Assembly: GCA_934119965.1 (NCBI GenBank)
Contig: CAKOTA010000001.1
Location: 64,129-128,128 of the forward strand
Origin: an uncultured Bacilli bacterium
GTDB taxonomy: Bacteria > Bacillota_I > Bacilli_A > RF39 > UBA660
Direction: 5' to 3'
Length of the DNA stretch: 64,000 nt
Both the position numbers and the translations under genes were made by a program. Of this stretch, positions 1 to 64,000 are shown one piece after another. The notes beneath the pieces are model-generated. The model searched no databases. It was not told the origin of the DNA and was given only the letters and a program-made list of their open reading frames with translations. How positions within the stretch are numbered: the stretch's first letter is position 1; every line of letters starts with the position of its first letter.

Positions 1-2
1 AT

Positions 3-1073
3 GTGCAAACAATATGTATTATATTAATAATTTTATTTATTTTATCAATGCTATTTAAGCGTTCTAAATTCGTTTCACTTTTATTATTTATACTTATGTT
101 TTTATTAATGGCATTTAACTATTGGAATGCAGATTATGATATGTATGCAAAATTATTTATTAAATATGGTAGTATAGACTACTATTATAACACAGAATAC
201 CTATTCCAAGCATTTTGCAAATTGATATATAGTTATAAAGAAAATTATCATTTGTTTTTATTTATTTATTCTGCTATAGCAATTTTTCTAATGTATGTAA
301 CAATTAAAAAACAAGCAAAATATCCAGCTTTCGTTACAATGCTATATTTAATATTTAGTTTTTTCTTGGATGCTGTTCAAATAAGACACTTTATGGCATC
401 TGCAATTATATGCTTTGGATTAAAATATTTATTAAAAAACAATTGTACTAAAAAAGATTATATGAAGTATTTATTATTAAATATAATTGCAATTGGATTT
501 CACTATATGGCAGTATTTTATCTTATATTTTTATTAATACCAAAATTATTCAAAAGAAATTTAAAACCATTACTTATGAAAATAATATTATTTTCATCTA
601 TATTATTTTTGATTATTAATTCTAACATATTTATAAAATTATTATCATTATTTTTACCTGAATCAAAAATAAATGCATATTTTATTTCTGGTGATTGGAA
701 AGTAAATAAAATTGTAACTATCATTTTAATTATAGTTCAGCTAATACCATTAATAATATTATGGATTAACAAAAAAAATAATGATGATAATGATTTGTTA
801 AAAAAAGTTATTATCATGAATATTTTACTTATAATTGTAACACCATTTTATTTTTATACAGTAGAATTTGGAAGAATTTTCCGTGGAATAATTATTTACG
901 ATTATATTGCTTTGTCTAATTCTTTAACAAAAAAATTAACATATAGGAATATTAAGATATATTTTATGTCATTTTTATTAGCAAGTATTCTTTTTATAGT
1001 TTTAATTATAATTGTTGGTGTGTTTAATAAAACAGTACTTTCAATTTTACAAAACAATTTATTATTTAGGTAG
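3..1073 (+). CDS. EpsG-family polytopic membrane protein, putative polysaccharide polymerase (Wzy-like)
   Basis: 356-aa ORF made almost entirely of hydrophobic spans. Has an N-terminal NYWNADYDMY segment typical of EpsG-type polymerases and sits beside GT2 and flippase genes. The GTG at the window edge may not be the true start. Confidence 0.6.
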   Translation: MQTICIILIILFILSMLFKRSKFVSLLLFILMFLLMAFNYWNADYDMYAKLFIKYGSIDYYYNTEYLFQAFCKLIYSYKENYHLFLFIYSAIAIFLMYVTIKKQAKYPAFVTMLYLIFSFFLDAVQIRHFMASAIICFGLKYLLKNNCTKKDYMKYLLLNIIAIGFHYMAVFYLIFLLIPKLFKRNLKPLLMKIILFSSILFLIINSNIFIKLLSLFLPESKINAYFISGDWKVNKIVTIILIIVQLIPLIILWINKKNNDDNDLLKKVIIMNILLIIVTPFYFYTVEFGRIFRGIIIYDYIALSNSLTKKLTYRNIKIYFMSFLLASILFIVLIIIVGVFNKTVLSILQNNLLFR

Positions 1074-1080
1074 GTGAAGT

Positions 1081-1932
1081 ATGAAAAAATATATATTTTT
1101 AATATTACATTATTGTTCAATTGATGATACAAAAAATTGTATAGATTCTATAAAGAAAAATTGTTTTAATAATGATTATGAAATAGTAATAGTTGATAAT
1201 GGTTCACCTAATAATACTGGAAATTTATTAAAAAAAGAATTTCTACGAGATAAAAATGTTCATGTTGTTTTATTAAAAAATAATCTTGGTTTTGCAAAAG
1301 GAAATAATGCAGGATTTAAATATATATGTGATAATTTTAATGCTGATTATATTATTATGATAAACAATGATATAGAAATTATCGAGAAAAATTTTTTAGA
1401 AAAAATTGATGAAATTTATCAGCAACATTCGTTTTCAGTTTTGGGACCTAAAATTATGCTTCCAAATAATCAAGTATGCAATTACAATAAAAAATTAAAA
1501 AATTATTGGAGTCAATTTTTTATAATAATTTATATTTTCTTTAGATTAATTATGAATTATTTATATTTAACCCCATTAATAGAATATAAAAGAAAAAAAC
1601 ATAAAAAAACAAATGAAATAGATAAAGTAAAAGATAAAGTAAAAGAAAATGTAATTTTACATGGTTCTTGTTTGATATTTTCTAAAGATTATATTTCTAA
1701 ATTCAATGGGATTGATGATAGAACATTTTTGTATTGTGAAGAAGAATTATTATATATAAGACTTTTAAAAAATAAAATGAATTCAATTTATAATCCTAAT
1801 ATTAAAGTTTTGCATAATGAGGATGGATCAACAAATTATATTTTAAAAAATAAAAGAAAGAAAAATATTTTTGTAGATAAAAATCTTCTTAGATCAAATA
1901 TCATATTATTAAAAGAAATCAAAAAAATGTAG
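1081..1932 (+). CDS. Family 2 glycosyltransferase
   Basis: RBS AGGTGA precedes the ATG. N-terminal VIVDNGSPNNTG ... GFAKGNNAGF ... NNDIE pattern matches the GT-A/GT2 fold (DxD-type). Confidence 0.8.
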   Translation: MKKYIFLILHYCSIDDTKNCIDSIKKNCFNNDYEIVIVDNGSPNNTGNLLKKEFLRDKNVHVVLLKNNLGFAKGNNAGFKYICDNFNADYIIMINNDIEIIEKNFLEKIDEIYQQHSFSVLGPKIMLPNNQVCNYNKKLKNYWSQFFIIIYIFFRLIMNYLYLTPLIEYKRKKHKKTNEIDKVKDKVKENVILHGSCLIFSKDYISKFNGIDDRTFLYCEEELLYIRLLKNKMNSIYNPNIKVLHNEDGSTNYILKNKRKKNIFVDKNLLRSNIILLKEIKKM

Positions 1933-1940
1933 GTGATAAA

Positions 1941-3380
1941 ATGAATAAAAAATCGCTTAAAAAAAATTATTTTTATAATTTATGTTATCAATTATTTGTA
2001 ATGATTTTACCTTTATTGATTACTCCTTATATTTCTCGTGTTTTAGGCGCTGAAGAGATTGGAATTTATAGTTATACAACTTCAATAACTGCGTTTTTTA
2101 TAATGCTTGGTACATTAGGAATAAATATTTATGGTCAAAGAGAGGTAGCATATGTTCAAGATGATGTAGAAAAAAGAAGTAAAATTTTTTGGGAATTAAT
2201 AATTCTTCGTACTATAACGATAATTATATCTTCAACTATTTATTACTTTTTATTTGTTGTAAATAATAAATATTCATTATTTTATAAAATACTGTTATTT
2301 GAAATAATTGCTTACATTTTTGATATTAGTTGGTTTTTTCAAGGAATGGAAGATTTTAAAAAAGTTGCAATTAGAAATATATTAGTAAAATTTTTATTAA
2401 TGATTCAGATTTTTATATTTGTTAAAAGTGTAAATGATTTATGGATATATATTTTAATATATACTTTATCAATATTTTTTGGTAATTGTACTTTTTGGAT
2501 AAAAATCAAAAAATATGTTATTTTTCCTGAAAAAATAGACTTGAAAAAACATATTAAACCAATGTTACTATTATTTTTACCTCAAGTTGCAGTTCAAATA
2601 TATACTGTTTTAGATAAAACTATGATAGGAATTATTTTAGGAAATATGAGTAAAGTTGGTTATTATGAACAGGCACAAAAAATAGTAAAACTTATTTTAT
2701 CAATTATTACAACTTTTGGAACAGTTATGTTACCAAGAATTTCTTATATTTATGTTAATCAAAATGAAAAAGAACTAAAAGAAAAAATTAATTTAAGTTT
2801 TAATTTTGTTTGGCTTTTAGGCTTTCCAATTGTATTTGGTTTATTATCAATTTCATCAATATTTGTACCTATTTTCTTTGGAAAAGGGTATGATGAAGTT
2901 TCAATATTAATAAAAGTGTTTACCCCAATTGTTTTGATAATTGGTTGCGCTAACGTAATTGGTATTCAATACTTAATTCCAACTAAAAAACAAAATTATT
3001 ATACTTTTTCTGTAATAATTGGTGCTTTAGTTAATGTAGTATTTAACTTAATTTTAATTCCTAATTTTGAGGCAATTGGTGCAGCTATTGCTTCTGTATT
3101 AGCAGAGTTAACAGGTTTATTAATTCAAATTTATTTTGTTAGAAAAATATTTGATTTCAAGTATATTTTTAAAAAATCAATTAATTATTTATTATCAGCT
3201 TTCATAATGTTTATTATTTGTGTATTTATAAATAATGTGATAAGTAATAATTTGATTTCTTTGATATTACAAGTAATTATAGGAATTATGTTATATTTTG
3301 GTATTTTAATACTAATTAAAGATGATTTAATCTTAAAAATATTAAATAGAGGTGACTTAAATGAAAAAAATAGAAACTGA
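1941..3380 (+). CDS. wzx: Polysaccharide flippase, Wzx/MOP superfamily
   Basis: 479 aa with about 12-14 hydrophobic spans. N-terminal LLITPYISRVLGAEEIGIYSY motif is typical of oligosaccharide flippases. Located in the EPS cluster. Confidence 0.75.
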   Translation: MNKKSLKKNYFYNLCYQLFVMILPLLITPYISRVLGAEEIGIYSYTTSITAFFIMLGTLGINIYGQREVAYVQDDVEKRSKIFWELIILRTITIIISSTIYYFLFVVNNKYSLFYKILLFEIIAYIFDISWFFQGMEDFKKVAIRNILVKFLLMIQIFIFVKSVNDLWIYILIYTLSIFFGNCTFWIKIKKYVIFPEKIDLKKHIKPMLLLFLPQVAVQIYTVLDKTMIGIILGNMSKVGYYEQAQKIVKLILSIITTFGTVMLPRISYIYVNQNEKELKEKINLSFNFVWLLGFPIVFGLLSISSIFVPIFFGKGYDEVSILIKVFTPIVLIIGCANVIGIQYLIPTKKQNYYTFSVIIGALVNVVFNLILIPNFEAIGAAIASVLAELTGLLIQIYFVRKIFDFKYIFKKSINYLLSAFIMFIICVFINNVISNNLISLILQVIIGIMLYFGILILIKDDLILKILNRGDLNEKNRN

Positions 3381-4770
3381 CAAAATAGTAGGTATTACTA
3401 CAGGTATCATATTAATTTTATTAACTATTCTTTTAATATTACAACTTAATAATTTAAATATTTTACCACCAAAATATCTATCGTTATTTACATTTATATT
3501 ATTATTATTTAATATACTTTCTATAATTTTTGTATTTATAGATAAAAAAATATTCAAAATTATAGGATATACATTATCAGTTATATTAATAATATTTAAT
3601 TTAATTTTTTGTTACTATATAAAAACAACTAATAATTTTTTAAATAACACTATAGTTAAAGTAAATGAATATACAAATGAATATGTACTAATAACTTTAA
3701 AAGATAGTGAAATTACCGAACTTAAAAACATTAATAAAATTGGTTATTATAGTCAAATACCAAATATAAATGAGGCTTTAGAAAAATTAAAAGAGTTTTC
3801 TAACATTAAATATAATGATTTAAATAAATTAATAGCTGATTTAAATAACAAAAATATAAATGTAATATTATTAGAAAAAAACTTGTATGAATTTATATTT
3901 AACTTAGATAAAAATTTAAATAAAGATGATTATAAAATAATATACGAATTTAGTATTAATATAAAAGAAAATGTTTCTATATCAAAATATAATGATAAAT
4001 TTAATATTTATATTGGAGGACTAGATTTTACAGGAAAAATATATGATTTTAATATGTTAGTTACTATAAATGAAGAAAAATCTAAAATATTACTAACTAG
4101 TATACCAAGAGATTATCATATTGATGTATATGGTAAAAATGGAAAAGACAATATAAATTACCACGGTATGTGGGGAATAACAACAACAATGAAATCATTA
4201 GAACAATTATTTGATACAAAAATAGATTATTACATAAAAATAAACACAACAAGTTTAGTTAAACTAGTTGATATGTTAGGTGGAATAAATTATTGCAGTG
4301 ATTATGAATTTGTTACAACTCACGCATTAGTATTAAACACTTATAACGATAATGGTAAAAAATTATATGTAAAAAAAGGATGTAGAAATTATAATGGTAT
4401 TGAAACTTTAACTATTGCTCGTGAAAGATTAAATATACCTGGTGGTGATATGACAAGACAAGAAAATTGTAGAAAAATATTAATGAGCATAATGAATAAA
4501 ATCGTAAGTTTTGATAGTATTACAAAATACAATGAATTATTAGATAATGTAAGTGATTTATATACTACTAATATACCGAAAGAAACAATAACTGAAATAA
4601 TCAAAAAAACATTAGAAAACAATAATTGGAATATTGAAACTACAGAAGTAACAGGAACTATATCAAAAGGGTATGTTCATTTAAGCAACTATATAGACTA
4701 TATAAATATACCTAATTATGATAGTGTTAATGAAACAAAAAATAAAATAAATGAAAATTTGACAAAATAA
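3361..4770 (+). CDS. LytR-CpsA-Psr (LCP) family glycopolymer transferase with long N-terminal membrane/extracellular extension
   Basis: RBS GAGGTGA. N-terminal TM spans, then the LCP core motifs LTSIPRDYHIDVYG ... TLTIARER. Overlaps the wzx end by 20 nt. Confidence 0.8.
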   Translation: MKKIETDKIVGITTGIILILLTILLILQLNNLNILPPKYLSLFTFILLLFNILSIIFVFIDKKIFKIIGYTLSVILIIFNLIFCYYIKTTNNFLNNTIVKVNEYTNEYVLITLKDSEITELKNINKIGYYSQIPNINEALEKLKEFSNIKYNDLNKLIADLNNKNINVILLEKNLYEFIFNLDKNLNKDDYKIIYEFSINIKENVSISKYNDKFNIYIGGLDFTGKIYDFNMLVTINEEKSKILLTSIPRDYHIDVYGKNGKDNINYHGMWGITTTMKSLEQLFDTKIDYYIKINTTSLVKLVDMLGGINYCSDYEFVTTHALVLNTYNDNGKKLYVKKGCRNYNGIETLTIARERLNIPGGDMTRQENCRKILMSIMNKIVSFDSITKYNELLDNVSDLYTTNIPKETITEIIKKTLENNNWNIETTEVTGTISKGYVHLSNYIDYINIPNYDSVNETKNKINENLTK

Positions 4771-4812
4771 AATATTGCTATATAATAAACAACAATTAAA
4801 GGGGGAAAATTT

Positions 4813-6216
4813 ATGGAAGAAAAAGAATTTGATTTTTCATATATAATGCAAACAATATGGAAAAGATTTTTAATAATACTATTATTTATAATAATAGGCG
4901 TTGGTGCTAGTATATTTTATAACTATGGCGCTAAAATTATTTATGAAAGTGAAACAACATTATACGTTCAACCAGAAGTAAAATCTTCAGAAGTAGATTA
5001 TGAAGGAATATTAACAAATCAAAAAATGGTTAAAACATATACAGAAATAATAAAAAGTAGAAAAATAATTAACAAAGTAAAAGAAAAATTAGAATTAAAT
5101 TTAACTTATGAAGAAATATCTGATATGTTAAAAGTAACATCAGTTAATGATACTGAAATAATAACAATAACAGTTGATAACGAAAGTCCTAAATTAGCAA
5201 TGGATATAGCTAATGAAGTTGCAAATGTATTTATTGAAGAAATAAAAGAAACAATGGAAATAAATAATATTAAAGTAATAGATAAGGCAATAGAAGGAAC
5301 AGAACCAGTATCTCCTAGAGTATTATTTAATTGTATGATTGGTTTTGCAGGTGGACTATTTGTAGGTTTAGCTATTGCATTCTTAATTGAATCAATGGAT
5401 AATAAAATTAAAAATCACGAGGATGTTAAAAAATATCTAAAAATTAAAACTTTAGGAGTTGTACCTCATAATTCAATTGATTATGAAGTATCAGGTAAAA
5501 AGAAAGTATATGTAAATCCAAATGAAGTTAATCTAAAAATAATTAATGATCCAACAAGTGTTGTATCAGAATCAATAAGAATGATAAGAACTAATTTAAA
5601 TTTTTCAGATTTAAAACTAATAAATGTTACATCAACAGTACCAAGTGAAGGTAAATCTGAAGTATTATCTAATTTAGCAATTTCATTTGCGATGCTAGAT
5701 AAAAAAGTATTAGTAGTAGACTGTGATTTAAGAAAACCAAAAGTTCATAGAAATTTTGGATTAACAAGAAAAAGAGGGGTTTCAGATTTAGTTTTAGCTA
5801 AAGGAACACACAAATATACTGAAGCTATTCAAACATATCAAGATAAAGACAAAAAGGTAAGTATTGATATATTATCAGCAGGTTCAAAAATATCAAATCC
5901 TTCTGAATTAATAAACAACAAAGGATTTGCTGAATTATTAAAAGAATTAAGAGAAAATTATGATTTAGTTTTAGTAGATTGTCCTCCAATATCTTCATTA
6001 ACAGATGGTGTATTAGTATCTAAATTATGTGATGGTACAGTTTATGTCATTGAAGCTGAAAGAACAGATCACGGAGTTATAGAAAGTTGTATTGAAGAAC
6101 TTAAAAATAATAATGTATTTGTTTTAGGAGCAGTATTAACAAAAGTAAATATAAAAAGACAAAAGAAACTATATGGATATAAATATGATTATTACTATTC
6201 TAATTATAATAAATAA
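4813..6216 (+). CDS. Fused Wzz/CpsC chain-length modulator plus CpsD-type bacterial tyrosine (BY) autokinase
   Basis: RBS AAGGGGGA. N-terminal Wzz-like domain between two TM spans. Has Walker A PSEGKSEV, Walker A-prime VLVVDCDLRKP and Walker B DLVLVDCPP. C-terminal Tyr cluster is YGYKYDYYYSNYNK. Confidence 0.85.
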   Translation: MEEKEFDFSYIMQTIWKRFLIILLFIIIGVGASIFYNYGAKIIYESETTLYVQPEVKSSEVDYEGILTNQKMVKTYTEIIKSRKIINKVKEKLELNLTYEEISDMLKVTSVNDTEIITITVDNESPKLAMDIANEVANVFIEEIKETMEINNIKVIDKAIEGTEPVSPRVLFNCMIGFAGGLFVGLAIAFLIESMDNKIKNHEDVKKYLKIKTLGVVPHNSIDYEVSGKKKVYVNPNEVNLKIINDPTSVVSESIRMIRTNLNFSDLKLINVTSTVPSEGKSEVLSNLAISFAMLDKKVLVVDCDLRKPKVHRNFGLTRKRGVSDLVLAKGTHKYTEAIQTYQDKDKKVSIDILSAGSKISNPSELINNKGFAELLKELRENYDLVLVDCPPISSLTDGVLVSKLCDGTVYVIEAERTDHGVIESCIEELKNNNVFVLGAVLTKVNIKRQKKLYGYKYDYYYSNYNK

Positions 6217-6923
6217 TGGTAGATATTCATTCACATATAATATTTAATGTTGATGATGGATCTAAATCATTAGAACAAAGCATTAAAGAATTAAAACAAA
6301 TTAAAAAGATAGAATTAGAAGAAGTAATATGTACACCACATATGAAAAGTGGTAATATCGATAAAATAATGAAGATAAAAGAAAATTATTCGCATTTAGT
6401 AGAAGAAGCAAATAAATTAGGAATAAAATTATATTTAGGAAATGAAATAATGTATTCTGAAAAAATGCTCAGATTATTAAAAAACAATCGTTTATTAACT
6501 CTTAATAATTCAAAATATATTTTATTAGAATTTAGAAGAAATGAAAGAATGGATATAAGTAATGTCGTTGCTATCTTAGATGAAGTAATAGAAGCAGGAT
6601 ATAAGCCAATATTAGCGCATCCTGAACTTTATATAAATTATCGTAATATTGATGATATAATAAAAATTAAAGAAACAGGAACATTACTACAAATGGATGC
6701 AACAAGCATTGTAAAAGGAAAATCAGATAGAAAAGTTTATAAATTTAGTAAAAAATTATTAAAAGAAAGATTAATAGATATAGTATCTAGTGATGCCCAT
6801 TGTACTAAAAAAAGAAATCATCTTTCTTACAAAAAAGCATATAAAAAAGTAGCAAGAAAATATACAAAAAAATATGCTGATATATTATTTAAAGAAAATG
6901 CTAAAATGATAGTGGGGTGTTAA
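6216..6923 (+). CDS. PHP-family protein-tyrosine phosphatase (CpsB/YwqE type)
   Basis: TAATG junction with the kinase gene. N-terminal MVDIHSHIIFNVDDGS, plus internal TPHM, AHPE and SDAH metal-ligand motifs. Confidence 0.85.
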   Translation: MVDIHSHIIFNVDDGSKSLEQSIKELKQIKKIELEEVICTPHMKSGNIDKIMKIKENYSHLVEEANKLGIKLYLGNEIMYSEKMLRLLKNNRLLTLNNSKYILLEFRRNERMDISNVVAILDEVIEAGYKPILAHPELYINYRNIDDIIKIKETGTLLQMDATSIVKGKSDRKVYKFSKKLLKERLIDIVSSDAHCTKKRNHLSYKKAYKKVARKYTKKYADILFKENAKMIVGC

Positions 6924-6924
6924 A

Positions 6925-7629
6925 ATGAAACCAATAATTGGAATAATAGAATGGCCTTATGAAGATAAAGATGGTGACAAAATATTTGAAATATTAAATG
7001 ATGTTGTTAATTGTGTCATAAGAGCTGGTGGGATGCCAGTTGGAATATTTCCAACTCAAACTGAAGATTTTGTTAATACAAGATTAGATGATATTAAAAG
7101 TATGACAGTTACTGAATCAGATGATTTGCTATCAGCTGTTGATAGATGTGATGCAATTATTAAACCAGGGGCTCTAAAAATATATGAGTACGAAAGACTT
7201 ATTCATTCATATACAGTTTGTAAAAATATGCCATATTTAGGAATATGTGCAGGAATGCAAATTATGTCAGGGTATAGAAGTACTATTAATAACATTAGGA
7301 TAGATGAAAACAATATGATAAACCATCATCAAAAAGGTTATGCTCACGATGTTTATGCGATAAAAGACACCTTATTATCCAGAATAGTTGGAATAGATAA
7401 ATTTCCTGTCTATTCAAGACATAAATATCATATAGCAGATGCTGGAGTTAATAAAGTATGTGCTGTAGCAGAAGATGGAATAATAGAAGCAATTGAAAAT
7501 CCAAATTGCAATTATAATTTAGGTTTACAATGGCATCCTGAGTTTGCACCTTCTTCAGATGAAATAACTAAAAAAATATTTGAAAGTTTAATAGAAGAGG
7601 CTAAAGTATATAGTAAAATTAAAAGATAA
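6925..7629 (+). CDS. Class-I glutamine amidotransferase-like / peptidase C26 (gamma-glutamyl hydrolase, PuuD-like)
   Basis: Nucleophile elbow GICAGMQ and QWHPE His/Glu motif. 234 aa. Confidence 0.7.
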   Translation: MKPIIGIIEWPYEDKDGDKIFEILNDVVNCVIRAGGMPVGIFPTQTEDFVNTRLDDIKSMTVTESDDLLSAVDRCDAIIKPGALKIYEYERLIHSYTVCKNMPYLGICAGMQIMSGYRSTINNIRIDENNMINHHQKGYAHDVYAIKDTLLSRIVGIDKFPVYSRHKYHIADAGVNKVCAVAEDGIIEAIENPNCNYNLGLQWHPEFAPSSDEITKKIFESLIEEAKVYSKIKR

Positions 7630-7648
7630 TTAAATTTATCTTTTTTTT
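7621..7648 (+). terminator. Weak AT-rich hairpin plus T-run overlapping the stop of the C26 gene
   Basis: aaaagataa / ttatctttt stem with a 6-nt loop, followed by a T-run. Confidence 0.4.
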
Positions 7649-7668
7649 GTAAACTTTTTTCAAATTTA

Positions 7669-7697
7669 TTGAGTCAAACTAATTTGTTTGATATACT
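7669..7697 (+). promoter_or_regulatory. Sigma-A type promoter for ppdK
   Basis: TTGAGT, 17-nt spacer, TGaTATACT extended -10. About 27 nt upstream of the RBS AAAGGAGAG. Confidence 0.6.
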
Positions 7698-7723
7698 ATT
7701 ATAGTAAAGGTTAAAGGAGAGAT

Positions 7724-10360
7724 ATGATGACAAAGTACGTTTACAAATTTAAAGAAGGAAATGCTAATATGCGTGAACTACTTGGTGGTAAAGGTGCCAA
7801 TCTAGCTGAAATGGCAAGTTTAGGGTTACCTGTACCAAACGGATTCACAATTACGACAGAAGCATGTACAGCTTACTACAAAGATGGTAAGAAAATAAGT
7901 GAAGCTATTCAAGAAGAAATAATGAGTAACTTACACGAATTAGAAATGGAAATGGGTAAAAAACTAGGTGATGTTAATGATCCATTATTAGTATCAGTAA
8001 GAAGTGGTGCTAGAGCATCTATGCCAGGTATGATGGATACAATACTTAATCTAGGATTGAATGATGAAGCAGTAGAAGGATTTGCTAATAAAACAGGAAA
8101 TCCAAGATTTGCTTATGATTCATATAGAAGATTTATCCAAATGTATTCAGATGTAGTAATGGAAGTTCCAAAATCATTTTTTGAAAAAATCATAGATGAA
8201 ATCAAAGAAGCAAAAGGAATTAAATTCGATACTGAACTTACAGTTGAAGATTTAAAAGAACTAGTAAGAAGATTTAAAGAAGTTTATAAAACTGCTATGA
8301 ATGGAGAAGAATTCCCACAAAATCCAGTAGAACAATTAATGGGTGCTGTAAAAGCAGTATTTAGAAGCTGGGACAATCCAAGAGCAATAGTATATAGAAG
8401 AATGAATGATATTCCAGGAGATTGGGGTACTGCTGTAAATGTTCAATCAATGGTATTTGGTAATAAAGGTGAAACATCAGGTACTGGTGTAGCATTTACG
8501 CGTAATCCATCAACAGGAGAAAAAGGAATATTTGGTGAATATTTAATTAATGCACAAGGTGAAGATGTAGTTGCCGGAGTAAGAACTCCACAACCAATAA
8601 CTAAACTACAAGAAGATTTACCTGAATGCTATAATGAATTTATGGAATTAGCTCATAAACTAGAAAATCATTATAGAGATATGCAAGATATGGAATTCAC
8701 TATTGAAGAAGGTAAACTATATTTCTTACAAACTCGTAATGGTAAAAGAACTGCTCCAGCGGCTATTAAAATTGCTTGTGATTTAGTAGATGAAGGAATG
8801 ATTACTCCTGAAGAAGCAGTACTTAGAATTGAAGCTAAATCATTAGATCAATTATTACATCCAATGTTTGATAGTGAATCACTTAAAAATGGTGAAGTAA
8901 TAGGTCAAGCACTTCCAGCAAGTCCAGGTGCTGCAGCTGGTAAAGTAGTATTTACTGCTGAAGAAGCAAAAAAACTTGGAATAGGTGGAAATGGTGAAAG
9001 AGTTATTTTAGTTAGACTAGAAACAACTCCAGAAGACATCGAAGGTATGGTTGCAAGTCAAGGTATCTTAACAGTTCGTGGTGGTATGACAAGTCATGCT
9101 GCTGTAGTTGCTCGTGGTATGGGAACTTGCTGTGTATCTGGATGTGGTGAAATCAAAATAAATGAAGAAGAAAAACATTTTGAACTAGGTGGTTATACAT
9201 TCCACGAAGGTGACTATATTTCATTAGATGGTACAACTGGAAAAATTTATAAAGGCGATATCAAAACAGTTGAAGCAACTGTAACTGGTGATTTTGGTAG
9301 AATTATGAATTGGGCTGATAAATATAGAACATTAGGTGTTAGAACTAATGCTGATAATCCAAGAGATACTAAAAAAGCAGTTGAATTAGGTGCTGAAGGA
9401 ATTGGTCTATGCCGTACAGAACACATGTTCTTTGATGAAGAAAGAATACCTAAAATAAGAAAAATGATTTTATCTGAAACAGTAGAAGGTAGAACAGAGG
9501 CTTTAAATGAGTTAATACCATTCCAAAAAGGTGATTTTAAAGCAATGTATAAAGAATTAAAAGGATTACCAATGACAGTTCGTTATTTAGATCCACCATT
9601 ACATGAATTTTTACCAACTGCAGAAGAAGATATTATTGCTTTAGCACATGATATGAATGTTACAGTAGAACATTTAAAAAACAAAATAGATGAATTACAT
9701 GAATTCAATCCAATGATGGGACACAGAGGTTGTAGATTAGCTGTTACTTATCCAGAAATAGCTAGAATGCAAACAAGAGCATTAATGGAAGCCGCAATTG
9801 AAGTTCACGAAGAAGATGGATATGATATTACAGTTGAAATTATGATTCCATTAGTTGGCGAAGTAAAAGAACTTAAATTTGTAAAAGATGTTGTTGTTGA
9901 AACAGCAGAACTAGTTAAAAAAGAGAAAAACTCAGATATTAAATATCATATCGGAACAATGATTGAAATACCAAGAGCTGCTATTACAGCTGATAAAATA
10001 GCAACAGAAGCTGAATTCTTTAGCTTTGGTACAAATGATTTAACTCAAATGACATTTGGTTTCTCAAGAGATGATGCTGGTAAATTCTTAGATTCTTATT
10101 ATCAAAATAAGATTTATGAATCTGATCCATTTGCTAAAATCGATTTTGAGGGTGTCGGAGAATTAATTAAAATGGCAGTTAATAAAGGTAAACAAACAAG
10201 ACCTGATATTAAATTAGGAATTTGTGGTGAACATGGTGGTGATCCTGCGTCAGTTGAATTCTGTCATAATACTGGATTAACTTATGTTTCTTGTTCTCCA
10301 TATAGAGTTCCAATTGCTAGATTAGCAGCAGCTCAAGCAGCTATTAAGTCAAATAAATAA
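7724..10360 (+). CDS. ppdK: Pyruvate, phosphate dikinase
   Basis: 878 aa. ATP-grasp N-terminus GGKGANLAEM, phospho-His segment GGMTSHAAVVARGMG, and PEP-utilizer C-terminus GICGEHGGDP. Confidence 0.95.
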   Translation: MMTKYVYKFKEGNANMRELLGGKGANLAEMASLGLPVPNGFTITTEACTAYYKDGKKISEAIQEEIMSNLHELEMEMGKKLGDVNDPLLVSVRSGARASMPGMMDTILNLGLNDEAVEGFANKTGNPRFAYDSYRRFIQMYSDVVMEVPKSFFEKIIDEIKEAKGIKFDTELTVEDLKELVRRFKEVYKTAMNGEEFPQNPVEQLMGAVKAVFRSWDNPRAIVYRRMNDIPGDWGTAVNVQSMVFGNKGETSGTGVAFTRNPSTGEKGIFGEYLINAQGEDVVAGVRTPQPITKLQEDLPECYNEFMELAHKLENHYRDMQDMEFTIEEGKLYFLQTRNGKRTAPAAIKIACDLVDEGMITPEEAVLRIEAKSLDQLLHPMFDSESLKNGEVIGQALPASPGAAAGKVVFTAEEAKKLGIGGNGERVILVRLETTPEDIEGMVASQGILTVRGGMTSHAAVVARGMGTCCVSGCGEIKINEEEKHFELGGYTFHEGDYISLDGTTGKIYKGDIKTVEATVTGDFGRIMNWADKYRTLGVRTNADNPRDTKKAVELGAEGIGLCRTEHMFFDEERIPKIRKMILSETVEGRTEALNELIPFQKGDFKAMYKELKGLPMTVRYLDPPLHEFLPTAEEDIIALAHDMNVTVEHLKNKIDELHEFNPMMGHRGCRLAVTYPEIARMQTRALMEAAIEVHEEDGYDITVEIMIPLVGEVKELKFVKDVVVETAELVKKEKNSDIKYHIGTMIEIPRAAITADKIATEAEFFSFGTNDLTQMTFGFSRDDAGKFLDSYYQNKIYESDPFAKIDFEGVGELIKMAVNKGKQTRPDIKLGICGEHGGDPASVEFCHNTGLTYVSCSPYRVPIARLAAAQAAIKSNK

Positions 10361-10367
10361 TAAAATA

Positions 10368-10397
10368 AACTAAGATAGAAAATATCTTAGTTTTTAA
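10368..10397 (+). terminator. Rho-independent terminator after ppdK
   Basis: AACTAAGATA gaaaa TATCTTAGTT stem-loop followed by TTTTAATT. Confidence 0.8.
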
Positions 10398-10563
10398 TTA
10401 TACTATAATTAATTTTAATATGATATAATAATATAAACTGATAATATTTAATACTAGAAAATAATGAAAATTACTAGTTAAGTTGACTTAAAAAATGTTG
10501 AACAAAAATAGAAAATGTTAAATATTTAGGTTTCGAATTTTAAAATAGAAAAAGAGTGATAAA

Positions 10564-11556
10564 ATGGTAGATTACATTAATAATCTAATTAAAAAATTTA
10601 ATTATGATGTAAATTATTATGAAAAAAATATACCAGACAAGAGTATGTTTCTGATTAATCTTAAAAATCTAATTAAAGATACGACTAAAACAATTTATGA
10701 AACAAATGATATTATATTAAAAAATGAAAATACTAAAAAGTTAAGTCGATACTATGATTTATTATATTATATAAATGGAAAAGAAGACAAAGGGACAATG
10801 TATGTTCTTGATAATGAGATATCTTCTTTACCACCTGTATATATTGTTGACCAAAAACCAGAATTATTCGAAATAGATTATAATTTATTGAGTGATATCG
10901 ATATTAGTCAAGGATTGACAGAAGAACAAGCAAATGAATTATTAAAATGGACAGTAAACAATACTAGAGAAAACTTAAATATATCAAATAGTGACAATAA
11001 AGAAGATGTTTATGAAAATTGTTTTTTAGGTGGAACATGCGGATTTTCTCAATTTTCCTCTTTGTATCCACTTCAAAAGTTAGGATTAACTATAACTATA
11101 AATAATATGAGTTCTTTGAATAATTATGGGCACGCGTTCGGAACATTAATTATTCCTATAAATAGAAATGGAAATATTATTAATAAACGTTATTTAATAG
11201 ATTGCACATATAATCAGTTTTTTGGTATTCAAAATAATGTCGTTAGCAGGTATATAAATGATAAACTTGATGCTGGTTTCTTTGTGGCCCAAGATGAAGA
11301 AAAGATAGAGTTTGCTAAAGAACTATTAAAAAATGGATTTGTTGAAGCAAGTTTGAGTAATTTAGAAAAATATTTGAAACCTTTTTATGCTATGTCACTT
11401 TCAAAAGAAGAAATTGGCCAAATTGATACGAAATTTTCTAAAATAGATATTATAGATTTATTAGAAAATCATCAAAGAGAGTTTGATTATACTGAAGAAG
11501 AATTTGTTGATTGGGGAATGAATTTAGATACGAAGTTTAATTCAAAGAAACTTTAA
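10564..11556 (+). CDS. Hypothetical cytoplasmic protein with transglutaminase/papain-like Cys-His-Asp pattern
   Basis: RBS AGAGTGA. The segment GGTC(159)GFSQF ... YGH(190)AFG ... YLID(213)CTY has the spacing seen in transglutaminase-like cysteine-protease cores. No signal peptide. Confidence 0.45.
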   Translation: MVDYINNLIKKFNYDVNYYEKNIPDKSMFLINLKNLIKDTTKTIYETNDIILKNENTKKLSRYYDLLYYINGKEDKGTMYVLDNEISSLPPVYIVDQKPELFEIDYNLLSDIDISQGLTEEQANELLKWTVNNTRENLNISNSDNKEDVYENCFLGGTCGFSQFSSLYPLQKLGLTITINNMSSLNNYGHAFGTLIIPINRNGNIINKRYLIDCTYNQFFGIQNNVVSRYINDKLDAGFFVAQDEEKIEFAKELLKNGFVEASLSNLEKYLKPFYAMSLSKEEIGQIDTKFSKIDIIDLLENHQREFDYTEEEFVDWGMNLDTKFNSKKL

Positions 11557-11610
11557 TAAAAGTATTGTTTTTTCCAACAAAATATTGTAGCATAGAATAT
11601 AAATAAAAGA

Positions 11611-12330
11611 TTGGATGATATTATGGAAATTATTAAACGAAATAATGAATTAGGTATAAAAGATATTTTTTTGAAAGAAAATAATAAAAAACTATCATTT
11701 TTCTTTGGTGGAAATGGTGATTTATATTGGAAAATTGATAATATGTTTGATATAGAAAAAACTTATGAAAGATTTGTTCCAAAGTTTAATTCTTTTATAA
11801 TAACAAAGGAAAATTTTATGTTATATTTTATATTTGAACAATTGTATTTAGACATAAAGAATATTAATATTTTTGATAAAAAAGAATATGACTTTCCTCC
11901 ATATGTAGAAACAGATGAAGAAAAAATTGAATATATAAAACATAAAAAAGAAATAAAAAAAAATTATCGTAGATTAAATATTTCAAACTATAATGAACTA
12001 TTTGATGAAGAAAATAAAATAATTACTTGGTATTCTGATGAAGTAGCTCATGAAGTATCTAATATTTTAAAAATCAAAAAAATGAAAGATATATTTAAAG
12101 TATCATTTTATACTCAACCGGATATAGAAGGTTATGACAAAGAAGTTAATTGGTTATTAGGCGGAATAACAGTCAGAATTAGAAATTCTGGAAGTAGATA
12201 TAGTCCATTTAATATTACATTTATGAGGATGTATAATAGACTTCAAGAATTAGAAAATATATATGATATTGGACATCAATACCATATAGAAGAATATTTG
12301 TATTCTAAACAAAAAGTATTAAAAAAATAA
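11611..12330 (+). CDS. Hypothetical protein
   Basis: 239-aa ORF with no recognisable motif. TTG start is uncertain; an ATG lies at 11623. Confidence 0.45.
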   Translation: MDDIMEIIKRNNELGIKDIFLKENNKKLSFFFGGNGDLYWKIDNMFDIEKTYERFVPKFNSFIITKENFMLYFIFEQLYLDIKNINIFDKKEYDFPPYVETDEEKIEYIKHKKEIKKNYRRLNISNYNELFDEENKIITWYSDEVAHEVSNILKIKKMKDIFKVSFYTQPDIEGYDKEVNWLLGGITVRIRNSGSRYSPFNITFMRMYNRLQELENIYDIGHQYHIEEYLYSKQKVLKK

Positions 12331-12342
12331 AGGAATGATAAT

Positions 12343-13101
12343 GTGTACGATATATGTGTAGAAGATAATAGAAAAACAATTGTTAATCAATTAAAAAAAT
12401 ATGATATTTTGAATTTATTTAAAAACAAAGATGAAATGATTATTTGGATAACGGAACTAAATGAATTACAAATTAATAACTTTTTAAATTTAAACATTAA
12501 TCCAGAAAAAATAAAGTTTGATTCAAAATTATTGATTGATAAAAATCTATTAAATCAATTAGATTACATAAAAAAAGTAAATGCAATTGCCAGTATTGAT
12601 AATGCAGAAGGTTGCTACCACCTATTTGAATATTTAATAAGAGAAGAATTTTTAGAAAGTGAAAAATTCTATCAAGACATAGAAACTTTAAAAAAGATGG
12701 AATCTGCTAGAACAGGATTATGGATTATTGGAGATCCAGTATTTATTAATAGCCCTTACCATGATGAAGACTTTGAACTATTAGCCACAGTAAAAGATAC
12801 AAGTGATAAAAAATTTGATTATGTAGTTTGTGATGCTATTGCAACAGTGGCTGGTAATATAGATTCAATAAGAAGTGAATACCATAGACAAGATTTACAA
12901 ACAATTGTTAAATATGGATCTAGTGCATTACAATTATCTCATTCTTATCCTGAAAGATGTATTAATTATCTAGCTACTAATCCCGTATCATTAAATGATA
13001 ATTATCATTTAGAAAATATGGAAATATTAGCCCAAAATGTTGATATTGGTAATTTCTTATATGCTGTTATGACTGATAAAAAAAACAATAAAAAAAGATA
13101 A
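12343..13101 (+). CDS. Hypothetical helical-repeat protein, probably the 5-prime part of a frameshifted gene
   Basis: RBS AAGGA then GTG. A motif recurs about every 35 aa (SPYHDEDFELL, SEYHRQDLQTI, DNYHLENMEIL). The ORF ends inside a poly-A region. Confidence 0.5.
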   Translation: MYDICVEDNRKTIVNQLKKYDILNLFKNKDEMIIWITELNELQINNFLNLNINPEKIKFDSKLLIDKNLLNQLDYIKKVNAIASIDNAEGCYHLFEYLIREEFLESEKFYQDIETLKKMESARTGLWIIGDPVFINSPYHDEDFELLATVKDTSDKKFDYVVCDAIATVAGNIDSIRSEYHRQDLQTIVKYGSSALQLSHSYPERCINYLATNPVSLNDNYHLENMEILAQNVDIGNFLYAVMTDKKNNKKR

Positions 13102-13123
13102 TTATAGAAGAATAATTAGAGAA

Positions 13124-13414
13124 ATGATTGATAATAAAAATAATAAAGCATATGTGTTTCTAGTTTGTTATTATGCTATTGGTGCGGATAAAGCAAAAAT
13201 GGCTCAAAATATTTTAGAACATAATTATTTCTATGAAATAAATGAATCTTATGATATTAAAAAATTAATAGAAAAAGTTGATGAAAGAATAAATATAGTA
13301 AATGGTGATTTTAAAGAAACAGATAACTATGGAATTGAATGTAATGATTCAGTCAATCCAATGAGTAAAACAAAAAAATTAATCAAAAAAATATTTAAGA
13401 AACAATGTAAATAA
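13124..13414 (+). CDS. Hypothetical 96-aa ORF, probably the 3-prime continuation of 12343..13101 in the +1 frame
   Basis: No RBS of its own. The same frame is open from 13073 and encodes DNYRRIIREMI, another copy of the upstream repeat motif. Confidence 0.4.
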   Translation: MIDNKNNKAYVFLVCYYAIGADKAKMAQNILEHNYFYEINESYDIKKLIEKVDERINIVNGDFKETDNYGIECNDSVNPMSKTKKLIKKIFKKQCK

Positions 13415-13420
13415 TTGTAA

Positions 13421-13448
13421 AAAGAATTGAATAACAATTCTTTTTTTT
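13421..13448 (+). terminator. Rho-independent terminator
   Basis: AAAGAATTG aataa CAATTCTTT followed by a T-run. Confidence 0.8.
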
Positions 13449-13470
13449 ATATAATAAATATGGTGATAGT

Positions 13471-14370
13471 ATGAAAGTAATTTGTATAGGACATGCGGCC
13501 TATGATATAACAATTCCTGTTGAAAAATTTATAACAGAAAATACAAAAAATAGATTAGAAGGAATATTGGAATGTGGTGGAGGACCCGCTAATAATGCTG
13601 CATATCTGTTAGGTAAATGGGGTATGGATGTAACATTTATGGGTGTTATTGGTAATGATGAATATGGCAAATATATAAAAAAAGAACTAGAAAGTGTTAA
13701 TGTTGACACTAGATATATTCAAGTAAATGATCGATATAAAACTACATCTAGTTTTATAATTGCTAATATGTCTACAGGTAGTAGAACAATATTAACATAT
13801 AGATCAAACAAATTAAAATTAACTGATGTGAATATTGATTTTAGACCAGACATAATATTAGTTGATGGTCAAGAACCAGAAATGTCAAAAAAAATAATAA
13901 AAGAAAATCCAAATGCAATAAGTATAATAGATGCTGGAAGACCAACAGATGAAATAATAGAACTTGCTAAAATGGTAGACTATGTCGTTTGTTCAAAAGA
14001 ATTTGCTGAAACAGTAGCTGATTTTAAATTCGATGATAGAGATGATTATTCATATGATTTAATATGCCAAGCTTTAAAACAAGAATTTAATGGAAAAATT
14101 GTTGTAACATTAGAAGATAAAGGCTGTGTTTATGAAATAAATGATCACTTTAAAAAAGTACCAGGAATTAAAATGGATGCAATCGATACAACTGGAGCAG
14201 GTGATATTTTCCATGGGGCATTTACTTATGGAATCGCAAAAAAATTACCATTAGAAGAAACATTAAAGTTTGCTAATATAGTTGCAGGATTATCTGTTAC
14301 TAGATTAGGAAGTAAAAATTCAATGTTTACTTTAGAAGAAATAAAGGAAAAAATGAATGAGTGTAAATAA
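13471..14370 (+). CDS. PfkB-family carbohydrate kinase (ribokinase-like)
   Basis: RBS GGTGA. N-terminal GGGPANNA and C-terminal DTTGAGDIFHGAF signatures. Confidence 0.85.
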   Translation: MKVICIGHAAYDITIPVEKFITENTKNRLEGILECGGGPANNAAYLLGKWGMDVTFMGVIGNDEYGKYIKKELESVNVDTRYIQVNDRYKTTSSFIIANMSTGSRTILTYRSNKLKLTDVNIDFRPDIILVDGQEPEMSKKIIKENPNAISIIDAGRPTDEIIELAKMVDYVVCSKEFAETVADFKFDDRDDYSYDLICQALKQEFNGKIVVTLEDKGCVYEINDHFKKVPGIKMDAIDTTGAGDIFHGAFTYGIAKKLPLEETLKFANIVAGLSVTRLGSKNSMFTLEEIKEKMNECK

Positions 14371-14620
14371 CATATTTACCAAGAATTTACCTAGTTTGGA
14401 TTTGCATGGAGAAACAAGAGATACTGCTAGAGTATTAATCAATGATTTTATAAGAGATAACATTAAAATGAAAAATGATAAAATTTTAATTATTCACGGT
14501 ATAGGAACTGGAATATTAAAAAAAGAAACACAAGTTGTTTTATCTAATAATAAAAATGTCATAGAATATGGTTTAGATTATATGAATGAGGGGAGTACGA
14601 TTGTTCGTCTCAAAATTTGA
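14357..14620 (+). CDS. Smr-domain protein (MutS2 C-terminal-like nuclease domain)
   Basis: LDLHGETRDTA ... IIHGIGTGILK motifs. Overlaps the end of the PfkB gene. Confidence 0.75.
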   Translation: MSVNNIFTKNLPSLDLHGETRDTARVLINDFIRDNIKMKNDKILIIHGIGTGILKKETQVVLSNNKNVIEYGLDYMNEGSTIVRLKI

Positions 14621-14723
14621 CTTTTTCCTTAAAAAGTGGTATATTTTATATATCAACAAAGAAGTACATTTTATTAAAAAATAAGTGATTTATTGACTTT
14701 TTCAAAAAAATGTTCGTTGAAAG

Positions 14724-14752
14724 TTGACAAATTAATTATTGTGTGATAGTAT
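14724..14752 (+). promoter_or_regulatory. Sigma-A type promoter for the 14785-18267 operon
   Basis: TTGACA, 17-nt spacer, TGaTAGTAT extended -10. A second candidate (TTGACT-17-TATATT) lies at 14617-14645. Confidence 0.65.
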
Positions 14753-14784
14753 AGTCGACATAAATTCGAAAAGGGGGAGTATTT

Positions 14785-16146
14785 ATGTATACTGAACAAA
14801 CAAATTTTTCTATTAAGAATGTAATTTTACAATTCTTATTTGTAGCCTTATTTATATTTATATTAATTTGGCTATTTCCATTAAAAAGTGATTTAAAGAA
14901 AGCAGTTGATGGTGTAAAAACTACTGATTTAACTGTCCTTACAGATCGTATTTTTAATGAAAACATCATCTCAATGAAAGATGCAGCTAAGAGTTATTAT
15001 ACAACTTCAAGATTACCAAAAAATGTTGGTGATAAAGTTAAGATGACTTTAGGTGAAATGTTAGAAAAGAAAATAATTTTACCTTTCACTGACAAAGATG
15101 GTAAAACTTGTAGTTTAACTGATTCATATGTTGAAATAACAAAATATGATGAAGAATTTATCATGAAAGTTAATTTAAAATGTGGTGAGGAAGAAAACTA
15201 TTTATTAGTTTATATGGGATGCTATGATTATTGTTCTACAACATTATGTGAAAAAAACACAGCAGATGTTAAAAGTCCAACAATCTACTCAGTAAAAAAA
15301 GCTTCAGATGAAAAGATTATAATTAATAACAATAACAATAATACTAATACTAATACTGTTACAATTATTAATCCAACACCAACACCTGATCCTACACCTG
15401 ATCCAACACCAACACCAACTCCAGATCCTACACCTGATCCAGTACCAACTGTAGAATATTTATATGAATATAAGAAAACTACAAATGGTTATTATAAAGA
15501 ATCAGATTGGTCTGAATGGTCAAAAACTGAGGTTAAAGCTTCAAGTACAGTTTCAGTAAGAACAAAAACAGTAACTGAAAAGAAATTAAAAGGTTATAAT
15601 GTTAAAAAAGCTTATGACTATAGTAAACCAATTTATACAACTAAAGTTGTTAAGACAGGAACTGAAACTATATTAACTTGTGACAAATGGGAATATGTTT
15701 CAGCAGGTACTTCAAAACAATATAATGGTGAATGGGAATATGCTGGATTAGTAACTTTATATTCCGTACCAACAAACACTGATACTGTTAGATATGAATT
15801 TGTTAGATTTACTGATGAAACTTGTTCAGAATCTTGTAGTTCTACAACAGGTATGATTTATAAAAAATATGTAGCTGGAAGTTCAAGCGTAGATTTATCT
15901 ACATATGAATGTACTAGTTCATCATATAAAACTATAGTATTATCAACAATGGTTAAAACTATTACTGGTTATGAAACTTATATTGTAAGTAAAACTCCAG
16001 TTTATGAAGATGTAACAACAAAATATTATAGTTATAAAACTAGAGAATATATCCAAGGTACAACTGATATCAAATGGAGTGTATATAATGATACTGCTTT
16101 ATTAACTGCAGGTTATAAATACACAGGTAATAAAAAAGTAAAATAA
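14785..16146 (+). CDS. N-terminally membrane-anchored extracellular protein with poly-Asn and Pro/Thr linker
   Basis: RBS AAGGGGGAG. One TM span (VILQFLFVALFIFILIWLF). A Cys-containing globular domain is followed by NNNNNNTNTNT and then TPTPDPTPDPTPTPTPDPTPDP. The C-terminal region is rich in Thr/Tyr/Lys. Confidence 0.6.
   Translation: MYTEQTNFSIKNVILQFLFVALFIFILIWLFPLKSDLKKAVDGVKTTDLTVLTDRIFNENIISMKDAAKSYYTTSRLPKNVGDKVKMTLGEMLEKKIILPFTDKDGKTCSLTDSYVEITKYDEEFIMKVNLKCGEEENYLLVYMGCYDYCSTTLCEKNTADVKSPTIYSVKKASDEKIIINNNNNNTNTNTVTIINPTPTPDPTPDPTPTPTPDPTPDPVPTVEYLYEYKKTTNGYYKESDWSEWSKTEVKASSTVSVRTKTVTEKKLKGYNVKKAYDYSKPIYTTKVVKTGTETILTCDKWEYVSAGTSKQYNGEWEYAGLVTLYSVPTNTDTVRYEFVRFTDETCSESCSSTTGMIYKKYVAGSSSVDLSTYECTSSSYKTIVLSTMVKTITGYETYIVSKTPVYEDVTTKYYSYKTREYIQGTTDIKWSVYNDTALLTAGYKYTGNKKVK
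15373..15449 (+). repeat. In-frame Pro/Thr-linker coding repeat
   Basis: cctacacctgatcca occurs twice, 36 nt apart (15391 and 15427), within a CCA/ACA/CCT/GAT-rich tract. Confidence 0.8.
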
Positions 16147-16173
16147 TTTGTTTAAGATGAAAGGGGTAATATT

Positions 16174-18267
16174 ATGACTCAAAAATATGAAAAAGATATA
16201 ATGCTTCGTAAACTAGATACTAAAATTAAAACTTTAGAATCAAATCCTAATTTAACTCAAGAAGAAGTTGATTCTGCAGTTAGATTATATAAAAATATAA
16301 TTAATTTAGGTAGATATTCATCTGAAGATGTTCAAGAATTAGAGGATAGATTAAGAGCTTTTGCCCCTGATCTATCTTCTTCACTTGATGAAGTTGTAAA
16401 TGATAATGAACTTCAAAAATTAAATGAAATTTCACCTAAAAGTTATAAAATGAAAAAAGTAAAAATTAAATCTGCAATAGCAGGAGGTGCAATTGCAATT
16501 ATACTTGCTTCAGTTGGTGGTTGCTCACTTAGAAACAATAAACAAGAAGAACAACCAGTAGTTGTTGAAAAACAAGTTGAAGAAGTTAAACCTCAAGTTA
16601 TTGAACCAAAAGAATTAGATGAAACAAAAGAAGTAGAAAAGGTTCTTGCTGAAAATTTATCATTTGATCCAAATGATAATACAGAAATAGTTAATAGAAT
16701 GGCAGATTTTATTGCTGATGCTTTAACAAAGGGAATTCCTGTTAAAGATGTAATGACAGAAGAAGAACTAAAAACTGCTGAAGAAAATGAAGAGTCATTA
16801 GTTACAATCAAGCAATTAATGGATTTCTATATAGTGATGAATATTGAAGATATAGATCCTGAAGATTATGCTAGATTAAAATATAATACCAAAACTGCTG
16901 AAACAATAACTGATAATTATATGTATTGTGCTAGATTATTTATGACAGATGCATTGACTGCAAATGAAGAAACAAAAATTGATTATTCTGAAATAATTGC
17001 TGATAAAGATTCTTCAGAGATTGTTCAAAAATTTGTTGATTATTTAGCAAAATACAATAGTGCTACTGATAAAAAAACAGTTGCTTCATCAATAAGTGAA
17101 TATATTGTTTCAAATTATATTAATAGAGATGCTAATCTTTATTCTATGTCTGCAAATGAACTTACTTATAGAATGATGTTTGTTGCAGATATGATTTCTA
17201 ATAATTCTATCATTCCAAAAGATGTTAATATTATATTAAATGAAGACGGAAAAATAAGCTGTGATATTCAAAAAGAAGATGGCGTAAAAAATAAGACTGA
17301 AAAAGCTGAAGAATTTACATCTATTTATAACACAGTTGATGAAAAATTAGAAATTTCTAGAGAATTTGCTAGTCAAGAATTATCATCAATTTCTGATGAA
17401 GAAAAGAAAACAGGTAGTGAATTAGAAAAAGAAATTAAAGAACAAGTTTTAATTAAAAATGTTAGTTATAAATTAAATCCAAAATTTACTATGGCAGAAG
17501 GTTCAAAAAACATTTCTGCAAAGAAAACAACAAATAATAATAATAATAATGCTAACAATTCTTATAAAACATTTACAGATAAAAGCACTGGAAAACAAGT
17601 TAATGTTTCTAATGAAGAATTAGCTAAATATGGTGCGAAAAATCAAGCTGAGTATGAAGCAGCTAAGAAAAAAGAATTTGAAGATAAAGCAAAAAAAGAC
17701 CCTGGTCACAATAATCAAGATAACGATGGTAATGTTGTTACAACTGGTGATGAAGTTGATACAGAACAATACAATGCGGGGTATGCTGCTGGATATGCAG
17801 ATGGTAATTATTATGATGGTTCTTATAGACAAAGTAATCCAAATTCTACAAATAAATCATATGTAGCTGGGTATAATGCAGGTTTTAGAGAAGGTCGTGC
17901 TGTTATTGAAGAATTTTTAAAATCTTTACAACCACCAGAATCATCATTTGAACCTGTTGATGGTACTACACCAACACCACAACCAACACCACCGGTTGAA
18001 AGCCCTATTACAGAAGAGCCTTATTTACCAGACCCATCTGTTCCTGAAAATCCAGAACCAGACCCAACACCTGATCCATCTATTCCAGAAGATCCAGGTA
18101 CTTGGGAAGAATTTGAACCAGTTGAAGAAAATGTTACTGTTGAAACTCCAACTGAAACAATTGAGGAAACATCATATACTTCAAGTATAAATAGTTTGAA
18201 ATCATTAAGAGAAGAATTACTAAATATGTCAAATGTTTATACAGAAGAAGTGTCAAAAATGAAATAA
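16174..18267 (+). CDS. Bitopic membrane protein with large acidic extracellular region, poly-Asn tract, GY-rich segment and Pro/Thr/Glu linker
   Basis: RBS AAAGGGG. About 95 aa of cytoplasmic N-terminus, then TM AIAGGAIAIILASVGG. Also has AGYAAGYADGNYYDG...AGYNAGF and PTPQPTPP...PEPDPTPDPS segments. Confidence 0.6.
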   Translation: MTQKYEKDIMLRKLDTKIKTLESNPNLTQEEVDSAVRLYKNIINLGRYSSEDVQELEDRLRAFAPDLSSSLDEVVNDNELQKLNEISPKSYKMKKVKIKSAIAGGAIAIILASVGGCSLRNNKQEEQPVVVEKQVEEVKPQVIEPKELDETKEVEKVLAENLSFDPNDNTEIVNRMADFIADALTKGIPVKDVMTEEELKTAEENEESLVTIKQLMDFYIVMNIEDIDPEDYARLKYNTKTAETITDNYMYCARLFMTDALTANEETKIDYSEIIADKDSSEIVQKFVDYLAKYNSATDKKTVASSISEYIVSNYINRDANLYSMSANELTYRMMFVADMISNNSIIPKDVNIILNEDGKISCDIQKEDGVKNKTEKAEEFTSIYNTVDEKLEISREFASQELSSISDEEKKTGSELEKEIKEQVLIKNVSYKLNPKFTMAEGSKNISAKKTTNNNNNNANNSYKTFTDKSTGKQVNVSNEELAKYGAKNQAEYEAAKKKEFEDKAKKDPGHNNQDNDGNVVTTGDEVDTEQYNAGYAAGYADGNYYDGSYRQSNPNSTNKSYVAGYNAGFREGRAVIEEFLKSLQPPESSFEPVDGTTPTPQPTPPVESPITEEPYLPDPSVPENPEPDPTPDPSIPEDPGTWEEFEPVEENVTVETPTETIEETSYTSSINSLKSLREELLNMSNVYTEEVSKMK
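17533..17550 (+). repeat. (AAT)6 in-frame microsatellite encoding poly-Asn
   Basis: Six consecutive AAT units read directly from the sequence. Confidence 0.9.
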
Positions 18268-18271
18268 TTTT

Positions 18272-18301
18272 AATGTAGTTTTATAACTACATTTTTCTTT
18301 T
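18272..18301 (+). terminator. Rho-independent terminator
   Basis: AATGTAGTT ttat AACTACATT followed by TTTTCTTTT. Confidence 0.8.
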
Positions 18302-18388
18302 ATATAGCGTCAACTTTACATATGATAATTGACTTATTCTAGTATTTTATGATAATATTTATATATAATAATAGGAGGAGAGTCAGAT

Positions 18389-18808
18389 ATGAAAGAAAAC
18401 TATGTGTTTGAGTATATAAATGAAAATGAATTTCATAAGCTAGAGAGATCTTTAAAAAAGTATAATATGTTGGCATATAAAAAATTGTATTTTGACTTTT
18501 ATCCAAAATTAAAAGAGGGTAATTTTTTAGGAGTACAAGTTTCTGAAGACAAAGAAAAAGCTTCAATATGTTATGAATTAAAATTACCTACTGATGTAAT
18601 GTTTTCTAAGGTTCATGGAGATATTAAATTAATATATCATGTCTATAGTAATGAAAAATTAATATTGATAGATAAATTAGTTCCAGAGGATATATTAACA
18701 GAAGGACATCAATCTGAATTAGTTACTTATAAAGGTGTTATGGTATCTAAAGAACATTCTGATAAAGATATATTTAAAATAAATTTATTAAACATGATAA
18801 ATAAATAA
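18389..18808 (+). CDS. Hypothetical protein (C-terminal half faintly RelE/ParE-like)
   Basis: Strong RBS AGGAGGAG. 139 aa. The GDIKLIYHVYSNEKLILIDKL segment resembles the RelE-family beta-strand pattern. Confidence 0.45.
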   Translation: MKENYVFEYINENEFHKLERSLKKYNMLAYKKLYFDFYPKLKEGNFLGVQVSEDKEKASICYELKLPTDVMFSKVHGDIKLIYHVYSNEKLILIDKLVPEDILTEGHQSELVTYKGVMVSKEHSDKDIFKINLLNMINK

Positions 18809-18809
18809 A

Positions 18810-18828
18810 CAAGTCATTTTATGACTTG
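18810..18828. terminator. Short bidirectional hairpin between convergent genes
   Basis: CAAGTCAT ttt ATGACTTG palindrome. It overlaps the last codons of the minus-strand GT8 gene. Confidence 0.45.
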
Positions 18829-19784
18829 CTTTTATGATATATATTTAAAATTTTTTGATAACATTTATCATCAACTAATGATTTTAAAATTAAATATGTT
18901 ATTTTTTTTATTATTTGTTCATAATTACTAATTTCGATTTTATTCGGAATGTAGTCATTGTCAAATAATTCTCTGTAATGCTTATATATATTATTATATG
19001 GATGAATAATATTATTATCCCAAGGTCGAATGTTTAAAAAATCTAAATTGTGATATATAATAGGATTTAGTATTGCTTTTTTAATTTCATCTTTTGAATA
19101 AAAAGAGTTATTTTTAGCATAAAAATACTTAGATAAAAATTGATGCTTTTCCATCATTTTAACAATAGGGAAGACGTTATAATTTAATGGCAATGTACTA
19201 ATATTTTCAATTGCTAAATTGATTAAATCTTGGTCAGGAAATTGTAAATTAATTGTATTTGTTTTTAGTATATTGTATATTTTTTCTATACAATGGTCAT
19301 TTTCCCATTCAGCAAAATTAAATAACATAACACCACTATTATAATAATAATTTAATTGATTTTCTAGATGCGTTGGTACATCAATTTCTTTGACTGCATA
19401 AAGTGGACTAGTATCCATATCATAGACATTTTTAATAGAATTAACAATTGTTGTGTCACTATCTAAATATAGTAATTTATTACATTTAATAATTTCGTTA
19501 GCAAATAATCTTGCATTTGCTATATCAGTATTTCTCCATTTAGGAATATCAAATTTATTCATACTTTTTTCTATTAATTTGATAGGATAAATATTTATTC
19601 TTATATTTTTGTATATTTCTGTTAGTAAATACAATCTTTTTTTATTCATTTCTTCTAAATTATCTTCAATAATATGTATGTTTAAAAAAATATCCTGATT
19701 ATTTTCAATTAATGAGTATATTGAAGTTAACATATGAATAAAGTAGTTATTATCAGTTGTATATAGTACATTATATTCTTTCAT
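18819..19784 (-). CDS. Family 8 glycosyltransferase
   Basis: RBS AGGTGG. YTTDNNYFIHMLTSIYSL, LYLDSDTTIV (DxD) and YYNSGVMLFN motifs match GT8. Confidence 0.8.
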   Translation of the reverse strand: MKEYNVLYTTDNNYFIHMLTSIYSLIENNQDIFLNIHIIEDNLEEMNKKRLYLLTEIYKNIRINIYPIKLIEKSMNKFDIPKWRNTDIANARLFANEIIKCNKLLYLDSDTTIVNSIKNVYDMDTSPLYAVKEIDVPTHLENQLNYYYNSGVMLFNFAEWENDHCIEKIYNILKTNTINLQFPDQDLINLAIENISTLPLNYNVFPIVKMMEKHQFLSKYFYAKNNSFYSKDEIKKAILNPIIYHNLDFLNIRPWDNNIIHPYNNIYKHYRELFDNDYIPNKIEISNYEQIIKKITYLILKSLVDDKCYQKILNIYHKSKS

Positions 19785-19862
19785 AGGACCACCTAATTTT
19801 TGCTACTTATAATACCATAATATGATTATAAAGTAAATGATATAATAAAAAAATATAATAAA

Positions 19863-20099
19863 TCAATTATTATATTTATATTCTATTTTTTTAATTTTTT
19901 CTATTGTTATTAAATTTTTATCATAAGTAATGTAAATTTCTATGTTTTGTTTATCATTGTAGTCAAAATTGCTTGAAGCACTTACTATATCATCATAATT
20001 TAATAATTCTTCAATCATTCCTTTTAAACAATATTCACAACATAAATTATTAATAATGATTTTATATCTGAAAGTTTCTTTTTTTTCAACATTTATCAA
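19863..20099 (-). CDS. Small HMA-like (ferredoxin-fold, CxxC) protein
   Basis: 78 aa. YKIIINNLCCEYCLKGMIEELL fits the heavy-metal-associated pattern (strand, CxxC, helix). Confidence 0.4.
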   Translation of the reverse strand: MINVEKKETFRYKIIINNLCCEYCLKGMIEELLNYDDIVSASSNFDYNDKQNIEIYITYDKNLITIEKIKKIEYKYNN

Positions 20100-20316
20100 A
20101 AGCGAGTATAGAAGCTGTTTTATTTAAGACTCCTAAAAAAGTTAAGATTTTTAAAATTAATATTTTAATACTAATGTAATCAGGATTGTATTCAATAGCT
20201 ATTTTAAAATTATCTTCATTATTAATAATTATATTTGAAACGCCATTTAGCGATAATAAATATGAATCAAAATCCTTATATATAAAACAATCCAATATTA
20301 AAACTAATTTTTCCAT
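20086..20316 (-). CDS. Small hypothetical protein, possibly a degenerate HMA-like paralogue lacking CxxC
   Basis: 76 aa. Overlaps the downstream HMA-like ORF by 14 nt. Length and predicted strand/helix order are similar. Confidence 0.3.
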   Translation of the reverse strand: MEKLVLILDCFIYKDFDSYLLSLNGVSNIIINNEDNFKIAIEYNPDYISIKILILKILTFLGVLNKTASILAFDKC

Positions 20317-20378
20317 ATTATATTCTTCACAAAAAGTTAAATTAATTTTTAAAACAATTATAACATATATTTTTTAAT

Positions 20379-20786
20379 TTATTTGCTTAATACTTTTACT
20401 ACAGAATTTACTTTTTCTTGAAATTCATCTATAGTTAAACCTTCATCATTTGGGTTAGTTATTAATGTACCGTTATAACACTTTATTACTGAGTTAACCC
20501 CTTTTTCTGCACAAAAAACTAATTCATCTATTTCATCTCTATTTAATCTTTTTCCACGATAATACATCAAGCTATAATTTTTTCTCTTCTCGTATATTAC
20601 TTTACCATTATCCAAAGTAACTTCTGCTATATCAAAAAATCTAAAATAAGAAACTAGATTATTATTAAATTTTAATGGGTTTATTTCATTTTCATGAATG
20701 TTTCTAACTATTGATTCAAATTGTGTACCTTTATCAGTATTTACTGGAAAAAATTCTTCCACATAATGTTTAATTATTGTTTGCAT
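20379..20786 (-). CDS. Hypothetical protein (135 aa)
   Basis: The ATG at 20786 is preceded by AAAAGGAGGAAAA. The longer 158-aa ORF version has no RBS. Confidence 0.5.
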   Translation of the reverse strand: MQTIIKHYVEEFFPVNTDKGTQFESIVRNIHENEINPLKFNNNLVSYFRFFDIAEVTLDNGKVIYEKRKNYSLMYYRGKRLNRDEIDELVFCAEKGVNSVIKCYNGTLITNPNDEGLTIDEFQEKVNSVVKVLSK

Positions 20787-20865
20787 TTGTTTTCCTCCTT
20801 TTAAATTGTTACTAATTATTATAAACTTTTTTTTGGTTATTTGTAATATCATCAAATGTTTTTTA

Positions 20866-21349
20866 AGATGAATTATAAACTTGCTGGAAGGGTAAATCAG
20901 TCACATGTTTCTAAATTAGGAGTTCAAAGAATTATTGAAATTGCTTGATGGTTCATTATTTTATTTAGATGGAAAAAAAGTTTGATACATCAAAGTTAAC
21001 AATTGTAGGGGTAGGGGGTTTACTGGAATTATAAATAGTGATAATTATAGTCAATTAACAACTAATGATTTTATTGAGTATGGAATAATAAGATAATTAA
21101 TTGGTAGATTTTCAAAAACTATTTGATATGTTAGATGTTGAATTTGTTTATAATGATGAATTTATAGAATATATAGCCGAAATCGCAATAAAAAGACAAA
21201 GTGGGGCTAGAAGTTTAAAGAATGTCTTCGATGATTGTATTAGTAGTGCATTATTTAGAATCTTCGCAGGTGAATATTCAAGCATTTCATTAGTGAAACC
21301 AAGCGACGACAATAAAAAACCTTACGTTTTGTCTAAAAATAATAGATAA
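20866..21349 (+). pseudogene. clpX: Decayed 3-prime half of a clpX-like AAA+ unfoldase gene
   Basis: Pieces in three frames match the ClpX order: VSKLGVQRIIEIA* (compare VSGEGVQQALLKIIEG), FDTSKLTIVGVGGLLEL* (compare IDTSNILFICGGAFDGL), DFIEYGIIR*LIGRFSKTI* (compare DLIKFGLIPEFIGRLP) and FQKLFDMLDVEFVYNDEFIEYIAEIAIKRQSGARSLKNVF (sensor-2 GARGLR region). Walker A/B half is absent. Confidence 0.75.
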
Positions 21350-21395
21350 TCTTATGAATACAAATTTGTAAATGTATTTTGTAAGTTGCCAAAAT

Positions 21396-21431
21396 AAAAC
21401 TACCTTCACTTTAATCTGAAGATAGTTTTTT
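21396..21431 (+). terminator. Rho-independent terminator downstream of the clpX relic
   Basis: 13-bp stem AAAACTACCTTCA / TGAAGATAGTTTT with one mismatch, followed by a T-run. Confidence 0.5.
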
Positions 21432-21534
21432 ATATTGTTTCGATTGCGTAAATGGTAATATGAAATGTCATAAAAATTTCAAAGTAAAAATGTCACAATT
21501 TTTAAAATATAGGTGGCGTTTTTTATTATATTTT

Positions 21535-21561
21535 GGTCTTGTTTTTGGTCTTGTTTTTGTC
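21535..21561. repeat. 12-nt tandem repeat, about 2.2 copies
   Basis: ggtcttgttttt ggtcttgttttt gtc, in intergenic DNA. Confidence 0.7.
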
Positions 21562-21674
21562 AAATATTAGTGTAATTTTCAACAAATTATGATTGACAAA
21601 TAGACTAAAAAATATTTACAAAATCCTTATAAACAAAGAAAATCCTTGAATTTTCAAGAATTTTAATTTCTTAA

Positions 21675-21759
21675 TGGTGCGAGTGAAGGGACTTGAACCC
21701 CCATGTCGTAAGACACTAGATCCTAAGTCTAGCGCGTCTGCCAATTTCGCCACACTCGC
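21675..21759 (-). tRNA. tRNA-Leu (anticodon UAG)
   Basis: Reverse complement folds as a cloverleaf. Acceptor is GCGAGTG/CACTCGC plus ACCA. Anticodon arm is CTAGA-CTTAGGA-TCTAG. Has a long variable arm and a GTTCAAGTC T-loop. Confidence 0.9.
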
Positions 21760-21769
21760 AAATAAAAAA

Positions 21770-21846
21770 TGGTGGACCCTATAGGACTCGAACCTATGAC
21801 CGCACGGTTATGAGCCGCGTGCTCTAACCAACTGAGCTAAGGGTCC
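21770..21846 (-). tRNA. tRNA with CAU anticodon (elongator Met or lysidine-modified Ile2; not distinguishable here)
   Basis: Acceptor is GGACCCT/AGGGTCC plus ACCA. Anticodon loop is CTCATAA. T arm is ATAGG-TTCGAGT-CCTAT. 77 nt. Confidence 0.9.
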
Positions 21847-21866
21847 ATACTTATCAGTACTCCTAC

Positions 21867-21895
21867 ATAATAACATAAATTAAGAATATATGCAA
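21867..21895 (-). promoter_or_regulatory. Sigma-A type promoter for the two-tRNA operon
   Basis: On the minus strand: TTGCAT, 17-nt spacer, TGtTATTAT. It ends about 20 nt upstream of the tRNA-CAU 5-prime end. Confidence 0.55.
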
Positions 21896-21958
21896 TAAAA
21901 AAATCGAAAAAATGAGTAAAAAAATTAAAAAATCATAGTATACTTAACTAAATAGATA

Positions 21959-21967
21959 TGATATAAT
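21959..21967 (+). promoter_or_regulatory. Extended -10 element (TGaTATAAT) upstream of cysS
   Basis: Read directly, about 20 nt upstream of the cysS ATG. No good -35 element. Confidence 0.45.
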
Positions 21968-21986
21968 TAATCAAGGAAGTGATAAT

Positions 21987-23384
21987 ATGAAAATATATAA
22001 TACTCTTACTAAAAAATTAGAGGAATTTAAATCAATTGAACCTAATAAAGTTAAAATGTATACATGTGGTCCTACAGTATATAATTATGCTCATATAGGT
22101 AATTTGAGAACATATATATCAGAAGATATATTAGAAAAATCACTTAACTATATTGGCTATGATGTTGAAAGATGTATGAATATAACTGATGTTGGACACT
22201 TAGTTAGTGATTCTGATACTGGCGAAGATAAAATGTCAGTTGCAGCTTCTAGAGAACATAAATCTGTTCTAGATATAGCGGAGTTTTATAAAAATGCATT
22301 TTTTAGTGATATTGAAAAACTCAACATAAAAAAACCAAAATATATTAGTAATGCTACTGATAATATTGATGAATATATAAAAGTAATTTCAAAATTATTA
22401 GAAAATGATTATGCTTATATATCAAATGGTAATGTATATTTTGATACTGAAAAATATGATAAATACTATGAGCTATCTGGAAGAAATAAAGAAGAATTAT
22501 TAATCGCAGCTCGTGAAAGTGTTGAAGAAGACTTAGGAAAGAAAAATCCAGCTGATTTTGGATTATGGTTTACAAATTCAAAATTTAATAATCAAGAATT
22601 AAAATGGGATTCACCTTGGGGAGTAGGGTATCCAGGATGGCATATTGAATGTTCTTGTATATCTATGAAATTTTTAGGAGAAAATTTAGATATCCATTGT
22701 GGTGCTATCGACGCTATATTTCCACATCATACTAATGAAATAGCCCAATCAGAATGTTATTTAGGACATAAATGGTGTAACTACTGGGTTCATATGGAAT
22801 TTTTAAATGATGCAACAGGTAAAATGAGTAAATCTAAAGGAGAATTTCTAACACTTTCATTATTAGAAGAAAAAGAATACAAACCATTAGAATATAGATA
22901 TTTTTGTTTAGGAAGTCATTATCGTAAACAATTAGTCTTCACATATGATGCTTTAGAAATTGCTAAAACAAGTTATAATAAACTAATAAATAAAATTAAA
23001 ACAATAAAAAAAGATAATAACGAACTAAACAATGAATTAATAAAAGAATATCAAAAAAAATTTAAAGAAGCCTTAGAAAATGATTTAAATACATCTTCTG
23101 CTTTAACACTTCTTTATGATGTTATAAAAGATGAAAACTTAAATAATAACTCAAAACTATATTTAATCGAAGATTTTGACAAAGTATTATCTTTAAACTT
23201 AATTAGTGAAGAAACAGAAATAGATGAAAAAACAAAACAATATATTGAAGAAATGATTTTGAAAAGAAAAGAAGCTAAAATAAATAAAGATTTTGAATTA
23301 GCAGACAAAATAAGAAATGAATTATTAGAAAAAGGAATAGCAATAAAAGATACTAGAGAAGGAACAACTTACGAAATAATATAA
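21987..23384 (+). CDS. cysS: Cysteine--tRNA ligase
   Basis: HIGN and KMSKS class-I signatures, a CGPTVY N-terminus and a WHIECS zinc site. 465 aa. Confidence 0.95.
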   Translation: MKIYNTLTKKLEEFKSIEPNKVKMYTCGPTVYNYAHIGNLRTYISEDILEKSLNYIGYDVERCMNITDVGHLVSDSDTGEDKMSVAASREHKSVLDIAEFYKNAFFSDIEKLNIKKPKYISNATDNIDEYIKVISKLLENDYAYISNGNVYFDTEKYDKYYELSGRNKEELLIAARESVEEDLGKKNPADFGLWFTNSKFNNQELKWDSPWGVGYPGWHIECSCISMKFLGENLDIHCGAIDAIFPHHTNEIAQSECYLGHKWCNYWVHMEFLNDATGKMSKSKGEFLTLSLLEEKEYKPLEYRYFCLGSHYRKQLVFTYDALEIAKTSYNKLINKIKTIKKDNNELNNELIKEYQKKFKEALENDLNTSSALTLLYDVIKDENLNNNSKLYLIEDFDKVLSLNLISEETEIDEKTKQYIEEMILKRKEAKINKDFELADKIRNELLEKGIAIKDTREGTTYEII

Positions 23385-23385
23385 T

Positions 23386-24081
23386 ATGGATATTTATACA
23401 TTACAATTAGAAAATTTTTTAACATTTTTACTTTTCATAATAGGAATCATAATAGTTGGTTATGCACAAATTAAAATTAATGTCACATATTCAAAATATA
23501 AAAAAATAGAAAATACTAAAAAAATATCAGGTAGCGAAGCTGCTAGAGAAATCTTAAAAGCAAATGGTCTAGACAATATTTATGTAGTTGAAACAAGTGG
23601 TGAATTAACTGATCATTATGATCCAACTAGAAAAGTTATCAAATTATCATCTGATATTTTTCATGGTAAAACTATAGCTGCAATGGCTGTAGCTGCTCAT
23701 GAATGTGGACATGCTATTCAAGATAAAGAAAATTATACATTTATGAGAATTCGTCATATGCTAGTTCCAATCGTAAATTTAGTAAGTTATATAGGATATT
23801 TTTCAATTTTAATAGGTTTTTTAGCAGGTTTAACAGGTTATTTGTTAGCAGGTATTATTACCTTGTCAGCAACTATAATTTTTCAATTAGTAACATTACC
23901 AGTTGAATTTGATGCCTCAAAAAGAGCAAGAGAACAAATTTTAAAATTAAACTTAGATAATGATGATACAGGAATTAGATCAATGCTAAGTGCAGCCGCA
24001 TTTACTTATGTTGCATCATTAATATCAACAATACTAAATTTACTTAGATTAATAATAATGTTTAATAAAAGGGATGAATAA
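23386..24081 (+). CDS. YugP-type membrane zinc metallopeptidase (putative neutral zinc metallopeptidase family)
   Basis: N-terminal TM, HECGHAIQ zinc motif and two C-terminal TM spans. 231 aa. Confidence 0.8.
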   Translation: MDIYTLQLENFLTFLLFIIGIIIVGYAQIKINVTYSKYKKIENTKKISGSEAAREILKANGLDNIYVVETSGELTDHYDPTRKVIKLSSDIFHGKTIAAMAVAAHECGHAIQDKENYTFMRIRHMLVPIVNLVSYIGYFSILIGFLAGLTGYLLAGIITLSATIIFQLVTLPVEFDASKRAREQILKLNLDNDDTGIRSMLSAAAFTYVASLISTILNLLRLIIMFNKRDE

Positions 24082-24110
24082 TCTCTTTTATTTACTTTAT
24101 AATAAAAAAA

Positions 24111-24119
24111 TGTTATAAT
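24111..24119 (+). promoter_or_regulatory. Extended -10 element (TGtTATAAT)
   Basis: About 28 nt upstream of the ATG at 24147. Confidence 0.45.
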
Positions 24120-24146
24120 TTACTTAAGATAAGCTATGGTGATTGT

Positions 24147-25706
24147 ATGAATGAGACATATTTAAATGAATATTTTAGATATATTAGAGCAGTTTTTTTA
24201 AGAGAATATTCAAAATATTTAAGTGAAGAAAAAATAAATAAAATTAGAAATATGGATAATATTTTTAAAGTTGATGATATAAGTAAATATAAGATTTTTA
24301 TAACTGATAAAATAAATGTCTGTACAAATATTGTAGACTTTATAAAAGAAAACAATTTAAATAATGATTCTGACTTAAGGGATATATCAATCGATGGAAG
24401 AATTTATGTTAAATATCTACTAGATAATAAAAATACACCAATCAAATTTATCTTAGATACAATTTTAGAAACAATTATAAGATATTTTATTGGAAATTGT
24501 GATGATGTTATTAAAATAGGAACAGTCGATATGATTACCGAATATTTAGCTCAAAAATATAATTTAAAAAATGTTAGACCATATAAATCTAAAGAAATGG
24601 AAGTAGCATCTAAAATAAAAGAATTAGTAACTGATGATATATTCTACGAATCAGTATTAAATGATAAAAATCAAATAGTAGATAAATATAATGAATATAT
24701 TAATGGTGAATTATATGGCTTGGATTATGAAAACTTAGTAAAAGAATTAAATAAAGAATATTTTGATGGTTACTACAAAAAAATAGGAAAAGTATATTTT
24801 TCTGATACTTTATATGATTATGAAAATATTAATTATAATAAAATATTAAATGAATTAAATAAAATTAATGAATATCATAATAAAGATATTAATACTAAAA
24901 TAAATCGTATTTTATCAGCTAAAAGAGGAATAGAAGAGTTAAAAAATCACTTACTTATTTTTAGTAATAATGAGCAATTTTTAATAAATAACTCACTTAT
25001 TGAGATTGATAGTATTTTAAATAAAATTGATGAATCAAATATTGAAATAAATTATCCAAAATTTGAAAAAATTGAAGAACAATTGTTTCCTTTAATTCAA
25101 AAACTATGGAAAAAAGAAATCAACAATCCACTATACTATACAGAGGAGAATAATTTTAAATTTTTAATAGGCGATCATCATGATAATAGATTAACAGAAA
25201 CAAGATTAGTTTCTAATTATCAATTGGATAAAATTCCTTGCAAAATAAAAGAATATGGATTTATATATGGTGTAAATGATAATATCGTTTATTCATCTAC
25301 AAAAAACTTTTTATACTCATTTCATAATGATGAATTAGAAATAGATGATATAAGTGATTCAAAATTAATAACTCCAAATATAATTATAAATGATAACCTA
25401 AAAAATAATAATTTAACAGGTAAAATTTTATTAGAAAACGCCATACCTTGTGGTATATATGTTATAAGTGATATTGAATCAAAATATTATGAAAAAGCTT
25501 TGGAACTAGCTGATAAATATGAATTACCACTTGTAAAAATAAATTGTATACCACCACAAATAAAAAACGAAAAAATAGAAATACCTGAACAAAAAGAAAA
25601 AATAATTGAAAAACAACCAAAAATATCATTAAAAGATAGACTTAAAAAGTTTAGTCATAAAATGATTTATGATGAAGAAATAGAAGAATTTAAAAAGACA
25701 ATATAA
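24147..25706 (+). CDS. Hypothetical protein (519 aa)
   Basis: RBS GGTGA. Long uninterrupted ORF with no recognisable motif. Confidence 0.55.
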   Translation: MNETYLNEYFRYIRAVFLREYSKYLSEEKINKIRNMDNIFKVDDISKYKIFITDKINVCTNIVDFIKENNLNNDSDLRDISIDGRIYVKYLLDNKNTPIKFILDTILETIIRYFIGNCDDVIKIGTVDMITEYLAQKYNLKNVRPYKSKEMEVASKIKELVTDDIFYESVLNDKNQIVDKYNEYINGELYGLDYENLVKELNKEYFDGYYKKIGKVYFSDTLYDYENINYNKILNELNKINEYHNKDINTKINRILSAKRGIEELKNHLLIFSNNEQFLINNSLIEIDSILNKIDESNIEINYPKFEKIEEQLFPLIQKLWKKEINNPLYYTEENNFKFLIGDHHDNRLTETRLVSNYQLDKIPCKIKEYGFIYGVNDNIVYSSTKNFLYSFHNDELEIDDISDSKLITPNIIINDNLKNNNLTGKILLENAIPCGIYVISDIESKYYEKALELADKYELPLVKINCIPPQIKNEKIEIPEQKEKIIEKQPKISLKDRLKKFSHKMIYDEEIEEFKKTI

Positions 25707-25756
25707 TTAGAAAAAATACGACAAATAGATATTGTAATATATTATTGGTGAAATAT

Positions 25757-26170
25757 ATGAATAAATACTATTTGTTTATTATTGATAAAAAATTAATTAA
25801 AGAATATAAGAACAAATCATATGTTTTATATAAATTACTAGAAACATTATATAAAAGTGAAACATATGATTTTTGTTATGGAATAAAAATATATTGGCAA
25901 ATATGTAATAATATATCAGTAAAACTTTTAAGTAATTATATAAATAATAGGATTAATACAATCAAAATAAATGAAAAAATAATAAAATTAAAGAATGAGA
26001 AAACTTATATTCAATTGATGTATCCCTGTATTATTGTAAAAACCAAAAATAAAAAAAATAATATATTTAAAATTTTTAACATATATAATAGAGATATATT
26101 TGTTTGTGACTTTGAAAATAAAGATTATTATTGGTTAAATGAGTATTTAAAAATAGGCAAATATAATTAA
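25757..26170 (+). CDS. Possible SirA-like sporulation inhibitor of replication
   Basis: RBS TGGTGA before the ATG at 25757. The N-terminal YYLFIIDKKLIKEY and C-terminal FVCDFENKDYYWLN segments resemble remembered B. subtilis SirA ends (YYTYLIKEEF ... MDFNSKRYGWLN). Size is similar, about 140 aa. Confidence 0.35.
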   Translation: MNKYYLFIIDKKLIKEYKNKSYVLYKLLETLYKSETYDFCYGIKIYWQICNNISVKLLSNYINNRINTIKINEKIIKLKNEKTYIQLMYPCIIVKTKNKKNNIFKIFNIYNRDIFVCDFENKDYYWLNEYLKIGKYN

Positions 26171-26200
26171 TTTTTACATACAATATTATAGGTGGTCAAT

Positions 26201-26554
26201 ATGAGTAAAATAGCTGAATTTAAAGATTTTGTTAAAACTAATCCTTCACTTTTAAAATATGTAAATAATAATGAAATGAGTTGGCAAAAATTTTATGAAA
26301 TGTATGATTTATATGGTAGTGATAATTCAATTTGGAACAAATATTTAAGCAAAACAGAAGTAGTAGCTGAAAGTACTAAAGCGGTAGGATTTGCTGATGT
26401 ACTAGGTTGGCTAAAAAATATCGATTTGGATTCATTTCAAAATAATATAAACAGTATTCAAAGAGTAGTAGGAGTTCTTCAAGATTTAGGAACTAACGAA
26501 ACAAAAAAAGAAACTTATAAACCTAGACCGGTTTATAAACATTTTGAGGATTAA
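26201..26554 (+). CDS. YlbD-like protein
   Basis: FKDFVKTNPSLLKYVNNNEMSWQKFYEMYDLYG resembles the YlbD N-terminus. Lies directly upstream of ylbE-like and rsmD genes, as in Bacillus. Confidence 0.5.
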   Translation: MSKIAEFKDFVKTNPSLLKYVNNNEMSWQKFYEMYDLYGSDNSIWNKYLSKTEVVAESTKAVGFADVLGWLKNIDLDSFQNNINSIQRVVGVLQDLGTNETKKETYKPRPVYKHFED

Positions 26555-26775
26555 TGACTTTAGAAGTTCAATATAATTTAAAATCGAATCCAATTTATAT
26601 TAAATATTTGAGAGAAAATTCCAATTGGTATAAGATATTAAATCGTGATCCGAATTCTTTTAAGCAATTTGTAGAAGAAGTTAAAATGAATTATAAATTA
26701 AGACCAGCAGATAAAATATCTAAAGCTTTAGAAACAATTGAAGTACTACAAAGTGTATTATCAACAATAAAATGA
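26554..26775 (+). CDS. YlbE-like protein
   Basis: MTLEVQYNLKSNPIYIKYLRENSNWYKILNRDP matches the YlbE-like N-terminal pattern. TAATG junction with the previous gene. Confidence 0.55.
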   Translation: MTLEVQYNLKSNPIYIKYLRENSNWYKILNRDPNSFKQFVEEVKMNYKLRPADKISKALETIEVLQSVLSTIK

Positions 26776-26820
26776 CTTTATATTTAAAATTATAAATGAT
26801 ATACTATATGTGGTGATTTT

Positions 26821-27348
26821 ATGCGAATTATAAGTGGTAAATATAAAGGAAGAAATATTAAAGGTTATGATATAGATGGAACAAGGCCAACTATGGATAG
26901 GGTAAAAGAGTCACTATTTGGAAGTATTCAAAATTATATTCCAAATAGTGTTTGTTTAGATTTGTTTGCCGGTAGTGGTTCTTTAGGAATTGAAGCTATA
27001 AGTAATGGAGCACAAATTTGTTATTTCAATGATTCTAACAAAGAAGTAGTTAAATTTTTAAAAGAAAATTTGAAGGGTATAGATAATTATGTTATTTCTA
27101 ATAAAGAATATAATAAATTTTTAAATGAAACAAATGAACAATTTGATATAATTTTTTTAGATCCACCTTATAAAATGAATTTAATAAATCCATCAATTGA
27201 TATAATTATCAAAAGAAATTTGCTAAAGGAAAATGGATTAATAATTTGTGAATATGAAACAGAACAAATTAAATGTGACTTAAAATTAATTAAAGAAAAA
27301 AAATATGGTTCTAAAAAAATAAATATATATAAAAACGAGTTAATATAA
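26821..27348 (+). CDS. rsmD: 16S rRNA (guanine966-N2)-methyltransferase
   Basis: RPTMDRVKESLF, DLFAGSGSLGIEAISNGA and DPPY motifs. 175 aa. Confidence 0.85.
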   Translation: MRIISGKYKGRNIKGYDIDGTRPTMDRVKESLFGSIQNYIPNSVCLDLFAGSGSLGIEAISNGAQICYFNDSNKEVVKFLKENLKGIDNYVISNKEYNKFLNETNEQFDIIFLDPPYKMNLINPSIDIIIKRNLLKENGLIICEYETEQIKCDLKLIKEKKYGSKKINIYKNELI

Positions 27349-27357
27349 CTCGTTTTT
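27331..27357. terminator. Bidirectional palindromic terminator shared by convergent rsmD and the lipoprotein gene
   Basis: AAAAACGAGTT aatat AACTCGTTTTT. A/T runs lie on both sides and both stop codons lie inside the hairpin. Confidence 0.7.
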
Positions 27358-28194
27358 AAGTGTTTCAATATTTTCATTTAACAAAGAAATATAATCTTCA
27401 TTTAATTTTCTTTCATCATCAGTAAGATTTGAAAGAGTTTTAAACTCTAATGGTTCTAATTCATATTCACTAATAAAACTTTGAACAGTAGAATTTAAAT
27501 TAGCTTTATCAAAAGTAAATATATAATTAATATTATCTTCTTCAATAGCTTTTTTAGCGTCAGATAAAATTTTATCAGTAAGTGTAGCGCCTTCTTCTAA
27601 AGAAATAACAGTAAATCCGTATTTTTCTAAATATTTGAAAACATTACTATCAACAATAATTGTTGAACTATCAGCATTCTCACTTAATAATTTTAATCTT
27701 GCATCTATATTTGAAATTTCTACTTTTAAACTTTCATAATTTTCTTCAATCTCGTTTTTTAAATAATGATTTTCAATATATTCAGTTAATCCATTTTTAA
27801 TATTTAAAGCCATCATTAGAAAATTTGAGGGATCTAACCATAATTCATTATTTGAATAATTATATTCCATTGTACTACTAGCATCAATAATCATTAGATT
27901 TTTGTTATATTTAAACATTTCTGAAACATAATCTTTTTCTTTTGAAAGCCCATTAAATATATACATATTTGAACTACTATAATCTTTGATTTGTTTTTTT
28001 GTTAACTCATAATTATCTATATTAACTTCATCAGGATAAATACTATAAACATTACTATGATTACCATATAATTTTGTCACAATATATTCGATTGGATACA
28101 CAGTAGTATAAATATCAATTCCATCTAGATTATCCTGTTTAAAACATCCTGTAAGTAAAAATAACATAAGTAACATTGGTATTAATTTTTTCAT
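27340..28194 (-). CDS. Lipoprotein, probable metal (Zn/Mn) ABC-type substrate-binding protein of the ZnuA/TroA family
   Basis: Lipobox LLTGC. Size and the N-terminal [17 protein letters not shown] segment resemble cluster-9 SBPs. No partner permease or ATPase gene is adjacent. Confidence 0.5.
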
Positions 28195-28418
28195 TTTATC
28201 TTCCTTTCGTTATCAGGAACTGGATCATATCCTTTAGTACCAAAAGGATTACACCTTAATATTCTTTTAATCGTCAAAAAACTTCCCTTTAAACTTCCAT
28301 ATTTATTAATAGCTTCAATACCATAATTAGAACAAGTAGGTATATGTCTACATTGATAATGAAAATTACCAGGTATTTTTTGATAAAGTTTTATCATTCC
28401 TATCAATATTTTTTTCAT
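28191..28418 (-). CDS. yidD: Membrane protein insertion efficiency factor YidD
   Basis: [15 protein letters not shown] ... RILRCNPF ... GYDPVP motifs. Confidence 0.9.
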
Positions 28419-28478
28419 AAATTAATTATACTAAAAATACTTAAATTTGTAAATTGTGATTTTAAAATTTATAAAATG

Positions 28479-28487
28479 TGATATAAT
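28479..28487 (+). promoter_or_regulatory. Extended -10 element (TGaTATAAT) upstream of rnc
   Basis: Read directly, about 17 nt upstream of the rnc ATG. Confidence 0.45.
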
Positions 28488-28503
28488 TTAGTTGGGTGAT
28501 AGT

Positions 28504-29175
28504 ATGGAACTATTAAAAAAATTTAACATTGAAACAAATAATGAAGATTTGTATTTAACTGCTTTAACACATACATCTTTTTCTAATGAAGAAAATGTGC
28601 CTAGTTACGAAAGACTAGAATATCTAGGAGATGCAGTCTTAGAACTAGTAATGAGTGAATATTTATATTTGAATTCAAATGATGATGAAGGCGAAATGAC
28701 GAAACTTAGAAGTCATTATGTGTGTGAACAAGCATTATACGAATATTCAGTAGAACTAGGTTTAAATGAATATTTAAGATTGGGACATGGCGAAGAAGCA
28801 AATGGTGGTAAATATCGTAAAGCAATAGTAGCTGATATTTATGAATCATTTATTGGAGCTTTATTTTTAGATAAAGGATTGGATTGCGCTAAAAAATTTA
28901 TATATGATAGTGCAATCAAACATATAGAAGAAAAAGGATTAAGTTTCTTTGATGATTATAAATCTAAATTACAAGAACTAATTCAAACAGATAAAAGAAG
29001 TCTAGAATATGTAATTATAGCTGAAGAAGGACCAGCCCATAATAAGACATTTACAGCCGAAGTCAAAATAGACGATGTTGTTTATGGAGTGGGTGTTGCC
29101 CATAGTAAAAAAGAAGCAGAACAAGAAGCAGCTAAAAGTGCTTTAGAAAAAAGTGTAGGTGAAACTAATGATTAA
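28504..29175 (+). CDS. rnc: Ribonuclease III
   Basis: ERLEYLGDAVLEL signature and a C-terminal dsRBD (PAHNKTFTAEV ... SKKEAEQEAAKSAL). The ATG after GGGTGA is preferred over the upstream TTG at 28492. Confidence 0.9.
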   Translation: MELLKKFNIETNNEDLYLTALTHTSFSNEENVPSYERLEYLGDAVLELVMSEYLYLNSNDDEGEMTKLRSHYVCEQALYEYSVELGLNEYLRLGHGEEANGGKYRKAIVADIYESFIGALFLDKGLDCAKKFIYDSAIKHIEEKGLSFFDDYKSKLQELIQTDKRSLEYVIIAEEGPAHNKTFTAEVKIDDVVYGVGVAHSKKEAEQEAAKSALEKSVGETND

Positions 29176-29485
29176 AATAGGTCGAAAACTAAATCCTGTG
29201 GATCACGAAAAGCCATATAAAGTATTTATTGATAATGTTCAAGTATTTGAAATATATGAAGATGAAATAAAGAATATAAATATCGAACCAGGTAAACACA
29301 AAATTATGGTTAAAAGTGATAAATTTATAAGTAACGAAATAGAATTTGAGAATACAACTGATGGTATAATTGAATTTATAGTTGAACCTGACTATGCAAA
29401 TAATTTAATTTCTAAATTCTTTACAAAAACACTATATGGAAAAGTTGGTTTAAAAATATCAATTAAAAATGAAATATATTTATAG
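29168..29485 (+). CDS. Hypothetical small protein (105 aa)
   Basis: ATG after GTAGGTGAAA. Overlaps the rnc stop. No motif recognised. Confidence 0.4.
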   Translation: MIKIGRKLNPVDHEKPYKVFIDNVQVFEIYEDEIKNINIEPGKHKIMVKSDKFISNEIEFENTTDGIIEFIVEPDYANNLISKFFTKTLYGKVGLKISIKNEIYL

Positions 29486-29539
29486 TAAGTAAATATATTT
29501 TGTTTTTGGTTAAAAAATATTTTGAAAGAAGTTGATTTT

Positions 29540-31288
29540 ATGAAAGAAAAATTGAAAAATTTTAAAATTTTATGGCAGTATTTAAAAAAAGATAAATTAG
29601 AATTATTTATTTATATATTTTTAGTAATAATGACATATATTCCTGCTCTTTTATCAGCTTTCTTTTGGGGAAAAGCAGTTGAATATTTAATTAATTATAA
29701 CTTTACAAACTTTGTAATTTATTTAGCGTTCTGGGAAAGCTTTTATATAATATTTTATTGTATATTACAATATCCAAGAGATAGGATATATAATAAGTTA
29801 GAACTTAATTTTATGAAAAATGTTAGTATAGATATGTATAAAAAAATCCAAAATTTGCCTACTGTAGCATTTGAAGAAATAGGAGTTGGAGAATTTATTA
29901 ATAGACTCTATACTGATCCGGACAGAATAATGGATCTGTTGTCAAAATTAATTAGATTGATTTGTAAAAGTATAGTTGTAATAATAATATTATTTATATC
30001 ATTGAAAACATCAATTATATTATTTTTTGAAATAATTGTATTTGCTATTATAATGGGATTTATTTCTTATAAATTTTTTCCAAAAATTAAAAAAACACAA
30101 GAAAAAATCAAACAAGAAAGTGATGCTTATGTAAAAGAAATTACTGAAAACATTACAGGAATAAGAGAAATAAAAGCTCTTGGAATAAAAAATAACATAT
30201 TATATAATGTAACAAATAGAATAAATAAAATGTTTATAAATAATAATAATCAAAAAAAATATGAAACTACATATTATTGTTTAAATAATTTAATATATTT
30301 TACACTACAATTTATCATACTATTTACTTGCGGAAAATTATTTATGAATAATTTATTATCATTTAGTTTATTTACAGTAATAGAATCTTATTTGTGGAGA
30401 ATAGATGAAGTAGTAGAAAGTATAAGTGATTTTGGGGTAACCTTTAATAAAGTTAGTGTATCACTTAAAAGAATTGATGAAATAATAAATAATAAATTAT
30501 ATAAAGACGAATATTTTGGTAAGATTAACTTAGATAATATAAAAGGATATGTGGAATTTAAAAATGTTTTGTTTAAATATAAAAGTGATGAAAATTACAC
30601 CTTAAATGGCCTAAATTTAAAAATCGAACCAAACAAAAAAATAGCCATTGTAGGTAGAAGTGGAAATGGAAAAAGTACTTTGTTTAATTTATTATTGAGA
30701 TATTTTGATAGCACTAGTGGAGAAATATTAATTGACGAAAAAAATATAAAAGATTTAACCGAAAATACTTTAAGAAACAATATATCAATAATTAGACAAA
30801 ATCCATTTTTATTTAATTTAAGTATTATTGACAACTTTAAATTAGTAAAACAAGATATCACATTAGAAGAAGTCAGAAATGTTTGTAAAAGAGCCTATAT
30901 TGATGATTATATTATGTCACTACCAAATAAATATGACACTATAATCGGTGAAGGTGGAGTTAATTTGTCAGGTGGACAAAAACAAAGACTTGCAATTGCA
31001 AGAACATTAATATTAAATACAAAAATTATATTATTTGATGAAGCCACAAGTGCTCTTGACAATGAATCACAAGATTATATAAAACATACAATAGATGATT
31101 TAGTTAAAGATCACACAATAATTATAGTAGCTCATAGATTATCAACAATTATTGATGCAGATGAAATAAATATAATTGATAAAGGAAAATTAGTAGGAAG
31201 TGGAAATCATAAATATTTGCTTGAAAATAATAATGTATATAAAAATTTATACAATATAGAATCTTCAACCAATGAATTTTTTAGTTAA
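29540..31288 (+). CDS. ABC exporter, fused permease/ATP-binding protein
   Basis: Six-TM N-terminal half. Has Walker A GRSGNGKST, signature LSGGQKQRLAIAR and Walker B ILFDEATSALD. Confidence 0.85.
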   Translation: MKEKLKNFKILWQYLKKDKLELFIYIFLVIMTYIPALLSAFFWGKAVEYLINYNFTNFVIYLAFWESFYIIFYCILQYPRDRIYNKLELNFMKNVSIDMYKKIQNLPTVAFEEIGVGEFINRLYTDPDRIMDLLSKLIRLICKSIVVIIILFISLKTSIILFFEIIVFAIIMGFISYKFFPKIKKTQEKIKQESDAYVKEITENITGIREIKALGIKNNILYNVTNRINKMFINNNNQKKYETTYYCLNNLIYFTLQFIILFTCGKLFMNNLLSFSLFTVIESYLWRIDEVVESISDFGVTFNKVSVSLKRIDEIINNKLYKDEYFGKINLDNIKGYVEFKNVLFKYKSDENYTLNGLNLKIEPNKKIAIVGRSGNGKSTLFNLLLRYFDSTSGEILIDEKNIKDLTENTLRNNISIIRQNPFLFNLSIIDNFKLVKQDITLEEVRNVCKRAYIDDYIMSLPNKYDTIIGEGGVNLSGGQKQRLAIARTLILNTKIILFDEATSALDNESQDYIKHTIDDLVKDHTIIIVAHRLSTIIDADEINIIDKGKLVGSGNHKYLLENNNVYKNLYNIESSTNEFFS

Positions 31289-31304
31289 ATAAAAATATAT
31301 TTAT

Positions 31305-31333
31305 AAAAGATATAGAAAATATATCTTTTTTTT
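31305..31333 (+). terminator. Rho-independent terminator after the ABC exporter gene
   Basis: AAAAGATATA gaaaa TATATCTTTT followed by a T-run. Confidence 0.85.
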
Positions 31334-31341
31334 GATATAAT
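31333..31341 (+). promoter_or_regulatory. Extended -10 element (TGaTATAAT) for the rlmN operon
   Basis: Lies immediately after the terminator T-run, about 19 nt upstream of rlmN. Confidence 0.5.
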
Positions 31342-31359
31342 TGATAATAGGGTGTTAGT

Positions 31360-32382
31360 ATGAAAAATATATACGATATGACATTAGAAAAACTAGAAAA
31401 TTATTTTATTGAAAATGGTGAAAAAAAATTCAAAGCAACCCAAATATTTGAGTGGTTATATAAAAAAAGAATAGATGACTTTTTTCTAATGAGTAATATA
31501 AAAAAAGAACTACAAACAAAACTAAATGATGAATTTAGTACATATAAAATAAAAGTAATCGATAAAAAAGAAGATAAAGATGTAATTAAATTTTTATTTG
31601 AACTAGAAGATAAAAATAAAATAGAAGCTGTACTAATGAATCATGACTATGGAAAAAGTTTATGTATCTCAACTCAAGTAGGATGTAATATGGGGTGCAA
31701 ATTCTGTGAAAGTGGAAGACTGAAAAAAGTTAGAAATTTAGAAACATACGAAATGGTTGAACAAATATTAGTAATTGAAGACCTATTAAAATTAAGAATA
31801 TCACATGTAGTTTTAATGGGAATAGGTGAACCATTCGATAACTATGATAATGTAATAGATTTTATTGATATAATTAATTCAGGAAAAGGAATTGATATTG
31901 GTGCTAGACATATAACAGTATCAACTTGTGGAATAATACCTAAAATAAAAGAATTTATGGATAATGGAAAACAAGTTAATTTAGCAATCTCATTACACGC
32001 TCCTAATAATGAATTAAGAAATAAAATAATGCCTATAAATAAAGCATATAATATTGAAGAATTAATCGAAGTATTAAAAGAATATATTCAAAAAACAAAT
32101 AGAAGAGTAACATTTGAATATGTGTTATTAGATGGAATTAATGATACTAAAGAATGTGCTTTAGAACTTGCAAATTTACTAAAAAATATGAATGCTTATG
32201 TTAACCTAATTCCATATAACGAAACAAGTCATATCGAATTTAAAAGAAGTAAAAAAGTAATGGAATTTTATGATATACTTAAAAAAAATAATATTAATGT
32301 GACCGTAAGAAGAGAATTTGGAACAAAAGTTTCAGCAGCTTGTGGTCAATTAAGATCAAATTATGAGGAGGGAATACAATGA
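31360..32382 (+). CDS. rlmN: 23S rRNA/tRNA (adenine-C2)-methyltransferase, radical SAM
   Basis: CNMGCKFCESG cluster, MGIGEP motif and C-terminal CGQL. 340 aa. Confidence 0.9.
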   Translation: MKNIYDMTLEKLENYFIENGEKKFKATQIFEWLYKKRIDDFFLMSNIKKELQTKLNDEFSTYKIKVIDKKEDKDVIKFLFELEDKNKIEAVLMNHDYGKSLCISTQVGCNMGCKFCESGRLKKVRNLETYEMVEQILVIEDLLKLRISHVVLMGIGEPFDNYDNVIDFIDIINSGKGIDIGARHITVSTCGIIPKIKEFMDNGKQVNLAISLHAPNNELRNKIMPINKAYNIEELIEVLKEYIQKTNRRVTFEYVLLDGINDTKECALELANLLKNMNAYVNLIPYNETSHIEFKRSKKVMEFYDILKKNNINVTVRREFGTKVSAACGQLRSNYEEGIQ

Positions 32383-33119
32383 AATATTGCTATATAACAG
32401 ATACTGGTAAAGTAAGAGATCACAATGAAGATAGTGTTATTATAACTGAGAATATGAATCACGAAATCTTAATGACAGTAGCTGATGGTATGGGTGGACA
32501 TAATGCTGGTGAAGTTGCCTCTTCAATCGCAATTGCCCATATTGGAAAAAGATTTAAAGAATTAAGTACAATTGGTAATAAAGAAGATGCTATTAATTGG
32601 TTAAAAGAAACAGTAAGTGAAATAAATTTATTATTATATAAATATACACAAGAACATCCAGAAAGCGTAGGAATGGGAACAACATTTGTTTTGGCTCTTC
32701 TAACTAAAGATTTCCTATTATTTGGAAACATTGGTGATTCATCTGGATATGTAATTAAAAACAAAGAATTACACAAAATTACTGTTGATCATACATTAGT
32801 AAATTTCTTAGTAAAATCAGGTGAATTAACTGAAGAAGAAGCTAAAGAACATCCTAGAAAAAATGTTTTAATGAAAGCTTTAGGAGCTGCAGTCGCTGTT
32901 GATATGGATATCTTTGATGTTGAAACAGATATTGACGGAATATTATTATGTAGTGATGGACTAACTAATATGCTAGATGATGATCAAATAGTCAAAGTCT
33001 TAAACGAAGAAGAATTAGATATAGAAGACAAACTAAATAAATTAATATATAAATGTAATAATAGAGGTGGAAATGATAACATTTCTATTGCGTATTTAGA
33101 TAAAGGTGGTGCACAATGA
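32379..33119 (+). CDS. stp: PP2C-family Ser/Thr protein phosphatase
   Basis: ADGMGGH, GDS and GGNDNIS motifs. ATGA overlap with rlmN. Confidence 0.9.
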   Translation: MKYCYITDTGKVRDHNEDSVIITENMNHEILMTVADGMGGHNAGEVASSIAIAHIGKRFKELSTIGNKEDAINWLKETVSEINLLLYKYTQEHPESVGMGTTFVLALLTKDFLLFGNIGDSSGYVIKNKELHKITVDHTLVNFLVKSGELTEEEAKEHPRKNVLMKALGAAVAVDMDIFDVETDIDGILLCSDGLTNMLDDDQIVKVLNEEELDIEDKLNKLIYKCNNRGGNDNISIAYLDKGGAQ

Positions 33120-34897
33120 TAACAAAAGGACAAAAAATAAATGATCGTTATCAAATTATTAGATCAATTGGTGAAGGTGGAATGGCTAATGTTTATTTAG
33201 CTTATGACACTATATTAGATAGAAATGTTGCTGTCAAAGTATTAAGAGGTGATTTAGCAGGTGATGAAAAATTCGTAAGAAGATTTCAAAGAGAAGCTAT
33301 ATCTGCTAGTTCCTTATCTCATCCTAATATTGTTGAAATGTATGATGTTGGTGAAGATGATGGAAAATACTTTATTGTAATGGAATACTTAGAAGGAGTA
33401 ACATTAAAAAGTTTAATAAAAAAGAGAAAAAAACTTACTCTAGCTGAAGTCATTGATATAATGTTACAACTAACAAGTGGTATTGCTTGTGCTCATGAAA
33501 GTTATATAATTCATAGAGATATTAAACCTCAAAATATTTTAATGCTAGATAATGGTTTAGTAAAAATAACTGATTTTGGTATAGCTATGGCTTTAAATAA
33601 TAGTGAGTTAACACAAACTAACTCTGTAATGGGTAGTGTTCATTATTTGCCTCCAGAACAAGCAAATGGATCAGGAGCAACTGTTAAAAGTGATATTTAT
33701 TCATTAGGAATATTAATGTTTGAAGCTCTAACAGGACAATTACCATTCAAAGGAGAAAATGCTGTTGAGATAGCTATTAAACAAATGAGAGATCCAATTC
33801 CAAGTGTTTGCGAAATGAATCCTGAAATACCTCAAAGTATTGAAAACATCATTTTAAAAGCAACAGCTAAAAATCCTAAAAATAGATACGATAATGTTAT
33901 GGAAATGCATGATGATATAGCAAGAGCTTTAGATAAAGATAGAAGAGATGAAAAGAAAATAACATTTATGTATCCAGAAACAGAATTTGAAGAAAAAGAA
34001 TTACCTTCTAGAACTAAAACTCAAGAAGAAAAAAGAAGTAAAGAAAAAGAAGAAAAAAAAGATAAAAAAATCAATAAATTTATAATGATTTTTGGCATAA
34101 TAATTGCAGTAATAACAATAATAGCAGTTTTGATATTTATAATATTAGGCAATAAAAAACCAAAAGATATTGAAATAATTGATGTATCTGATATGACAGT
34201 TGTAGCAGCCGAAAAAGAATTAGAAAAATTAGGATTTATTGTTAATAGTGAAGTTAAAGAAAAAGCAAGTGATAAAATAATAGAAGGTAATGTTATTTCA
34301 ACAGAACCAGCTATAGGTAGAACTGTAAAAGAAGGAACTAAAATAACATTAGTTGTTTCTAAAGGAACTGAAAAAATTGAAATTGAAGATTATACTAATA
34401 AAGATATAGATTCTGTAAAATATATCTTAGAAAAAGCGGGAATTCATATTATTGAAGAAGAAAAAGAAATAACAAAAGATGATAATATTAAAGAAGGAAC
34501 AATCGTTGAACAAGATATTAAAAAAGGTGAAAAACTAGGTAAGGGAGATTCTATTACTTTAACAGTTGCGAAAATAATTACAGTTTATCCTGACTTTGTA
34601 AATGAAGGATACACATTAGATCAAGTAACATCATTCTGTGAAGATAATGGAATTGTTTTACAATCAACTGCTAAAGAAACAAGTGATTATAAAGAAAATA
34701 CAATAATAACACAAAGTAGAACAGCAGGTTCTAAAGTAGTAAAAGGAGTAACTTTAAGAGTAACATATGCTAAAGCACCAGCAAAAGTAGAAACTCCAAA
34801 AACAGATGATAAAACTGAAACAACTAAAAATGACAAAACAGATGATAAAACAAATACAGATGATAAAAAAACAGATAAAGTTGAAACAATAGAATAG
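33116..34897 (+). CDS. prkC: Hanks-type Ser/Thr kinase with three PASTA repeats (PrkC/PknB type)
   Basis: HRDIKPQN and DFG motifs, a single TM and three ~65-aa PASTA-like repeats. The C-terminal tail is rich in K/T/D. Confidence 0.9.
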   Translation: MITKGQKINDRYQIIRSIGEGGMANVYLAYDTILDRNVAVKVLRGDLAGDEKFVRRFQREAISASSLSHPNIVEMYDVGEDDGKYFIVMEYLEGVTLKSLIKKRKKLTLAEVIDIMLQLTSGIACAHESYIIHRDIKPQNILMLDNGLVKITDFGIAMALNNSELTQTNSVMGSVHYLPPEQANGSGATVKSDIYSLGILMFEALTGQLPFKGENAVEIAIKQMRDPIPSVCEMNPEIPQSIENIILKATAKNPKNRYDNVMEMHDDIARALDKDRRDEKKITFMYPETEFEEKELPSRTKTQEEKRSKEKEEKKDKKINKFIMIFGIIIAVITIIAVLIFIILGNKKPKDIEIIDVSDMTVVAAEKELEKLGFIVNSEVKEKASDKIIEGNVISTEPAIGRTVKEGTKITLVVSKGTEKIEIEDYTNKDIDSVKYILEKAGIHIIEEEKEITKDDNIKEGTIVEQDIKKGEKLGKGDSITLTVAKIITVYPDFVNEGYTLDQVTSFCEDNGIVLQSTAKETSDYKENTIITQSRTAGSKVVKGVTLRVTYAKAPAKVETPKTDDKTETTKNDKTDDKTNTDDKKTDKVETIE

Positions 34898-34904
34898 GAT
34901 AAAT

Positions 34905-35735
34905 ATGGAAGGAAAAATTATAAAAATAATCAGTAATGATTATACTGTTTTAAGTAATAATTCTAACTATGTGTGTAAAAGTAGGGGAAAATTTAGAAAT
35001 GTAAATATAACACCATTAGTTGGTGATGAAGTAGTATTTGATGAATTAAATAATTATATTTTAGAAGTAAAAAAAAGGAAAAATGAATTATTAAGGCCAC
35101 CAGTCAGTAATATTGATAATGCCTTAATTATAACTAATGTAAAACCTACTTTTAATACTAATCTTTTAGATAAATTATTATGTATAGTTGAATTTAATAA
35201 TATTAAGCCTATAATATGTTTTACTAAATTAGATTTACTTAACGAAGAAGAACTTAATGATATAAAAAAATATATGGACTATTATAAAAAAATAGGTTAT
35301 GAAGTATATGATAATAGAAATATTGCAGAAATAAAGAAAATTTTTAAAAACAAAATAACTGTTTTAACTGGACAAAGTGGAGCTGGAAAATCTACTTTGT
35401 TAAATAAAATAGATCCAAAATTAAATTTAAAAACTGACGAAATTTCGGTAGCACTTGGTAGAGGTAAACATACTACAAGACATGTTGAATTATTAGAAAT
35501 AGAAGATGGTTTAGTAGCTGATACTCCAGGATTTTCTAGTTTGGATTTTATTGGTATGACTAATGAAGATATAAGAGATAATTTTATTGAATTTAATTTA
35601 TATAAAGAAGGATGTAAATATAGAGATTGTATGCATTTAAATGAAGATGAATGTGGAATCAAAAGTAATCCCAATATAATTAAATCAAGATATGATAATT
35701 ACAAAAACTTTGTTCAAAATAATAAAAATAGGTGA
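34905..35735 (+). CDS. rsgA: Ribosome small-subunit-dependent GTPase A
   Basis: Circularly permuted GTPase with TKLDL, GQSGAGKSTL and DTPGF motifs. Has a C-terminal Cys/His zinc knuckle. Confidence 0.9.
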   Translation: MEGKIIKIISNDYTVLSNNSNYVCKSRGKFRNVNITPLVGDEVVFDELNNYILEVKKRKNELLRPPVSNIDNALIITNVKPTFNTNLLDKLLCIVEFNNIKPIICFTKLDLLNEEELNDIKKYMDYYKKIGYEVYDNRNIAEIKKIFKNKITVLTGQSGAGKSTLLNKIDPKLNLKTDEISVALGRGKHTTRHVELLEIEDGLVADTPGFSSLDFIGMTNEDIRDNFIEFNLYKEGCKYRDCMHLNEDECGIKSNPNIIKSRYDNYKNFVQNNKNR

Positions 35736-35739
35736 TGTT

Positions 35740-36369
35740 ATGAAAATATCCGGATCAATATTAAAAATAAAAAATGATAAAAATAGAATAGAAGAAATAA
35801 TTGATAGTGGAATTGATTATTTACATTTAGATGTAATGGATGGAATATTTGTAGATAATATATCTTTACAATATAATGAATGTGATAAAATAAAAGAATT
35901 ATTTAAAATTCCTTTAGATATCCATTTGATGGTTCAAAATCCTATTAATTACATTAAAGATTTTATAAAACTGGAACCAAAATATATTTCATTTCATATT
36001 GAAGCAAAAGATATTGATAAATGTATTGATTATATAAAAAAAACGAATACTCTAGTTGGACTTGCAATAAATCCTACTACCAAACTAGAAAAAATATTAC
36101 CATATTTAGAAAAAGTAGATTTAATTCTAGTGATGAGTGTTGAACCTGGATATGGTGGTCAAGCTTTTATAAAAAGTTCATTAGAAAGAATAAACTATTT
36201 AAATGAATATCGAATTAAAAATAATCTAAAATTTAAAATTGAAGTAGATGGTGGAATTAATATTGATAATATCAAAAAAATAAATAGTGACATTGTAGTT
36301 ATAGGTAGTGGCATAACTGATAGTGATAATTATAAAGAACAAGTAAATAGAATAAAGGGGTTATTATGA
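35740..36369 (+). CDS. rpe: Ribulose-phosphate 3-epimerase
   Basis: ATG after AGGTGA. HLDVMDG and MSVEPGYGGQ motifs. The longer ORF start at 35692 overlaps rsgA and has no RBS. Confidence 0.85.
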   Translation: MKISGSILKIKNDKNRIEEIIDSGIDYLHLDVMDGIFVDNISLQYNECDKIKELFKIPLDIHLMVQNPINYIKDFIKLEPKYISFHIEAKDIDKCIDYIKKTNTLVGLAINPTTKLEKILPYLEKVDLILVMSVEPGYGGQAFIKSSLERINYLNEYRIKNNLKFKIEVDGGINIDNIKKINSDIVVIGSGITDSDNYKEQVNRIKGLL

Positions 36370-36752
36370 AAAAAATAATTTTAGTAATTCTAAGTTTAGT
36401 ATTAATAACAGGATGTGGCAAAAAAGAAGTGCAAGAAACCATTGAAACAAACAAGGTAAATTTAAATGAATTAGTTATTGAAGAAAAACAAGTGAATGAT
36501 TTAATTTTTAAAAACACATCTATGATATATGAACAAGGAATTACTACATTTAAAACTTTAATTGTTAATAATGGAATAGATATTGAAATAAAAAATATTT
36601 ACATTGATTGTTATAGTAAAAATGGCCTAAAAATATTAACCTTAAAAAAAGAAGTAAATAAAGTTATAAAAAATAAAGAAAATTTTCAAATTGCAGTCGC
36701 AACCGATATAGATTTGACTGATATATATGAAATTAAATATAATCTAGATTAG
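36366..36752 (+). CDS. Small lipoprotein, function unknown
   Basis: Lipobox LITGC. 128 aa. ATGA-type overlap with rpe. Confidence 0.6.
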   Translation: MKKIILVILSLVLITGCGKKEVQETIETNKVNLNELVIEEKQVNDLIFKNTSMIYEQGITTFKTLIVNNGIDIEIKNIYIDCYSKNGLKILTLKKEVNKVIKNKENFQIAVATDIDLTDIYEIKYNLD

Positions 36753-36762
36753 TGGTGATAAT

Positions 36763-38577
36763 ATGAATAAAAAAGGGTTTACATTGCTTGAATTAATTTT
36801 AGTAATACTAGTTCTTTCTGTGGCATTTATTTTATCAATACCTAAGGTATTAAAAATTATAGAAAATTCAAAATATAAAACTTTCATTACAGGAGTTAGA
36901 AATACGATAGATGCTGTTGATTTATATATAGCTGAAAACAAATTTATGAACATTCCAGAACAAGGAATATATATTGAAGATCTTGATAAAAATGTGTTGA
37001 AAAACAACGATTATGATTCAGGATTAATAATTAGAAGGAAAGAACAAATTGAAGTAGTTAATTTAAAACTAGGAAATTATTGTGCTAAAGGAAATAAGCA
37101 AAACTTAATAACCACTGATAAAGGTTGTGGTGCTCTAGATGAAACAAATCCTTCGAAGGTAGATATATTTGTTAAAAATGAAACAAGTGAATATTTATAT
37201 TTGGTTATTGGGGGGTATGATGAAGAATCAGAAATAGTTAAATATGAACTTAGCATTGATAATAAAAAATATTATACAAATAAGGATAAAGGATATAATG
37301 TATTTGAGATTAAAAAAGATGATAAAAAACATTCTTATAAAGCTAGAGTTACTAATGAAGCAGGTCTAACCCTTGAAAGTAAATTAAAATCATTTGATAC
37401 TGAATCGGAAACTATAATGTGCACAAGTGAAAATATAAATTATAATAAAAAAATTACTTGTCATTCAGAAAATATTCCACTTGAATATAATTTGTTTTCT
37501 GAAAACAAAAATATTAAGATAGAGAAAGATAATAATATTGATATTAATATATTGGGTATCGATAAATTATTAAATGAAAATATACCGGTTTTAGAAGAAA
37601 ATATGATTCCAATTATATATGAAAATGAAAAATGGGTAATAGCTGATAGAAATACTATTTATTGGGATTATGCTAATAAAATATGGGCGAATGCAGTAAT
37701 AACTAAAAAGAATCAGGATATTAACGATCCTAATAGTAAGTCAAGAGAATACTATTTAAGTAAAGATGCTATAGGTGAAGAAATAAATGAAAATGATATA
37801 ATTGGTTATTATGTATGGATACCAAAATATAGCTATGATGTTTGGAATAATGCTGGAATTGATATAAAAAAAGAAGACAAAGGAATTACAAATATCAATA
37901 TCAAATTTGATAATTCAAATATTCATAAAGCATTTTTATATAATGAAAATGAAACTGGTTTTTGGGTAAGTAAGTATGAAGCCAGTGTTGACAATACTTC
38001 TAATTGTGCCTTATCACCAAACATTAATAATTGTAATCTTGATTCATTAGATTTATATTTCAAACCAAGTAATAATATACTAAAAAATATTTCTATTTCA
38101 AATGCGTATGATTCAATTATCAATTTGAATAATAAAATTAAAGTTTCAAATACTCATTTATTAACAAATCTTGAGTGGGGAGCAATTACTTATTTAGCGC
38201 ATTCCAAATATGGAATTGGTACTAACATTAAAGAAGAAACAACAACAGGAAATCCAACTGGTGTATATAATATGGGAGTTGGTCCTGAATTTGTAATGGG
38301 AAACTTTAATAATGATTTAGGTTATGATGAAGTTGATAATTCGGGATTTAAAGAGTTTCCTACTGAATATATCGATATATATAAATCATCAAGTATCAAA
38401 GGAAGAATCTTAGGGGATGCAACTGGCGAAACTGAAAATTGGTACGATAGTGCACATGAATTTATAAATGGCAATTATCCATTTATAATAAGAGGAACAA
38501 ATAGTATATTTGACTTTTCAAATAGTTCTGGAAGCGCTAACCAAAATATTTCATTTAGAATGACTATAAGTAGATAA
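36763..38577 (+). CDS. Large (604 aa) protein with prepilin-type N-terminal cleavage/methylation signal
   Basis: MNKKG|FTLLELILVILVLSV is a class-III signal with Glu at +5. It is followed by about 570 aa of extracellular sequence. Confidence 0.65.
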   Translation: MNKKGFTLLELILVILVLSVAFILSIPKVLKIIENSKYKTFITGVRNTIDAVDLYIAENKFMNIPEQGIYIEDLDKNVLKNNDYDSGLIIRRKEQIEVVNLKLGNYCAKGNKQNLITTDKGCGALDETNPSKVDIFVKNETSEYLYLVIGGYDEESEIVKYELSIDNKKYYTNKDKGYNVFEIKKDDKKHSYKARVTNEAGLTLESKLKSFDTESETIMCTSENINYNKKITCHSENIPLEYNLFSENKNIKIEKDNNIDINILGIDKLLNENIPVLEENMIPIIYENEKWVIADRNTIYWDYANKIWANAVITKKNQDINDPNSKSREYYLSKDAIGEEINENDIIGYYVWIPKYSYDVWNNAGIDIKKEDKGITNINIKFDNSNIHKAFLYNENETGFWVSKYEASVDNTSNCALSPNINNCNLDSLDLYFKPSNNILKNISISNAYDSIINLNNKIKVSNTHLLTNLEWGAITYLAHSKYGIGTNIKEETTTGNPTGVYNMGVGPEFVMGNFNNDLGYDEVDNSGFKEFPTEYIDIYKSSSIKGRILGDATGETENWYDSAHEFINGNYPFIIRGTNSIFDFSNSSGSANQNISFRMTISR

Positions 38578-38607
38578 AAATGATAAAATTTGTTATCATT
38601 TTTATTT
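38576..38607 (+). terminator. Rho-independent terminator
   Basis: AAAAATGATAA aatttg TTATCATTTTT followed by ATTT. Confidence 0.7.
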
Positions 38608-38634
38608 GTATTAAAATTAACAATGTGCTATAAT
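38606..38634 (+). promoter_or_regulatory. Sigma-A type promoter
   Basis: TTGTAT, 17-nt spacer, TGcTATAAT. Confidence 0.6.
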
Positions 38635-38663
38635 TAATACATAATAGGGATGTGGTTAGTGAT

Positions 38664-40445
38664 ATGATAAAGAAAATATTGTATGTTTGTACATTGTTTT
38701 TATTGGCTCCAATAATTGGAAATGCAGCTTCTACGGAAATTGTCGGAATCGAATCAATAATTAATGTAGAAAAAAATAGAACAGCTACTGTTGAAGAAAA
38801 GATAGACTTGTATATTATCGACAAAGTAAATGAGTTTGAAAAAATTCTTGATAAGAAAAATTTTGTCTATCGTAAAGATGGTACTAAAGCATACCTTGAT
38901 TCTAAATTAGAAAACATTTCTTCTAAAAAATTAATAAGTACAAATTCAACTAATAAACAAGAATTTGTTAAATTAAAACTAGATGGAGAAAAAGACACAA
39001 TAGAAACAATAAATTTAAAATATAAGTATAACTTAGGAAAAGATACTTCAAAAAAATATGATGAATTTTATTATGAAATTCTTAATAATGATAATGTTGC
39101 CTCAAATATTAGTTTTGAAATAACATTACCTAAAGATGCCAAAATTAATAAAGTAGAATTTTCTATTAATGATAAATATAATTTATCTAAAGATGATGTA
39201 ACATACACAATTGAGAATAATATTATAACGGGTTATCTAAACATTATGTTAAATGAAAATGAAAAATTTATAGTAAGAGTAGAATTACCAGACAAATATT
39301 TTTCTAATGTAAAAGATAATTTCAATTACTTATCATATTTATATTTAATATTTCCAATTATTACATTATTTGTAATTGTTACATACTGGTCTAAATATGC
39401 GAAAAAAAATAAATTCAAATGTGCAATAACAAATAAAATACCAAATAATTTTGATCCTGTTGAGGTTGCTTATTTGTATAAAGGCCTAACCGAAGAAACT
39501 GATCTAGTTACAGATTTATTGTATTTAGCTAATAATGGCTATTTAAAAATAGAAGAAAATGAAGATGGCTATAAACTAGGGAATGAAAATACATTTAAAT
39601 TTATTAAAATAAAAGAATATGACAAGAATAATGCAATCCAAAAACTATTGTTCGAAGGAATTTTTAAAGAAAAAGAAATAGCAGAACTTAAAGATATCGA
39701 ATATGGTTATAGTAGAAAAATAATTGATGCAAAAAAAATGATTGATAACAAAGATAATAAATTGAAATTATTTAATATTGATATCAACAAAATTAGAAAA
39801 ATATCTTTAATGTTATTAGCAATCAGTGTTTTGATATTAAATATTGAACCAATTAAACAGTTAACAAATTCATACCTTTTAATTCCGGTAGCTGCATTAT
39901 TAATGGCAATTGGTTTAACAATTATATTTATATTAAACAATAAAGGTTTCTTCAAAAAAATACTTGGTTTTATATTATTAATTGGTATAACAGTAATTGA
40001 TGTTTATGCTTTACTTGGTCAAACTCAATTATTAATTATATTATCATTAGAATTGATATTAGTATTGATTTCAATTATTGTATATAAAAAAATACCAGAC
40101 AGAACATTGTTTGGAAATAAAAAATTAGCTGAAATGAAAGCTTTTAAAATTGGATTATTGAGTATGACACCAAAACAAATAGAAGAAGAAATGAAAACGA
40201 ATAACAACTATTTCTATGATATTATGCCATATGCAATTGTTTTAGGAATAGCAAATGAATGGATAATTAAAGGTAAAAATATAATAAAAGAACCACCTTA
40301 TTGGCACATTACTGAAGAAAAATTTGATATAAATAGAGAAATGAGATTCTTTAAAAATGTTATATATACTACATCAAAAGTGATGATTAAAGCGATATAT
40401 GCAAAAAAGGATTCAGGTCAAATTGAATATAAAAAATTTAAATAA
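38664..40445 (+). CDS. DUF2207-like membrane protein
   Basis: Signal peptide, an ~200-aa extracellular domain and a TM. The segment PNNFDPVEVAYLYKG...DLLYLANNGYLKIEE is typical of DUF2207. Has a C-terminal TM bundle. An alternative GTG start lies at 38652. Confidence 0.55.
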   Translation: MIKKILYVCTLFLLAPIIGNAASTEIVGIESIINVEKNRTATVEEKIDLYIIDKVNEFEKILDKKNFVYRKDGTKAYLDSKLENISSKKLISTNSTNKQEFVKLKLDGEKDTIETINLKYKYNLGKDTSKKYDEFYYEILNNDNVASNISFEITLPKDAKINKVEFSINDKYNLSKDDVTYTIENNIITGYLNIMLNENEKFIVRVELPDKYFSNVKDNFNYLSYLYLIFPIITLFVIVTYWSKYAKKNKFKCAITNKIPNNFDPVEVAYLYKGLTEETDLVTDLLYLANNGYLKIEENEDGYKLGNENTFKFIKIKEYDKNNAIQKLLFEGIFKEKEIAELKDIEYGYSRKIIDAKKMIDNKDNKLKLFNIDINKIRKISLMLLAISVLILNIEPIKQLTNSYLLIPVAALLMAIGLTIIFILNNKGFFKKILGFILLIGITVIDVYALLGQTQLLIILSLELILVLISIIVYKKIPDRTLFGNKKLAEMKAFKIGLLSMTPKQIEEEMKTNNNYFYDIMPYAIVLGIANEWIIKGKNIIKEPPYWHITEEKFDINREMRFFKNVIYTTSKVMIKAIYAKKDSGQIEYKKFK

Positions 40446-40483
40446 AGATTTGTTTAAAAAAACAAATCTTTTAGTGTTTTTAA
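40444..40483 (+). terminator. Rho-independent terminator
   Basis: AAAGATTTGTTT aaaa AAACAAATCTTT followed by TAGTGTTTTT. Confidence 0.75.
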
Positions 40484-40494
40484 CATAAAAATCC

Positions 40495-40524
40495 TTGTAT
40501 TTTCATATAATATTATGCTATAAT
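40495..40524 (+). promoter_or_regulatory. Sigma-A type promoter for rpsB-tsf
   Basis: TTGTAT, 18-nt spacer, TGcTATAAT. Leaves a leader of about 100 nt. Confidence 0.6.
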
Positions 40525-40630
40525 ACTAATGGCTTTTTCAAATAAGCACATTATGAATTCTTATATCGGTGCTCTAAAGAGTGGTATAAGTTCGAAGTAA
40601 TGGAAGAAATAACAAAAGGAGGAAAGAAAA

Positions 40631-41644
40631 ATGGCAGTAGTGTCAATGAGTTATTTATTAGAAGCAGGTGTTCACTTTGGTCATCAAACTAAAAGATGGA
40701 ACCCTAAAATGAAAGAATACATTTTTACATCAAGAGATGATATTTATATTATCGACTTACAAAAAACAGCAAAAATGATTGAGGAAGCTTATGCAGCTTT
40801 AAAAACTATCGTTGCTAACGGTGGTAAAGTATTATTTGTTGGAACTAGAAAACAAGCTAGTGAAGCAATAAGAGAAGAAGCATTAAGAAGTGAATCATAT
40901 TATGTAGATGAAAGATGGTTAGGTGGAACATTAACTAACTTTAGAACAATTAGAAAAAGAGTTAAAAGATTAGAAGATATTGAAAGAATGGAAAAAGATG
41001 GTACATTCGATAAACTACCTAAAAAAGAAGTATTTGGTCTAAAAAAAGAATATGATAAATTAAATAAATTATTATGTGGAATTAGAAATATGAATAAATT
41101 ACCACAAGCTATATTTATAGTAGATCCTTCTAAAGAAGAAATCGCTATAAGAGAAGCAAGAAAATTAAATATTCCAGTATTTGGTATTGTAGATACAAAC
41201 TGTGATCCAGATATGGTTGATTATGTAATTCCAGGTAATGATGATGCTATTAGAGCAGTAAAATTAATAACTGGTGTTATGGCTAATGCAATCGTAGAAG
41301 CTAATGGTGGTAAATTAGTTGACTATGTTAAAGAAGAAGATTCAAAAAGTGCTGAAAGCATTATGGAAAGAGCATTAGAAACAGTTAAAAGAAAAGAAGA
41401 CAGACCAAGAAGAAATTTTGATAATAAAAATAATAAAAAATCTTTCGATAAAAATGTAAAAAAAGAAAATCCTAAAAAAGAAATAGCTAAAGAAGAAGTA
41501 AAAGAAGTTAAAGTTGAAAAAAAAGAAGAAAAAGCTGATTTAACTAAATTAACAGTTTCTGAACTTCGTGATATGGCAAAAGCTAAAGAAATAAAAGGAT
41601 ACTCAACAATGAAAAAAGCAGAGCTTTTAGAAGCTTTAAAATAA
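40631..41644 (+). CDS. rpsB: 30S ribosomal protein S2 with ~95-aa Lys/Glu-rich C-terminal extension
   Basis: [13 protein letters not shown] and the rest of the S2 core. 337 aa against about 245 aa for typical bacterial S2. Confidence 0.95.
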
Positions 41645-41697
41645 AAAGAAAGATGATTATTTATTAATCATCTTTAACTTTAAAAAGGAGGAAAATT

Positions 41698-42576
41698 ATG
41701 ATAAGTGCTAGTTTAGTAAAAGAACTAAGAGAAAAAACTGGAGCTGGAATGCTAGACTGTAAAAAAGCATTAGAAGCAACAGATGCAAATATTGATGCAG
41801 CAATTGATTGGTTAAGAGAAAAAGGAATTTCAAAAGCAGCAAAAAAATCAGATAGAATTGCTGCAGAAGGTGTAGCTGAAATTAAAATAGATGGTAATGT
41901 AGCTGCAATCGTTGAAGTTAATTCTGAAACAGATTTCGTTGCTAAAAACGAAGAATTTAAATCAATGGTAGATACAATTCTTAATACAATTTTAAGTTCA
42001 AACGCATCAACAGTAGAAGAATTATTACAAGAAAAAACAGAAGCAGGAGAAACAATAGAAAACCTAATTGTATCAAAAACTGCAACAATTGGTGAGAAAT
42101 TATCATTAAGAAGATTTGCTAAAGTAACTAAAACTGATAGTGAATCATTTGGTGAATATATTCATATGGGTGGTAAAATTGCTGTTTTAACACTTTTAGA
42201 TGGTGCTAATAGCGAAGTTGCTAAAGAAGTATCAATGCATGCAGCAGCAATGAGACCAATGTATGTTAAATCTACAAATGTTCCAACAGATGTTTTAGAT
42301 AAAGAAAAAGCAATAATGAGAGAACAATTAATAAATGAAGGTAAACCAGAAGATAGAATCGAAAATATCTTAGTAGGAAAAGTAAAAAAATATTATGAAG
42401 AAGTTTGCTTAGAAAACCAAATTTTCGTAAAGGCTGAAAATAAAGAAACAGTTGGTGATTTCGTTGCTAAAAATGGAGGATCAATCATTAATATGATTCG
42501 TTTCGAAGTTGGCGAAGGAATGGAAAAAAGAGAAGAAAATTTTGCAGAAGAAGTAGCAAAACAAATAAATGGATAA
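41698..42576 (+). CDS. tsf: Elongation factor Ts
   Basis: LRE.TGAGMLDCKKAL N-terminal UBA-like motif. 292 aa. Confidence 0.95.
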   Translation: MISASLVKELREKTGAGMLDCKKALEATDANIDAAIDWLREKGISKAAKKSDRIAAEGVAEIKIDGNVAAIVEVNSETDFVAKNEEFKSMVDTILNTILSSNASTVEELLQEKTEAGETIENLIVSKTATIGEKLSLRRFAKVTKTDSESFGEYIHMGGKIAVLTLLDGANSEVAKEVSMHAAAMRPMYVKSTNVPTDVLDKEKAIMREQLINEGKPEDRIENILVGKVKKYYEEVCLENQIFVKAENKETVGDFVAKNGGSIINMIRFEVGEGMEKREENFAEEVAKQING

Positions 42577-42598
42577 GGATTTCTTATCCTTTTAATTT
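42571..42598 (+). terminator. Rho-independent terminator after tsf
   Basis: GGATAAG gattt CTTATCC followed by TTTTAATTTT. Overlaps the tsf stop. Confidence 0.65.
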
Positions 42599-42615
42599 TA
42601 AAGAAAGGACAATCT

Positions 42616-43122
42616 ATGGATTTAAGAGACATAAAAGAGTTTTTAAAAGATGTATCAAAATATATTATTATAGCTTTGATTGTATTTTTAATAGTTGTTT
42701 ATGTTGTTTCTTTTGAACAAGTAATCGGTCCCTCAATGGAACCAACTTTGAAAGAAGAAAACATTATAGTTGTTGATAAATTAAGTTATAAATTTCGAAA
42801 AATTAAAAGGAATGAAATAATTATATTCAAATATGATGAAAAATATTTAATAAAGAGAGTAATTGGTCTACCAGGCGAAACAATTGAATATAAAAATAAT
42901 ATACTATATATAGATAATGAGGCTTACGAAGAAACTTTTTTGTCAAATGTTACTACTGAAGACTATAATACTGGTCTAATTCCTAAAAACAAATATTTTG
43001 TATTAGGAGATAATCGTGAAAACTCTTTAGATGGAAATGATTTTGGTTTAATCGATGAGAAAGATATTATTGGTAAAGCTTGGTTTATAGTATGGCCGTT
43101 AGGTAAATTTAAAGGTATATAA
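42616..43122 (+). CDS. lepB: Signal peptidase I (bacterial P-type, Ser-Lys)
   Basis: GPSMEPT (Ser), KRVIGLPGE (Lys) and GDNRENSLD motifs. Confidence 0.9.
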   Translation: MDLRDIKEFLKDVSKYIIIALIVFLIVVYVVSFEQVIGPSMEPTLKEENIIVVDKLSYKFRKIKRNEIIIFKYDEKYLIKRVIGLPGETIEYKNNILYIDNEAYEETFLSNVTTEDYNTGLIPKNKYFVLGDNRENSLDGNDFGLIDEKDIIGKAWFIVWPLGKFKGI

Positions 43123-43133
43123 AAGGGGGAATT

Positions 43134-43406
43134 ATGAAAAATACCAACAAAAAAAGTAAACTAATATTTAATATAATATTTTGGATTGTAATAATTGTTT
43201 TAGCATTTATTTGGATTACCGATTATACAAGAACAAAAGACAATAAAGAACCTAAATTTTGTTTGTCAAAACAAACTCATAAATTTGATGATGGAAAAGT
43301 AACTGAATGTATTGGATTAGGATATAAAATCTATAAATATGATAGAAGCACAATAACAAAAGGAATTGAATTTGGACCATTTTTTATGCAAATGCGTGAT
43401 AACTAA
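43134..43406 (+). CDS. Small N-terminally anchored membrane protein
   Basis: RBS AAGGGGGA. One TM (LIFNIIFWIVIIVLAFIWI). 90 aa. Confidence 0.5.
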   Translation: MKNTNKKSKLIFNIIFWIVIIVLAFIWITDYTRTKDNKEPKFCLSKQTHKFDDGKVTECIGLGYKIYKYDRSTITKGIEFGPFFMQMRDN

Positions 43407-43407
43407 G

Positions 43408-43430
43408 AGCACTTAAAGTGCTTTTTTTTA
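43408..43430 (+). terminator. Rho-independent terminator
   Basis: AGCACT taa AGTGCT followed by eight T. Confidence 0.8.
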
Positions 43431-43463
43431 TGTATTTACATATTATATAATCGGGAGGAAAAT

Positions 43464-46010
43464 ATGGATAAGAAAAAATTATTTGCAATCGTTCTTTTCT
43501 TTTTAATGGGATTTTTTATGTTTACCAATGCTAATCCATCAGATGGTACCAAAAAAATCAAAGAAGAACAAATAGATGATACAAGTAGCACAAAAGAAGA
43601 ATTAATAAATGATACTAAACAAAATACAGAACCAATTATAACTTTAAATGGTGGTAACATCGTCATTCGTCAATCTAATTTTAATTATGAGGAGTTAGGA
43701 GCAACTGCAATCGATAAAGAAGACGGAAACATTTCTGATAAAATTGTCATAACAGGAAAAGTAGAAAATAAAAAAGGAATATATAATATTAATTATGATG
43801 TTACCGATAGTGAAGGATTAAAAGCAAAAACAGTAACTAGAGAAGTAGAGGTAGTTGATATAAAAGATTTAGAAGAAGCTATTAATAATGGTAAAAAAAA
43901 TATAAATGAAACAACTAAAAAAGAAATTAGCAAAGAACTAAAAAACTTATTAGAAAAATTGAATGAAGCTATTAAAGATGGAGAAAAAATAATCGAAAAT
44001 AAAAATTCAAAACAAACAACAATTGATGAAAAAGAAAAAGAAATAAAGAAAATACTTGAACAAATTAATAATTTAACATTTGAGGTTAGTTTTTATATTG
44101 ATGATGAATTAGTCACTAAAACAACTGTAAAATATAATGAATCAGTATCTGATGATTTTATTAACTTAATTTCAACATCTAAAGATGGTTATACTTTTTC
44201 CGGATGGAATGGTAACTATAAAAATGTAATGAAAAATGAAAAAATTAAAGGAACAAAAACTTTAATTAACTATGAATTAACTTATATTTTAGATAACAAA
44301 ATAGTTAGTAAAACTAAATTTAATGCTGAAAACAATATTAATTTAGCTAAATATGATAAAAAGGGTTATAATTGTTCATCTTGGTATGAAAATGATACTG
44401 AAATATTAACAACGAATAAAATTTACAGAAATATAACAGTATCAGCAACTTGTGAAGCTACTAATACTGATTATAAAGTTATAGTAAAAAAACAAAATAT
44501 AAATAATGATGATTATACATCTAATGAATATATATTAAAAGGCATAACAGACAGTAAAATTGATATTGAATCACTAAAATCAACTTATTTAGATGAAGGA
44601 TTCACATATTTTAATCATACAAAAAATAGTGAATTTGTATCAGCAACTAATCAAACTATAATTACATTGATTTATAATCGTAATTTATATGATTTATCTT
44701 ATAAAAATGGCAATGAAATTATTGGGTCTACAAAATATAAATATGGTACTGAAATTAATTTAACAAAAACTGTTTCTAAAAATGGATATACTTTTACTGG
44801 ATGGAATTTAAACAATGAAATTGTTACAAAAGTTACTATGAACACTAATATAGAATTAAAAGCAACATTTGATATAATAGAATACAATATCACTTATATA
44901 AATGATGGTAATCAAGTAGAAAATAAAACTACTTATACAATTGAAGACCAATTTGATTTTATTAGTCCAACAAAAGATGGCTATAATTTTATAGGTTGGT
45001 ATTATGACAATATAAAAGTTGATGGTATAAGTTTAGGAAGTGTTGGTGATTTAACCCTAACTGCTGTTTACGAAATTCAAAAATTCAATGTATCTTTCTA
45101 TAACGAAAATGAACTTATTAATAATCAAAAAATAGAATATGGTAAATCAGCTATAGCACCTATAAATCCAACAAAGGAAAATTATACTTTTATTGGTTGG
45201 GATAAAGAATTTTCAAATGTCAAAAGTGATTTAAATATCTATGCATTATATAAAGCAAATCAAATTGGAATTCAAGTTTCGTTAAAACCTAATGCCCAAT
45301 TACAATTTAAAAAGAATAGTAATGTTGATCTCAAAGATTATATTGATGTATATAAGGTGTATGCTGATAACACTAAAGAATTAACAACTGACTATACAAC
45401 TAATTTATCAACTAACAAAGTTGTTGATCATAAAAAATTAATAATTACTCAAGATAAATTTACAAATGATGAATTAGAATATAGTGTTATTAATGAAGAT
45501 GCATACCAAACAAAATTTGAAATAAATTATAAACAAAACGGATATCGTGAAACTTGGAATGGATTATGTATTTCTAATTGTAGTTCAAACTTTAATACAA
45601 GTTTTGTAAAAACAGATTATTCATTATTAGAAATAATTGAACATTATGATGAATTTATCGAAATTAGTAGTGTTACTGCCTATTATGGCAATGAAAAAAA
45701 AGACTTAGCTATTAGTGATTCCGTTAGATGGACCCATCTAGGTTCAAGAAAGGGAATACTGAATGTAGTCTATAATCCAGTTTATATAGCAACCCTTGAA
45801 GAAACATATACAGAAGAAGTTTGTAAACCTTTTAGAGGTTGTCAAAATGCTCAAAAAATAAAAAAAGTAGATGTTATGGATGATAACAAAATAATTACAA
45901 AACTAGAAATTAAATATAATCGAAAATTTAGTAATGGAACTAAAAACTATGTTGTTGTATTTTCTCTATCTAATGGAATATTTACAGCTATAGATGAATA
46001 TGAAATATAA
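43464..46010 (+). CDS. Secreted surface protein with an Ig-like (DUF5011-type) domain, a coiled-coil and several Listeria-Bacteroides (InlB B-type) repeats
   Basis: Signal peptide present. PIITLNGGN...GATAIDKEDGNISDKIVITG...YNINYDVTDSEGL fits the Ig-like pattern. Recurrent GYTFSGWNG, GYTFTGWNL, GYNFIGWYY and NYTFIGWDK units fit the repeats. Confidence 0.7.
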   Translation: MDKKKLFAIVLFFLMGFFMFTNANPSDGTKKIKEEQIDDTSSTKEELINDTKQNTEPIITLNGGNIVIRQSNFNYEELGATAIDKEDGNISDKIVITGKVENKKGIYNINYDVTDSEGLKAKTVTREVEVVDIKDLEEAINNGKKNINETTKKEISKELKNLLEKLNEAIKDGEKIIENKNSKQTTIDEKEKEIKKILEQINNLTFEVSFYIDDELVTKTTVKYNESVSDDFINLISTSKDGYTFSGWNGNYKNVMKNEKIKGTKTLINYELTYILDNKIVSKTKFNAENNINLAKYDKKGYNCSSWYENDTEILTTNKIYRNITVSATCEATNTDYKVIVKKQNINNDDYTSNEYILKGITDSKIDIESLKSTYLDEGFTYFNHTKNSEFVSATNQTIITLIYNRNLYDLSYKNGNEIIGSTKYKYGTEINLTKTVSKNGYTFTGWNLNNEIVTKVTMNTNIELKATFDIIEYNITYINDGNQVENKTTYTIEDQFDFISPTKDGYNFIGWYYDNIKVDGISLGSVGDLTLTAVYEIQKFNVSFYNENELINNQKIEYGKSAIAPINPTKENYTFIGWDKEFSNVKSDLNIYALYKANQIGIQVSLKPNAQLQFKKNSNVDLKDYIDVYKVYADNTKELTTDYTTNLSTNKVVDHKKLIITQDKFTNDELEYSVINEDAYQTKFEINYKQNGYRETWNGLCISNCSSNFNTSFVKTDYSLLEIIEHYDEFIEISSVTAYYGNEKKDLAISDSVRWTHLGSRKGILNVVYNPVYIATLEETYTEEVCKPFRGCQNAQKIKKVDVMDDNKIITKLEIKYNRKFSNGTKNYVVVFSLSNGIFTAIDEYEI

Positions 46011-46033
46011 AGGAATTAACTATTCCTTTTTTC
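46010..46033 (+). terminator. Rho-independent terminator
   Basis: AAGGAAT taact ATTCCTT followed by TTTTTCT. Confidence 0.8.
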
Positions 46034-46071
46034 TAAATATTGTGTTAAAATTATAATGATAGGAGATTGCA

Positions 46072-46461
46072 ATGGCATATATTAAATATAAGGAATTGAC
46101 CAAATATTTTAATTTTAATAAAGAATTAGAAGTTGATAATTTACCTAGTTATATTACTGATTACTTAGCTAATGAAGAATTAGTATATAAGGTATATAAA
46201 ACTCTAAGAGATAAAGCAATTTTTACCGATAAAAGAATGATATTATTTGATGTTGATTTAACAGGCATAAAGAAAAAAATACACATTATTCCATACAAAT
46301 CAATATCAAGTGGAGCTATATTATTTAAAGTTAATACTGCTGCTATCTTTTTATCATTTGATAGTGGATATCAAATGAGATTAAACTTTGTAAAATTAGA
46401 TGCTGATGCTAAAACCGAATTAAGAAAATTATATTCAATGATAATGAATAGTATAATGTAG
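46072..46461 (+). CDS. Bacterial PH-domain protein (YvbH-like)
   Basis: DKAIFTDKRMILFDV...GIKKKIHIIPYKSISS fits the bPH pattern. 129 aa. Confidence 0.5.
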   Translation: MAYIKYKELTKYFNFNKELEVDNLPSYITDYLANEELVYKVYKTLRDKAIFTDKRMILFDVDLTGIKKKIHIIPYKSISSGAILFKVNTAAIFLSFDSGYQMRLNFVKLDADAKTELRKLYSMIMNSIM

Positions 46462-46474
46462 GAGAGGGAAGAAT

Positions 46475-47017
46475 ATGGAAGAAATTTTATTAGAAACAGA
46501 AGAAAGAATGAATAGCGCAATTGAAAATATGGAAAAAAGATTATTAAACATTAGAGCAGGTAGAGCTAATCCAGCAATATTAGATGGTGTAATGGTGGAA
46601 TATTATGGAGTACCTACACCATTAATTCAGTTAGCAACCATTTCAATACCTGAAGCTAGAATGTTACAAGTTAAACCATTTGATAGATCAAGTATTGGTG
46701 CTTTAGAAAAAGCTATATTTGAAGCTAATATTGGAATTACTCCAAATAATAATGGTGAAGTAATTATCTTAAATATTCCAGCTTTAACAGAAGAAACAAG
46801 AAGAGAATATGTTAAACAAGCTAAAGCTATTGCTGAAGAATGTAAAATAGCTTTAAGAAATATTAGACAAGATGCCAACAATGATATAAAAAAATTAGAA
46901 ATAACTGAAGATGAAATTAAATCAGGACAAGAAGAAGTTCAAGAATTAATCAATAAATTTAATAAAATTGTTGATGAAAAATTGAAAGTTAAAGAAACAG
47001 AATTAATGACTGTATAG
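46475..47017 (+). CDS. frr: Ribosome recycling factor
   Basis: NIRAGRANPAILDGVMVEYYG and the remainder of the RRF sequence. 180 aa. Confidence 0.95.
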   Translation: MEEILLETEERMNSAIENMEKRLLNIRAGRANPAILDGVMVEYYGVPTPLIQLATISIPEARMLQVKPFDRSSIGALEKAIFEANIGITPNNNGEVIILNIPALTEETRREYVKQAKAIAEECKIALRNIRQDANNDIKKLEITEDEIKSGQEEVQELINKFNKIVDEKLKVKETELMTV

Positions 47018-47055
47018 TAAGGAGATTTTATAGAATAGGAGACTAAAAATTATAT

Positions 47056-47082
47056 AAAAATGATAAATTATCATTTTTTTTA
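47056..47082 (+). terminator. Rho-independent terminator after frr
   Basis: AAAAATGATA aat TATCATTTTT followed by TTTAA. Confidence 0.7.
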
Positions 47083-47093
47083 ATAATTAAATA

Positions 47094-47102
47094 TGATATA
47101 AT
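47094..47102 (+). promoter_or_regulatory. Extended -10 element (TGaTATAAT) upstream of nusB
   Basis: Read directly, about 19 nt upstream of the GTG start. Confidence 0.45.
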
Positions 47103-47120
47103 TGACTAAGGTGATTTAAA

Positions 47121-47522
47121 GTGGAACAACTTAATAGAAGCGAATTAAGAAAAAAAATAATGACAATATTATATCAAATAAGTGTATATTCAAGTAATAA
47201 TATGAAATATGATGTTAACGATGTAATAAAAGAAGTAATGGAAGTTGATAGTGAATTTGTTAAAGAAGTAGTATATGGAGTAATAACATATGAAAAAGAA
47301 ATTAATTCTTTAGCAAACAATTATTTAGATGATTGGACAATAGATCGATTAGGACATACTGATAAAGCAATATTACAAATGGCAATATATGAACTTATGT
47401 ATACAGATACACCTGATATAGTATGTATAAATGAAGCAATAGAACTTGCTAAAATATATAGTGATGACAGTGTAAGAAAAATGATAAATGGAGTATTAGA
47501 TAAAATATACCATAACAAGTAG
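47121..47522 (+). CDS. nusB: Transcription antitermination factor NusB
   Basis: RSELRKKIMTILYQ ... DRLGHTDKAILQMAIYEL ... INEAIELAK pattern. 133 aa, GTG start after AAGGTGA. Confidence 0.9.
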   Translation: MEQLNRSELRKKIMTILYQISVYSSNNMKYDVNDVIKEVMEVDSEFVKEVVYGVITYEKEINSLANNYLDDWTIDRLGHTDKAILQMAIYELMYTDTPDIVCINEAIELAKIYSDDSVRKMINGVLDKIYHNK

Positions 47523-47531
47523 GTGATTAGT

Positions 47532-48794
47532 ATGAATGACAAATATTTAACAGTTACAGCTGTAACTCGTTATATAAAACATAAAATTGAAAGTGATACA
47601 AACCTTAGAAAAATATATATGAAAGGTGAAATTTCCAATTTTAAAGCTCATTCATCTGGTCATTTTTATTTTTCAATAAAAGATGAAAATAGTGTAATTA
47701 AAGCAATAATGTTTAGTAGCAATGCTAAAAAATTAGGCTTTATTCCAACTGAAGGAATGAAAATATTAGTAACAGGAACGATTAGTTTATACGAAGCAAC
47801 TGGAAACTATCAAATATATGTTGATGAATTAATCGAAGATGGAGTTGGTAATTTATATATTGCTTTTGAAAAATTAAAAGAAAAATTATCAAAAGAAGGA
47901 TTGTTTGATTTAAAATATAAAAAACAAATTCCTAAATATCCAACTAAAATAGGAATAGTTACTGCCTCAACTGGAGCAGCTATAAGAGACATTTTGTCAA
48001 CTATTAAAAGAAGATATCCAATATGTGAAAATTACCTTTTTCCTTGTTTAGTTCAAGGTGATACAGCACCAATAGATATCGTAAAAAAATTAAATCAAGC
48101 TGAAGAGTTTGGTGTAGATGTTATTATCGTTGGCCGTGGTGGTGGATCATTTGAAGATATGAATTGTTTTAATGATGAAAATGTTGCTCGAACTGTATTT
48201 AAAATGCAAACACCAGTAATAAGTGCGGTTGGTCATGAAGTTGATTACACAATAATTGATTTTGTAGCTGATTTAAGGGCTCCAACACCAACAGGAGCTG
48301 CAGAAATGGCTGTACCTAATTTATTTGATTTATATAATTTATTAAAACAATATAATATAAGATTAAATGAAGTAGTTTTAAAAAATATTAATTATAAAAA
48401 ACTAGTAATGGATAAAATAAAAACATCGTTTGTAATTAAAAATCCGATGTTAATGTTTAATACAAAAAAACAAGATTTAGATGTAAAAATAGAAAAAATT
48501 AATAATATTTTAAAAGAAAAAATTAATTCAAAAAAAGAAAAAATTAATTTAATTAAAAATAGTTATGTAATAAAAAATCCAGAAATAATTTATAAAAATA
48601 AAAAACAAAATTTTATAAGATTAATTGAAAAAATTGAGATATTAAATCCGATGTCTATATTAAAAAGAGGATATACAATTACTTATGTAAATGATAAAGT
48701 AATTAAAAGTGCCCAAGAAGTTAATATTAATGATTTGGTTAAAATTAATTATTATGATGGATATATAGAAGCGAAAGTTGAAAAGAAAGGATAA
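47532..48794 (+). CDS. xseA: Exodeoxyribonuclease VII large subunit
   Basis: N-terminal OB fold (LTVTAVTRYIKHKIE...GEISNFKAHSSGHFYFSIKD), a catalytic core (GRGGGSFEDM) and a long coiled-coil. Confidence 0.9.
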   Translation: MNDKYLTVTAVTRYIKHKIESDTNLRKIYMKGEISNFKAHSSGHFYFSIKDENSVIKAIMFSSNAKKLGFIPTEGMKILVTGTISLYEATGNYQIYVDELIEDGVGNLYIAFEKLKEKLSKEGLFDLKYKKQIPKYPTKIGIVTASTGAAIRDILSTIKRRYPICENYLFPCLVQGDTAPIDIVKKLNQAEEFGVDVIIVGRGGGSFEDMNCFNDENVARTVFKMQTPVISAVGHEVDYTIIDFVADLRAPTPTGAAEMAVPNLFDLYNLLKQYNIRLNEVVLKNINYKKLVMDKIKTSFVIKNPMLMFNTKKQDLDVKIEKINNILKEKINSKKEKINLIKNSYVIKNPEIIYKNKKQNFIRLIEKIEILNPMSILKRGYTITYVNDKVIKSAQEVNINDLVKINYYDGYIEAKVEKKG

Positions 48795-48798
48795 TATT

Positions 48799-49017
48799 AT
48801 GGAAAAGAAAAAATTTGAGGATAAAATATCAGAATTAGATACTATAATTAATGAATTAGAAAATGGTGAAATTGATTTAGATGATTCGATAAATAAATAT
48901 ACTAAAGCTATGAAATTAATTAAAGAATGTGATGAAGAACTAAAAAATGTTGAAGAAAAAGTAAATAAAATAGTATTAGAAAATAATGAAACAAAAGAAT
49001 TTGAAGTCAAAGAATAA
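48799..49017 (+). CDS. xseB: Exodeoxyribonuclease VII small subunit
   Basis: FEDKISELDTIINELENGEIDLDDSINKYTKAMKLIKEC pattern. 72 aa from the internal ATG. Confidence 0.85.
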   Translation: MEKKKFEDKISELDTIINELENGEIDLDDSINKYTKAMKLIKECDEELKNVEEKVNKIVLENNETKEFEVKE

Positions 49018-49030
49018 TTTGACTTTTTTT
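49004..49030 (+). terminator. Rho-independent terminator after xseB
   Basis: AAGTCAAA gaataa TTTGACTT followed by a T-run. Confidence 0.8.
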
Positions 49031-49047
49031 GATGAAAAAAGTATTAT
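49019..49047 (+). promoter_or_regulatory. Sigma-A type promoter nested in the xseB terminator
   Basis: TTGACT, 17-nt spacer, TATTAT. Confidence 0.55.
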
Positions 49048-49065
49048 ATTTACTGGTGATTTTAA

Positions 49066-49812
49066 ATGGAAACAATTAATATCCGTTATTTAGACTATAA
49101 TCATAATGCCATTTGTAGTTCTGAGGCAATGTTATATAATTCTTCGCTTGGTCTTTTTAAACGTTTTAATATAAATACTCCAATGCATATAAAAGAAAAT
49201 AAAAAAAGAAAACTATTAGAACTAGAAAAAATTACTATATTGAAACAATATTATAACGAAATAATTTGTTTAGTAAACAATTATACTGATGAATATTTAG
49301 CAGGATATGTTATCAAACCAAGTAATGGATATCCGTTAGATGAAACCTTTTTACTTCCAGAAGAAAAAATAAAAATATTAAAAAGATTAAAAGAAATAAT
49401 TTCACTTTTTGAGAAAAATGGAGTTATATATGAAGATATTCATTTTGATAATATTTATTATGATGAAAAAAGTGATAAATTAGAACTCATTGATATTGAT
49501 AATATAGAAATTAATGGTTATAAAAAAGATTTGGAATCATTTTTAACTAGAAAATATTATATGTATGGCGGCAAAAATGCAAAAAACGCTCGAATATTTA
49601 ATTTTAATTTAATTACATATATGTATTTAACAAATAATTTTTCTAGCTATAATATAAGAGATTTAATAAAAAGTTTTAATAAAGATGTAAGTAAAATAAA
49701 AAACAAAAAAATTTGCAAAATTTTTAATAAATTATTAACTGCTGAGATTAATAGTGAATGTGACAATATATATTTAATTGATATGATAGATGAAAAAATA
49801 CTTAGAAAATAG
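49066..49812 (+). CDS. Protein-kinase-like fold protein (APH/CotS/choline-kinase-type catalytic loop)
   Basis: YEDIHFDN (compare hGDlHxxN) followed 12 aa later by LIDIDN (compare the DFG-equivalent iDfD). 248 aa. Confidence 0.45.
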   Translation: METINIRYLDYNHNAICSSEAMLYNSSLGLFKRFNINTPMHIKENKKRKLLELEKITILKQYYNEIICLVNNYTDEYLAGYVIKPSNGYPLDETFLLPEEKIKILKRLKEIISLFEKNGVIYEDIHFDNIYYDEKSDKLELIDIDNIEINGYKKDLESFLTRKYYMYGGKNAKNARIFNFNLITYMYLTNNFSSYNIRDLIKSFNKDVSKIKNKKICKIFNKLLTAEINSECDNIYLIDMIDEKILRK

Positions 49813-49869
49813 TATTTTTTTAATATTCTATTTAATAATAATAATGTAGTCTGTATTTAAAAGGAGACG

Positions 49870-50850
49870 ATGTATATGTTTTTTAAAAAAATAAAAAAAC
49901 CATTGTCAATTCTTCTTTTAACTATTTTTATTATGCCAATAAACATACTTGCTTATTCTGATTACATAATTCCAGGTGGCGAAAATATTGGTATAGAAGT
50001 TAAAACAAATGGAGTATTAGTTGTTGGAGTTTATGAAATAGATGGAAAATATCCGTCAGTTGAATCAGGTTTAAAAATTGGTGACACAATTATTAAAGTA
50101 GATGGCAAAAAAATTTCATCAATAAGTGAATTAGGTTCTTCATTAAATAAATCAGAACTACCAATATCATATCTAAGAAATAATAAAGAATATGATACAA
50201 CTCTAAAATTAGTTAATGTTAATGGTGAATATAAAACTGGATTATATGTTAAAGATACAGTAACTGGAGTCGGAACATTAAGTTTTATTGATCCAAATAC
50301 GAAACTATATGGGGCATTAGGTCATGAAATAATAGAATCTAGTACTGGTGTTATGTTAGAAACTAATAATGGTAGTATATTTGAGTCGACCGTTTTAAAT
50401 GTCGAAAGAAGTGAAAATGGTAATCCAGGTAGTAAAATAGCTGATTTAAAATTAGAAAATAAAAAAGGAACTATATTTGAAAATACTAATAAAGGAATAT
50501 TTGGAAAATATACAAGTAGTTTACCAGACAAAAAGCAATATAAGGTAGCAACTCCTAATGAAATTAAAACAGGAGCAGCTAAAATATATACTGTTCTAAA
50601 TGGAAATGAAATAAAAGAGTATTCAATAAATATAATTAAAATAAACAAAAATGATACCAAAAATATTCTATTTGAAATAACAGATAACGAATTATTAAAT
50701 AGAACTGGAGGAATTATACAAGGAATGAGTGGTTCCCCAATTATTCAAGGTGAAAATATAATTGGTGCAGTTACCCATGTTGTAGTTGATAATCCTACTA
50801 GAGGATATGGTATATTTATTACAAAAATGTTAGAAGAAGCAGAAAATTAG
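49870..50850 (+). CDS. spoIVB: SpoIVB-type serine peptidase (S55) with PDZ domain
   Basis: Signal anchor, PDZ (GLKIGDTIIKVDGKKI), GALGHEI (His) and GMSGSPI (Ser). The start may be the second ATG at 49876. Confidence 0.85.
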   Translation: MYMFFKKIKKPLSILLLTIFIMPINILAYSDYIIPGGENIGIEVKTNGVLVVGVYEIDGKYPSVESGLKIGDTIIKVDGKKISSISELGSSLNKSELPISYLRNNKEYDTTLKLVNVNGEYKTGLYVKDTVTGVGTLSFIDPNTKLYGALGHEIIESSTGVMLETNNGSIFESTVLNVERSENGNPGSKIADLKLENKKGTIFENTNKGIFGKYTSSLPDKKQYKVATPNEIKTGAAKIYTVLNGNEIKEYSINIIKINKNDTKNILFEITDNELLNRTGGIIQGMSGSPIIQGENIIGAVTHVVVDNPTRGYGIFITKMLEEAEN

Positions 50851-50871
50851 AGACTTATTAGTCTCTTTTTT
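50849..50871 (+). terminator. Rho-independent terminator after spoIVB
   Basis: AGAGACT tatt AGTCTCT followed by TTTTT. Confidence 0.85.
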
Positions 50872-50879
50872 GATATAAT
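50871..50879 (+). promoter_or_regulatory. Extended -10 element (TGaTATAAT) for the radical SAM gene
   Basis: Lies directly after the spoIVB terminator, 16 nt upstream of the ATG at 50895. Confidence 0.5.
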
Positions 50880-50894
50880 TAGTATGGTGATAAA

Positions 50895-51692
50895 ATGTAT
50901 AAAAAAATATATATTGAAGTTACAAATAATTGTAATTTGAAATGTGATTTTTGTATAAAAAATACTCGAAAAATTGAATATCTTGAAATAGAAAAATTCA
51001 AAAAAATATTAAATAAAATTAATGGATACACTGATTACTTATATTTTCATATATTAGGTGAACCTTTAATGCATCCTGAAATCAATGAATTAATAAATAT
51101 TGCTTCTCAAAAATTTAAAATAAATATAACTACAAATGGATACTTAATTGATAGAATAAAAAATAATAAAAATATTCGTCAATTAAATATATCATTACAT
51201 AGTTATAATGAAAAATATGGAGTAAGTTTAGATGAATATTTAAATAAAATATTTGAAACTGTAGATGAGTTAAAAAAATATACCTATATATCTTTTAGAT
51301 GTTGGGTAAAAAATAAATATAATGATGAAATATTAAAGAAAATTAATAAAAAATATGGAACTAATTTAACATTTGAAACAATTAAAAATAATACAACAAT
51401 CAGTAATAATATTTTTATTAGTAAAATCAATGAATTTGTTTGGCCAGACTTGAACAATGAAAGAAAAAATAAGTGTGGTAAGTGCTACGCACTAAAAGAT
51501 CATATTGGAATTTTAGTTGATGGAACAATAGTTCCTTGTTGTCTAGACACAAAAGGAATAATTAAATTAGGAAATATTTATGACAATGAATTAAATGAAA
51601 TAATCGAATCAAATAGATATAAAAATATGTTATTAGGGTTTAAAAAAAATCAAAAGATAGAAGAATTGTGCCAAAAATGTAATTTTCTATAA
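50895..51692 (+). CDS. Short radical SAM protein with C-terminal SPASM/twitch-like Cys cluster
   Basis: CNLKCDFC (CX3CX2C) at residues 13-20. C-terminal CGKC ... VPCC ... CQKC. 265 aa. Confidence 0.8.
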   Translation: MYKKIYIEVTNNCNLKCDFCIKNTRKIEYLEIEKFKKILNKINGYTDYLYFHILGEPLMHPEINELINIASQKFKINITTNGYLIDRIKNNKNIRQLNISLHSYNEKYGVSLDEYLNKIFETVDELKKYTYISFRCWVKNKYNDEILKKINKKYGTNLTFETIKNNTTISNNIFISKINEFVWPDLNNERKNKCGKCYALKDHIGILVDGTIVPCCLDTKGIIKLGNIYDNELNEIIESNRYKNMLLGFKKNQKIEELCQKCNFL

Positions 51693-51710
51693 ATATGATA
51701 TCGAAAAAAG

Positions 51711-51739
51711 TTGATTTTTAGCGCTTGCTATGTTATTAT
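51711..51739 (+). promoter_or_regulatory. Sigma-A type promoter for the secreted-protein/SipW cassette
   Basis: TTGATT, 17-nt spacer, TGtTATTAT. RBS GGGAGGG lies before the ATG at 51769. Confidence 0.6.
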
Positions 51740-51768
51740 TTATATAGAAAATATGGGAGGGTATATAA

Positions 51769-52302
51769 ATGAGAAAAGATACAAATAAAAATTCAGTGAT
51801 TATTTCTTGCTTAGTTGTTGCTATAATAGCAATGTCAGTTGGATATGCCGCTTTAGCAGAACAATTAACAATTAATGGTACTGCTGGAACTGGAAATGCA
51901 AGTTGGGCAATTGCTTTTCAAAGTATAACAAAAAATGCATCATTATCAACTGATGGTGTAAATGAAGTTTCTGAACCTACTGCAAGTGGAACAAGTGCTA
52001 CATTCAATGTAACTTTTGATAAACCAGGAACTAAAATAGTTTATGATGTTGTTGTTAAAAATGGTGGAACAATCGATGCTATTTATGAAGGAATGTCTGG
52101 AGTAGATGAAGCAAATGAAGCAGCTCCAACTGAAATTCAATACAAAGTTGAAAAAACAGATTCAGATGTTGATTTATTACACAATGAAACAGATACATAT
52201 AGAATTACAATTGAATGGCCTTCAAGTTCAACAACTGTAAATAAAACAACTACTAGTAAACAAGCAACTATTCATTTTGATTATGCTCAAAAAACTGAAT
52301 AA
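51769..52302 (+). CDS. Secreted beta-rich protein with TasA/camelysin-style (SipW-type) signal peptide
   Basis: N-terminal K-rich plus hydrophobic span ending VGYAALAEQLTINGT. The FNVTFDKPGTKIVYDVVVKNGGTIDA segment resembles TasA LKPGDK...ENNGSL. 177 aa. Confidence 0.5.
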   Translation: MRKDTNKNSVIISCLVVAIIAMSVGYAALAEQLTINGTAGTGNASWAIAFQSITKNASLSTDGVNEVSEPTASGTSATFNVTFDKPGTKIVYDVVVKNGGTIDAIYEGMSGVDEANEAAPTEIQYKVEKTDSDVDLLHNETDTYRITIEWPSSSTTVNKTTTSKQATIHFDYAQKTE

Positions 52303-52328
52303 TTTGTTTACTTAAAACAGGTGATGTT

Positions 52329-53198
52329 ATGAAAAAGAATAAGGAAAATGGTAATATAGTCATATTAATTATAATATATTTTATATGTTTTATATTTATC
52401 AGTACCACTTATTCTTTTTTTAGTGAACAATTAGAATTAAATGGTACAGTTGGATTTTCTACCAATCAAGATAAACAATATGAAGAAGATCATTTACTTC
52501 AAAATAGTTGGCAACAAGGTAACTATTATTATTATCAATATAATTTAAATGTAAAATATACAGGAAATAATATTATAAGTAGTTGGGCAATAAATATTGA
52601 TGTACCATTAAGTACTGAAGTTACAGGATGTTACAATGCAAATGAATGTATTATAAATGATACTACAATGAGAATTAAAAATGCATCATGGAATGGTAAT
52701 ATGACAAATAATACAATTGTGTCACCAAGTTTTATAATTAAAACAACAGATAATAACTATCAGTTAAAAATTCTATCAGTTAATTTTTATACGGATGATG
52801 ATATTATAGATACAGATGAACCTATTAACCCAGATGAAAATGAGCCAACTGTATCAGGAATTACTGCTAGTTTAAAAACTAACAATTATTGGGGAAACAT
52901 TACTCAATTTGAACTGGAAATTAAAAATGAATCAGATGTAACATTATCTAGTTGGGAACTTAGATATCAAATTCCAACTGGAACTAAAGTAACAAATATT
53001 TGGGGCGGAAATTATATAATTAAAGATAATATATTAATATTAACTGGTATAGAGTGGAGTAAAAGTATACCTGCAGGAAGTATTAATAGTAATGTGGGAT
53101 TTCAAGTTGAAACAACATCTCAAGCACCAACAATGCTTAATTTAATTTCATTTAAAGGAACAAACTCTAATCAGGAAAATGTGGAGATAAAAATATGA
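52329..53198 (+). CDS. Secreted protein with SipW-type signal peptide and two CBM2-like beta-sandwich modules
   Basis: Signal peptide ends TTYSFFSEQLELNGT. The C-terminal module YWGNITQFELEIKNESDVTLSSWELRYQIPTGTKVTNIWGG...WSKSIPAGSINSNVGFQ tracks the CBM2 consensus (W.GF.a.V.V.N...W.l.f..p.G..v...W......WNG.i.aG....FGF). The N-terminal module repeats the pattern (SWQQGNYY...SSWAINIDVP...KNASWNGNM). Confidence 0.55.
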   Translation: MKKNKENGNIVILIIIYFICFIFISTTYSFFSEQLELNGTVGFSTNQDKQYEEDHLLQNSWQQGNYYYYQYNLNVKYTGNNIISSWAINIDVPLSTEVTGCYNANECIINDTTMRIKNASWNGNMTNNTIVSPSFIIKTTDNNYQLKILSVNFYTDDDIIDTDEPINPDENEPTVSGITASLKTNNYWGNITQFELEIKNESDVTLSSWELRYQIPTGTKVTNIWGGNYIIKDNILILTGIEWSKSIPAGSINSNVGFQVETTSQAPTMLNLISFKGTNSNQENVEIKI

Positions 53199-54352
53199 AA
53201 AAGATAGATAGTAGAAATTTAATTATATATATATTGATAATTATCAATTTACTTTTCATTAATTTGATTGGATATAAATATTTTAATAGCCTCACAAATA
53301 ACATTATTAATCCTTTATTTTGGATAGGCATAATGCTATTAAGTCTATATATTTTTAAAAACGATAAACAAAGAATTTCATCAAAAATAAACAAAGAACA
53401 AACAATATTTATAACTATATTAATATATCTAATGATATATTTTGTTCAAGGATTATTTTTTGGATATACAAAAAGTCCATATAATAAAAGTATATATGGA
53501 TTAATTGTAAATATATGGTCATATGTATTTCTTATTATATATCAAGAGTATGTTAGAAATATTCTTAGCAGAAATAGTACTAAAATATTAGTTGTAATCT
53601 TTTTTACTTTAATCGATATAAATTTATATTCATTTTTTAATATAAATGATTCAATATCATTATTTAAACAAATATCTTCAATTTTAATTCCTTCAATAGC
53701 AAGTAATATATTATTAGTATATTTAACTAGTAATTGTGGGTTTATATCTTGCTTACTATATAAGGTTCCAGTCGCTTTAGCAACATTTATATTACCAATA
53801 TTTCCAGATCTCAATTGGTTTTTTATATCAGTTGAACAAACAATATTACCATTTATTACTTATTTAATAATTAAAAATATAGAAGATAAAAGAACAAATA
53901 TTAGAAAAAAGCAATTAAGAAAGAAAAATAAAATTTCAATATTATTAGTGTTTATATTGTTGTTATTTATAGCATTTGTAGCTGGTTTGTTTAAATATAA
54001 ACCTACTTCAATTATGTCGAATAGTATGTATCCAGTTATTAAAAGAGGAGATATAGTTGTTTTAGAAAAAAAATCAATTGAACAATTAAATAATTTAAAT
54101 AAATATGATATAATAAGTTATAGACTTGAGAATATTAATGTTGTTCATAGAATTGTTGCGACTGAAAAACACAACAATGAAATACTATATATAACAAAAG
54201 GTGATAACAATAATATGGCTGATAAAGAAAAAGTCAAACCTAGTCAAATAAATGGAGTAATAAGATTTAAAATACCTAAGTTAGGTTATCCTAGCGTTTG
54301 GTTAAATGAGTTTTTAAATAAAAAACAAACTTTAGTAGAAACAGGAAAGTGA
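53195..54352 (+). CDS. Fusion of a ~245-aa polytopic membrane domain to a SipW-type (archaeal/ER-type, S26B) signal peptidase I
   Basis: ATGA overlap with the upstream gene. About 8 hydrophobic spans are followed by the anchor ISILLVFILLLFIAFVAGLF. Then come SNSMYPVIKRGDIVV, VVHRIV and TKGDNNNMAD, the Ser/His-type peptidase motifs. Confidence 0.7.
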   Translation: MKKIDSRNLIIYILIIINLLFINLIGYKYFNSLTNNIINPLFWIGIMLLSLYIFKNDKQRISSKINKEQTIFITILIYLMIYFVQGLFFGYTKSPYNKSIYGLIVNIWSYVFLIIYQEYVRNILSRNSTKILVVIFFTLIDINLYSFFNINDSISLFKQISSILIPSIASNILLVYLTSNCGFISCLLYKVPVALATFILPIFPDLNWFFISVEQTILPFITYLIIKNIEDKRTNIRKKQLRKKNKISILLVFILLLFIAFVAGLFKYKPTSIMSNSMYPVIKRGDIVVLEKKSIEQLNNLNKYDIISYRLENINVVHRIVATEKHNNEILYITKGDNNNMADKEKVKPSQINGVIRFKIPKLGYPSVWLNEFLNKKQTLVETGK

Positions 54353-54356
54353 TTTG

Positions 54357-55403
54357 ATGGAACAAAGAAGATTAAAATTGATTACAAAAATATTGTTGGT
54401 TTTTATAATAGTATTTTGTTTTACAACTTCAATATTTTTGTTATATTTATACATAGACTATAATAAAAATAAAGATGATAAATTAGTTTATGCATATAAT
54501 ATAAGTCAAAATGTTGACTACTCAGTTAATTTATTTGATAATAGTTTTATTAATGAAAACAATATCAAATCTAATGAAATGTATATATCTGAATTAATTA
54601 AAGATATAAATATTAATTATTATTTTGATTATTCAGCTACTAAAGATGCTAAACTAAAATTTAATTACAAAATAATTGGCACATTGGATGGAACATATCA
54701 AGGAACCAATTCAAATAATGAACAAGGTTCTGTATGGTCAAAAGAATATGTTTTATTAGAAGATGTAAGCAAGGAAATAAATTCTAAAAGTTTTTATATT
54801 AATCAGAATATCATTTTAGATTTTCCAAAGTACAAGGAAGAGGTAGAATCTTTTAAGAAAAAATTCGGAATGTCAGTTTCAACTAAAATGGATATTAAAT
54901 TTATTGTAAATATTAAAGGAAAAATAGATGAAAATGATTTTGACAAAGAAGAAACAATTGATTTAAATTTTCCTTTAGGAGTTCAAGCATTTTCTATATC
55001 TGAAGATTATAAGAAAAATATAAATGATAAGATTGCTACTAAAACAGATGTGAAATTATTTTCTTTCGCAAATATTCCAACAATAATATCGTTATTTGTA
55101 ATTTCTGTTTGTTTATTGATAATTTTTTATAAAAAAATATTTAATTTTAATCAAAAAAATGAATATACAAAAAAATTAGAAAAAATATTAAAGACTTATG
55201 ATGATGTAATTATTGAAATAACGACTCCAGTTAATATTGACGATTATGAAATAATAGAAGTAAAAGGAATTGAAGAAATGGTTGATTTAGAAGAAGAATT
55301 AAGAATTCCAATTAACTTTTATGAACATATACCAAATTATTATGGTGAGTTTACTTTAATTCATAATAATATAGTATATAGATACACATTGGAAGAAAAA
55401 TAA
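54357..55403 (+). CDS. Two-TM protein with large extracellular middle domain (DUF5305-like topology)
   Basis: RBS AGGAAAGTGA. TM near residue 10-35 and again at IPTIISLFVISVCLLIIFY, with an ~85-aa cytoplasmic tail. My recollection that DUF5305 proteins neighbour SipW-type peptidases is unverified. Confidence 0.4.
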   Translation: MEQRRLKLITKILLVFIIVFCFTTSIFLLYLYIDYNKNKDDKLVYAYNISQNVDYSVNLFDNSFINENNIKSNEMYISELIKDININYYFDYSATKDAKLKFNYKIIGTLDGTYQGTNSNNEQGSVWSKEYVLLEDVSKEINSKSFYINQNIILDFPKYKEEVESFKKKFGMSVSTKMDIKFIVNIKGKIDENDFDKEETIDLNFPLGVQAFSISEDYKKNINDKIATKTDVKLFSFANIPTIISLFVISVCLLIIFYKKIFNFNQKNEYTKKLEKILKTYDDVIIEITTPVNIDDYEIIEVKGIEEMVDLEEELRIPINFYEHIPNYYGEFTLIHNNIVYRYTLEEK

Positions 55404-55419
55404 TGTTAGGAGAGATTAT

Positions 55420-55872
55420 ATGTATCTAAAAGAATTTTTAAAAAAATACGAAGATCCAATCGAGTTATATGTTGATATGGATGGTGTAATTGCTGATTAT
55501 GTTATAGGAAAACCTTGTGATTTTGATAAAAAAAGACCGTTATATACATCAATAAAAAAATTAGAAGAGATTTCTAAAATGGGTAATGTTAATATGAATA
55601 TATTATCAATTACTAGAAAGACTATAGGTCGAACAGAAAAAAATGTATGGCTTGATAAATATGCTCCATTCTTTAAAAAAGAAAATAGAAATATAATATC
55701 TAAAGAAGAAAATCCTAACATTTCATCCGCAAATTTAAAATTAAATTTTTTAAAGAATGTAAATAATGATAAGATTGTTATCTTAATAGATGATGATCCA
55801 ATAATATTAAAAACAATCGAAAAAGAATTAAAAAATGTAGTATTATTGAAGGACACAGTTCTTGTAGATTAA
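55420..55872 (+). CDS. HAD-superfamily 5-prime(3-prime)-deoxyribonucleotidase-like protein
   Basis: LYVDMDGVIADY motif I, K..WLDKY and LIDDD motif. 150 aa. Confidence 0.5.
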   Translation: MYLKEFLKKYEDPIELYVDMDGVIADYVIGKPCDFDKKRPLYTSIKKLEEISKMGNVNMNILSITRKTIGRTEKNVWLDKYAPFFKKENRNIISKEENPNISSANLKLNFLKNVNNDKIVILIDDDPIILKTIEKELKNVVLLKDTVLVD

Positions 55873-55884
55873 TGAGGTGAATTT

Positions 55885-56685
55885 ATGAAAAAAAGAGTAA
55901 TAAGTGCGATTGTTGCGTTAGCAATCTTCGTTCCAATTTTTATTAAAGGTGGTTTTATTTATACTGCAGCAATGTATGTAGTTTCTATTTTAGGACTAAG
56001 AGAATTTTTGAAAGCAAAAAGTTCAAAGAAAGCAATGCCTGTTTTTATTGAATTTATTTCATATATTATTTTTTCTTTAATTGTCTTATCAAATATTAAT
56101 AATAATGAAATGATATATTCTGTTGATTTTAGAGTTTTATCAGGATTATTTTTAGTTTATTTAATTCCTACTGTTCTTTATCACGACAGAAGTTTGTATA
56201 GTGTAACAGATGCATTTTATTTAATAGCTGGAATTTTCTTTTTAGGTGTCAGTTTTTCTTTATTAATTATAATTAGAAATTTAAGTTTAGATTTAATTAT
56301 TTATTTATTTTTAATAACTACATTAACTGATTCATATGCTTATATAACTGGATCATTAATCGGTAGACATAAAATGTTAAAGGAAATTTCTCCAAATAAA
56401 ACTTGGGAAGGTATGATTGGTGGTACTTTAGCAGGTACTATTATAAGTGTTGTTTTTTATAGAATTGCTGTTGATCCAAGTGTATCAATTTATCAAATAA
56501 CTTTAATAACAACATTTTTATCAATTATTGGGCAATTTGGCGATTTATGTTTTTCAGCTATTAAACGATATTTTGGAATTAAAGACTTTTCAAATATTAT
56601 GCCAGGACATGGTGGAGTTTTAGATAGATTTGATAGTATAATATTTGTAGTTTTAGGTTTTATGTTTTTTATTAGTATTATATAG
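55885..56685 (+). CDS. cdsA: Phosphatidate cytidylyltransferase
   Basis: SAIKRYFGIKDFSNIMPGHGGVLDRFDS signature. Polytopic. Confidence 0.9.
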   Translation: MKKRVISAIVALAIFVPIFIKGGFIYTAAMYVVSILGLREFLKAKSSKKAMPVFIEFISYIIFSLIVLSNINNNEMIYSVDFRVLSGLFLVYLIPTVLYHDRSLYSVTDAFYLIAGIFFLGVSFSLLIIIRNLSLDLIIYLFLITTLTDSYAYITGSLIGRHKMLKEISPNKTWEGMIGGTLAGTIISVVFYRIAVDPSVSIYQITLITTFLSIIGQFGDLCFSAIKRYFGIKDFSNIMPGHGGVLDRFDSIIFVVLGFMFFISII

Positions 56686-56693
56686 GAGGTATT

Positions 56694-57731
56694 ATGACAA
56701 TTTTATATTTTATACTTGTTTTAGGAGTCACAGTTTTAATTCATGAACTAGGACATTTTATATTTGCTAAAAGAGCAGGTGTTTATATTTATGAATTTTC
56801 AATCGGAATGGGACCTCAAATATTTAAATGGAAAAGAAAAAACGATGAAACTATTTATAGCATCAGATTATTTCCAATAGGTGGTTTTGTTAGTATGGCT
56901 GGTGAAGATTTAGAAGTTGACAAAAAAATACCTAAAGATAGACAATTGTGCAATAAAAGTTGGTGTGATAGATTCTTAGTTTTATTTGCTGGAATAGCTT
57001 TTAATTTTTTACTTGCAATTATAATTTTATTTACTATTGGAATGATTAATGGAGTACCAAAAAATAATTTAGAAATTGCTAATATCGAAAGTAGTTACGA
57101 AATTAGTAAGACTGGTATTCAAGTAGGGGATGTTATTACAAAAGTTAATGGTAAAAAAATAACATCTTATGAACAATTATCTGTTGAACTAGCTGTTAAC
57201 AATGGCAAAAAAATTGATTTAACAGTTAGAAATAAAGATAAAGAAAATACTTATGAAATTGAGCCCACTTTAATTGAAAGTGATGGCAAAACAAATTATG
57301 TATATGGTTTTTCTTTAAACAATGAAATTGAAAAAGGATTTTTAAAATCAATTAGTTATGCTTTTCAAAAAACTGGTAATTTGACTAATCAAATGGTCTT
57401 AATTGTTAAATATTTAGTGACTGGTAAATTGAGTTTAAATAATTTATCTGGACCGGTTGGTATATATCAAGTAGTAGATCAAGCAAGAACCTTAGGCTTC
57501 TTAAATATTTTATATTTAATTGCTTATTTATGTATTAATGTAGGTTTTATTAATTTTATTCCATTTCCAGCTTTTGATGGAGGAAGAATATTGTTTTTAA
57601 TTATTGAAAAAATAAAAGGTAGTAAAGTTAATCCTAAAGTTGAAAATACAATTCATTCAATAGGCTTTGCTTTGTTGATGTTGTTAATGGTATTTGTTAC
57701 TTATAATGATATAATAAGAATATTTGGATAA
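56694..57731 (+). CDS. rseP: Site-2 zinc metalloprotease RseP/RasP
   Basis: HELGHF, a PDZ segment and NFIPFPAFDGGR. 345 aa. Confidence 0.9.
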   Translation: MTILYFILVLGVTVLIHELGHFIFAKRAGVYIYEFSIGMGPQIFKWKRKNDETIYSIRLFPIGGFVSMAGEDLEVDKKIPKDRQLCNKSWCDRFLVLFAGIAFNFLLAIIILFTIGMINGVPKNNLEIANIESSYEISKTGIQVGDVITKVNGKKITSYEQLSVELAVNNGKKIDLTVRNKDKENTYEIEPTLIESDGKTNYVYGFSLNNEIEKGFLKSISYAFQKTGNLTNQMVLIVKYLVTGKLSLNNLSGPVGIYQVVDQARTLGFLNILYLIAYLCINVGFINFIPFPAFDGGRILFLIIEKIKGSKVNPKVENTIHSIGFALLMLLMVFVTYNDIIRIFG

Positions 57732-57753
57732 CAATGGTTATCCTTTTATTTTT
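57726..57753 (+). terminator. Rho-independent terminator after rseP
   Basis: GGATAAC aatg GTTATCC followed by TTTTATTTTT. Confidence 0.75.
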
Positions 57754-57776
57754 ATATGAATACGAAAAAAATTCAC

Positions 57777-57806
57777 TTGAAAAATAAGATAGAATAGGGT
57801 TATAAT
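57777..57806 (+). promoter_or_regulatory. Sigma-A type promoter for the small secreted ORF
   Basis: TTGAAA, 18-nt spacer, TATAAT. RBS GGAAGGTAGGAA lies downstream. Confidence 0.5.
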
Positions 57807-57828
57807 AAATACTAGGAAGGTAGGAATT

Positions 57829-58150
57829 TTGAATAAAGAAAATATTAAAAATAGAATTTTTATAGCAATAATAACAATGATAATATGTATAAACGGAACG
57901 CTGTATGCCACAAATAAATATCGAGTAGGTGAAATAATATATAATACAAGTGATGGGGAATGAATTATACAATAGTTGTAATTCATCAAAAGATGAATGT
58001 CCAGTTGAAAGTTGTGAGATGAAATCATATTGTAATTTTTCTTTAGCTAATGATATTAATTATGGTGGTGTAAAAGGCACTAGTTACATCAATACTAGTA
58101 ACAGAGACTATAGTTATTACGGCTCTAGCTTACCTAATTCGTATTTTTAA
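57829..58150 (+). pseudogene. Frameshifted gene for a small secreted Cys-rich protein (about 106 aa if repaired)
   Basis: A TTG-initiated ORF encodes the signal peptide MNKENIKNRIFIAIITMIICINGTLYA and stops at TGA 57961. The +1 frame continues from the GGGG run (57955-57958) as NELYNSCNSSKDECPVESCEMKSYCNF... to 58150. Confidence 0.45.
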
Positions 58151-58236
58151 TAAGTTGAAATAAAGTTTAATTAGAATGCTAATTATTCTTTTTTTATGTT
58201 AAAATATATGATAAAATTAAATAAGAGGTGAGATAT

Positions 58237-59514
58237 ATGCTAAAGGAAAAAGTTTTACCAGCCGATACATTTATTGTTATAAATAAAACAATCTTAAATG
58301 AGTATGATCGTAAACTTTTAATAATGCTATATCAACCAATAATTGGCTATAAAGCAATAAGTTTATACTTTTCACTTTGGATGTACCTAGATAAAAGAGA
58401 AATTATGTCAAATGAATTTACTCATCATCAATTAATGACAACAATGCAATTAAGACTAAGTGAAATAGTAGAAGCAAGAGAAAAATTAGAAGCAATTGGA
58501 TTATTAAAAACATATGTAAGAAAATCAAATATAAATAATTTTATATATGAAATATATTCACCAATAAGTGCTTATGAATTTTTAAACAATCCTGTATTAG
58601 TGACAGCACTATATAATAATATTGGAAAAAATGAATATGAAAAAATAATTGAATACTATAAAATTCCAAGAATAAGTTTAAAAGAATATGAAGAAATAAC
58701 TTGTAGTTTTAATGAAATATTTTCTTCAACTAACATAAATGGTTTTGAAAGACTAGAAAATATAAATAAATATAGTTCAAATAAAATAAAAATAGAATCT
58801 AAAATAGATTTAGATAATATCTTAAGTTTAATACCAGACGAAATTTTAAATGTAAGAAGTTTAACTAATGAAACAAAAGAATTAATAAATAAAATATCAT
58901 TTATTTATAATTATGATGATGTTAGAATGAGTGAATTGATAAGAGAATCATTAACAGATAAAAAAACAATTGATAAACAAGCATTAAAAATAAATAGTAG
59001 AAAATACTATCAATTTGAAAATAGTGGTAAATTACCAAGCTTGGTATATAGAACTCAACCAGAATATTTAAGAAAACCAGTAGGTGACACAAGTAATAGA
59101 GCTAAAATAATTTATCAATTTGAAACAACAACACCATATGACTTTTTACAAAGTAAATATAAAAATGGGAAACCATCAAAAAGCGATATTGCTATATTAG
59201 AATATCTATTATTAGATATGAACCTAAACGCTGGAGTTGTAAATGTACTAATAGATTATGTATTAAAAATAAATAATAATAAATTAACAAAAAACTTTGT
59301 TGATGCAATTGCAAGTCAATGGGCTAAAAGTAAAGTAGAAACAGTAGAAGAAGCAATGAAAATAGCTGAAAAGGAATATAAAAACAAAAAAACAACAACT
59401 AAAAAACAAAAGGAAGAAAAACCTACTTGGTTTAATCAAAATATAGAAGCACAAGAGGCCTCTGAAGAAAAAATAAAAGAATTAGATAAAATGTTTAGTA
59501 AATTTGGAGGATAA
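58237..59514 (+). CDS. dnaB: Replication initiation and membrane attachment protein (Bacillus-type DnaB, not the helicase)
   Basis: RBS AGAGGTGA. LYQPIIGYKAISLYFSLW N-terminal motif and a DnaD/DnaB_2-like C-terminal half. Followed by dnaI, as in B. subtilis. Confidence 0.8.
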   Translation: MLKEKVLPADTFIVINKTILNEYDRKLLIMLYQPIIGYKAISLYFSLWMYLDKREIMSNEFTHHQLMTTMQLRLSEIVEAREKLEAIGLLKTYVRKSNINNFIYEIYSPISAYEFLNNPVLVTALYNNIGKNEYEKIIEYYKIPRISLKEYEEITCSFNEIFSSTNINGFERLENINKYSSNKIKIESKIDLDNILSLIPDEILNVRSLTNETKELINKISFIYNYDDVRMSELIRESLTDKKTIDKQALKINSRKYYQFENSGKLPSLVYRTQPEYLRKPVGDTSNRAKIIYQFETTTPYDFLQSKYKNGKPSKSDIAILEYLLLDMNLNAGVVNVLIDYVLKINNNKLTKNFVDAIASQWAKSKVETVEEAMKIAEKEYKNKKTTTKKQKEEKPTWFNQNIEAQEASEEKIKELDKMFSKFGG

Positions 59515-59515
59515 T

Positions 59516-60406
59516 ATGGAACAAGTAAAATTAGTTAAAAAAAATACTAACTTGATGAATGAATTTAATAAGTTACTTAAAGATGAAGAATTTAAAGAAT
59601 ATATCGATAAACTAAAAATTCCGTATGAGGAATTAGCAAAATATACGAGCATATTAGAAACTTGCAAAAATGAATATTATAATTGTAAAAATTGTAAATC
59701 AATATTAGAATGCAAAAACAAAATAGAAGGATGCTTATATTTACCAATAAATAAAAATGGAATAAGATTTTGTTATAAACCTTGTAAATACAAAAAGAAT
59801 ATTGAGAAAAAAACTAAATATTTAGATAATATATATATTTTTAATATTCCTAGTACTATAAAAGAAGCAAACATAAAAGATATATATAAAAAAGATGAAA
59901 ATAGATTCGAAGTAATAAAATATTTGCTACAATTTACCGATGATTATATAAACAAAAAAAATCCTAAAGGATTATATTTGTATGGTAACTTTGGATGTGG
60001 TAAAACTTATTTAATAAGCGCTATATTTAATGAATTAGCAAAACAAAACATTGATTCAGCGATTGTATTTTGGCCAGAATATTTAAGAATGTTAAAATCA
60101 TTATTTAATGACAATTCTGAATTTAGAAAAAATTATGATAGAGTAAAAAATACAAAATTATTATTAATAGATGATTTAGGAGCCGAAAATAACACAACTT
60201 GGTCTAGAGATGAGATTCTCTGTCCAATATTACAATATCGTATGGAAAATAATTTACCAACTTTTATTACTTCTAATTTAAATTTAGAAGCACTAGAAAA
60301 TCATCTAAGTTTTAATGGAAATGAAAGCATTAAAGCAAAAAGGATAATCGAAAGAATTAATCAATTAACTGAATATAAAGAAATGATAAGTAAAAACTTA
60401 AGATAA
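59516..60406 (+). CDS. dnaI: Primosomal helicase loader DnaI
   Basis: RBS GGAGG. N-terminal Cys-rich zinc module. Has Walker A GNFGCGKTYL and Walker B LLLIDDLG. Confidence 0.85.
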   Translation: MEQVKLVKKNTNLMNEFNKLLKDEEFKEYIDKLKIPYEELAKYTSILETCKNEYYNCKNCKSILECKNKIEGCLYLPINKNGIRFCYKPCKYKKNIEKKTKYLDNIYIFNIPSTIKEANIKDIYKKDENRFEVIKYLLQFTDDYINKKNPKGLYLYGNFGCGKTYLISAIFNELAKQNIDSAIVFWPEYLRMLKSLFNDNSEFRKNYDRVKNTKLLLIDDLGAENNTTWSRDEILCPILQYRMENNLPTFITSNLNLEALENHLSFNGNESIKAKRIIERINQLTEYKEMISKNLR

Positions 60407-60423
60407 TGGAAGTAGGGGGATTT

Positions 60424-62511
60424 ATGGATATACAAAAAGAAGTAGATACAATATTATACAAATTAGAACAAAATGAAGAATTAACAATAAAATTAGAAAT
60501 AGAACAAATAATTAGTAATATTAAAAAACAAAAGAATGTAAAATTATTTTATAAATTACTAATTAATAAATTAGAGAAAAAGATTATTACAACAGCAAGT
60601 TTAATTGCTAACTCTACTAGTCAAGAAGAACTAAAAGCAGAAGCAATTTTCTTAAAAAAATATTTGAATGTTACACAATACTTAAAAGAAGAATATGAAT
60701 TATTTAAAAAACAATATGTTGAAGAAAAAATAATTGAAATTCCTAAAAATAAAAAAAATTTTATGGAATATAATAAACAAAAATTTAATGTATTAAAGTT
60801 AGAAAATGAAGAACAAGATATTGAAAGTGAAGAAGAAAACAATGTAATTAATTTTGTAAATACATATATAGAAATGATTAAAAATTTAAATATTTTAGAA
60901 AATTCAGAAAATTTCATAGAAGAATCTCGTAACTTATATAATGAAATCTATGGATATTTGTGCGAAACTAAAAGTTTGTTTCCAGAATTTACATATTTAA
61001 TCGATATATTAAGTAATAAATATAGATGTTGTGAGAAAAATTCAACTGAAAGAAAAATATTAAAACCAATAATAAAAAAATTTACGGAAATTCACCGAGT
61101 TTTTAGTACTAAAGAAAATCCAACAAATGAAAATCCATATTTTGATGTAATTAACTTTTGGTTTACAAATGATGATAATTATTTGTATATAAAAGAATTA
61201 ATTAAAAGAAAACCAGAAGTTTGTAGTATGCATAATAATGGAAAACATATTGCAGTTCATATTTTAGAACAATATATTGAGAACTTTAAAAAAATGATTA
61301 TTGATAAAAATAATGATTATATTAATAAAAACTATTTAAAAGAAATATATTATTTAATAACTAAAAATAGTCATTTGCGAATAAGTGATGAAGAAAAAAA
61401 TCAAATAGACACTATGATAAAAGATTTTTCAATATTTATTAAAGAATTTATCATAAAAGAAAGAAGAAAAAACGCTGCATTGTTAGAATTAAAAACAATG
61501 AAAACGAGTCATTATTATAAAAAATACATTAGTTATGACTTTAATAAATATTCAATAGACAATTTAACATATGAAAAAAATAGAGTGTATGATGGTAATG
61601 TTTCCAGAATTAAAAATGAACCATATGTTGAAGCATTTTTAATAGGTGATAAAGCATACAATATTACTAAACAACAAGGCGAAATATCTCTAAAAATGTA
61701 TACATTTAATATTAGTGGCTATATTAGTGAAAGATCAATTATGTATAATTATCTTGAACAATGTGAGTTCAAAAAAGAACAAATTGACGATTTTGTAGCT
61801 AATACTTTCAAATTTAAATTAGATAATATTTATCCAACAATTTGCTATAATTTAAAATTTTATGAAAGTGGAAGATTAAAAGAATTAGCAGTAACAAAAG
61901 AAAATATTAAAATTACTAATCAAGATAAAACTTTTGACCAAAATGGTGAAATGAAAGAATTTTATGATTTGTATAAAAAATCTATTATTAAAAATGGAGG
62001 TATAAGTACAAATTATAACTTATCAATAGTTAATGAACATTTCGAAAATCTTTTAAACGATGAATTTGTTGAATTTATAAAAACAAATAAACTACCATTT
62101 ATATATTACGGATATTCATTACCAAATGTAAGAAAAGTTAATTATAATATGAATGCATTGTCATCAATTTTATATAATATTGATAAAACTATAGCATATG
62201 AAATAATTAACATAACAAGTTCAAAAATTGATAAAGAACATTATTCTTTATTTCCGATCGAAGATGCTCATTATGATTTGAGACTAGTTGATTCCTTTAA
62301 TTTAATTGGAATTATTAATCAAAAAATGCTAAATGATATATACTTTGATGGCTATTGTTTTAGTTCTGAAAGAAGAAAAGAAAAAGAAAAACGAATTCGT
62401 TTAATGGATTATTATAAAATAGTAAGTGAACTAAATTCTTATATTAATTATGTAGATGTTTCTGAAATAAAAGAAAGCAAAGGAAAAATAAAACGAAAAT
62501 TTAAAATATAA
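60424..62511 (+). CDS. Hypothetical 695-aa protein with degenerate RNase II/R (RNB)-like motif series
   Basis: ATG after AGGGGGA. AFLIGDKAY, then about 20 aa later FNISGYI (compare DDA..., HIADVSHYV). FENLLNDEFVEFIKTNKLPFIYYGYSLPNVRKV (compare IEEFMLLANE...KLPFLYRVHEKPDPEKL). LFPIEDAHYDL (compare FTSPIRRYPDL). Catalytic Asp/Arg residues are mostly replaced. Confidence 0.4.
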   Translation: MDIQKEVDTILYKLEQNEELTIKLEIEQIISNIKKQKNVKLFYKLLINKLEKKIITTASLIANSTSQEELKAEAIFLKKYLNVTQYLKEEYELFKKQYVEEKIIEIPKNKKNFMEYNKQKFNVLKLENEEQDIESEEENNVINFVNTYIEMIKNLNILENSENFIEESRNLYNEIYGYLCETKSLFPEFTYLIDILSNKYRCCEKNSTERKILKPIIKKFTEIHRVFSTKENPTNENPYFDVINFWFTNDDNYLYIKELIKRKPEVCSMHNNGKHIAVHILEQYIENFKKMIIDKNNDYINKNYLKEIYYLITKNSHLRISDEEKNQIDTMIKDFSIFIKEFIIKERRKNAALLELKTMKTSHYYKKYISYDFNKYSIDNLTYEKNRVYDGNVSRIKNEPYVEAFLIGDKAYNITKQQGEISLKMYTFNISGYISERSIMYNYLEQCEFKKEQIDDFVANTFKFKLDNIYPTICYNLKFYESGRLKELAVTKENIKITNQDKTFDQNGEMKEFYDLYKKSIIKNGGISTNYNLSIVNEHFENLLNDEFVEFIKTNKLPFIYYGYSLPNVRKVNYNMNALSSILYNIDKTIAYEIINITSSKIDKEHYSLFPIEDAHYDLRLVDSFNLIGIINQKMLNDIYFDGYCFSSERRKEKEKRIRLMDYYKIVSELNSYINYVDVSEIKESKGKIKRKFKI

Positions 62512-62539
62512 TTGACTTTTCAAATAATTGTAGTAAAAT
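62512..62539 (+). promoter_or_regulatory. Sigma-A type promoter for the T-box leader
   Basis: TTGACT, 16-nt spacer, TAAAAT. Confidence 0.6.
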
Positions 62540-62545
62540 TATATT

Positions 62546-62754
62546 TAATAAATATTTTGATTAGGACACGATTATTAATTGATACTATAGAGAGATTTAG
62601 GAAATGGTGAGATCCTAAAAAGTTAGATTATTAATTACTACCTATGAATTGGACTTGAAAAATGTTCCCGGGTAATTCCGTTATTTAAATTAAGTTAAAC
62701 ATAGGATGGTACCGTGTTAAGCACTCCTTATATAGAAATATATAAGGTTTTTTT
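62546..62754 (+). promoter_or_regulatory. T-box riboswitch leader, threonine specifier
   Basis: AGAGA bulge (tatagagaga). Distal-loop-like TGGTGAGA. Specifier region attaACTACCta (ACU 62637-62639 followed by A; ACC 62640-62642). T-box sequence AACATAGGATGGTACCGTG at about 62698-62716. Ends in a terminator. Confidence 0.8.
62726..62754 (+). terminator. T-box leader terminator
   Basis: CCTTATATA gaaa TATATAAGG followed by seven T. Confidence 0.8.
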
Positions 62755-62768
62755 ATGAGGTGAGTAGT

Positions 62769-63464
62769 ATGGAAAATTTTAAAGAAATGTTAGAAAATTA
62801 TTTAGATGATGAAGAAATTAATTATAAGAAAAAATTGGATGATTTAGAAGAAAAACCTAAAAATACTACTTCTAGATATAGACATGATTTTGAAAATACA
62901 ATAACAATTTATGAGTTTGTAAATGATTATTTAGAAGTAAATCAAGATTGTAAAAATTTAAGACATATTGGTTTAAAATCTTTTAATAGTCCTTACATAA
63001 TAGGTGTATCAAATGATTTTGCAATCAAAAATAAGGAATATGTTTTAAGAAATGAAATATTAATAGTTGCTGATGCTTATAATAATCCAGCAGCATATAT
63101 TAATCCTATATTATTAAGACAAATAACCACAATGGAAGAATTAAAACATACAATGAGTATCTTAGAAAAAGTAAGATTACATGATTTAATGGATGTTAGA
63201 AAATTATATGAACAATTTGATTTTATTAATAAACAAATAAATCGATTGGAAATGTTTTACCTAGATGGAACAGAATTATTAAGAAAATTAAATAAGAAAA
63301 ATATATTAAAAGAAATTAAAAAATATGCAAAACAAATTTCAGAAAATAAAAATAAAATTAGTGACATTCAATCTGATATTGAAAATACTATAATTTTAGA
63401 ACACTCACTAATTGAAAAAGTAAATACAAAGTCATTAGAAAAGAAAGAGGGAAAAATAAAATGA
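62769..63464 (+). CDS. Hypothetical 231-aa protein, first gene of the T-box-controlled operon
   Basis: ATG after GAGGTGA. Acidic N-terminus and a helical/coiled C-terminal half. Its stop overlaps the thrS start (ATGA). Confidence 0.6.
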   Translation: MENFKEMLENYLDDEEINYKKKLDDLEEKPKNTTSRYRHDFENTITIYEFVNDYLEVNQDCKNLRHIGLKSFNSPYIIGVSNDFAIKNKEYVLRNEILIVADAYNNPAAYINPILLRQITTMEELKHTMSILEKVRLHDLMDVRKLYEQFDFINKQINRLEMFYLDGTELLRKLNKKNILKEIKKYAKQISENKNKISDIQSDIENTIILEHSLIEKVNTKSLEKKEGKIK

Positions 63465-64000
63465 TAAACATAAAAGAAGATAAAAATTTAAACATTTTAA
63501 ATCATAGTTGTGCTCACTTAATGGCACAAGCTGTAAAACATTTATATCCAGATGCTAAATTTTGGGTAGGACCAGTCATCGAAGAAGGATTTTATTATGA
63601 TATTGATTTAGGTGATAAGACATTAACTGATGACGATTTAATATTAATTGAAAAAGAAATGAAAAAAATATCTAAAGATGGTAAAAGAATATATCGAGAA
63701 GAAATATCAAAAGAAGAAGCTTTGGAAAGATTTAAAGATGATCCATATAAGATTGATTTAATATCTAGAATGGATGAAAAAGATACAGTTATTTCTTGTT
63801 ATACTCAAGGAGATTTTACAGATTTATGTAGAGGACCACACGTTGAGACTGTAAAAGTTATTAAATATTTTAAATTATTAAAATTTAGTGGAGCATATTG
63901 GAAAGGTGATTCAAAAAACAAAATGCTTCAAAGAATATATGGTGTTTGTTTTGAAACAGAAGAAGATTTAAATAATCATTTAAAAGAGTTATCTGAATTG
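63461..64000 (+). CDS. thrS: Threonine--tRNA ligase, 5-prime part (runs off the window); begins at the editing/second additional domain, with no TGS domain
   Basis: MINIKEDKNLNILNHSCAHLMAQAVKHLYPDAKFWVGPVIEEGFYYD ... CRGPH ... SGAYWKGDSKNKMLQRIYG aligns with ThrS from about residue 65 of the E. coli enzyme. Confidence 0.9.
   Translation, partial: MINIKEDKNLNILNHSCAHLMAQAVKHLYPDAKFWVGPVIEEGFYYDIDLGDKTLTDDDLILIEKEMKKISKDGKRIYREEISKEEALERFKDDPYKIDLISRMDEKDTVISCYTQGDFTDLCRGPHVETVKVIKYFKLLKFSGAYWKGDSKNKMLQRIYGVCFETEEDLNNHLKELSEL

Follow-up and report, generated by a model that had tools for sequence, protein, structure and literature searches.

What does a second signal peptidase, encoded tightly beside three further genes, do in an uncultured Bacilli bacterium with DNA of 24% GC? 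The four genes lie in a 64,000-nucleotide stretch of the genome (herein referred to as the window), and the initial annotation took them for a self-contained SipW-type secretion cassette with two cognate substrates, placed at a core-gene site and outside the layout of known systems.

Layout and boundaries of the block

The block comprises four + strand open reading frames (ORFs) of 177, 289, 385 and 349/348 amino acids (aa), and its junctions are as tight as first described: genes 1 and 2 are 26 nt apart, genes 2 and 3 share an ATGA overlap, and genes 3 and 4 are separated by 1 nt if gene 4 starts at TTG (54354) or by the 4 nt originally given if it starts at ATG (54357), the start used in public gene calls. 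Shine-Dalgarno-like sequences precede all four genes, that of gene 1 reading GGGAGGG (51755..51761, + strand). The immediate neighbors are a radical SAM/SPASM gene upstream (50895-51692) and an NT5C-like gene downstream (55420-55872); spoIVB and cdsA, between which the block had been placed, are indeed nearby, but each lies one gene beyond these direct flanks. Gene 4 lacks a terminator behind it and its downstream neighbor begins 16 nt on, so that the description as self-contained is not supported.

Upstream of gene 1, an A-tract is followed by TTGATT (-35), a 17 nt spacer and the extended -10 element TG-n-TATTAT (51711..51739, + strand), which had been read as the promoter of the block. Such promoter-like sites are not enriched in this 24% GC DNA (50 found vs 53 expected from shuffled sequence); however, three relatives (L084, L085 and L086) whose peptidases are 65-70% identical to gene 3 retain the -35, the extended -10 and the A-tract ahead of them, a conservation that supports a promoter, short of proof. 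We regard it as plausible that the block has its own promoter.

A dedicated, polytopic signal peptidase and its putative DUF5305 partner

Gene 3 (53195..54352, + strand) encodes a polytopic signal peptidase I of 385 aa. Its C-terminal catalytic domain (53981..54349, + strand) is clearly of the S26B type, as had been proposed: TIGR02228 is matched at 83 bits (cutoff 51.85), and human SEC11A (7p2p_A) is matched at E=3.6e-23 (range for SEC11A/C, E=7e-14 to 3.6e-23), against 0.006 at best for bacterial P-type (LepB-type) peptidases. The SNSM, GD, HR and GDNN..D motifs that pointed to an archaeal/ER-type enzyme are present and invariant among relatives, and the catalytic residues Ser277, His318, Asp337 and Asp343 (codons 54023-54025, 54146-54148, 54203-54205 and 54221-54223, + strand) do not vary among 54 diverse relatives, the most distant of which share 25-30% identity. 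Since the window also encodes a housekeeping P-type signal peptidase I (42616-43122), gene 3 is an extra, dedicated enzyme; by its motifs and profile matches it is an ER/archaeal-type (SipW-class) signal peptidase, with a score below the equivalog cutoff of Bacillus SipW (62 bits vs 190).

The large polytopic domain noted ahead of the peptidase is borne out by the AF2 model, in which eight helices lead to an anchor helix, followed by a beta domain. The eight helices make up the N-terminal membrane domain (aa 1-232; 53195..53890, + strand), and the signal-anchor helix (aa 238-262; 53906..53980, + strand) comes after a Lys/Arg-rich cytoplasmic loop. Grouped at 50% identity, proteins with this fusion form at least 820 clusters, nearly all of 370-400 aa; judging from these clusters, the fusion is the norm for these peptidases. 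The membrane domain, in which G86, N106, E118, R121, Y176, P201 and P204 are conserved, has no Pfam or PDB sequence match to a known family. Its one polytopic Foldseek match of sizeable extent is a weak one to the Rce1 fold (4cad_F; probability 0.97, target TM 0.56, 261 columns), which, with the near-invariance of E118 and R121 inside a membrane helix, raises the idea of an Rce1/CPBP-fold intramembrane protease that clears or trims the cleaved signal peptide. CPBP proteases are marked by EExxxR, FxxxH and HxxxN; the gene 3 domain instead has ExxR spacing and no conserved His, so that FxxxH and HxxxN are absent. As the 54 members also lack a sequence match to Rce1 or Pfam CPBP, and the Foldseek E-value is 0.34, we consider such a protease highly improbable.

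Gene 4 (54354..55403, + strand) encodes a DUF5305 protein (PF17231, E=6e-23, 81.9 bits vs cutoff 29), a family proposed to act as signal-peptidase accessory proteins (bioRxiv 10.64898/2026.01.04.697558; PMC11821415), and is hence annotated here as a putative accessory subunit. Hydropathy agrees with the earlier description of a two-TM protein with an external domain (TM1 aa 5-36, external region ~aa 37-232, TM2 aa 233-266, cytoplasmic tail aa 267-349).

Two predicted substrates with a common N-terminus

Gene 1 (51769..52302, + strand) encodes the 177-aa precursor of a predicted major fibre subunit, AbpX-like and of the TasA superfamily. A profile built from 51 gene-1-like proteins (A6) matches the archaeal fibre protein AbpX at E=6.2e-10 (9sj2_C) and 1.5e-8 (9rhp_A) over nearly the whole mature protein, against 0.2-0.3 for TasA, the NCBIfam match to TasA likewise being weak; a narrow profile of gene 1 alone reaches AbpX at E=0.23 only. 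These comparisons indicate that the gene 1 family is homologous to AbpX, and closer to it than to TasA. The AF2 model is all-beta (pLDDT 80) and has weak fold matches (TM 0.33, none at E<=0.001), the best being the TasA fibre (8aur_A, E=0.011), followed by chaperone-usher pilins, AbpA and the Sulfolobus thread. The mature protein is acidic (pI 4.45, 14% Asp+Glu), in agreement with the description of AbpX.

The likely cleavage site of gene 1 was placed where residue 1 of mature AbpX falls in the alignment, at the conserved G-Y-A junction that ends the signal peptide (aa 1-27; 51769..51849, + strand); of the 51 relatives, 45 have the G, 49 the Y/F and 44 the A. The predicted donor strand that follows (aa 28-47, ALAEQLTINGTAGTGNASWA; 51850..51909, + strand) aligns with the W2-I12 donor-strand region of AbpX, keeps an L..I.GTA motif among relatives and is modeled by AF2 as low-confidence coil before the first strand. 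Mature position 2 is Leu, not aromatic, and because the acidic residue at mature position 4 is kept in only 8/51 relatives, calcium-dependent assembly as in AbpX appears doubtful for this clade.

Gene 2 (52329..53198, + strand) encodes the 289-aa precursor of a putative terminal subunit (tip, anchor or nucleator). Its signal peptide ends in T-Y-S (aa 1-29) and leads into a donor-strand-like segment (aa 30-45, FFSEQLELNGTVGFST; together 52329..52463, + strand). These are followed by a CBM2-like module 1 with invariant Cys101 and Cys107 (aa 46-155; 52464..52793, + strand), an acidic, Pro-rich linker of variable length among relatives (aa 156-178; 52794..52862, + strand; alignment A3) and a CBM2 module 2 (aa 179-289; 52863..53195, + strand). 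Both carbohydrate-binding modules of the initial reading are thus recovered, module 2 through Pfam CBM_2 (E=3.2e-19, 69.6 bits vs cutoff 24, with a second CBM_2 stretch reported) and a PDB profile search (CBM2 3ndy_E, E=4.8e-13; also the CBM2 of ChiC and Cex), and module 1 through homology to module 2 (hhalign probability 97.7%, E=1.9e-12).

The two precursors also share the nearly identical junction ascribed to them, VGYA before ALAEQLTINGTA in gene 1 and TTYS before FFSEQLELNGTV in gene 2. Over residues 1-42 their profiles (A1/A3) align with an hhalign probability of 91% (E=1e-6), Y28 and S29 of gene 2 are invariant (A3), and the likeness is limited to the signal peptide and donor-strand-like N-terminus; within the 64 kb window, the junction/strand motif occurs in these two ORFs only. 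Profile comparison detected no AbpX-like acceptor domain in gene 2.

Genes 1 and 2 might instead encode ordinary secreted or surface proteins, for example a glycan binder and a small beta-sandwich partner, which form no fibre and merely use a private signal peptidase whose recognition site is the N-terminal motif. This would suit the weak resemblance in structure between gene 1 and fibre subunits, the weak matches of single family members to generic Ig-like families (DUF11, CARDB, HYDIN/VesB) and the normal occurrence of CBM2 in soluble or enzyme-linked binders. However, conservation runs ~12 residues past the predicted cleavage (L+6, I+8, G+10, T+11, A+12), a stretch that exceeds the need of a peptidase site and coincides with the AbpX donor strand; homology to AbpX extends over the whole domain, and many loci encode 2-4 paralogous small subunits, like pilus and fibre loci. 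We find it improbable that the two proteins form no fibre.

Conservation across loci

Gene neighborhoods were surveyed in 78 non-redundant metagenome loci; the contigs that supplied the relatives are metagenomic, two of them labeled human gut. Genes 1, 3 and 4 are co-conserved, DUF5305 being the next gene after the fused peptidase in 45/48 loci and gene-1-like subunits lying upstream in 39/45. The expected co-conservation does not extend to gene 2, which is lineage-variable: a CBM2 gene is found in 5/34 loci only, and a 70%-identical relative (L085/L086) lacks it, with the other three genes kept at the same place in the chromosome. In other loci, the same N-terminus of the second substrate leads into fn3, Flg_new, Big_2 or CBM2 modules, a variety that, on module content, fits a variable terminal subunit. 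The block did not arrive by recent insertion: relatives of 65-70% identity have it at the same chromosomal site, and those of 47-50% identity at other sites.

A model for export, cleavage and assembly

The block is probably an AbpX-type module of the TasA superfamily from which a protein fibre or matrix is built outside the cell. In outline this agrees with the matrix or fibre system first proposed, and we infer its assembly as follows. The products of genes 1 and 2 would be exported via the Sec pathway by their long N-terminal signal peptides and cut after the G/T-Y-A/S junction by the Ser-His ER/archaeal-type peptidase of gene 3, whose catalytic domain would sit outside the membrane on a nine-helix membrane body and which probably acts in complex with the DUF5305 protein. 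Cleavage would release the amphipathic N-terminal strand of each substrate, and the acidic beta-sandwich subunit of gene 1 may then polymerize head-to-tail by donor-strand complementation, its strand entering the groove of the next subunit, with calcium possibly aiding the process as in AbpX. Since no acceptor domain was detected beside its strand, gene 2 would be limited to one fibre end, where its two CBM2 modules may bind a beta-1,4-glycan, either dietary or host fibre (as a tip adhesin) or the wall glycan of the cell itself (as an anchor or nucleator in the role of TapA).

In the latter role, gene 2 would be no distal adhesin; CBM2 would fix the base of the fibre to beta-1,4-linked wall glycan, and the strand would prime polymerization of gene 1. 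Chitin binders (ChiC, chitinases) are among the CBM2 relatives, and the peptidoglycan backbone is chitin-like. The block contains no LPXTG, SLH or other anchor, LPXTG or SLH often being present in bacterial AbpX loci, and a donor strand without a detected acceptor is likewise a feature of TapA (PMC11821415 and its reference 52). The earlier statement that no TapA-like gene is present is doubtful: no TapA homologue was found, but gene 2, though not one by homology, follows the logic of a TapA-like nucleator or terminal subunit. Against a wall-side role, close relatives without gene 2 retain genes 1, 3 and 4 at the same site, so that assembly cannot depend on gene 2, and its counterparts elsewhere bear adhesin-like modules; we consider this role possible but rather unlikely.

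Comparison with known systems

The closest match of the gene 3 catalytic domain is eukaryotic SEC11A/C, which is found with SPC22/23, SPC25 and SPC12 (7P2P, 7P2Q), and in both cases extra membrane and beta-sandwich parts accompany the catalytic subunit. In gene 3, however, enzyme and extra membrane part form one polypeptide, and DUF5305 has no detectable sequence relation to the SPC subunits; the analogy, taken from a preprint (bioRxiv 10.64898/2026.01.04.697558), is structural speculation.

Among the Bacillota, the Clostridium perfringens operon sipW-bsaABCRSD resembles the block in its dedicated SipW, needed for secretion and polymerization of a small matrix protein, and in its accessory secreted paralogues; the passages of its description that were compared mention neither a DUF5305 gene nor a polytopic peptidase, and the operon differs in regulation by its own two-component system and in the SDS resistance of BsaA polymers (PMC7395162).

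The tapA-sipW-tasA locus of Bacillus subtilis likewise encodes a dedicated ER-type signal peptidase with two substrates, one of which polymerizes whereas the other gives a strand only, as predicted for the block. The junction of TasA, GTWA-AFND, resembles that of gene 1 (VGYA-ALAE). Unlike gene 3, Bacillus SipW has ~190 aa and lacks the eight-helix domain; DUF5305 is missing, the gene order differs, gene 1 is nearer to AbpX than to TasA and gene 2 is no homologue of TapA. The contrast with Bacillus drawn at the outset is hence correct, but the layout is matched elsewhere.

Pairing of DUF5305 with a peptidase is known from haloarchaeal Tafi loci, where the TafD peptidase and TafG (DUF5305) are encoded beside strand-donating pilins (TafA/E) and variable tip proteins; these archaeal loci differ in their subunits, which use the Tat pathway, and in TafD, which has four TM helices and a different extra domain (PMC11821415, PMC12337348).

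AbpX-type loci, described in a January 2026 preprint, combine a major subunit and variable tip proteins with a signal peptidase of ten helices and an accessory protein (DUF5305), and include that of Pyrodictium abyssi AbpX and bacterial examples from Clostridium amylolyticum and Natronincola (peptidase example, A0A1M6GRN4) (bioRxiv 10.64898/2026.01.04.697558). A new kind of SipW-type cassette, unlike any described system, that processes and anchors a matrix and a glycan-binding layer might be argued from the departure from the Bacillus layout, the low SipW score, the lack of a TapA homologue and the tandem-CBM2 substrate, which has no mention in the retrieved literature on such systems. This novelty is largely refuted by the occurrence of the same architecture in AbpX loci of Bacillota, Chloroflexota and archaea, by the homology of the gene 1 family to AbpX and by the wide distribution of the fused peptidase, and we deem a new kind of cassette unlikely.

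The block differs from AbpX loci in the nine helices counted in gene 3 (vs ten), the two CBM2 modules of its terminal subunit, the lack of a nearby LPXTG/SLH anchor, two-component system or c-di-GMP genes, the N-terminal residues of mature gene 1 (positions 2 and 4) and the low GC content of its host. It shares with them a small acidic AbpX-homologous major subunit, extra (tip/minor) subunits with a common N-terminus and differing bodies, a dedicated TIGR02228-type signal peptidase I with many TM helices and a DUF5305 gene, and most likely belongs to this class of loci, first described in 2025-26.

Organization of the Four-Gene Block

Four co-directional open reading frames make up the block on the forward strand: gene 1 (51769-52302, 177 aa), gene 2 (52329-53198, 289 aa), gene 3 (53195-54352, 385 aa) and gene 4, which runs to 55403 from either a TTG at 54354 or an ATG at 54357, the latter being the start used in public gene calls. 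Their junctions are as tight as first described (26 nt between genes 1 and 2, a 4-nt ATGA overlap between genes 2 and 3, and 1 or 4 nt between genes 3 and 4), and a Shine-Dalgarno-like sequence lies ahead of all four genes. The initial annotation also gave the block its own promoter, and the promoter-like site that it quoted does exist (51711-51739, forward strand); however, sites of this kind are no more frequent in this AT-rich DNA (24% GC) than in shuffled sequence (50 found, 53 expected). A promoter here is nevertheless plausible, since three relatives conserve the -35 box, the extended (TG) -10 box and an A-tract upstream of them. A terminator scan found none downstream of gene 4, and an Rfam search returned no riboswitch or other RNA near the block, the sole matches in the window being two adjacent tRNA genes at 21.7 kb (21678-21846, reverse strand).

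The block was originally placed between spoIVB and cdsA. Both genes are nearby, but spoIVB on one side and cdsA/rseP on the other each stand one gene further out: the direct upstream neighbor encodes a radical SAM/SPASM protein (50895-51692, forward strand, 265 aa), and the direct downstream neighbor is an NT5C-like gene (55420-55872, forward strand, 150 aa; a weak match to the 5'-nucleotidase family) that begins 16 nt after gene 4 and is followed 12 nt later by cdsA. Further upstream, between xseB and spoIVB, a 248-aa protein (49066-49812, forward strand) shows faint similarity to Pkinase (E=0.035) and to an NleH-type effector kinase (E=3e-4); at the same position, the related locus L084 has a 249-aa gene without Pfam matches.

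Gene 1 Is Homologous to the Archaeal Fiber Protein AbpX

Conventional searches say little about gene 1, which has no Pfam match, scores weakly against the NCBIfam TasA model NF046066 (15.5 bits, cutoff 450) and belongs to a family in which 2 of 37 members weakly match the TasA/camelysin family PF12389. A word-based search yielded 51 relatives of gene 1, and the narrow profile built from them gave AbpX, an archaeal fiber protein of the TasA superfamily, as its sole PDB match (E=0.23). A broader profile was assembled from 51 aligned gene-1-like proteins from loci beside fused peptidases, with the window protein as its first row. This profile matches AbpX structures over residues 2-149 (9sj2_C, E=6.2e-10; 9rhp_A, E=1.5e-8) and TasA structures at only 0.2-0.3, which establishes homology of the gene 1 family to AbpX and places TasA further away. 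AF2 structure models were made for genes 1 and 3; that of gene 1 (pLDDT 80) is an all-beta domain from residue 48, preceded by low-confidence coil at residues 24-47, and its Foldseek matches, all weak, are led by the TasA fiber (E=0.011, TM 0.33) and include chaperone-usher pilins, AbpA and the Sulfolobus thread.

In the profile alignment, Trp2 of AbpX falls on Leu29 of gene 1, which predicts cleavage between VGYA and ALAEQL. Residues on both sides of this position are conserved among the 51 relatives: Gly (45/51), Tyr or Phe (49/51) and Ala (44/51) precede the predicted cut, and Leu at +6 (44/51), Ile at +8 (43/51), Gly at +10 (36/51) and Trp at +19 (37/51) follow it, with an aromatic residue at mature position +2 in 24 of the 51. 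Processing of the type IV pilin kind was considered and rejected, since the conserved Gly comes after the hydrophobic stretch, not before it.

Gene 2 Joins a Gene-1-Type N-Terminus to Two CBM2-Like Modules

When the profiles of genes 1 and 2 are compared, the first 42 residues align and nothing else does (probability 91%, E=1e-6), bearing out the nearly identical signal-peptide junction noticed at the outset, and no AbpX-like body was detected in gene 2 by profile comparison; what gene 2 has in common with gene 1 is therefore its signal peptide and its strand. Going by the common motif, cleavage of gene 2 would fall between TTYS and FFSEQL, so that positions 2 and 4 of the mature proteins would be Leu and Glu in gene 1 and Phe and Glu in gene 2. 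Within the 64 kb of the window, these two ORFs are the only ones to carry the junction motif.

The remainder of gene 2 consists of two CBM2-like modules, as had been suggested. The C-terminal module matches Pfam CBM2 (PF00553, 69.6 bits, cutoff 24, E=3e-19) and the CBM2 structure 3ndy_E (E=4.8e-13), and its matches include relatives that bind chitin or cellulose. By hhalign, the first module, which has two invariant Cys, is a homologue of the second (probability 97.7%, E=1.9e-12). Between the two modules runs an acidic, Pro-rich linker whose length varies; Trp209 and Trp225 are invariant in gene 2 relatives and Trp243 is nearly so. The representative search also returned P0275, a 655-aa protein in which a CBM2-containing, gene-2-like part continues into a polytopic peptidase through the joint ...AFVRWYMKK.... 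It is probably not a real fusion of genes 2 and 3, as the joint looks like a TGA stop that a gene caller set to genetic code 4 translated as Trp.

Gene 3 Is an ER/Archaeal-Type Signal Peptidase with a Polytopic Membrane Domain

Residues 247-372 of gene 3 score 83 bits against TIGR02228, the NCBIfam model of the archaeal/ER-type signal peptidase I, and so exceed its cutoff of 51.85. A profile built from 54 diverse relatives and searched against PDB sequences matches human SEC11A and SEC11C at E ~4e-23 (SEC11A, 3.6e-23), compared with E = 0.006-0.16 for the bacterial P-type structures SipA, SpsB and LepB. Ser277, His318-Arg319, Gly336-Asp337 and Asp343 are invariant in these relatives, down to 25-30% identity, and S277, H318, D337 and D343 align with the SEC11A/C motifs SGSM, VHR and GDNN..D; they correspond to the catalytic pair of Sec11/SipW, which is Ser-His and not Ser-Lys, and to the two Asp conserved in those enzymes. 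With the TIGR02228 score, the SEC11 matches and the invariant motifs in agreement, the C-terminal domain is by sequence an ER/archaeal-type (S26B) signal peptidase I, and this part of the initial annotation stands. The window also encodes a conventional P-type enzyme of the signal peptidase I family, just after tsf (42616-43122, forward strand; TIGR02227, 152 bits); this is presumably the housekeeping peptidase, making gene 3 an additional, dedicated one. The P-type gene is followed by a 90-aa ORF (43134-43406) that matches the peptidase profile weakly (E=2e-4) and nothing in NCBIfam.

The polytopic domain said to be fused to the peptidase is evident in the gene 3 model (pLDDT 79), in which eight helices (aa 6-232) precede a ninth, anchoring helix (aa 238-262) and then the beta domain. 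A Lys/Arg-rich loop stands before the anchor helix, and the distribution of charge fits a topology with the N-terminus inside and the catalytic domain outside. A Foldseek search with the full model, probably swamped by the membrane domain, did not recover SEC11, which the sequence profile did find. Searched alone, the N-terminal domain returns at least 820 clusters (50% identity), nearly all with lengths of 370-400 aa, indicating that the fusion is how this large family is normally built and not a peculiarity of this genome.

This membrane domain has no Pfam family in any of the 54 members and no match among PDB sequences; a weak Pfam match of gene 3 to AgrB (E=0.004) was dismissed as noise, being seen in only 1 of the 54. 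Conservation within the domain falls on G86, N106, E118, R121, Y176, P201 and P204. Foldseek weakly matched it to the intramembrane protease Rce1 (4cad_F; probability 0.97, TM 0.56 on the target, E=0.34), which raises the idea that the domain is itself an active Rce1-like protease. CPBP/Rce1 proteases carry the motifs EExxxR, FxxxH and HxxxN/D; the relatives of gene 3 retain only E118xxR121, with no conserved His, and none of the 54 matches Pfam CPBP. Given that the His-containing catalytic motifs are missing, the fold match is a lead only, and we regard an active protease of this kind as very unlikely.

Gene 4 matches DUF5305 over the full profile (PF17231, 81.9 bits, cutoff 29, positions 1-217) and has the layout of that family, with two transmembrane segments (hydrophobic at aa 5-36 and aa 233-266) around an external domain, plus a cytoplasmic tail; the two-TM architecture first assigned to it is thus correct. 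A DUF5305 profile of 32 relatives found no significant match among PDB sequences. One speculative reading, to which we give a low probability, is that the 8-helix domain and DUF5305 together would be the bacterial equivalent of the signal peptidase complex of eukaryotes, with its several subunits. The membrane module may on that reading be more than a passive anchor: it may read the G-[YF]-A junction and the long hydrophobic region typical of these substrates or, alternatively, may be a second protease, intramembrane and Rce1-like, that clears away the signal peptide, and in either way it would gate fiber assembly at the membrane. Our literature search turned up no study of what the multi-helix domain does.

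A Conserved Core with a Variable Second Substrate

Scanning a genome collection with the gene 3 protein alone returned one locus. Five related loci, including one from a gut MAG, whose peptidases are 47-50% identical to gene 3, carry all four genes with their order unchanged but in a different neighborhood, and in three closer relatives (L084-L086, 65-70% identity) the block occupies the same site as in the window. The order in L084 is xseA-xseB-x-spoIVB-rSAM-g1-g2-g3-g4-cdsA-rseP, without the NT5C-like gene, and that in L085 and L086 is rSAM-g1-g3-g4-cdsA-rseP, without gene 2. The NT5C-like gene, missing at this position from all three, is hence a small lineage-specific insertion. The radical SAM/SPASM gene is kept upstream in the three close relatives but accompanies the peptidase in none of 80 metagenome loci; it is therefore probably unrelated to the cassette, and we do not count it as part of the system.

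These 80 loci came from a metagenome survey (a scan with an alignment of close gene 3 relatives, the loci then being typed by HMMs built from our alignments) and reduce to 78 non-redundant loci, of which 62 have the fused peptidase. DUF5305 lies immediately downstream of the fused peptidase in 45 of the 48 loci having enough flank. A gene-1-like protein is found upstream in 39/45 loci and on one side or the other in 41/45, counts that describe homology within the sample, the gene 1 HMM having been refined on the same loci; a single locus holds between one and four small subunits that are paralogs. Gene 2 of the CBM2 type occurs in 5/34 loci, and a large protein (at least 450 aa) with a gene-1-like N-terminus in 10/31, the large proteins bearing fn3, Listeria-Bacteroides repeat, Big_2 or CBM2 modules. 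The conserved core thus consists of one or more subunits, the polytopic peptidase and DUF5305, and the sequences present the second substrate as a swappable head on a common N-terminus. Co-conservation, initially expected of all four genes, holds for genes 1, 3 and 4 but not for gene 2.

Several loci depart from this arrangement. In L013-L016 (6102-7149), L019, L021 and L036 the DUF5305 or peptidase gene is split into two ORFs, which could reflect frameshifts, assembly errors or pseudogenes; because one and the same split recurs in L013-L016, that lineage may genuinely have it. Short SipW-like peptidases (170-240 aa; L074-L083) have no DUF5305 neighbor in this small sample, whereas the fused ones almost always do. 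In the window itself, an 848-aa protein (43464-46010, forward strand) carries the Listeria-Bacteroides repeat (TIGR02543), the repeat type also seen in large gene-1-headed proteins of other loci, and lacks the junction motif.

A Model for Fiber Assembly and Its Implications

We consider it probable that the block is an AbpX-type strand-exchange fiber module. The products of genes 1 and 2 would be exported by Sec and cleaved after G/T-Y-A/S by machinery formed by the products of genes 3 and 4; cleavage would release the N-terminal strand, gene 1 would polymerize head-to-tail, and gene 2 would take one end of the fiber, bearing the CBM2 modules. Of this picture, the sequences establish the families of the four proteins, the catalytic residues, the junction common to genes 1 and 2 and the co-conservation, whereas the specificity of cleavage, a gene 3-gene 4 complex, polymerization and the part played by gene 2 are inferred. 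That gene 2 might instead be a wall anchor or nucleator, not a distal adhesin, is a possibility that we hold to be somewhat unlikely. A private secretion route without any fiber would likewise pair a dedicated peptidase with its substrates, but conservation runs through the strand and AbpX homology spans the whole domain, and this makes such a route quite improbable.

If the fiber module is real, low-GC anaerobes would make TasA/AbpX-like strand-exchange fibers capped by glycan-binding modules, and such fibers would offer cells a route to attach to plant or host fiber or to each other; two related contigs are labeled human gut. The class is abundant in metagenomes, and the compactness of the locus, with three core genes and one swappable head, makes it a convenient model for substrate choice by dedicated ER-type signal peptidases and for the roles of DUF5305 and the fused membrane domain. 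Nothing known is overturned by the block.

Comparison with Known Systems

The observation of a dedicated secretion cassette is confirmed, and its first interpretation is supported in part only, its claim to novelty being among the parts that fail. AbpX-like loci, known in archaea, Bacillota and Chloroflexota, hold AbpX-like minor subunits and variable predicted tip proteins, together with a dedicated ten-TM signal peptidase I and a DUF5305 "accessory" protein (bioRxiv 10.64898/2026.01.04.697558). In the Tafi papers, TafG, a DUF5305 protein, is proposed as a helper of the TafD signal peptidase, and TafG-TafD fusions are noted (PMC11821415, PMC12337348). With loci that pair a signal peptidase with DUF5305 already described, a truly new kind of cassette is improbable. 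We found no experimental work in the literature on any bacterial member of the class; for the sipW-bsaA system of C. perfringens, experiments show a dedicated SipW to be required for secretion and polymerization of a matrix protein (PMC7395162).

Gene 3 differs from Bacillus SipW, scoring below the cutoff of the SipW equivalog (NF046067, 62 bits, cutoff 190) and having, at 385 aa, an 8-helix domain additional to the ~190 aa SipW architecture. The setting matches that of AbpX loci, a subunit adjoining a multi-TM signal peptidase I and DUF5305 in both. AbpX homologues are described as having a low pI (about 4), about 15% Asp/Glu and donor-strand features (10.64898/2026.01.04.697558), and mature gene 1 is similar (pI 4.45, the same as the family median, and 14.0% Asp+Glu). 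In the gene 1 clade the acidic residue at +4, used by AbpX for calcium (10.64898/2026.01.04.697558), is kept in only 8 of 51 relatives. With local particulars in its putative tandem-CBM2 terminal subunit and its lack of anchor or regulator genes, the block is a real system and a member of the recently described AbpX-type class.

Follow-up and report, generated by a model that had tools for sequence, protein, structure and literature searches.

A signal peptidase fused to an eight-helix membrane domain of predicted Rce1-like fold in a putative surface-fibre gene cassette of an uncultured Bacilli bacterium

Biofilm fibres of the TasA, AbpX and tafi types are not known to need any enzyme other than a dedicated signal peptidase. 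The peptidases SipW (Bacillus TasA) and TafD (Haloarcula tafi) share an S26B Ser-His(-Asp) domain and are encoded in the subunit operon, and neither has been reported with an N-terminal module of eight transmembrane (TM) helices. Deletion of TafD blocks both subunit processing and fibre formation; TafD, for which four TM regions are predicted, carries its outer domain at the C terminus and has as its partner TafG, a DUF5305 protein (PMC11821415). DUF5305 has been tied to the dedicated signal peptidases of TasA-superfamily fibres (bioRxiv 10.64898/2026.01.04.697558; PMC11821415), and the first of these sources, a preprint of January 2026, gives about two TM helices as typical of prokaryotic SPase I and mentions, in one sentence, AbpX loci that contain DUF5305 and an SPase I with ten. 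The fused signal peptidase described here resembles that AbpX-locus enzyme in being of the TIGR02228 type, in its many TM helices, in its place beside AbpX-like subunits, minor or tip subunits and DUF5305, and in its occurrence in Bacillota. The two differ in that the AbpX-locus SPase I is counted as having ten TM helices, with no fold, motif or function given in the preprint for the extra ones, whereas ours has nine (eight plus the anchor), with no C-terminal TM helix in any member inspected; this comparison is by description, and homology of the extra helices is assumed. The novelty is thus partial, since multi-TM peptidases in AbpX loci were already mentioned in the preprint.

Membrane proteins related to the CAAX protease Rce1 provide a second point of comparison. 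In the membrane protease complex gamma-secretase, APH-1 serves as a scaffold without catalytic activity. It is a relative of the CPBP superfamily according to Pei et al. (2011), as cited in PMC5874806. SpdC of Staphylococcus aureus has an Rce1-like fold with eight TM helices and known roles that are non-catalytic; it contacts the TM helix of SagB and, through its TM3-TM4 loop, the SagB catalytic domain (bioRxiv 10.1101/2020.05.21.109470). Catalysis by Rce1 itself needs E140, H173, H227 and N231 (PMC5874806).

The window analysed here is a 64,000-nucleotide stretch of contig CAKOTA010000001.1 (assembly GCA_934119965.1). It contains the fused peptidase as a single uninterrupted open reading frame (Table 1), whose start overlaps the end of the gene upstream, stop codon included, by four bases (ATGA), as read directly in the sequence. 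The initial annotation had described the protein as about eight TM spans, then an anchor, then a SipW/ER-type peptidase, and this anatomy is borne out by hydropathy, by AF2 modelling and by the TIGR02228 match. Hydropathy and two AF2 models agree on eight helices in residues 6-231 followed by the anchor, ISILLVFILLLFIAFVAGL (residues 247-265), which gives the top hydropathy peak of the protein (3.16). In the full-length AF2 model (mean pLDDT 85.4, pTM 0.74) the region of lowest pLDDT is the linker between the two parts. Lysine and arginine residues number 21 in the predicted cytoplasmic loops against 4 in the outer loops, and the same trend is seen across 122 relatives; by its residue distribution the protein thus fits the positive-inside rule with the N terminus predicted inside and the peptidase domain outside.

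Table 1. Features of the fused peptidase and its neighbouring genes; positions are those of the window.
Feature	Position	Strand	Size or residues	Basis or detail
Putative major fibre subunit, AbpX/TasA superfamily	51769..52302	+	177 aa	Family profile against AbpX
Putative tip/minor subunit	52329..53198	+	289 aa	Pfam CBM_2, E 3.2e-19, 2 stretches
Fused peptidase	53195..54352	+	385 aa + stop codon	Single uninterrupted ORF
N-terminal 8-TM domain	53195..53887	+	aa 1-231	Predicted Rce1-like fold (AF2 + Foldseek)
TM helices of 8-TM domain			aa 6-29, 31-53, 64-89, 100-127, 130-148, 153-180, 183-199, 208-231	
E118-Y-V-R121 codons	53546..53557	+	aa 118-121	ExxR at cytoplasmic end of TM4; codons GAG (E118) and AGA (R121)
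Basic cytoplasmic linker	53888..53932	+	aa 232-246	10 K+R in residues 227-246
Ninth TM helix, signal peptidase anchor	53933..53989	+	aa 247-265	Hydropathy; TIGR02228 match starts at 247
S26 catalytic domain, extracytoplasmic	53990..54349	+	aa 266-385	Invariant catalytic residues; best structural match SEC11A
S277 codon	54023..54025	+	aa 277	
H318 codon	54146..54148	+	aa 318	
D337 and D343		+	aa 337, 343	In GDNN...D motif
DUF5305 membrane protein, putative peptidase accessory subunit	54354..55403	+		Pfam DUF5305 (PF17231), E 6e-23; true start probably the ATG at 54357

The C-terminal part of the protein matches TIGR02228, signal peptidase I of the archaeal/ER type, over residues 247-372 with a score of 83 bits (cut-off 51.85; E 2e-23), and its Pfam Peptidase_S26 score is also above threshold (29.5 against 22.9). 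The anchor, whose predicted orientation is N-in and which has ten K/R residues ahead of it, directly precedes the catalytic domain. The latter has a serine box of the S-x-S-M-x-P type (S275-N-S277-M-Y-P) and an H-R box, V-H318-R319, with His and not Lys; across 122 sequences there is no variation at S277, M278, H318, R319, G336, D337 or D343. Judged by these residues the S26 domain is an intact one of the ER/archaeal type, with S277, H318 and D337 as its predicted catalytic residues. Its closest structure is human SEC11A (7p2p_A, E 7.8e-5), followed by the pilus-assembly peptidase homologue SipA. Orthology with Bacillus SipW was considered and rejected: the score against NF046067 is 62 bits and the equivalog cut-off 190, which points to the same type of enzyme and not to an orthologue.

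A protein of such unusual length could be an assembly or frameshift artefact that joined a membrane-protein gene to a sipW gene, and length is the one feature that speaks for this. The fusion was present in all 69 of the relatives found first, close and distant ones of 376-395 aa, and its conservation in full-length relatives indicates that it is real. Down to about 27% identity, the same single open reading frame of this length recurs in assemblies that number in the hundreds, are independent of one another and come from more than one source; it is intact even on the contig of the related locus L003, which is riddled with frameshifts elsewhere. We therefore regard an artefact as practically out of the question. 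(Recoding of UGA was considered for the split genes of L003 and rejected; the splits are frameshifts.) A profile built from the N-terminal domain alone found at least 1,547 representative proteins (clusters at 50% identity), among the best 150 of which nearly all are fused and nearly all are 370-399 aa long, and every one of 122 diverse full-length members carries S26. A search for the domain on its own, one of the checks that the initial annotation had proposed, found no convincing stand-alone copy among the matches listed for this profile; the short matches inspected (233-289 aa) break off within the linker or partway through S26, or have frameshifted tails, and were set aside as fragments. 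Fusion is thus the rule in a large family and, on this comparison of sequences, it is real and widely conserved and not a one-off. NCBI labels the members only as signal peptidase I, and Pfam has no entry for the N-terminal domain.

The gene lies third in a four-gene cassette, after the 177-aa putative subunit and the 289-aa protein with a CBM2 domain and before the DUF5305 gene. The same gene order is found in related loci whose flanking genes are unrelated: L001 and L002 (33% identity), L003 to L005 (36%) and L006 (50%). In L001, L003 and L006 the fused peptidase has a subunit homologue upstream, and in L001, L002, L003, L005 and L006 it is followed directly by DUF5305. The signal peptide of the 177-aa protein ends in VGYA and is followed by ALAEQLTINGTA, the predicted donor strand, and the protein has a PG...N.GTIDA beta-sandwich motif. 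When its family alignment was compared with AbpX of P. abyssi, hhalign gave a probability of 84% (E 7.6e-6, 131 columns), a moderate and not decisive value, in an alignment that spans the signal peptide, the donor strand and the PG...N.GTI.A core. The family also has weak matches to Ig-like, DUF11 and CARDB domains, one match to Peptidase_M73 and a weak match to TasA in NCBIfam; neither the 177-aa protein nor its family profile had a meaningful match when searched against PDB sequences, and the AbpX structures that the preprint cites, 9SJ2 and 9RHP, were not matched. From this gene content we infer that the cassette probably builds a surface fibre of the TasA/AbpX type. No terminator-like site was found between the cassette genes, the sole one in the cassette being inside the peptidase reading frame. 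Promoter-like sites occurred at chance level in this AT-rich DNA, so that such scans were uninformative. A related-locus scan with a single protein returned one locus.

For residues 1-245 neither Pfam nor NCBIfam has a family that scores meaningfully, and a PDB sequence search with the profile of the N-terminal domain gave no match at E values up to 10. TIGR04002 and ABZJ_00895 were rejected as its identity, as weak matches far below their cut-offs, and a match to Pfam AgrB (E 0.0043, 16.9 bits against 23) was treated as chance; AgrB is not among the families that recur in a scan of the 122 members. None of those members matches the CPBP family PF02517 even at E 10, so the description of the domain as one of unknown family holds, as does the remark that residues 1-245 contain no histidine. 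Across the 122 sequences neither His nor Cys is conserved at any position; 22 of the domains have no His at all, the best His column (position 98, in an outer loop) reaches at most 39%, and the best Cys column is occupied in 30. An exosortase or archaeosortase was accordingly rejected, with no conserved Cys or His in the domain and no C-terminal TM sorting signal in the neighbouring proteins; the 177-aa and 289-aa proteins have no C-terminal hydrophobic helix and end in the polar stretches FDYAQKTE and NVEIKI.

What the family does conserve is a small set of residues, with G86, G90, N106, E118, R121, Y176, P201 and P204 near-invariant. E118 (120 of 122 sequences) and R121 (118 of 122) form its only near-invariant charged pair. 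Position 141, at the end of F137-x-x-x-[D/E]141 on TM5, is acidic in 88 of 122 (Asp in 45, Glu in 43) and Asn in 14, and so varies among D, E, N and S. The TM3-TM4 loop GLFFGYxKSPY (G86, G90, Y96) is among the best-conserved stretches, and the outer-face loop LPIFPDLDW is also strongly conserved. The initial annotation had singled out three polar landmarks, and these fared differently: QEYVRN, which contains E118 and R121, is conserved, but TSNCGFISC and SVEQT are not.

An AF2 model of the N-terminal domain alone (pLDDT 88.5, pTM 0.84) has as its top Foldseek match in the PDB the Rce1 structure 4cad (chains C and F; TM score 0.51-0.53, probability 0.93-0.97, 263 aligned columns). The match takes in all eight helices in order, and it is borderline (Foldseek E 0.2-0.4, rmsd 6.2 Å, with a predicted model as the query). 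The next membrane proteins reach TM scores of at most 0.38 and transporters at most 0.27; APH-1 (8oqy_C) is a weak structural match at 0.33, and differs from the fused domain in being a seven-TM eukaryotic protein that is not fused to its partner, an aspartyl protease. Two matches without a name in a library of viral structures (TM scores 0.54 and 0.48) added nothing. The domain shares with Rce1/CPBP (PF02517; PDB 4CAD) an eight-TM bundle with an acidic-x-x-Arg sequence at the cytoplasmic end of TM4, then a basic loop, then F-x-x-x-polar on TM5. In this layout, which is the same in nine annotated CPBPs, Q-E118-x-x-R121 sits at the place of EExxxR, with one Glu and one residue fewer, and F137xxx[D/E]141 replaces FxxxH. 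Unlike Rce1/CPBP, the domain lacks the catalytic His, His and Asn of motifs 2 (FxxxH) and 3 (HxxxN), shows no HMM or profile similarity to the family, and is fused to another protease.

The nine CPBP genes came from 1,607 plasmid records and were retrieved by tblastn with the second of two made-up CPBP consensus sequences, the first having given no tblastn match. Comparison by hhalign of 18- and 122-sequence profiles of the N-terminal domain with these nine gave a probability of 0.3-0.4%, which is not significant, whereas in a positive control the profile of the same nine CPBPs picks up 4cad at E 7.5e-9. In its best local alignment, hhalign sets E118xxR121 on the CPBP EExxxR, again without significance (E 0.22). 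A yeast Rce1 sequence, whose catalytic residues are at the published positions, had no PDB match and gave no hhalign signal against the domain. No gene for a CPBP was found in the window or the related loci in a search by motif and TM count. The domain is thus predicted by modelling to fold like Rce1 without its catalytic histidines, and ExxR and Fxxx[D/E] look like degenerate CPBP motifs, with profile-profile evidence that is not significant. The earlier view that there is no CPBP motif was too strong, given a fold nearest to Rce1 and ExxR and Fxxx[D/E] at CPBP positions, though it agrees with the absence of histidine and of any PF02517 match. We think it unlikely that the likeness is a coincidence and that the eight helices form a polytopic module of other descent with a role unconnected with the signal peptide, such as regulation or interaction with lipids or the envelope. 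Similar shapes can arise by convergence among helical bundles, and neither the Foldseek E values nor the profile comparisons are significant; but the match is well clear of all other membrane proteins over 263 columns and eight helices in order, the conserved charged residues lie on the same helices as the CPBP motifs, and a domain that is obligately fused to S26 in more than 1,000 clusters is likely to have a function linked with cleavage.

We propose that the fused protein would be the dedicated signal peptidase of the four-gene surface-fibre cassette, with a non-catalytic Rce1-like docking scaffold built in; for this reading as a whole we judge the chances to be about even. The outer S26 domain would remove the signal peptide of the subunits and so free their N-terminal donor strand for polymerisation. 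The eight-TM domain, as a divergent Rce1/CPBP-like module that has lost its catalytic histidines, would receive the signal-peptide helix of the cognate subunits within the membrane and keep the cleavage site aligned with the active site of the peptidase at the outer face; to go by the model, the basic N-region of the signal peptide might be held at the E118/R121/[D/E]141 cluster near the cytoplasmic face. By analogy, the arrangement would be a covalent version of S. aureus SpdC-SagB. That pair, compared here by description, likewise combines an eight-TM Rce1-like scaffold with a one-TM extracellular hydrolase, giving nine TM helices, and guides a membrane-anchored substrate. It differs in consisting of two polypeptides, in being a glucosaminidase and in acting on lipid-linked peptidoglycan, whereas the protein described here is one chain, a peptidase, with a presumed signal-peptide substrate. 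The initial annotation had guessed at substrate channelling, polymer export or membrane-localised assembly, a guess made sensible by the place of the gene in a cassette with fibre subunits and DUF5305, although substrate docking is the more economical account.

That E118, R121 and N106 hardly vary would be equally compatible with catalysis or transport. In the former case the eight-TM domain might be an active intramembrane protease that works without the usual histidines, in tandem with S26, and relies on E118 with the possible help of the acidic residue at 141; it might degrade the released signal peptides of a very abundant subunit, as a signal-peptide peptidase would, or make a second cut in the substrate. 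The fold is nearest to that of a glutamate-dependent intramembrane protease, the near-invariant E118 and R121 lie where CPBPs have their catalytic motif, with a frequently acidic residue on the next helix, and a scaffold that is purely passive would not usually keep a buried Glu/Arg pair so strictly. Set against this are the four residues that Rce1 needs (PMC5874806), with no equivalent His conserved here and nearly a fifth of the members without any, and the variability of position 141; we regard such a protease as improbable.

A role as an assembly platform or conduit strikes us as improbable too. Here the eight helices might hold processed subunits, couple cleavage to donor-strand insertion, or translocate or anchor the fibre together with DUF5305, as could be suggested by the conserved gene order with fibre subunits and DUF5305, by the strong conservation of the outer-face loops GLFFGYxKSPY and LPIFPDLDW, and by SipA, the second-best structural match of the peptidase domain and a signal-peptidase homologue essential for pilus polymerisation. 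Against it, the 230-aa eight-helix bundle has no pore- or transporter-like structural match, TasA-type fibres of Bacillus assemble with plain SipW, and no energy source is indicated in the sequence. A bolder reading has a two-protease machine in which a new, histidine-free CPBP/Rce1 branch, with intramembrane catalysis by E118 (plus R121, N106 and the acidic 141), is permanently coupled to the signal peptidase, so that a single complex would cut the fibre subunit and destroy or handle its signal peptide, or in which the pair couples cleavage to donor-strand polymerisation. We consider this very doubtful; if true, either form would be a new mechanistic class of fibre-assembly enzyme with more than 1,000 protein clusters.

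Returning to the docking scaffold, we infer both the docking of substrate by the eight-TM domain and its lack of catalysis. If that is right, the protein would be a second example, after SpdC-SagB, of a disabled CAAX-protease fold that aims an extracellular hydrolase at a membrane-anchored substrate. With an Rce1-like module joined to the peptidase throughout a very large family, the assembly mechanism seems to include a step in which the signal peptide is recognised or handled within the membrane, and the presence of scaffold and hydrolase in one polypeptide makes the idea easy to test by truncation or point mutation.

The 289-aa protein encoded directly before the fused peptidase begins with the same signal peptide and donor strand as the 177-aa subunit (TTYS|FFSEQLELNGTV), and then has one or more carbohydrate-binding domains of the CBM2 type. 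It aligns to the subunit family only over its first approximately 43 residues (hhalign E 2.2e-4, 32 columns), and so, by this alignment, what it shares with that family is only the signal peptide and donor strand. With such a CBM2-bearing putative tip subunit, the cassette is a candidate for an adhesion fibre of uncultured low-GC gut bacteria. A 292-aa equivalent of the CBM2 protein occupies the same position in locus L006.

The fused peptidase is encoded by one uninterrupted open reading frame (table below). Its start codon shares bases with the stop of the gene before it (ATGA), an arrangement typical of translationally coupled operon genes. In its C-terminal third the protein is an ER/archaeal/SipW-type signal peptidase I (TIGR02228, residues 247-372, 83 bits, E 2e-23; curated cut-off 51.85 bits); it also scores above threshold with Pfam Peptidase_S26, and reaches only 62 against a cut-off of 190 with the Bacillus-specific SipW model. 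Its catalytic boxes S275-N-S277-M, H318-R319 and G336-D337-N-N...D343 are intact, and they are invariant across 122 diverse full-length relatives. Ahead of the normal anchor (residues 247-265), the hydropathy profile and two AlphaFold2 models (mean pLDDT 85.4 for the full-length protein and 88.5 for the N-terminal domain, or N-domain, alone) place eight helices, as the initial annotation had described. The predicted cytoplasmic loops hold 21 Lys+Arg residues and the outer loops four, a bias that is also the average trend among the 122 relatives; this indicates that the N-terminus is inside, that the eight-helix domain ends inside, and that the ninth helix places the peptidase outside. The bundle and the peptidase part are joined by a basic, cytoplasmic linker of 15 residues.

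A word-indexed search with residues 1-245 alone returned 69 proteins, with identity down to 29% and lengths of 353-395 aa bar a few shorter, cut entries. An exhaustive HMMER search of 1.84 billion representatives with a profile of the N-domain only gave 1,547 proteins at E <= 1e-3 and 1,176 at E <= 1e-10, and the best 150 of the 1,547 are nearly all 370-399 aa long. The shorter matches are fragments, since they break off within the linker or the S26 domain or run into garbled tails, and a second profile search left the picture unchanged. Retention of the fused form across the 69 relatives, together with a Peptidase_S26 match in every one of the 122 full-length ones, excludes an artefactual joining of two genes. 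The fusion is a family-wide rule, and it has been mentioned once in the literature. Among the proteins listed there is no convincing stand-alone copy of the N-domain and no fusion partner other than S26. The sole name from any source for these proteins is 'signal peptidase I', in a Candidatus Pelethosoma MAG.

The N-domain lies outside described sequence families, as first suspected: it has no family in Pfam or NCBIfam, the 122 members give no consistent match to CPBP (type II CAAX intramembrane proteases) or another membrane family even at E 10, and a PDB sequence search with its profile gave nothing at E <= 10. For direct comparison with CPBP, a made-up consensus query was used to collect plasmid genes annotated 'CPBP family intramembrane glutamic endopeptidase / type II CAAX endopeptidase', of which nine were aligned. 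What is invariant among the nine is precisely the set of CPBP motifs, EE...R, F...H and H...N, and as a positive control their profile finds the Rce1 structure 4cad at E 7.5e-9; with the N-domain, hhalign probability is 0.4% (18-sequence profile) or 0.3% (122-sequence profile), and the N-domain is not a member of CPBP proper. The best local alignment, which is not significant (E 0.22), lays Q-E118-Y-x-R121 onto P-I-x-E-E-I-x-F-R and F137-x-x-x-D141 of the next helix onto F-x-x-x-H. Conservation within the family is strong at E118 (120/122), N106 (119/122), R121 (118/122, plus three Lys) and Y176 (111/122), and lower at Y189 (91/122), F137 (84/122) and R190 (80/122); position 141 is D in 45, E in 43 and N in 14 of the 122. 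The initial annotation had seen no obvious CPBP, sortase/exosortase or rhomboid motif. It was right that residues 1-245 hold no histidine, and the 122-sequence alignment has no conserved His or Cys column (22 of its N-domains lack His wholly), but the domain is not without a motif, E118-x-x-R121 being near-invariant. This and the family-wide, once-reported fusion are the two corrections to a finding that was otherwise real and accurately described.

The best PDB match of the N-domain model in Foldseek is Methanococcus maripaludis Rce1, a CAAX protease (4cad, chains C and F), with TM 0.51-0.53 in both normalisations, 263 aligned columns spanning the whole domain, and Foldseek probability 0.93-0.97. 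Other membrane proteins reach TM 0.38 at most, and APH-1 of gamma-secretase 0.33. The 4cad match has a non-significant E of 0.2-0.4 and an rmsd of 6.2 A, so the likeness is at fold level and no proof of homology; that it is coincidental we consider unlikely. Like real CPBPs, the N-domain has a hydrophobic helix ending acidic-x-x-Arg, a short basic cytoplasmic loop, and then a helix with F-x-x-x-polar. Rce1 catalysis has been attributed to E140, H173, H227 and N231 (PMC5874806); the N-domain has no counterpart for three of these four. We see in it a histidine-free and far-diverged relative of the CPBP fold, or else a mimic: on these models it probably adopts that fold, and for common ancestry the chances seem about even. 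Near-invariance of E118, R121 and N106 would suit an active histidine-free intramembrane protease, for instance one clearing signal peptides, but the absence of the His and Asn residues and the variability at position 141 make such an activity quite improbable. BFVD A0A8S5VUJ7 and A0A8S5VSK5, two viral proteins from phage metagenomes that are about 260-280 aa long, match the eight-helix model with TM 0.54 and 0.48, on par with Rce1; possible identities are CPBP-like phage proteins or relatives of the N-domain that stand alone.

Features of the cassette, its flanks and the fused peptidase
Feature	Position	Strand	Description
Possible kinase-like gene	49066-49812	+	248 aa
SpoIVB peptidase gene	49870-50850	+	Peptidase_S55, E 9.6e-72
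Radical-SAM/SPASM gene	50895-51692	+	short, 265 aa; 77 bp upstream of cassette
Gene 1	51769-52302	+	177 aa; signal peptide ending ...MSVGYAALAEQLTINGTAG; core PG-x10-N-G-G-T-I-D-A
Gene 2	52329-53198	+	289 aa; signal peptide and donor strand TTYS|FFSEQLELNGTV
Fused peptidase (gene 3)	53195..54352	+	one uninterrupted ORF, 385 aa
Gene 4	54354/54357-55403	+	DUF5305, E 6e-23
N-domain helices (two AlphaFold2 models)	residues 6-29, 31-53, 64-89, 100-127, 130-148, 153-180, 183-199, 208-231		

The fused peptidase is the third of four tightly packed same-strand genes. The gene 1 family aligns with AbpX of Pyrodictium abyssi, a fibre protein characterised by cryo-EM whose sequence was taken from the supplement of the describing preprint (bioRxiv 10.64898/2026.01.04.697558), with hhalign probability 84% and E 7.6e-6 over 131 columns covering signal peptide, donor strand and core. 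Individual family members match Ig-like beta-sandwich families weakly, and one matches camelysin/TasA. TasA is cleaved at ...GGTWA|AFND, and the AbpX site used for comparison is ...TYA|QWSE; by analogy the gene 1 product would be cut after G-Y-A, leaving A-L-A-E-Q-L-T-I-N-G, a cut after A-L-A being an equally plausible alternative. Gene 2 has only signal peptide and donor strand in common with the gene 1 family (hhalign E 2.2e-4, 32 columns), and the remainder of its product matches CBM2 carbohydrate-binding domain(s) (E 3.2e-19, two stretches); because the donor strand is joined to a different body, we infer a tip or adaptor subunit. At the related locus L006 (5051-5929) the combination recurs, with a TasA-type donor strand followed by CBM2-type domain(s) of the cellulose/chitin-binding kind, and the putative CBM2 tip subunit is a hint of an adhesive fibre with which a gut bacterium would bind carbohydrate. 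Gene 4 is listed with a TTG start at 54354, one base past the stop of the peptidase gene; the likelier start is the ATG at 54357. The order small subunit genes, fused peptidase, DUF5305 is repeated at L001/L002 (33% identity), L003-L005 (36%) and L006 (50%), whose neighbourhoods are otherwise unrelated. On the metagenomic L003 scaffold (2680-4928 and 9198-10245), frameshifts, not in-frame UGA codons, interrupt priA, xseA and the DUF5305 gene, so an alternative genetic code was rejected and the splits are assembly or sequencing errors; the fused-peptidase ORF there is intact despite them.

An intact ER-type signal peptidase is permanently tethered to an eight-helix bundle and always encoded with DUF5305 and fibre-subunit-like proteins, those of the cassette having one distinctive signal peptide and donor strand in common. 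In the haloarchaeal tafi system, a deletion of TafD, the signal peptidase of the operon, stops processing of the major subunit, and no fibres form; a DUF5305 protein, TafG, is encoded in that operon too, and in some cases DUF5305 and a signal peptidase are one fused protein (PMC11821415). A January 2026 preprint groups AbpX, TasA, tafi and their relatives in one donor-strand-complemented superfamily and regards DUF5305 as a putative peptidase accessory subunit (bioRxiv 10.64898/2026.01.04.697558). Multi-TM peptidases in such loci are not new, because that preprint mentions them, its extra helices not being analysed; we count nine helices in the fused peptidase, with no C-terminal TM in the members inspected, and compare the AbpX-locus peptidases by description only. 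We place the fused peptidase among the dedicated signal peptidases of fibres, from which the Rce1-like module added to it sets it apart. Its S26 domain would cut the cassette subunits, as TafD and SipW do theirs, and this cleavage would free the donor strand for polymerisation; the eight-helix module may receive the signal-peptide helix as substrate or hold it in position. In mechanism, the nearest precedent would be SpdC-SagB of S. aureus. SpdC, an eight-TM protein of Rce1 fold whose known roles are non-catalytic, binds SagB, an extracellular glucosaminidase, by the one TM helix of that enzyme to make nine helices in total, contacts the SagB catalytic domain through its TM3-TM4 loop, and gives a membrane-anchored substrate a path to the active site at a defined distance (bioRxiv 10.1101/2020.05.21.109470); the fused peptidase has the same parts list, but within one chain. 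Its best-conserved outer-face elements are the TM3-TM4 loop G86-L-F-F-G90-Y-x-K-S-P-Y96 (G86 120/122, G90 114/122) and the TM7-TM8 loop L-P201-I-F-P204-D-L-D-W208 (P201 119/122, P204 118/122), which pair as a small two-stranded sheet in both AlphaFold2 models. More speculatively, the acidic E118/[D/E]141 cluster, predicted to lie near the inner face, might bind the basic signal-peptide N-regions (MRKDTNKN..., MKKNKENGN...). The assembly platform or conduit initially proposed fits the cassette context, and in structural comparison the peptidase domain has SipA, a peptidase homologue of pilus assembly, as its second-best match, but there is no sign of a pore or energy source and we give that role little credence. 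Within the library searched, no paper joins signal peptidase, CPBP and TasA; the model-based fold assignment, the signature E118-x-x-R121 / F137-x-x-x-[D/E]141, the size of the family and the proposed SpdC-like analogy all appear to be new.

The radical-SAM/SPASM gene is missing from the equivalent loci L001, L003 and L006 and is for that reason not counted in the cassette, to which it is probably unrelated; the best NCBIfam matches of its product are all far under cut-offs. On either side lie chromosomal genes of ordinary kinds (xseA/xseB, SpoIVB peptidase, cdsA, M50 site-2 protease, dnaB/dnaI-like genes), and the G+C of the DNA is about 23%. The SpoIVB sporulation peptidase is a clear one. 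Among species representatives the closest genome, a MAG from the human gut, bears the label 'uncultured Tenericutes bacterium UMGS995', and relatives have been classified as Mycoplasmatota incertae sedis; on what the window and L006 show, this lineage resembles a spore-forming Bacillota of low GC more than it does a mollicute. The protein encoded at 49066-49812 has faint protein-kinase similarity (Pfam Pkinase E 0.035, with weak NleH and lanthionine-synthetase-kinase matches) and could be a divergent small kinase-like protein.

Follow-up and report, generated by a model that had tools for sequence, protein, structure and literature searches.

An uncultured, small-genome member of the Bacilli carries a threonine-specific T-box leader upstream of two overlapping genes, an unannotated gene for a 231-aa protein (ORF231) and thrS, which encodes threonyl-tRNA synthetase (ThrS). 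We give a probability of roughly 60% to the reading that this leader is a transcription-attenuating, tRNA-Thr-sensing T-box at the head of a bicistronic ORF231-thrS operon in which ORF231 is a passenger cistron. Judged by comparison of related loci, ORF231 is most likely a passenger lodged between the leader and the synthetase, and probably neither a dedicated subunit of ThrS nor a replacement for the TGS domain. The locus occupies the end of the window, that is, the whole 64,000-nt stretch of DNA that was analysed, and comprises the following features.

59504..60406, + strand: dnaI, primosomal helicase loader (NCBIfam NF006505, 246.6 bits against a cutoff of 228)
60406..62511, + strand: P701, a 701-aa protein with no Pfam or NCBIfam hit
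62512..62539, + strand: putative sigma-70-type promoter, TTGACT (62512-62517), 16-nt spacer, TAAAAT (62534-62539)
62548..62731, + strand: threonine-specific T-box leader (RF00230 covariance-model match and alignment)
within 62548..62731, + strand: Stem I of the leader, with GA/K-turn region and distal loop UGGUGAGA
62589-62593, + strand: AG bulge of Stem I, AGAGA (from the leader sequence)
62637-62639, + strand: specifier ACU, followed by A and then CC (covariance-model alignment)
62678-62683, + strand: F-box CCGTTA of the leader
62703-62716, + strand: T-box sequence AGGATGGTACCGTG of the leader, with UGGU bulge
62726..62754, + strand: predicted intrinsic terminator, 9-bp stem CCUUAUAUA/UAUAUAAGG, GAAA loop, U7 (MFE fold)
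62769..63464, + strand: ORF231, first cistron, unannotated lineage-specific protein of 231 aa (Shine-Dalgarno sequence, homologues, dN/dS, AF2 model)
63461..64000, + strand: 5' part of thrS, which extends past the window and encodes 585 aa in total (TIGR00418, PF07973)

The threonine T-box leader

The preliminary description of this DNA had placed a promoter, an AGAGA bulge, an ACU/ACC specifier, a T-box sequence and a terminator upstream of ORF231 and not immediately before thrS. All of these elements were found where it had put them, and the coordinates agree with the order that it gave. The Rfam model RF00230 matches positions 62548-62731 of the forward strand over model positions 1-219, without truncation (68.8 bits, E 7.9e-14). 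It thus falls short of the curated gathering threshold (93), as do five of the ten T-box matches in this 25% GC genome, including the pheS, alaS and ileS leaders. Stem III is essentially absent (~1 nt). On the covariance-model alignment and its specifier call, the T-box is confirmed as genuine and threonine-specific. The specifier ACU is followed by a purine (A, 62640), as the T-box rule requires, the ACC that overlaps it likewise codes for Thr, and the downstream synthetase is ThrS. A Thr specifier, either ACU or ACC, is retained in all of the thrS leaders examined (about 30).

The other tRNA contact is similarly well matched. The T-box sequence (AGGAUGGUACCGUG, 62703-62716) contains a UGGN bulge in which N is U, pairing with A73 of both tRNA-Thr genes, and the ACCA ends of both are complementary to UGGU. 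The 21 tRNAs found in this 93%-complete assembly include tRNA-Thr(UGU) and tRNA-Thr(CGU) and no tRNA-Thr(GGU) or tRNA-Thr(AGU), and we therefore assume that ACU is read by tRNA-Thr(UGU).

The putative leader promoter, which matches at 10 of 12 hexamer positions, outscores the other promoter-like sites of the region, and both its -35 and -10 hexamers are kept in G002, G009, G010 and L001. At the other end of the leader, the terminator (CCTTATATA, GAAA, TATATAAGG and T7, 62726-62754) is present as a hairpin in the MFE structure; a consensus scanner missed it because its stem is AT-rich. The 5' arm, (C)UCCUUAU, overlaps the UCCU of the antiterminator 3' arm, and the two structures are predicted to be mutually exclusive. 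The 45 leaders displayed have equivalent hairpins, which differ in sequence and all lead into a U-run. With charged tRNA-Thr, the hairpin would stop transcription ahead of both genes. With uncharged tRNA-Thr, the anticodon would pair with the ACU specifier and the ACCA end with the UGGU bulge, and this pairing would stabilise the antiterminator and let the polymerase read through into ORF231 and thrS.

In B. subtilis, the thrS and thrZ leaders lie directly before the synthetase gene and have the specifier ACC. The leader described here resembles them in a Stem I with Thr specifier, AG bulge and distal loop, in the UGGN bulge, in mutually exclusive antiterminator and terminator structures, and in its predicted control of a threonyl-tRNA synthetase. 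It differs in the ACU specifier, the lack of Stem III, a score under the Rfam gathering cutoff, and the presence of a 231-aa gene between terminator and thrS.

ORF231 and its overlap with thrS

ORF231 is a real and fast-evolving gene. A Shine-Dalgarno sequence, GAGGTG (62757-62762), precedes its ATG at 62769 by 6 nt, and its TGA stop (63462-64) overlaps the thrS ATG at 63461 as ATGA; the good ribosome-binding site and the overlap had both been recognised in the preliminary description. A GTG start at 62760 was rejected in favour of the ATG on the grounds that homologues begin with MENF or MEKF and that the Shine-Dalgarno spacing fits the ATG. There is no need to invoke an alternative genetic code: thrS is open under table 11, and the ORF231 TGA is directly followed by TAA. 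Purifying selection is apparent from dN/dS values of 0.19-0.43 in close pairs of ORF231 sequences, while the values for thrS are 0.04-0.08 in five of seven close pairs and 0.22-0.26 in the two most diverged. In close pairs, ORF231 has a dN 3-40 times as high as thrS has; in the two most diverged, the factor is ~1.5.

The synthetase gene has a Shine-Dalgarno sequence of its own within the last codons of ORF231, and its translation could rely on this site together with re-initiation at the ATGA overlap. A sequence scan found no terminator-like site within ORF231 and, because the genes overlap, there is no terminator between them. Of the earlier proposal that an uncharacterised protein is co-regulated with thrS and coupled to it, the placement in a Thr T-box unit and the ATGA overlap stand as observed; co-transcription, induction under Thr limitation and translational coupling are, like the passenger status of ORF231, what we infer for the unit.

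An alternative is that thrS is transcribed mainly from its own promoter inside ORF231, in which case the T-box would regulate essentially ORF231 alone, as the true Thr-responsive gene. Promoter-like hexamer pairs do occur inside the AT-rich ORF231 (e.g. 63279-63307 and 63361-63389), and the separate Shine-Dalgarno sequence of thrS would suit such an arrangement. However, promoter-like sites are no commoner there than in shuffled sequence (15 seen, 14.8 expected), and the overlap leaves no terminator between the genes. The leader also shares its ACU specifier and T-box sequence with orthologous leaders of other genera and families that have no gene between them and thrS. By visual reading, nine of this genome's ten leaders have a specifier that fits the downstream aminoacyl-tRNA synthetase (aaRS) or gatCAB and not the passenger; the exception is the hisS leader, whose specifier looks like GAC (Asp). 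The Rfam covariance scan detected no second T-box within ORF231, so the separate thrS leader that the preliminary description had considered as a challenge to its own reading is not seen there. An internal promoter as the main source of thrS transcripts is highly improbable, and we continue with ORF231 as the first cistron of a shared unit.

The ORF231 protein is cytoplasmic and is a member of an unannotated family, with 17 close homologues and about 98 clusters at 50% identity. Conservation at related thrS loci, which the preliminary description had left as a question, is extensive: of 22 family profile hits, spread over >20 genera, 21 sit immediately before thrS and in its orientation, and the gene order is the same on the metagenome contigs L114, L115 and L117. 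A locus search with the narrow alignment returned only two contigs, both of the same genus, and a profile search for more homologous proteins added almost nothing. The broad family alignment has no conserved stretch of 7-10 residues. Within a compact conserved domain, D102 and Y110 are invariant and H66, N112 and P113 near-invariant.

A confident AF2 model (pLDDT 91.2) required a 65-sequence alignment, as the model built from 16 close homologues was poor (pLDDT 61). In the predicted structure, a pair of acidic helices at the N-terminus is followed by an alpha/beta core (~44-135), and residues 140-226 form a long hairpin of helices. Profile and structure searches found no match in Pfam, NCBIfam, PHROGs, PDB sequences, PDB folds or BFVD folds; the best Foldseek E-values were 0.95 (PDB) and 0.02 (BFVD), and all such hits fall on the coiled-coil part. 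Identity with YtxC (PF08812 / TIGR02834) was rejected, with nothing at E<=1 in Pfam or NCBIfam; PF08812 is absent from 61 related genomes, and the B. subtilis control was detected. A phage or plasmid origin was likewise rejected, with no tblastn match in 50,697 phage and 72,556 plasmid records and negligible PHROG similarity. The searches define an unannotated protein family that has a confident predicted fold, lacks a PDB or viral match and is tied to thrS, and that is a candidate for a ThrRS-linked function.

The rtpA (anti-TRAP) operon of B. subtilis is controlled by a Trp T-box, and anti-TRAP, whose target is TRAP, has a Trp-related role. ORF231 would resemble anti-TRAP as a non-synthetase protein switched on by uncharged tRNA via a T-box. 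It differs in that it has no sequence similarity to anti-TRAP (Pfam scan negative) and no known target or threonine link. A threonine-related function, such as the regulatory one suggested in the preliminary description, is possible, though nothing specifically points to one.

As a side observation, the long helical hairpin of ORF231 and the basic C-terminal tails resemble the tRNA-binding appendages of some synthetases, a matter of resemblance only.

ThrS without a TGS domain

The thrS gene at 63461 is the sole thrS in the assembly, and TIGR00418 matches the N-terminal 180 aa of its product with an E-value of 2.9e-46. The 585-aa protein contains PF07973 (tRNA_SAD editing), PF00587 (class II core) and PF03129 (HGTP anticodon-binding). 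It gives no hit to the TGS domain (PF02824) and begins at the editing (second additional) domain; ThrS proteins of the outgroup carry TGS at residues 1-63. TGS-less ThrS is found in all of the 141 sampled genera of the family (141/141), and the alignments all begin at the first residue of the truncated protein. The truncated enzyme occurs with or without ORF231, including in genomes where the leader abuts thrS, and also without ORF231 in other families (G037, G040 and G042). On this comparison, TGS loss is family-wide and independent of ORF231. The survey documents a TGS-less ThrRS as the norm across a large uncultured clade.

The preliminary description had suggested that ORF231 could be a ThrS accessory factor or a trans-acting substitute for the missing domain. 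In its fuller form, this explanation makes ORF231 an accessory specific to ThrS or tRNA-Thr that binds, for example, tRNA (via the hairpin and basic tail) or the truncated ThrS N-terminus, and that was recruited after TGS loss and kept for stoichiometric co-expression. It would account for the position of the family directly before thrS in 21 of 22 hits and in the three metagenome contigs, for the ATGA or short-gap coupling, for the lack of TGS in every ThrS of the family, and for a model that joins a compact domain with invariant residues to a long coiled-coil hairpin. But TGS-less ThrS lacks an ORF231 partner in about a third of the paired genera as well as in the other families, and the ORF231 family has no likeness to TGS or to any solved aaRS-associated fold. 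The preliminary description had itself seen no TGS-like sequence in the ORF, and rightly: there is no Pfam hit, an hhalign comparison of the ORF family with aligned TGS domains of ThrS returned a probability of 0.25%, and the Foldseek hits include no structure of ThrRS or TGS. A close partner of so conserved an enzyme would rarely show the excess of dN over thrS that ORF231 shows. Family members also persist outside thrS control in L002, L003 and L004, dUTPase or unrelated ORFs occupy the same slot in other genera, a clearly unrelated dUTPase is equally faithful to its place before metS, and eight of the nine aaRS T-box operons in this genome begin with an unrelated cistron. A dedicated accessory role is distinctly unlikely.

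A separate point concerns the passenger reading, namely that the fidelity of ORF231 to the thrS slot, maintained while its sequence changes fast, exceeds what a random passenger would need and is compatible with a thrS-linked role.

Genes between leader and synthetase

Leader and thrS could be paired in about 58 genera, with an insert of 240-1090 nt in about 38 and direct abutment in about 20. The gap is filled by an ORF of 60-266 aa in 39 of the 40 inserts fetched. Occupants of the slot are the ORF231 family (in many genera), dUTPase, and other ORFs with no detectable similarity to ORF231. A dUTPase lies between the Thr leader and thrS in G021 (tblastn) and, by eye, in G107 and G108. More broadly, dUTPase precedes metS in three genera and tyrS and thrS in one genus each; in the 10 outgroup-family genomes that have a dUTPase match, it is near neither a T-box nor an aaRS gene.

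A similar layout recurs at other synthetase genes of this genome (G000), where the aaRS T-box operons that start with an unrelated first cistron all start with a non-aaRS one. Listed behind the valS, metS, hisS, leuS, tyrS, pheS, alaS and thrS leaders are an HD protein, dUTPase, an AAA ATPase, a membrane protein, DeoC plus dUTPase_2, an alpha/beta hydrolase, a dNMP kinase and ORF231. Since nearly all synthetase T-box operons here have an unrelated first gene, ORF231 looks like a passenger. A passenger sits behind the leader and would therefore gain its promoter and an expression that depends on uncharged tRNA. On this reading, the space between leader and synthetase is a general docking site in this small-genome Bacilli family, with an occupant that varies by genus.

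Comparable arrangements in an earlier survey are the cysE-cysS type and a 'Thr-tRNA ligase related hypothetical' (spr1471) in Streptococcus pneumoniae (Wels et al. 2008, PMC2494555). Our locus is like those examples in that the specifier fits the second-gene synthetase, behind a first gene that in some cases encodes a hypothetical protein. In that survey, however, T-boxes before genes of unknown or unrelated function made up only 8%, whereas here they account for 8/9 of the aaRS leaders of this genome and for about two thirds of the family thrS leaders, and the occupants change between genera.

T-box leaders are usually taken as sensors for the next gene, and their specifier codons are used to annotate it. 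In this lineage, specifier-based annotation would mislabel most first genes, for example dUTPase as Met- or Thr-related and dNMP kinase as Ala-related. The pattern suggests that, in very small and regulator-poor genomes, riboswitch-type leaders can be shared promoter and regulator modules that collect passengers. A bolder reading, which we regard as speculative and unlikely, is that T-box leaders are general operon heads in these ~1-Mb uncultured gut Bacilli, with a short space between terminator and synthetase start codon that repeatedly captures, keeps and exchanges unrelated genes, and that ORF231 may have originated after TGS loss as a new factor associated with ThrRS or tRNA-Thr. If leaders were general operon heads, nucleotide-metabolism enzymes and orphan proteins would fall under the control of uncharged tRNA. 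The lineage-wide layout of leader, passenger and synthetase is a more interesting result than ORF231 alone.

Upstream of the leader, P701 ends one base before the -35 hexamer. It is probably a degenerate RNB/RNase II-like protein, judging from its positional equivalent in L003, which carries PF00773 (RNB). Homologues lie directly before the thrS leader in G002, G035, G178 and G172, and P701 was detected in 5 of 151 genomes by a single-sequence search that is insensitive for so fast-evolving a protein. A further alternative is that ORF231 acts in RNA or DNA metabolism together with P701 and possibly the dnaB-dnaI module, the T-box having merely landed between partners. In L002, where the T-box and thrS are lost from the locus, the ORF231-family gene remains and shares 14 nt with the 3' end of the P701 homologue. 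L003 and L004 have a 161-aa family member ahead of the Thr T-box, and its start lies 4 nt beyond the end of a 623-aa protein with an RNB domain. P701 homologues also abut the leader in the ORF-carrying G002, G035 and G178 and are present in L114 and L115. Yet G005, G008 and G012 have dnaI, T-box, ORF and thrS with no P701, G172 has P701 and no ORF, and the insensitive search detected P701 in only 5/151 genomes. We consider a P701 partnership very doubtful, and retain the passenger reading.

The wider synteny is anchored by dnaI, and the order dnaB-dnaI-(P701)-T-box-(ORF)-thrS recurs in L001, L002, L114 and several genomes. In Bacillus the neighbourhood is dnaB-dnaI-ytxB-ytxC-thrS. Both arrangements have thrS downstream of dnaB-dnaI with lineage-specific genes in between; here, unlike in Bacillus, the intervening gene is downstream of the T-box rather than upstream, and ORF231 is not YtxC.

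Threonine T-box leader and the ORF231-thrS junction

The region upstream of thrS was described in the preliminary description as a threonine T-box leader (promoter, AGAGA bulge, ACU/ACC specifier, T-box sequence and terminator) preceding a 231-aa open reading frame (ORF231), and all of these elements are present. Their positions, with those of the neighboring genes, are as follows.

59504-60406: dnaI, upstream of the leader
60406-62511: P701, a 701-aa protein with no family match in Pfam or NCBIfam
62512-62539 (+): promoter TTGACT-16-TAAAAT, the top-scoring promoter-like site of the region, kept in relatives
62548-62731 (+): T-box leader
62589-62593 (+): AGAGA, followed by the distal loop UGGUGAGA
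62637-62639 (+): specifier ACU from the covariance-model alignment, after which come the typical purine and the closing CC
62678-62683 (+): F-box CCGUUA
62703-62716 (+): T-box sequence AGGAUGGUACCGUG with the bulge UGGU
62726-62754 (+): terminator CCUUAUAUA-GAAA-UAUAUAAGG plus U7, seen in the MFE fold
62769-63464 (+): ORF231, with GAGGTG 6 nt 5' of its ATG
63461-63464: ATGA overlap of the ORF231 TGA and the thrS ATG

The Rfam covariance model RF00230 matches the leader over the full model (1-219; 68.8 bits, E 7.9e-14), although the match falls short of the curated gathering score (93). The same is true of 5 of the 10 T-box matches in this genome (G000; 1.38 Mb, 25% GC), including the pheS, alaS and ileS leaders. 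We attribute the low score to AT-richness and to a missing Stem III, which has 1 nt here versus 19 model positions. The terminator hairpin was missed by a consensus scanner because that scanner demands three G-C pairs. Both tRNA-Thr genes found in G000 (anticodons UGU and CGU) end GGC-A-CCA, and therefore have A73, pairing with the last U of the UGGU bulge. Only 21 tRNA genes were found in this 93%-complete assembly, and a GGU or AGU isoacceptor was not among them, so the ACU specifier is without a Watson-Crick-matching isoacceptor in the assembly.

The ribosome-binding site and the overlapping stop and start codons were borne out. A covariance-model search of 58000-64000 identified this single leader and no second T-box, no terminator-like sites occur inside ORF231, and promoter-like sites there are at chance level (15 found versus 14.8 expected). 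A standard Thr T-box attenuator would head a two-gene operon, ORF231-thrS, and we infer co-transcription, induction and translational coupling of the two genes. The regulatory part of the preliminary interpretation is supported.

A ThrS without TGS domain and an unannotated protein family

The ThrS encoded here (585 aa, the only copy in the assembly) has tRNA_SAD, class II core and anticodon-binding domains, and no N-terminal TGS domain was identified by Pfam. For all 141 thrS matches in the family, the alignment begins at residue 1 of this truncated protein, with open frames of ~575-630 aa except for a few cut at contig ends. Short ThrS is also present in one genome each from three other families (G037, G040 and G042), and more distant families have frames of 638-676 aa with a Pfam TGS at residues 1-63. 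The TGS-less form is therefore also found where the leader abuts thrS. Consistent with the earlier failure to see TGS-like sequence in ORF231, hhalign of its family against TGS gave a probability of 0.25%. TGS loss predates ORF231, extends more widely and is independent of it, which argues against the proposal that ORF231 substitutes for this domain. Another short synthetase in G000 is a 582-aa AlaS (NF002436/PRK01584; contig C26:10443-12188) with an AlaX-like editing domain at its end.

ORF231 is a genuine gene and belongs to an unannotated family. It has 17 close homologues, and a profile search of 1.84 billion representatives recovered 98 clusters, all of 44-346 aa. In seven pairs of close genomes its dN/dS is 0.19-0.43; that of thrS is 0.04-0.08 in five pairs, rising to 0.22-0.26 in the two pairs with the greatest divergence. 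The dN of ORF231 is ~3-40 times that of thrS in close pairs and ~1.5 times in the two most diverged. As the preliminary description had it, the protein is uncharacterized: ORF231 has no Pfam or NCBIfam match, no PDB sequence relatives and no phage or plasmid homologues, and Pfam and PHROG gave no meaningful match for any of 65 family members. An AlphaFold2 model from a 65-sequence alignment (pLDDT 91.2) predicts a pair of helices at the N-terminus, then a disordered linker, an alpha/beta core spanning ~44-135 and, at 140-226, a long helical hairpin. The conserved positions sit in the core, with D102 and Y110 invariant and H66, N112 and P113 nearly so. Foldseek with this model returned nothing significant in PDB or BFVD, and the weak matches fall on coiled coils.

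Between G000 and the related genome G009 (loci L011 and L013), dS is 0.59 in ORF231 versus 0.10 in thrS, which points to either a breakpoint of recent recombination at the junction or strong codon constraint on thrS. In G010 (L009/L034), a 52%-complete genome whose thrS match degrades along its length, an extra ~52-aa ORF separates the ORF231 homologue from thrS. This extra ORF ends in EEGGKIK*, a repeat of the ORF231 C-terminus bearing the thrS SD and the ATGA overlap, and it resembles a local duplication or else a tail produced by a frameshift.

Gene order at thrS in relatives

The arrangement of promoter, leader, ORF231 and thrS is common to G002, G009, G010 and contig L001, and contigs L114, L115 and L117 have identical gene order. 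Sampling the family at one genome per genus (151 genomes) gave 22 ORF231 profile matches, of which 21 sit immediately upstream of thrS in the same orientation. One of two exceptions is L002, from a related organism, where dnaB-dnaI-P684-ORF-spoIIIAH (P684 being the P701 homologue) occurs without T-box or thrS. There (4001-5130) the 197-aa ORF overlaps P684 and is directly followed by spoIIIAH-gerE-Germane, the genes after thrS in L115, and the T-box and thrS have therefore been lost from the interval between ORF and spoIIIAH. In the second exception, L003 and L004, the order is dnaI-RNB-ORF161-M23 peptidase, then the Thr T-box, placing the ORF upstream of the leader.

The positional equivalent of P701 in metagenome contig L003 carries an RNB (RNase II/R) domain. 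A link between ORF231 and an RNB-like neighbor is suggested by two contigs and contradicted by other genomes. P701 homologues immediately precede the thrS leader in G002, G035, G178 and G172. The G002 contig L041 (CAZXOH010000041.1) is publicly titled 'uncultured Muribaculaceae bacterium'; this label is probably wrong, as its dnaI, T-box and thrS content and a sister record ('uncultured Bacilli bacterium', Hadza gut) point to a Bacilli genome.

Putative passenger genes in T-box operons

First genes behind the ten T-box leaders of G000 (products named by Pfam and NCBIfam; specifiers read by eye except for thrS)
valS: HD-domain protein, then valS; GUA
metS: dUTPase, then metS; AUG
hisS, contig C10:36572-36752 (+): AAA ATPase, then hisS; resembles GAC (Asp)
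leuS: 127-aa membrane protein, then leuS; CUU
tyrS: DeoC, dUTPase_2, then tyrS; UAC
pheS: alpha/beta hydrolase, then pheS; UUC
alaS: dNMP kinase, then alaS; GCU
thrS, window 62548-62731: ORF231, then thrS; ACU
ileS: direct, no first gene; AUC
gatCAB: direct, no first gene; AAC
Other passenger-bearing leaders: C3:9098-9302 (-), C8:15864-16062 (+), C3:12231-12430 (-), C25:952-1139 (+), C3:39803-39977 (-), C26:9694-9874 (+)

Eight of the nine aminoacyl-tRNA synthetase (aaRS) leaders in G000 are followed by a non-aaRS first cistron, or passenger, and only ileS is direct; junctions in these operons are overlaps or at most 10 nt. Passengers also turn over. Among the dUTPase loci of relatives (L091-L102), the same trimeric dUTPase separates a T-box from metS in genera g1, g3 and g10, precedes tyrS in g4, and in g12 occupies the space from the Thr T-box to thrS, indicating that passengers move between T-box operons. 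In the 10 outgroup-family genomes with a match, the dUTPase has neither a T-box nor an aaRS nearby.

We surveyed the thrS slot by pairing Thr leader ends with thrS starts, in a sample of ~58 genera among the matches listed. About 20 are direct (50-130 nt) and ~38 have inserts of 240-1090 nt; of 40 inserts retrieved, 39 are filled by an ORF of 60-266 aa. With a broader HMM, ORF231-family occupants were found in G089, G125, G180, G035, G094, G076, G027, G073, G067, G134, G144, G169 and G175, further in G020, G005 and G008, and with weaker assignment in G012, G007 and G077. Other occupants fall outside this family. The slot holds a dUTPase in G021 (contig C2:327-800, tblastn-confirmed) and, judged by eye, in G107 and G108, and in several genera it holds helical proteins or Lys-rich 60-90-aa peptides, grouped by eye only.

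The best reading is that ORF231 represents the most frequent occupant of a permissive slot separating leader from synthetase. Given how faithfully it stays with thrS, there is some room for a role linked to ThrS or tRNA-Thr, but adjacency alone is weak evidence, because the clearly unrelated dUTPase is kept as faithfully before metS. The remaining part of the preliminary interpretation, ORF231 as an accessory factor or TGS substitute, is not supported. In a 2008 survey, only 8% of T-boxes precede unknown or unrelated genes, and a category "tRNA ligase not first in the operon" includes a "Thr-tRNA ligase related hypothetical" of S. pneumoniae (PMC2494555); the layout as such was therefore already known. 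What appears to be new is that it is nearly universal in one lineage and that its occupants turn over. The main value lies in this lineage-wide passenger pattern and in an orphan protein family without structural match.

The specifiers, read by eye, fit the aaRS rather than the first gene, with the exception of the hisS leader, whose GAC-like specifier is a possible sign of an operon of hisS-aspS type, read by tRNA-Asp.
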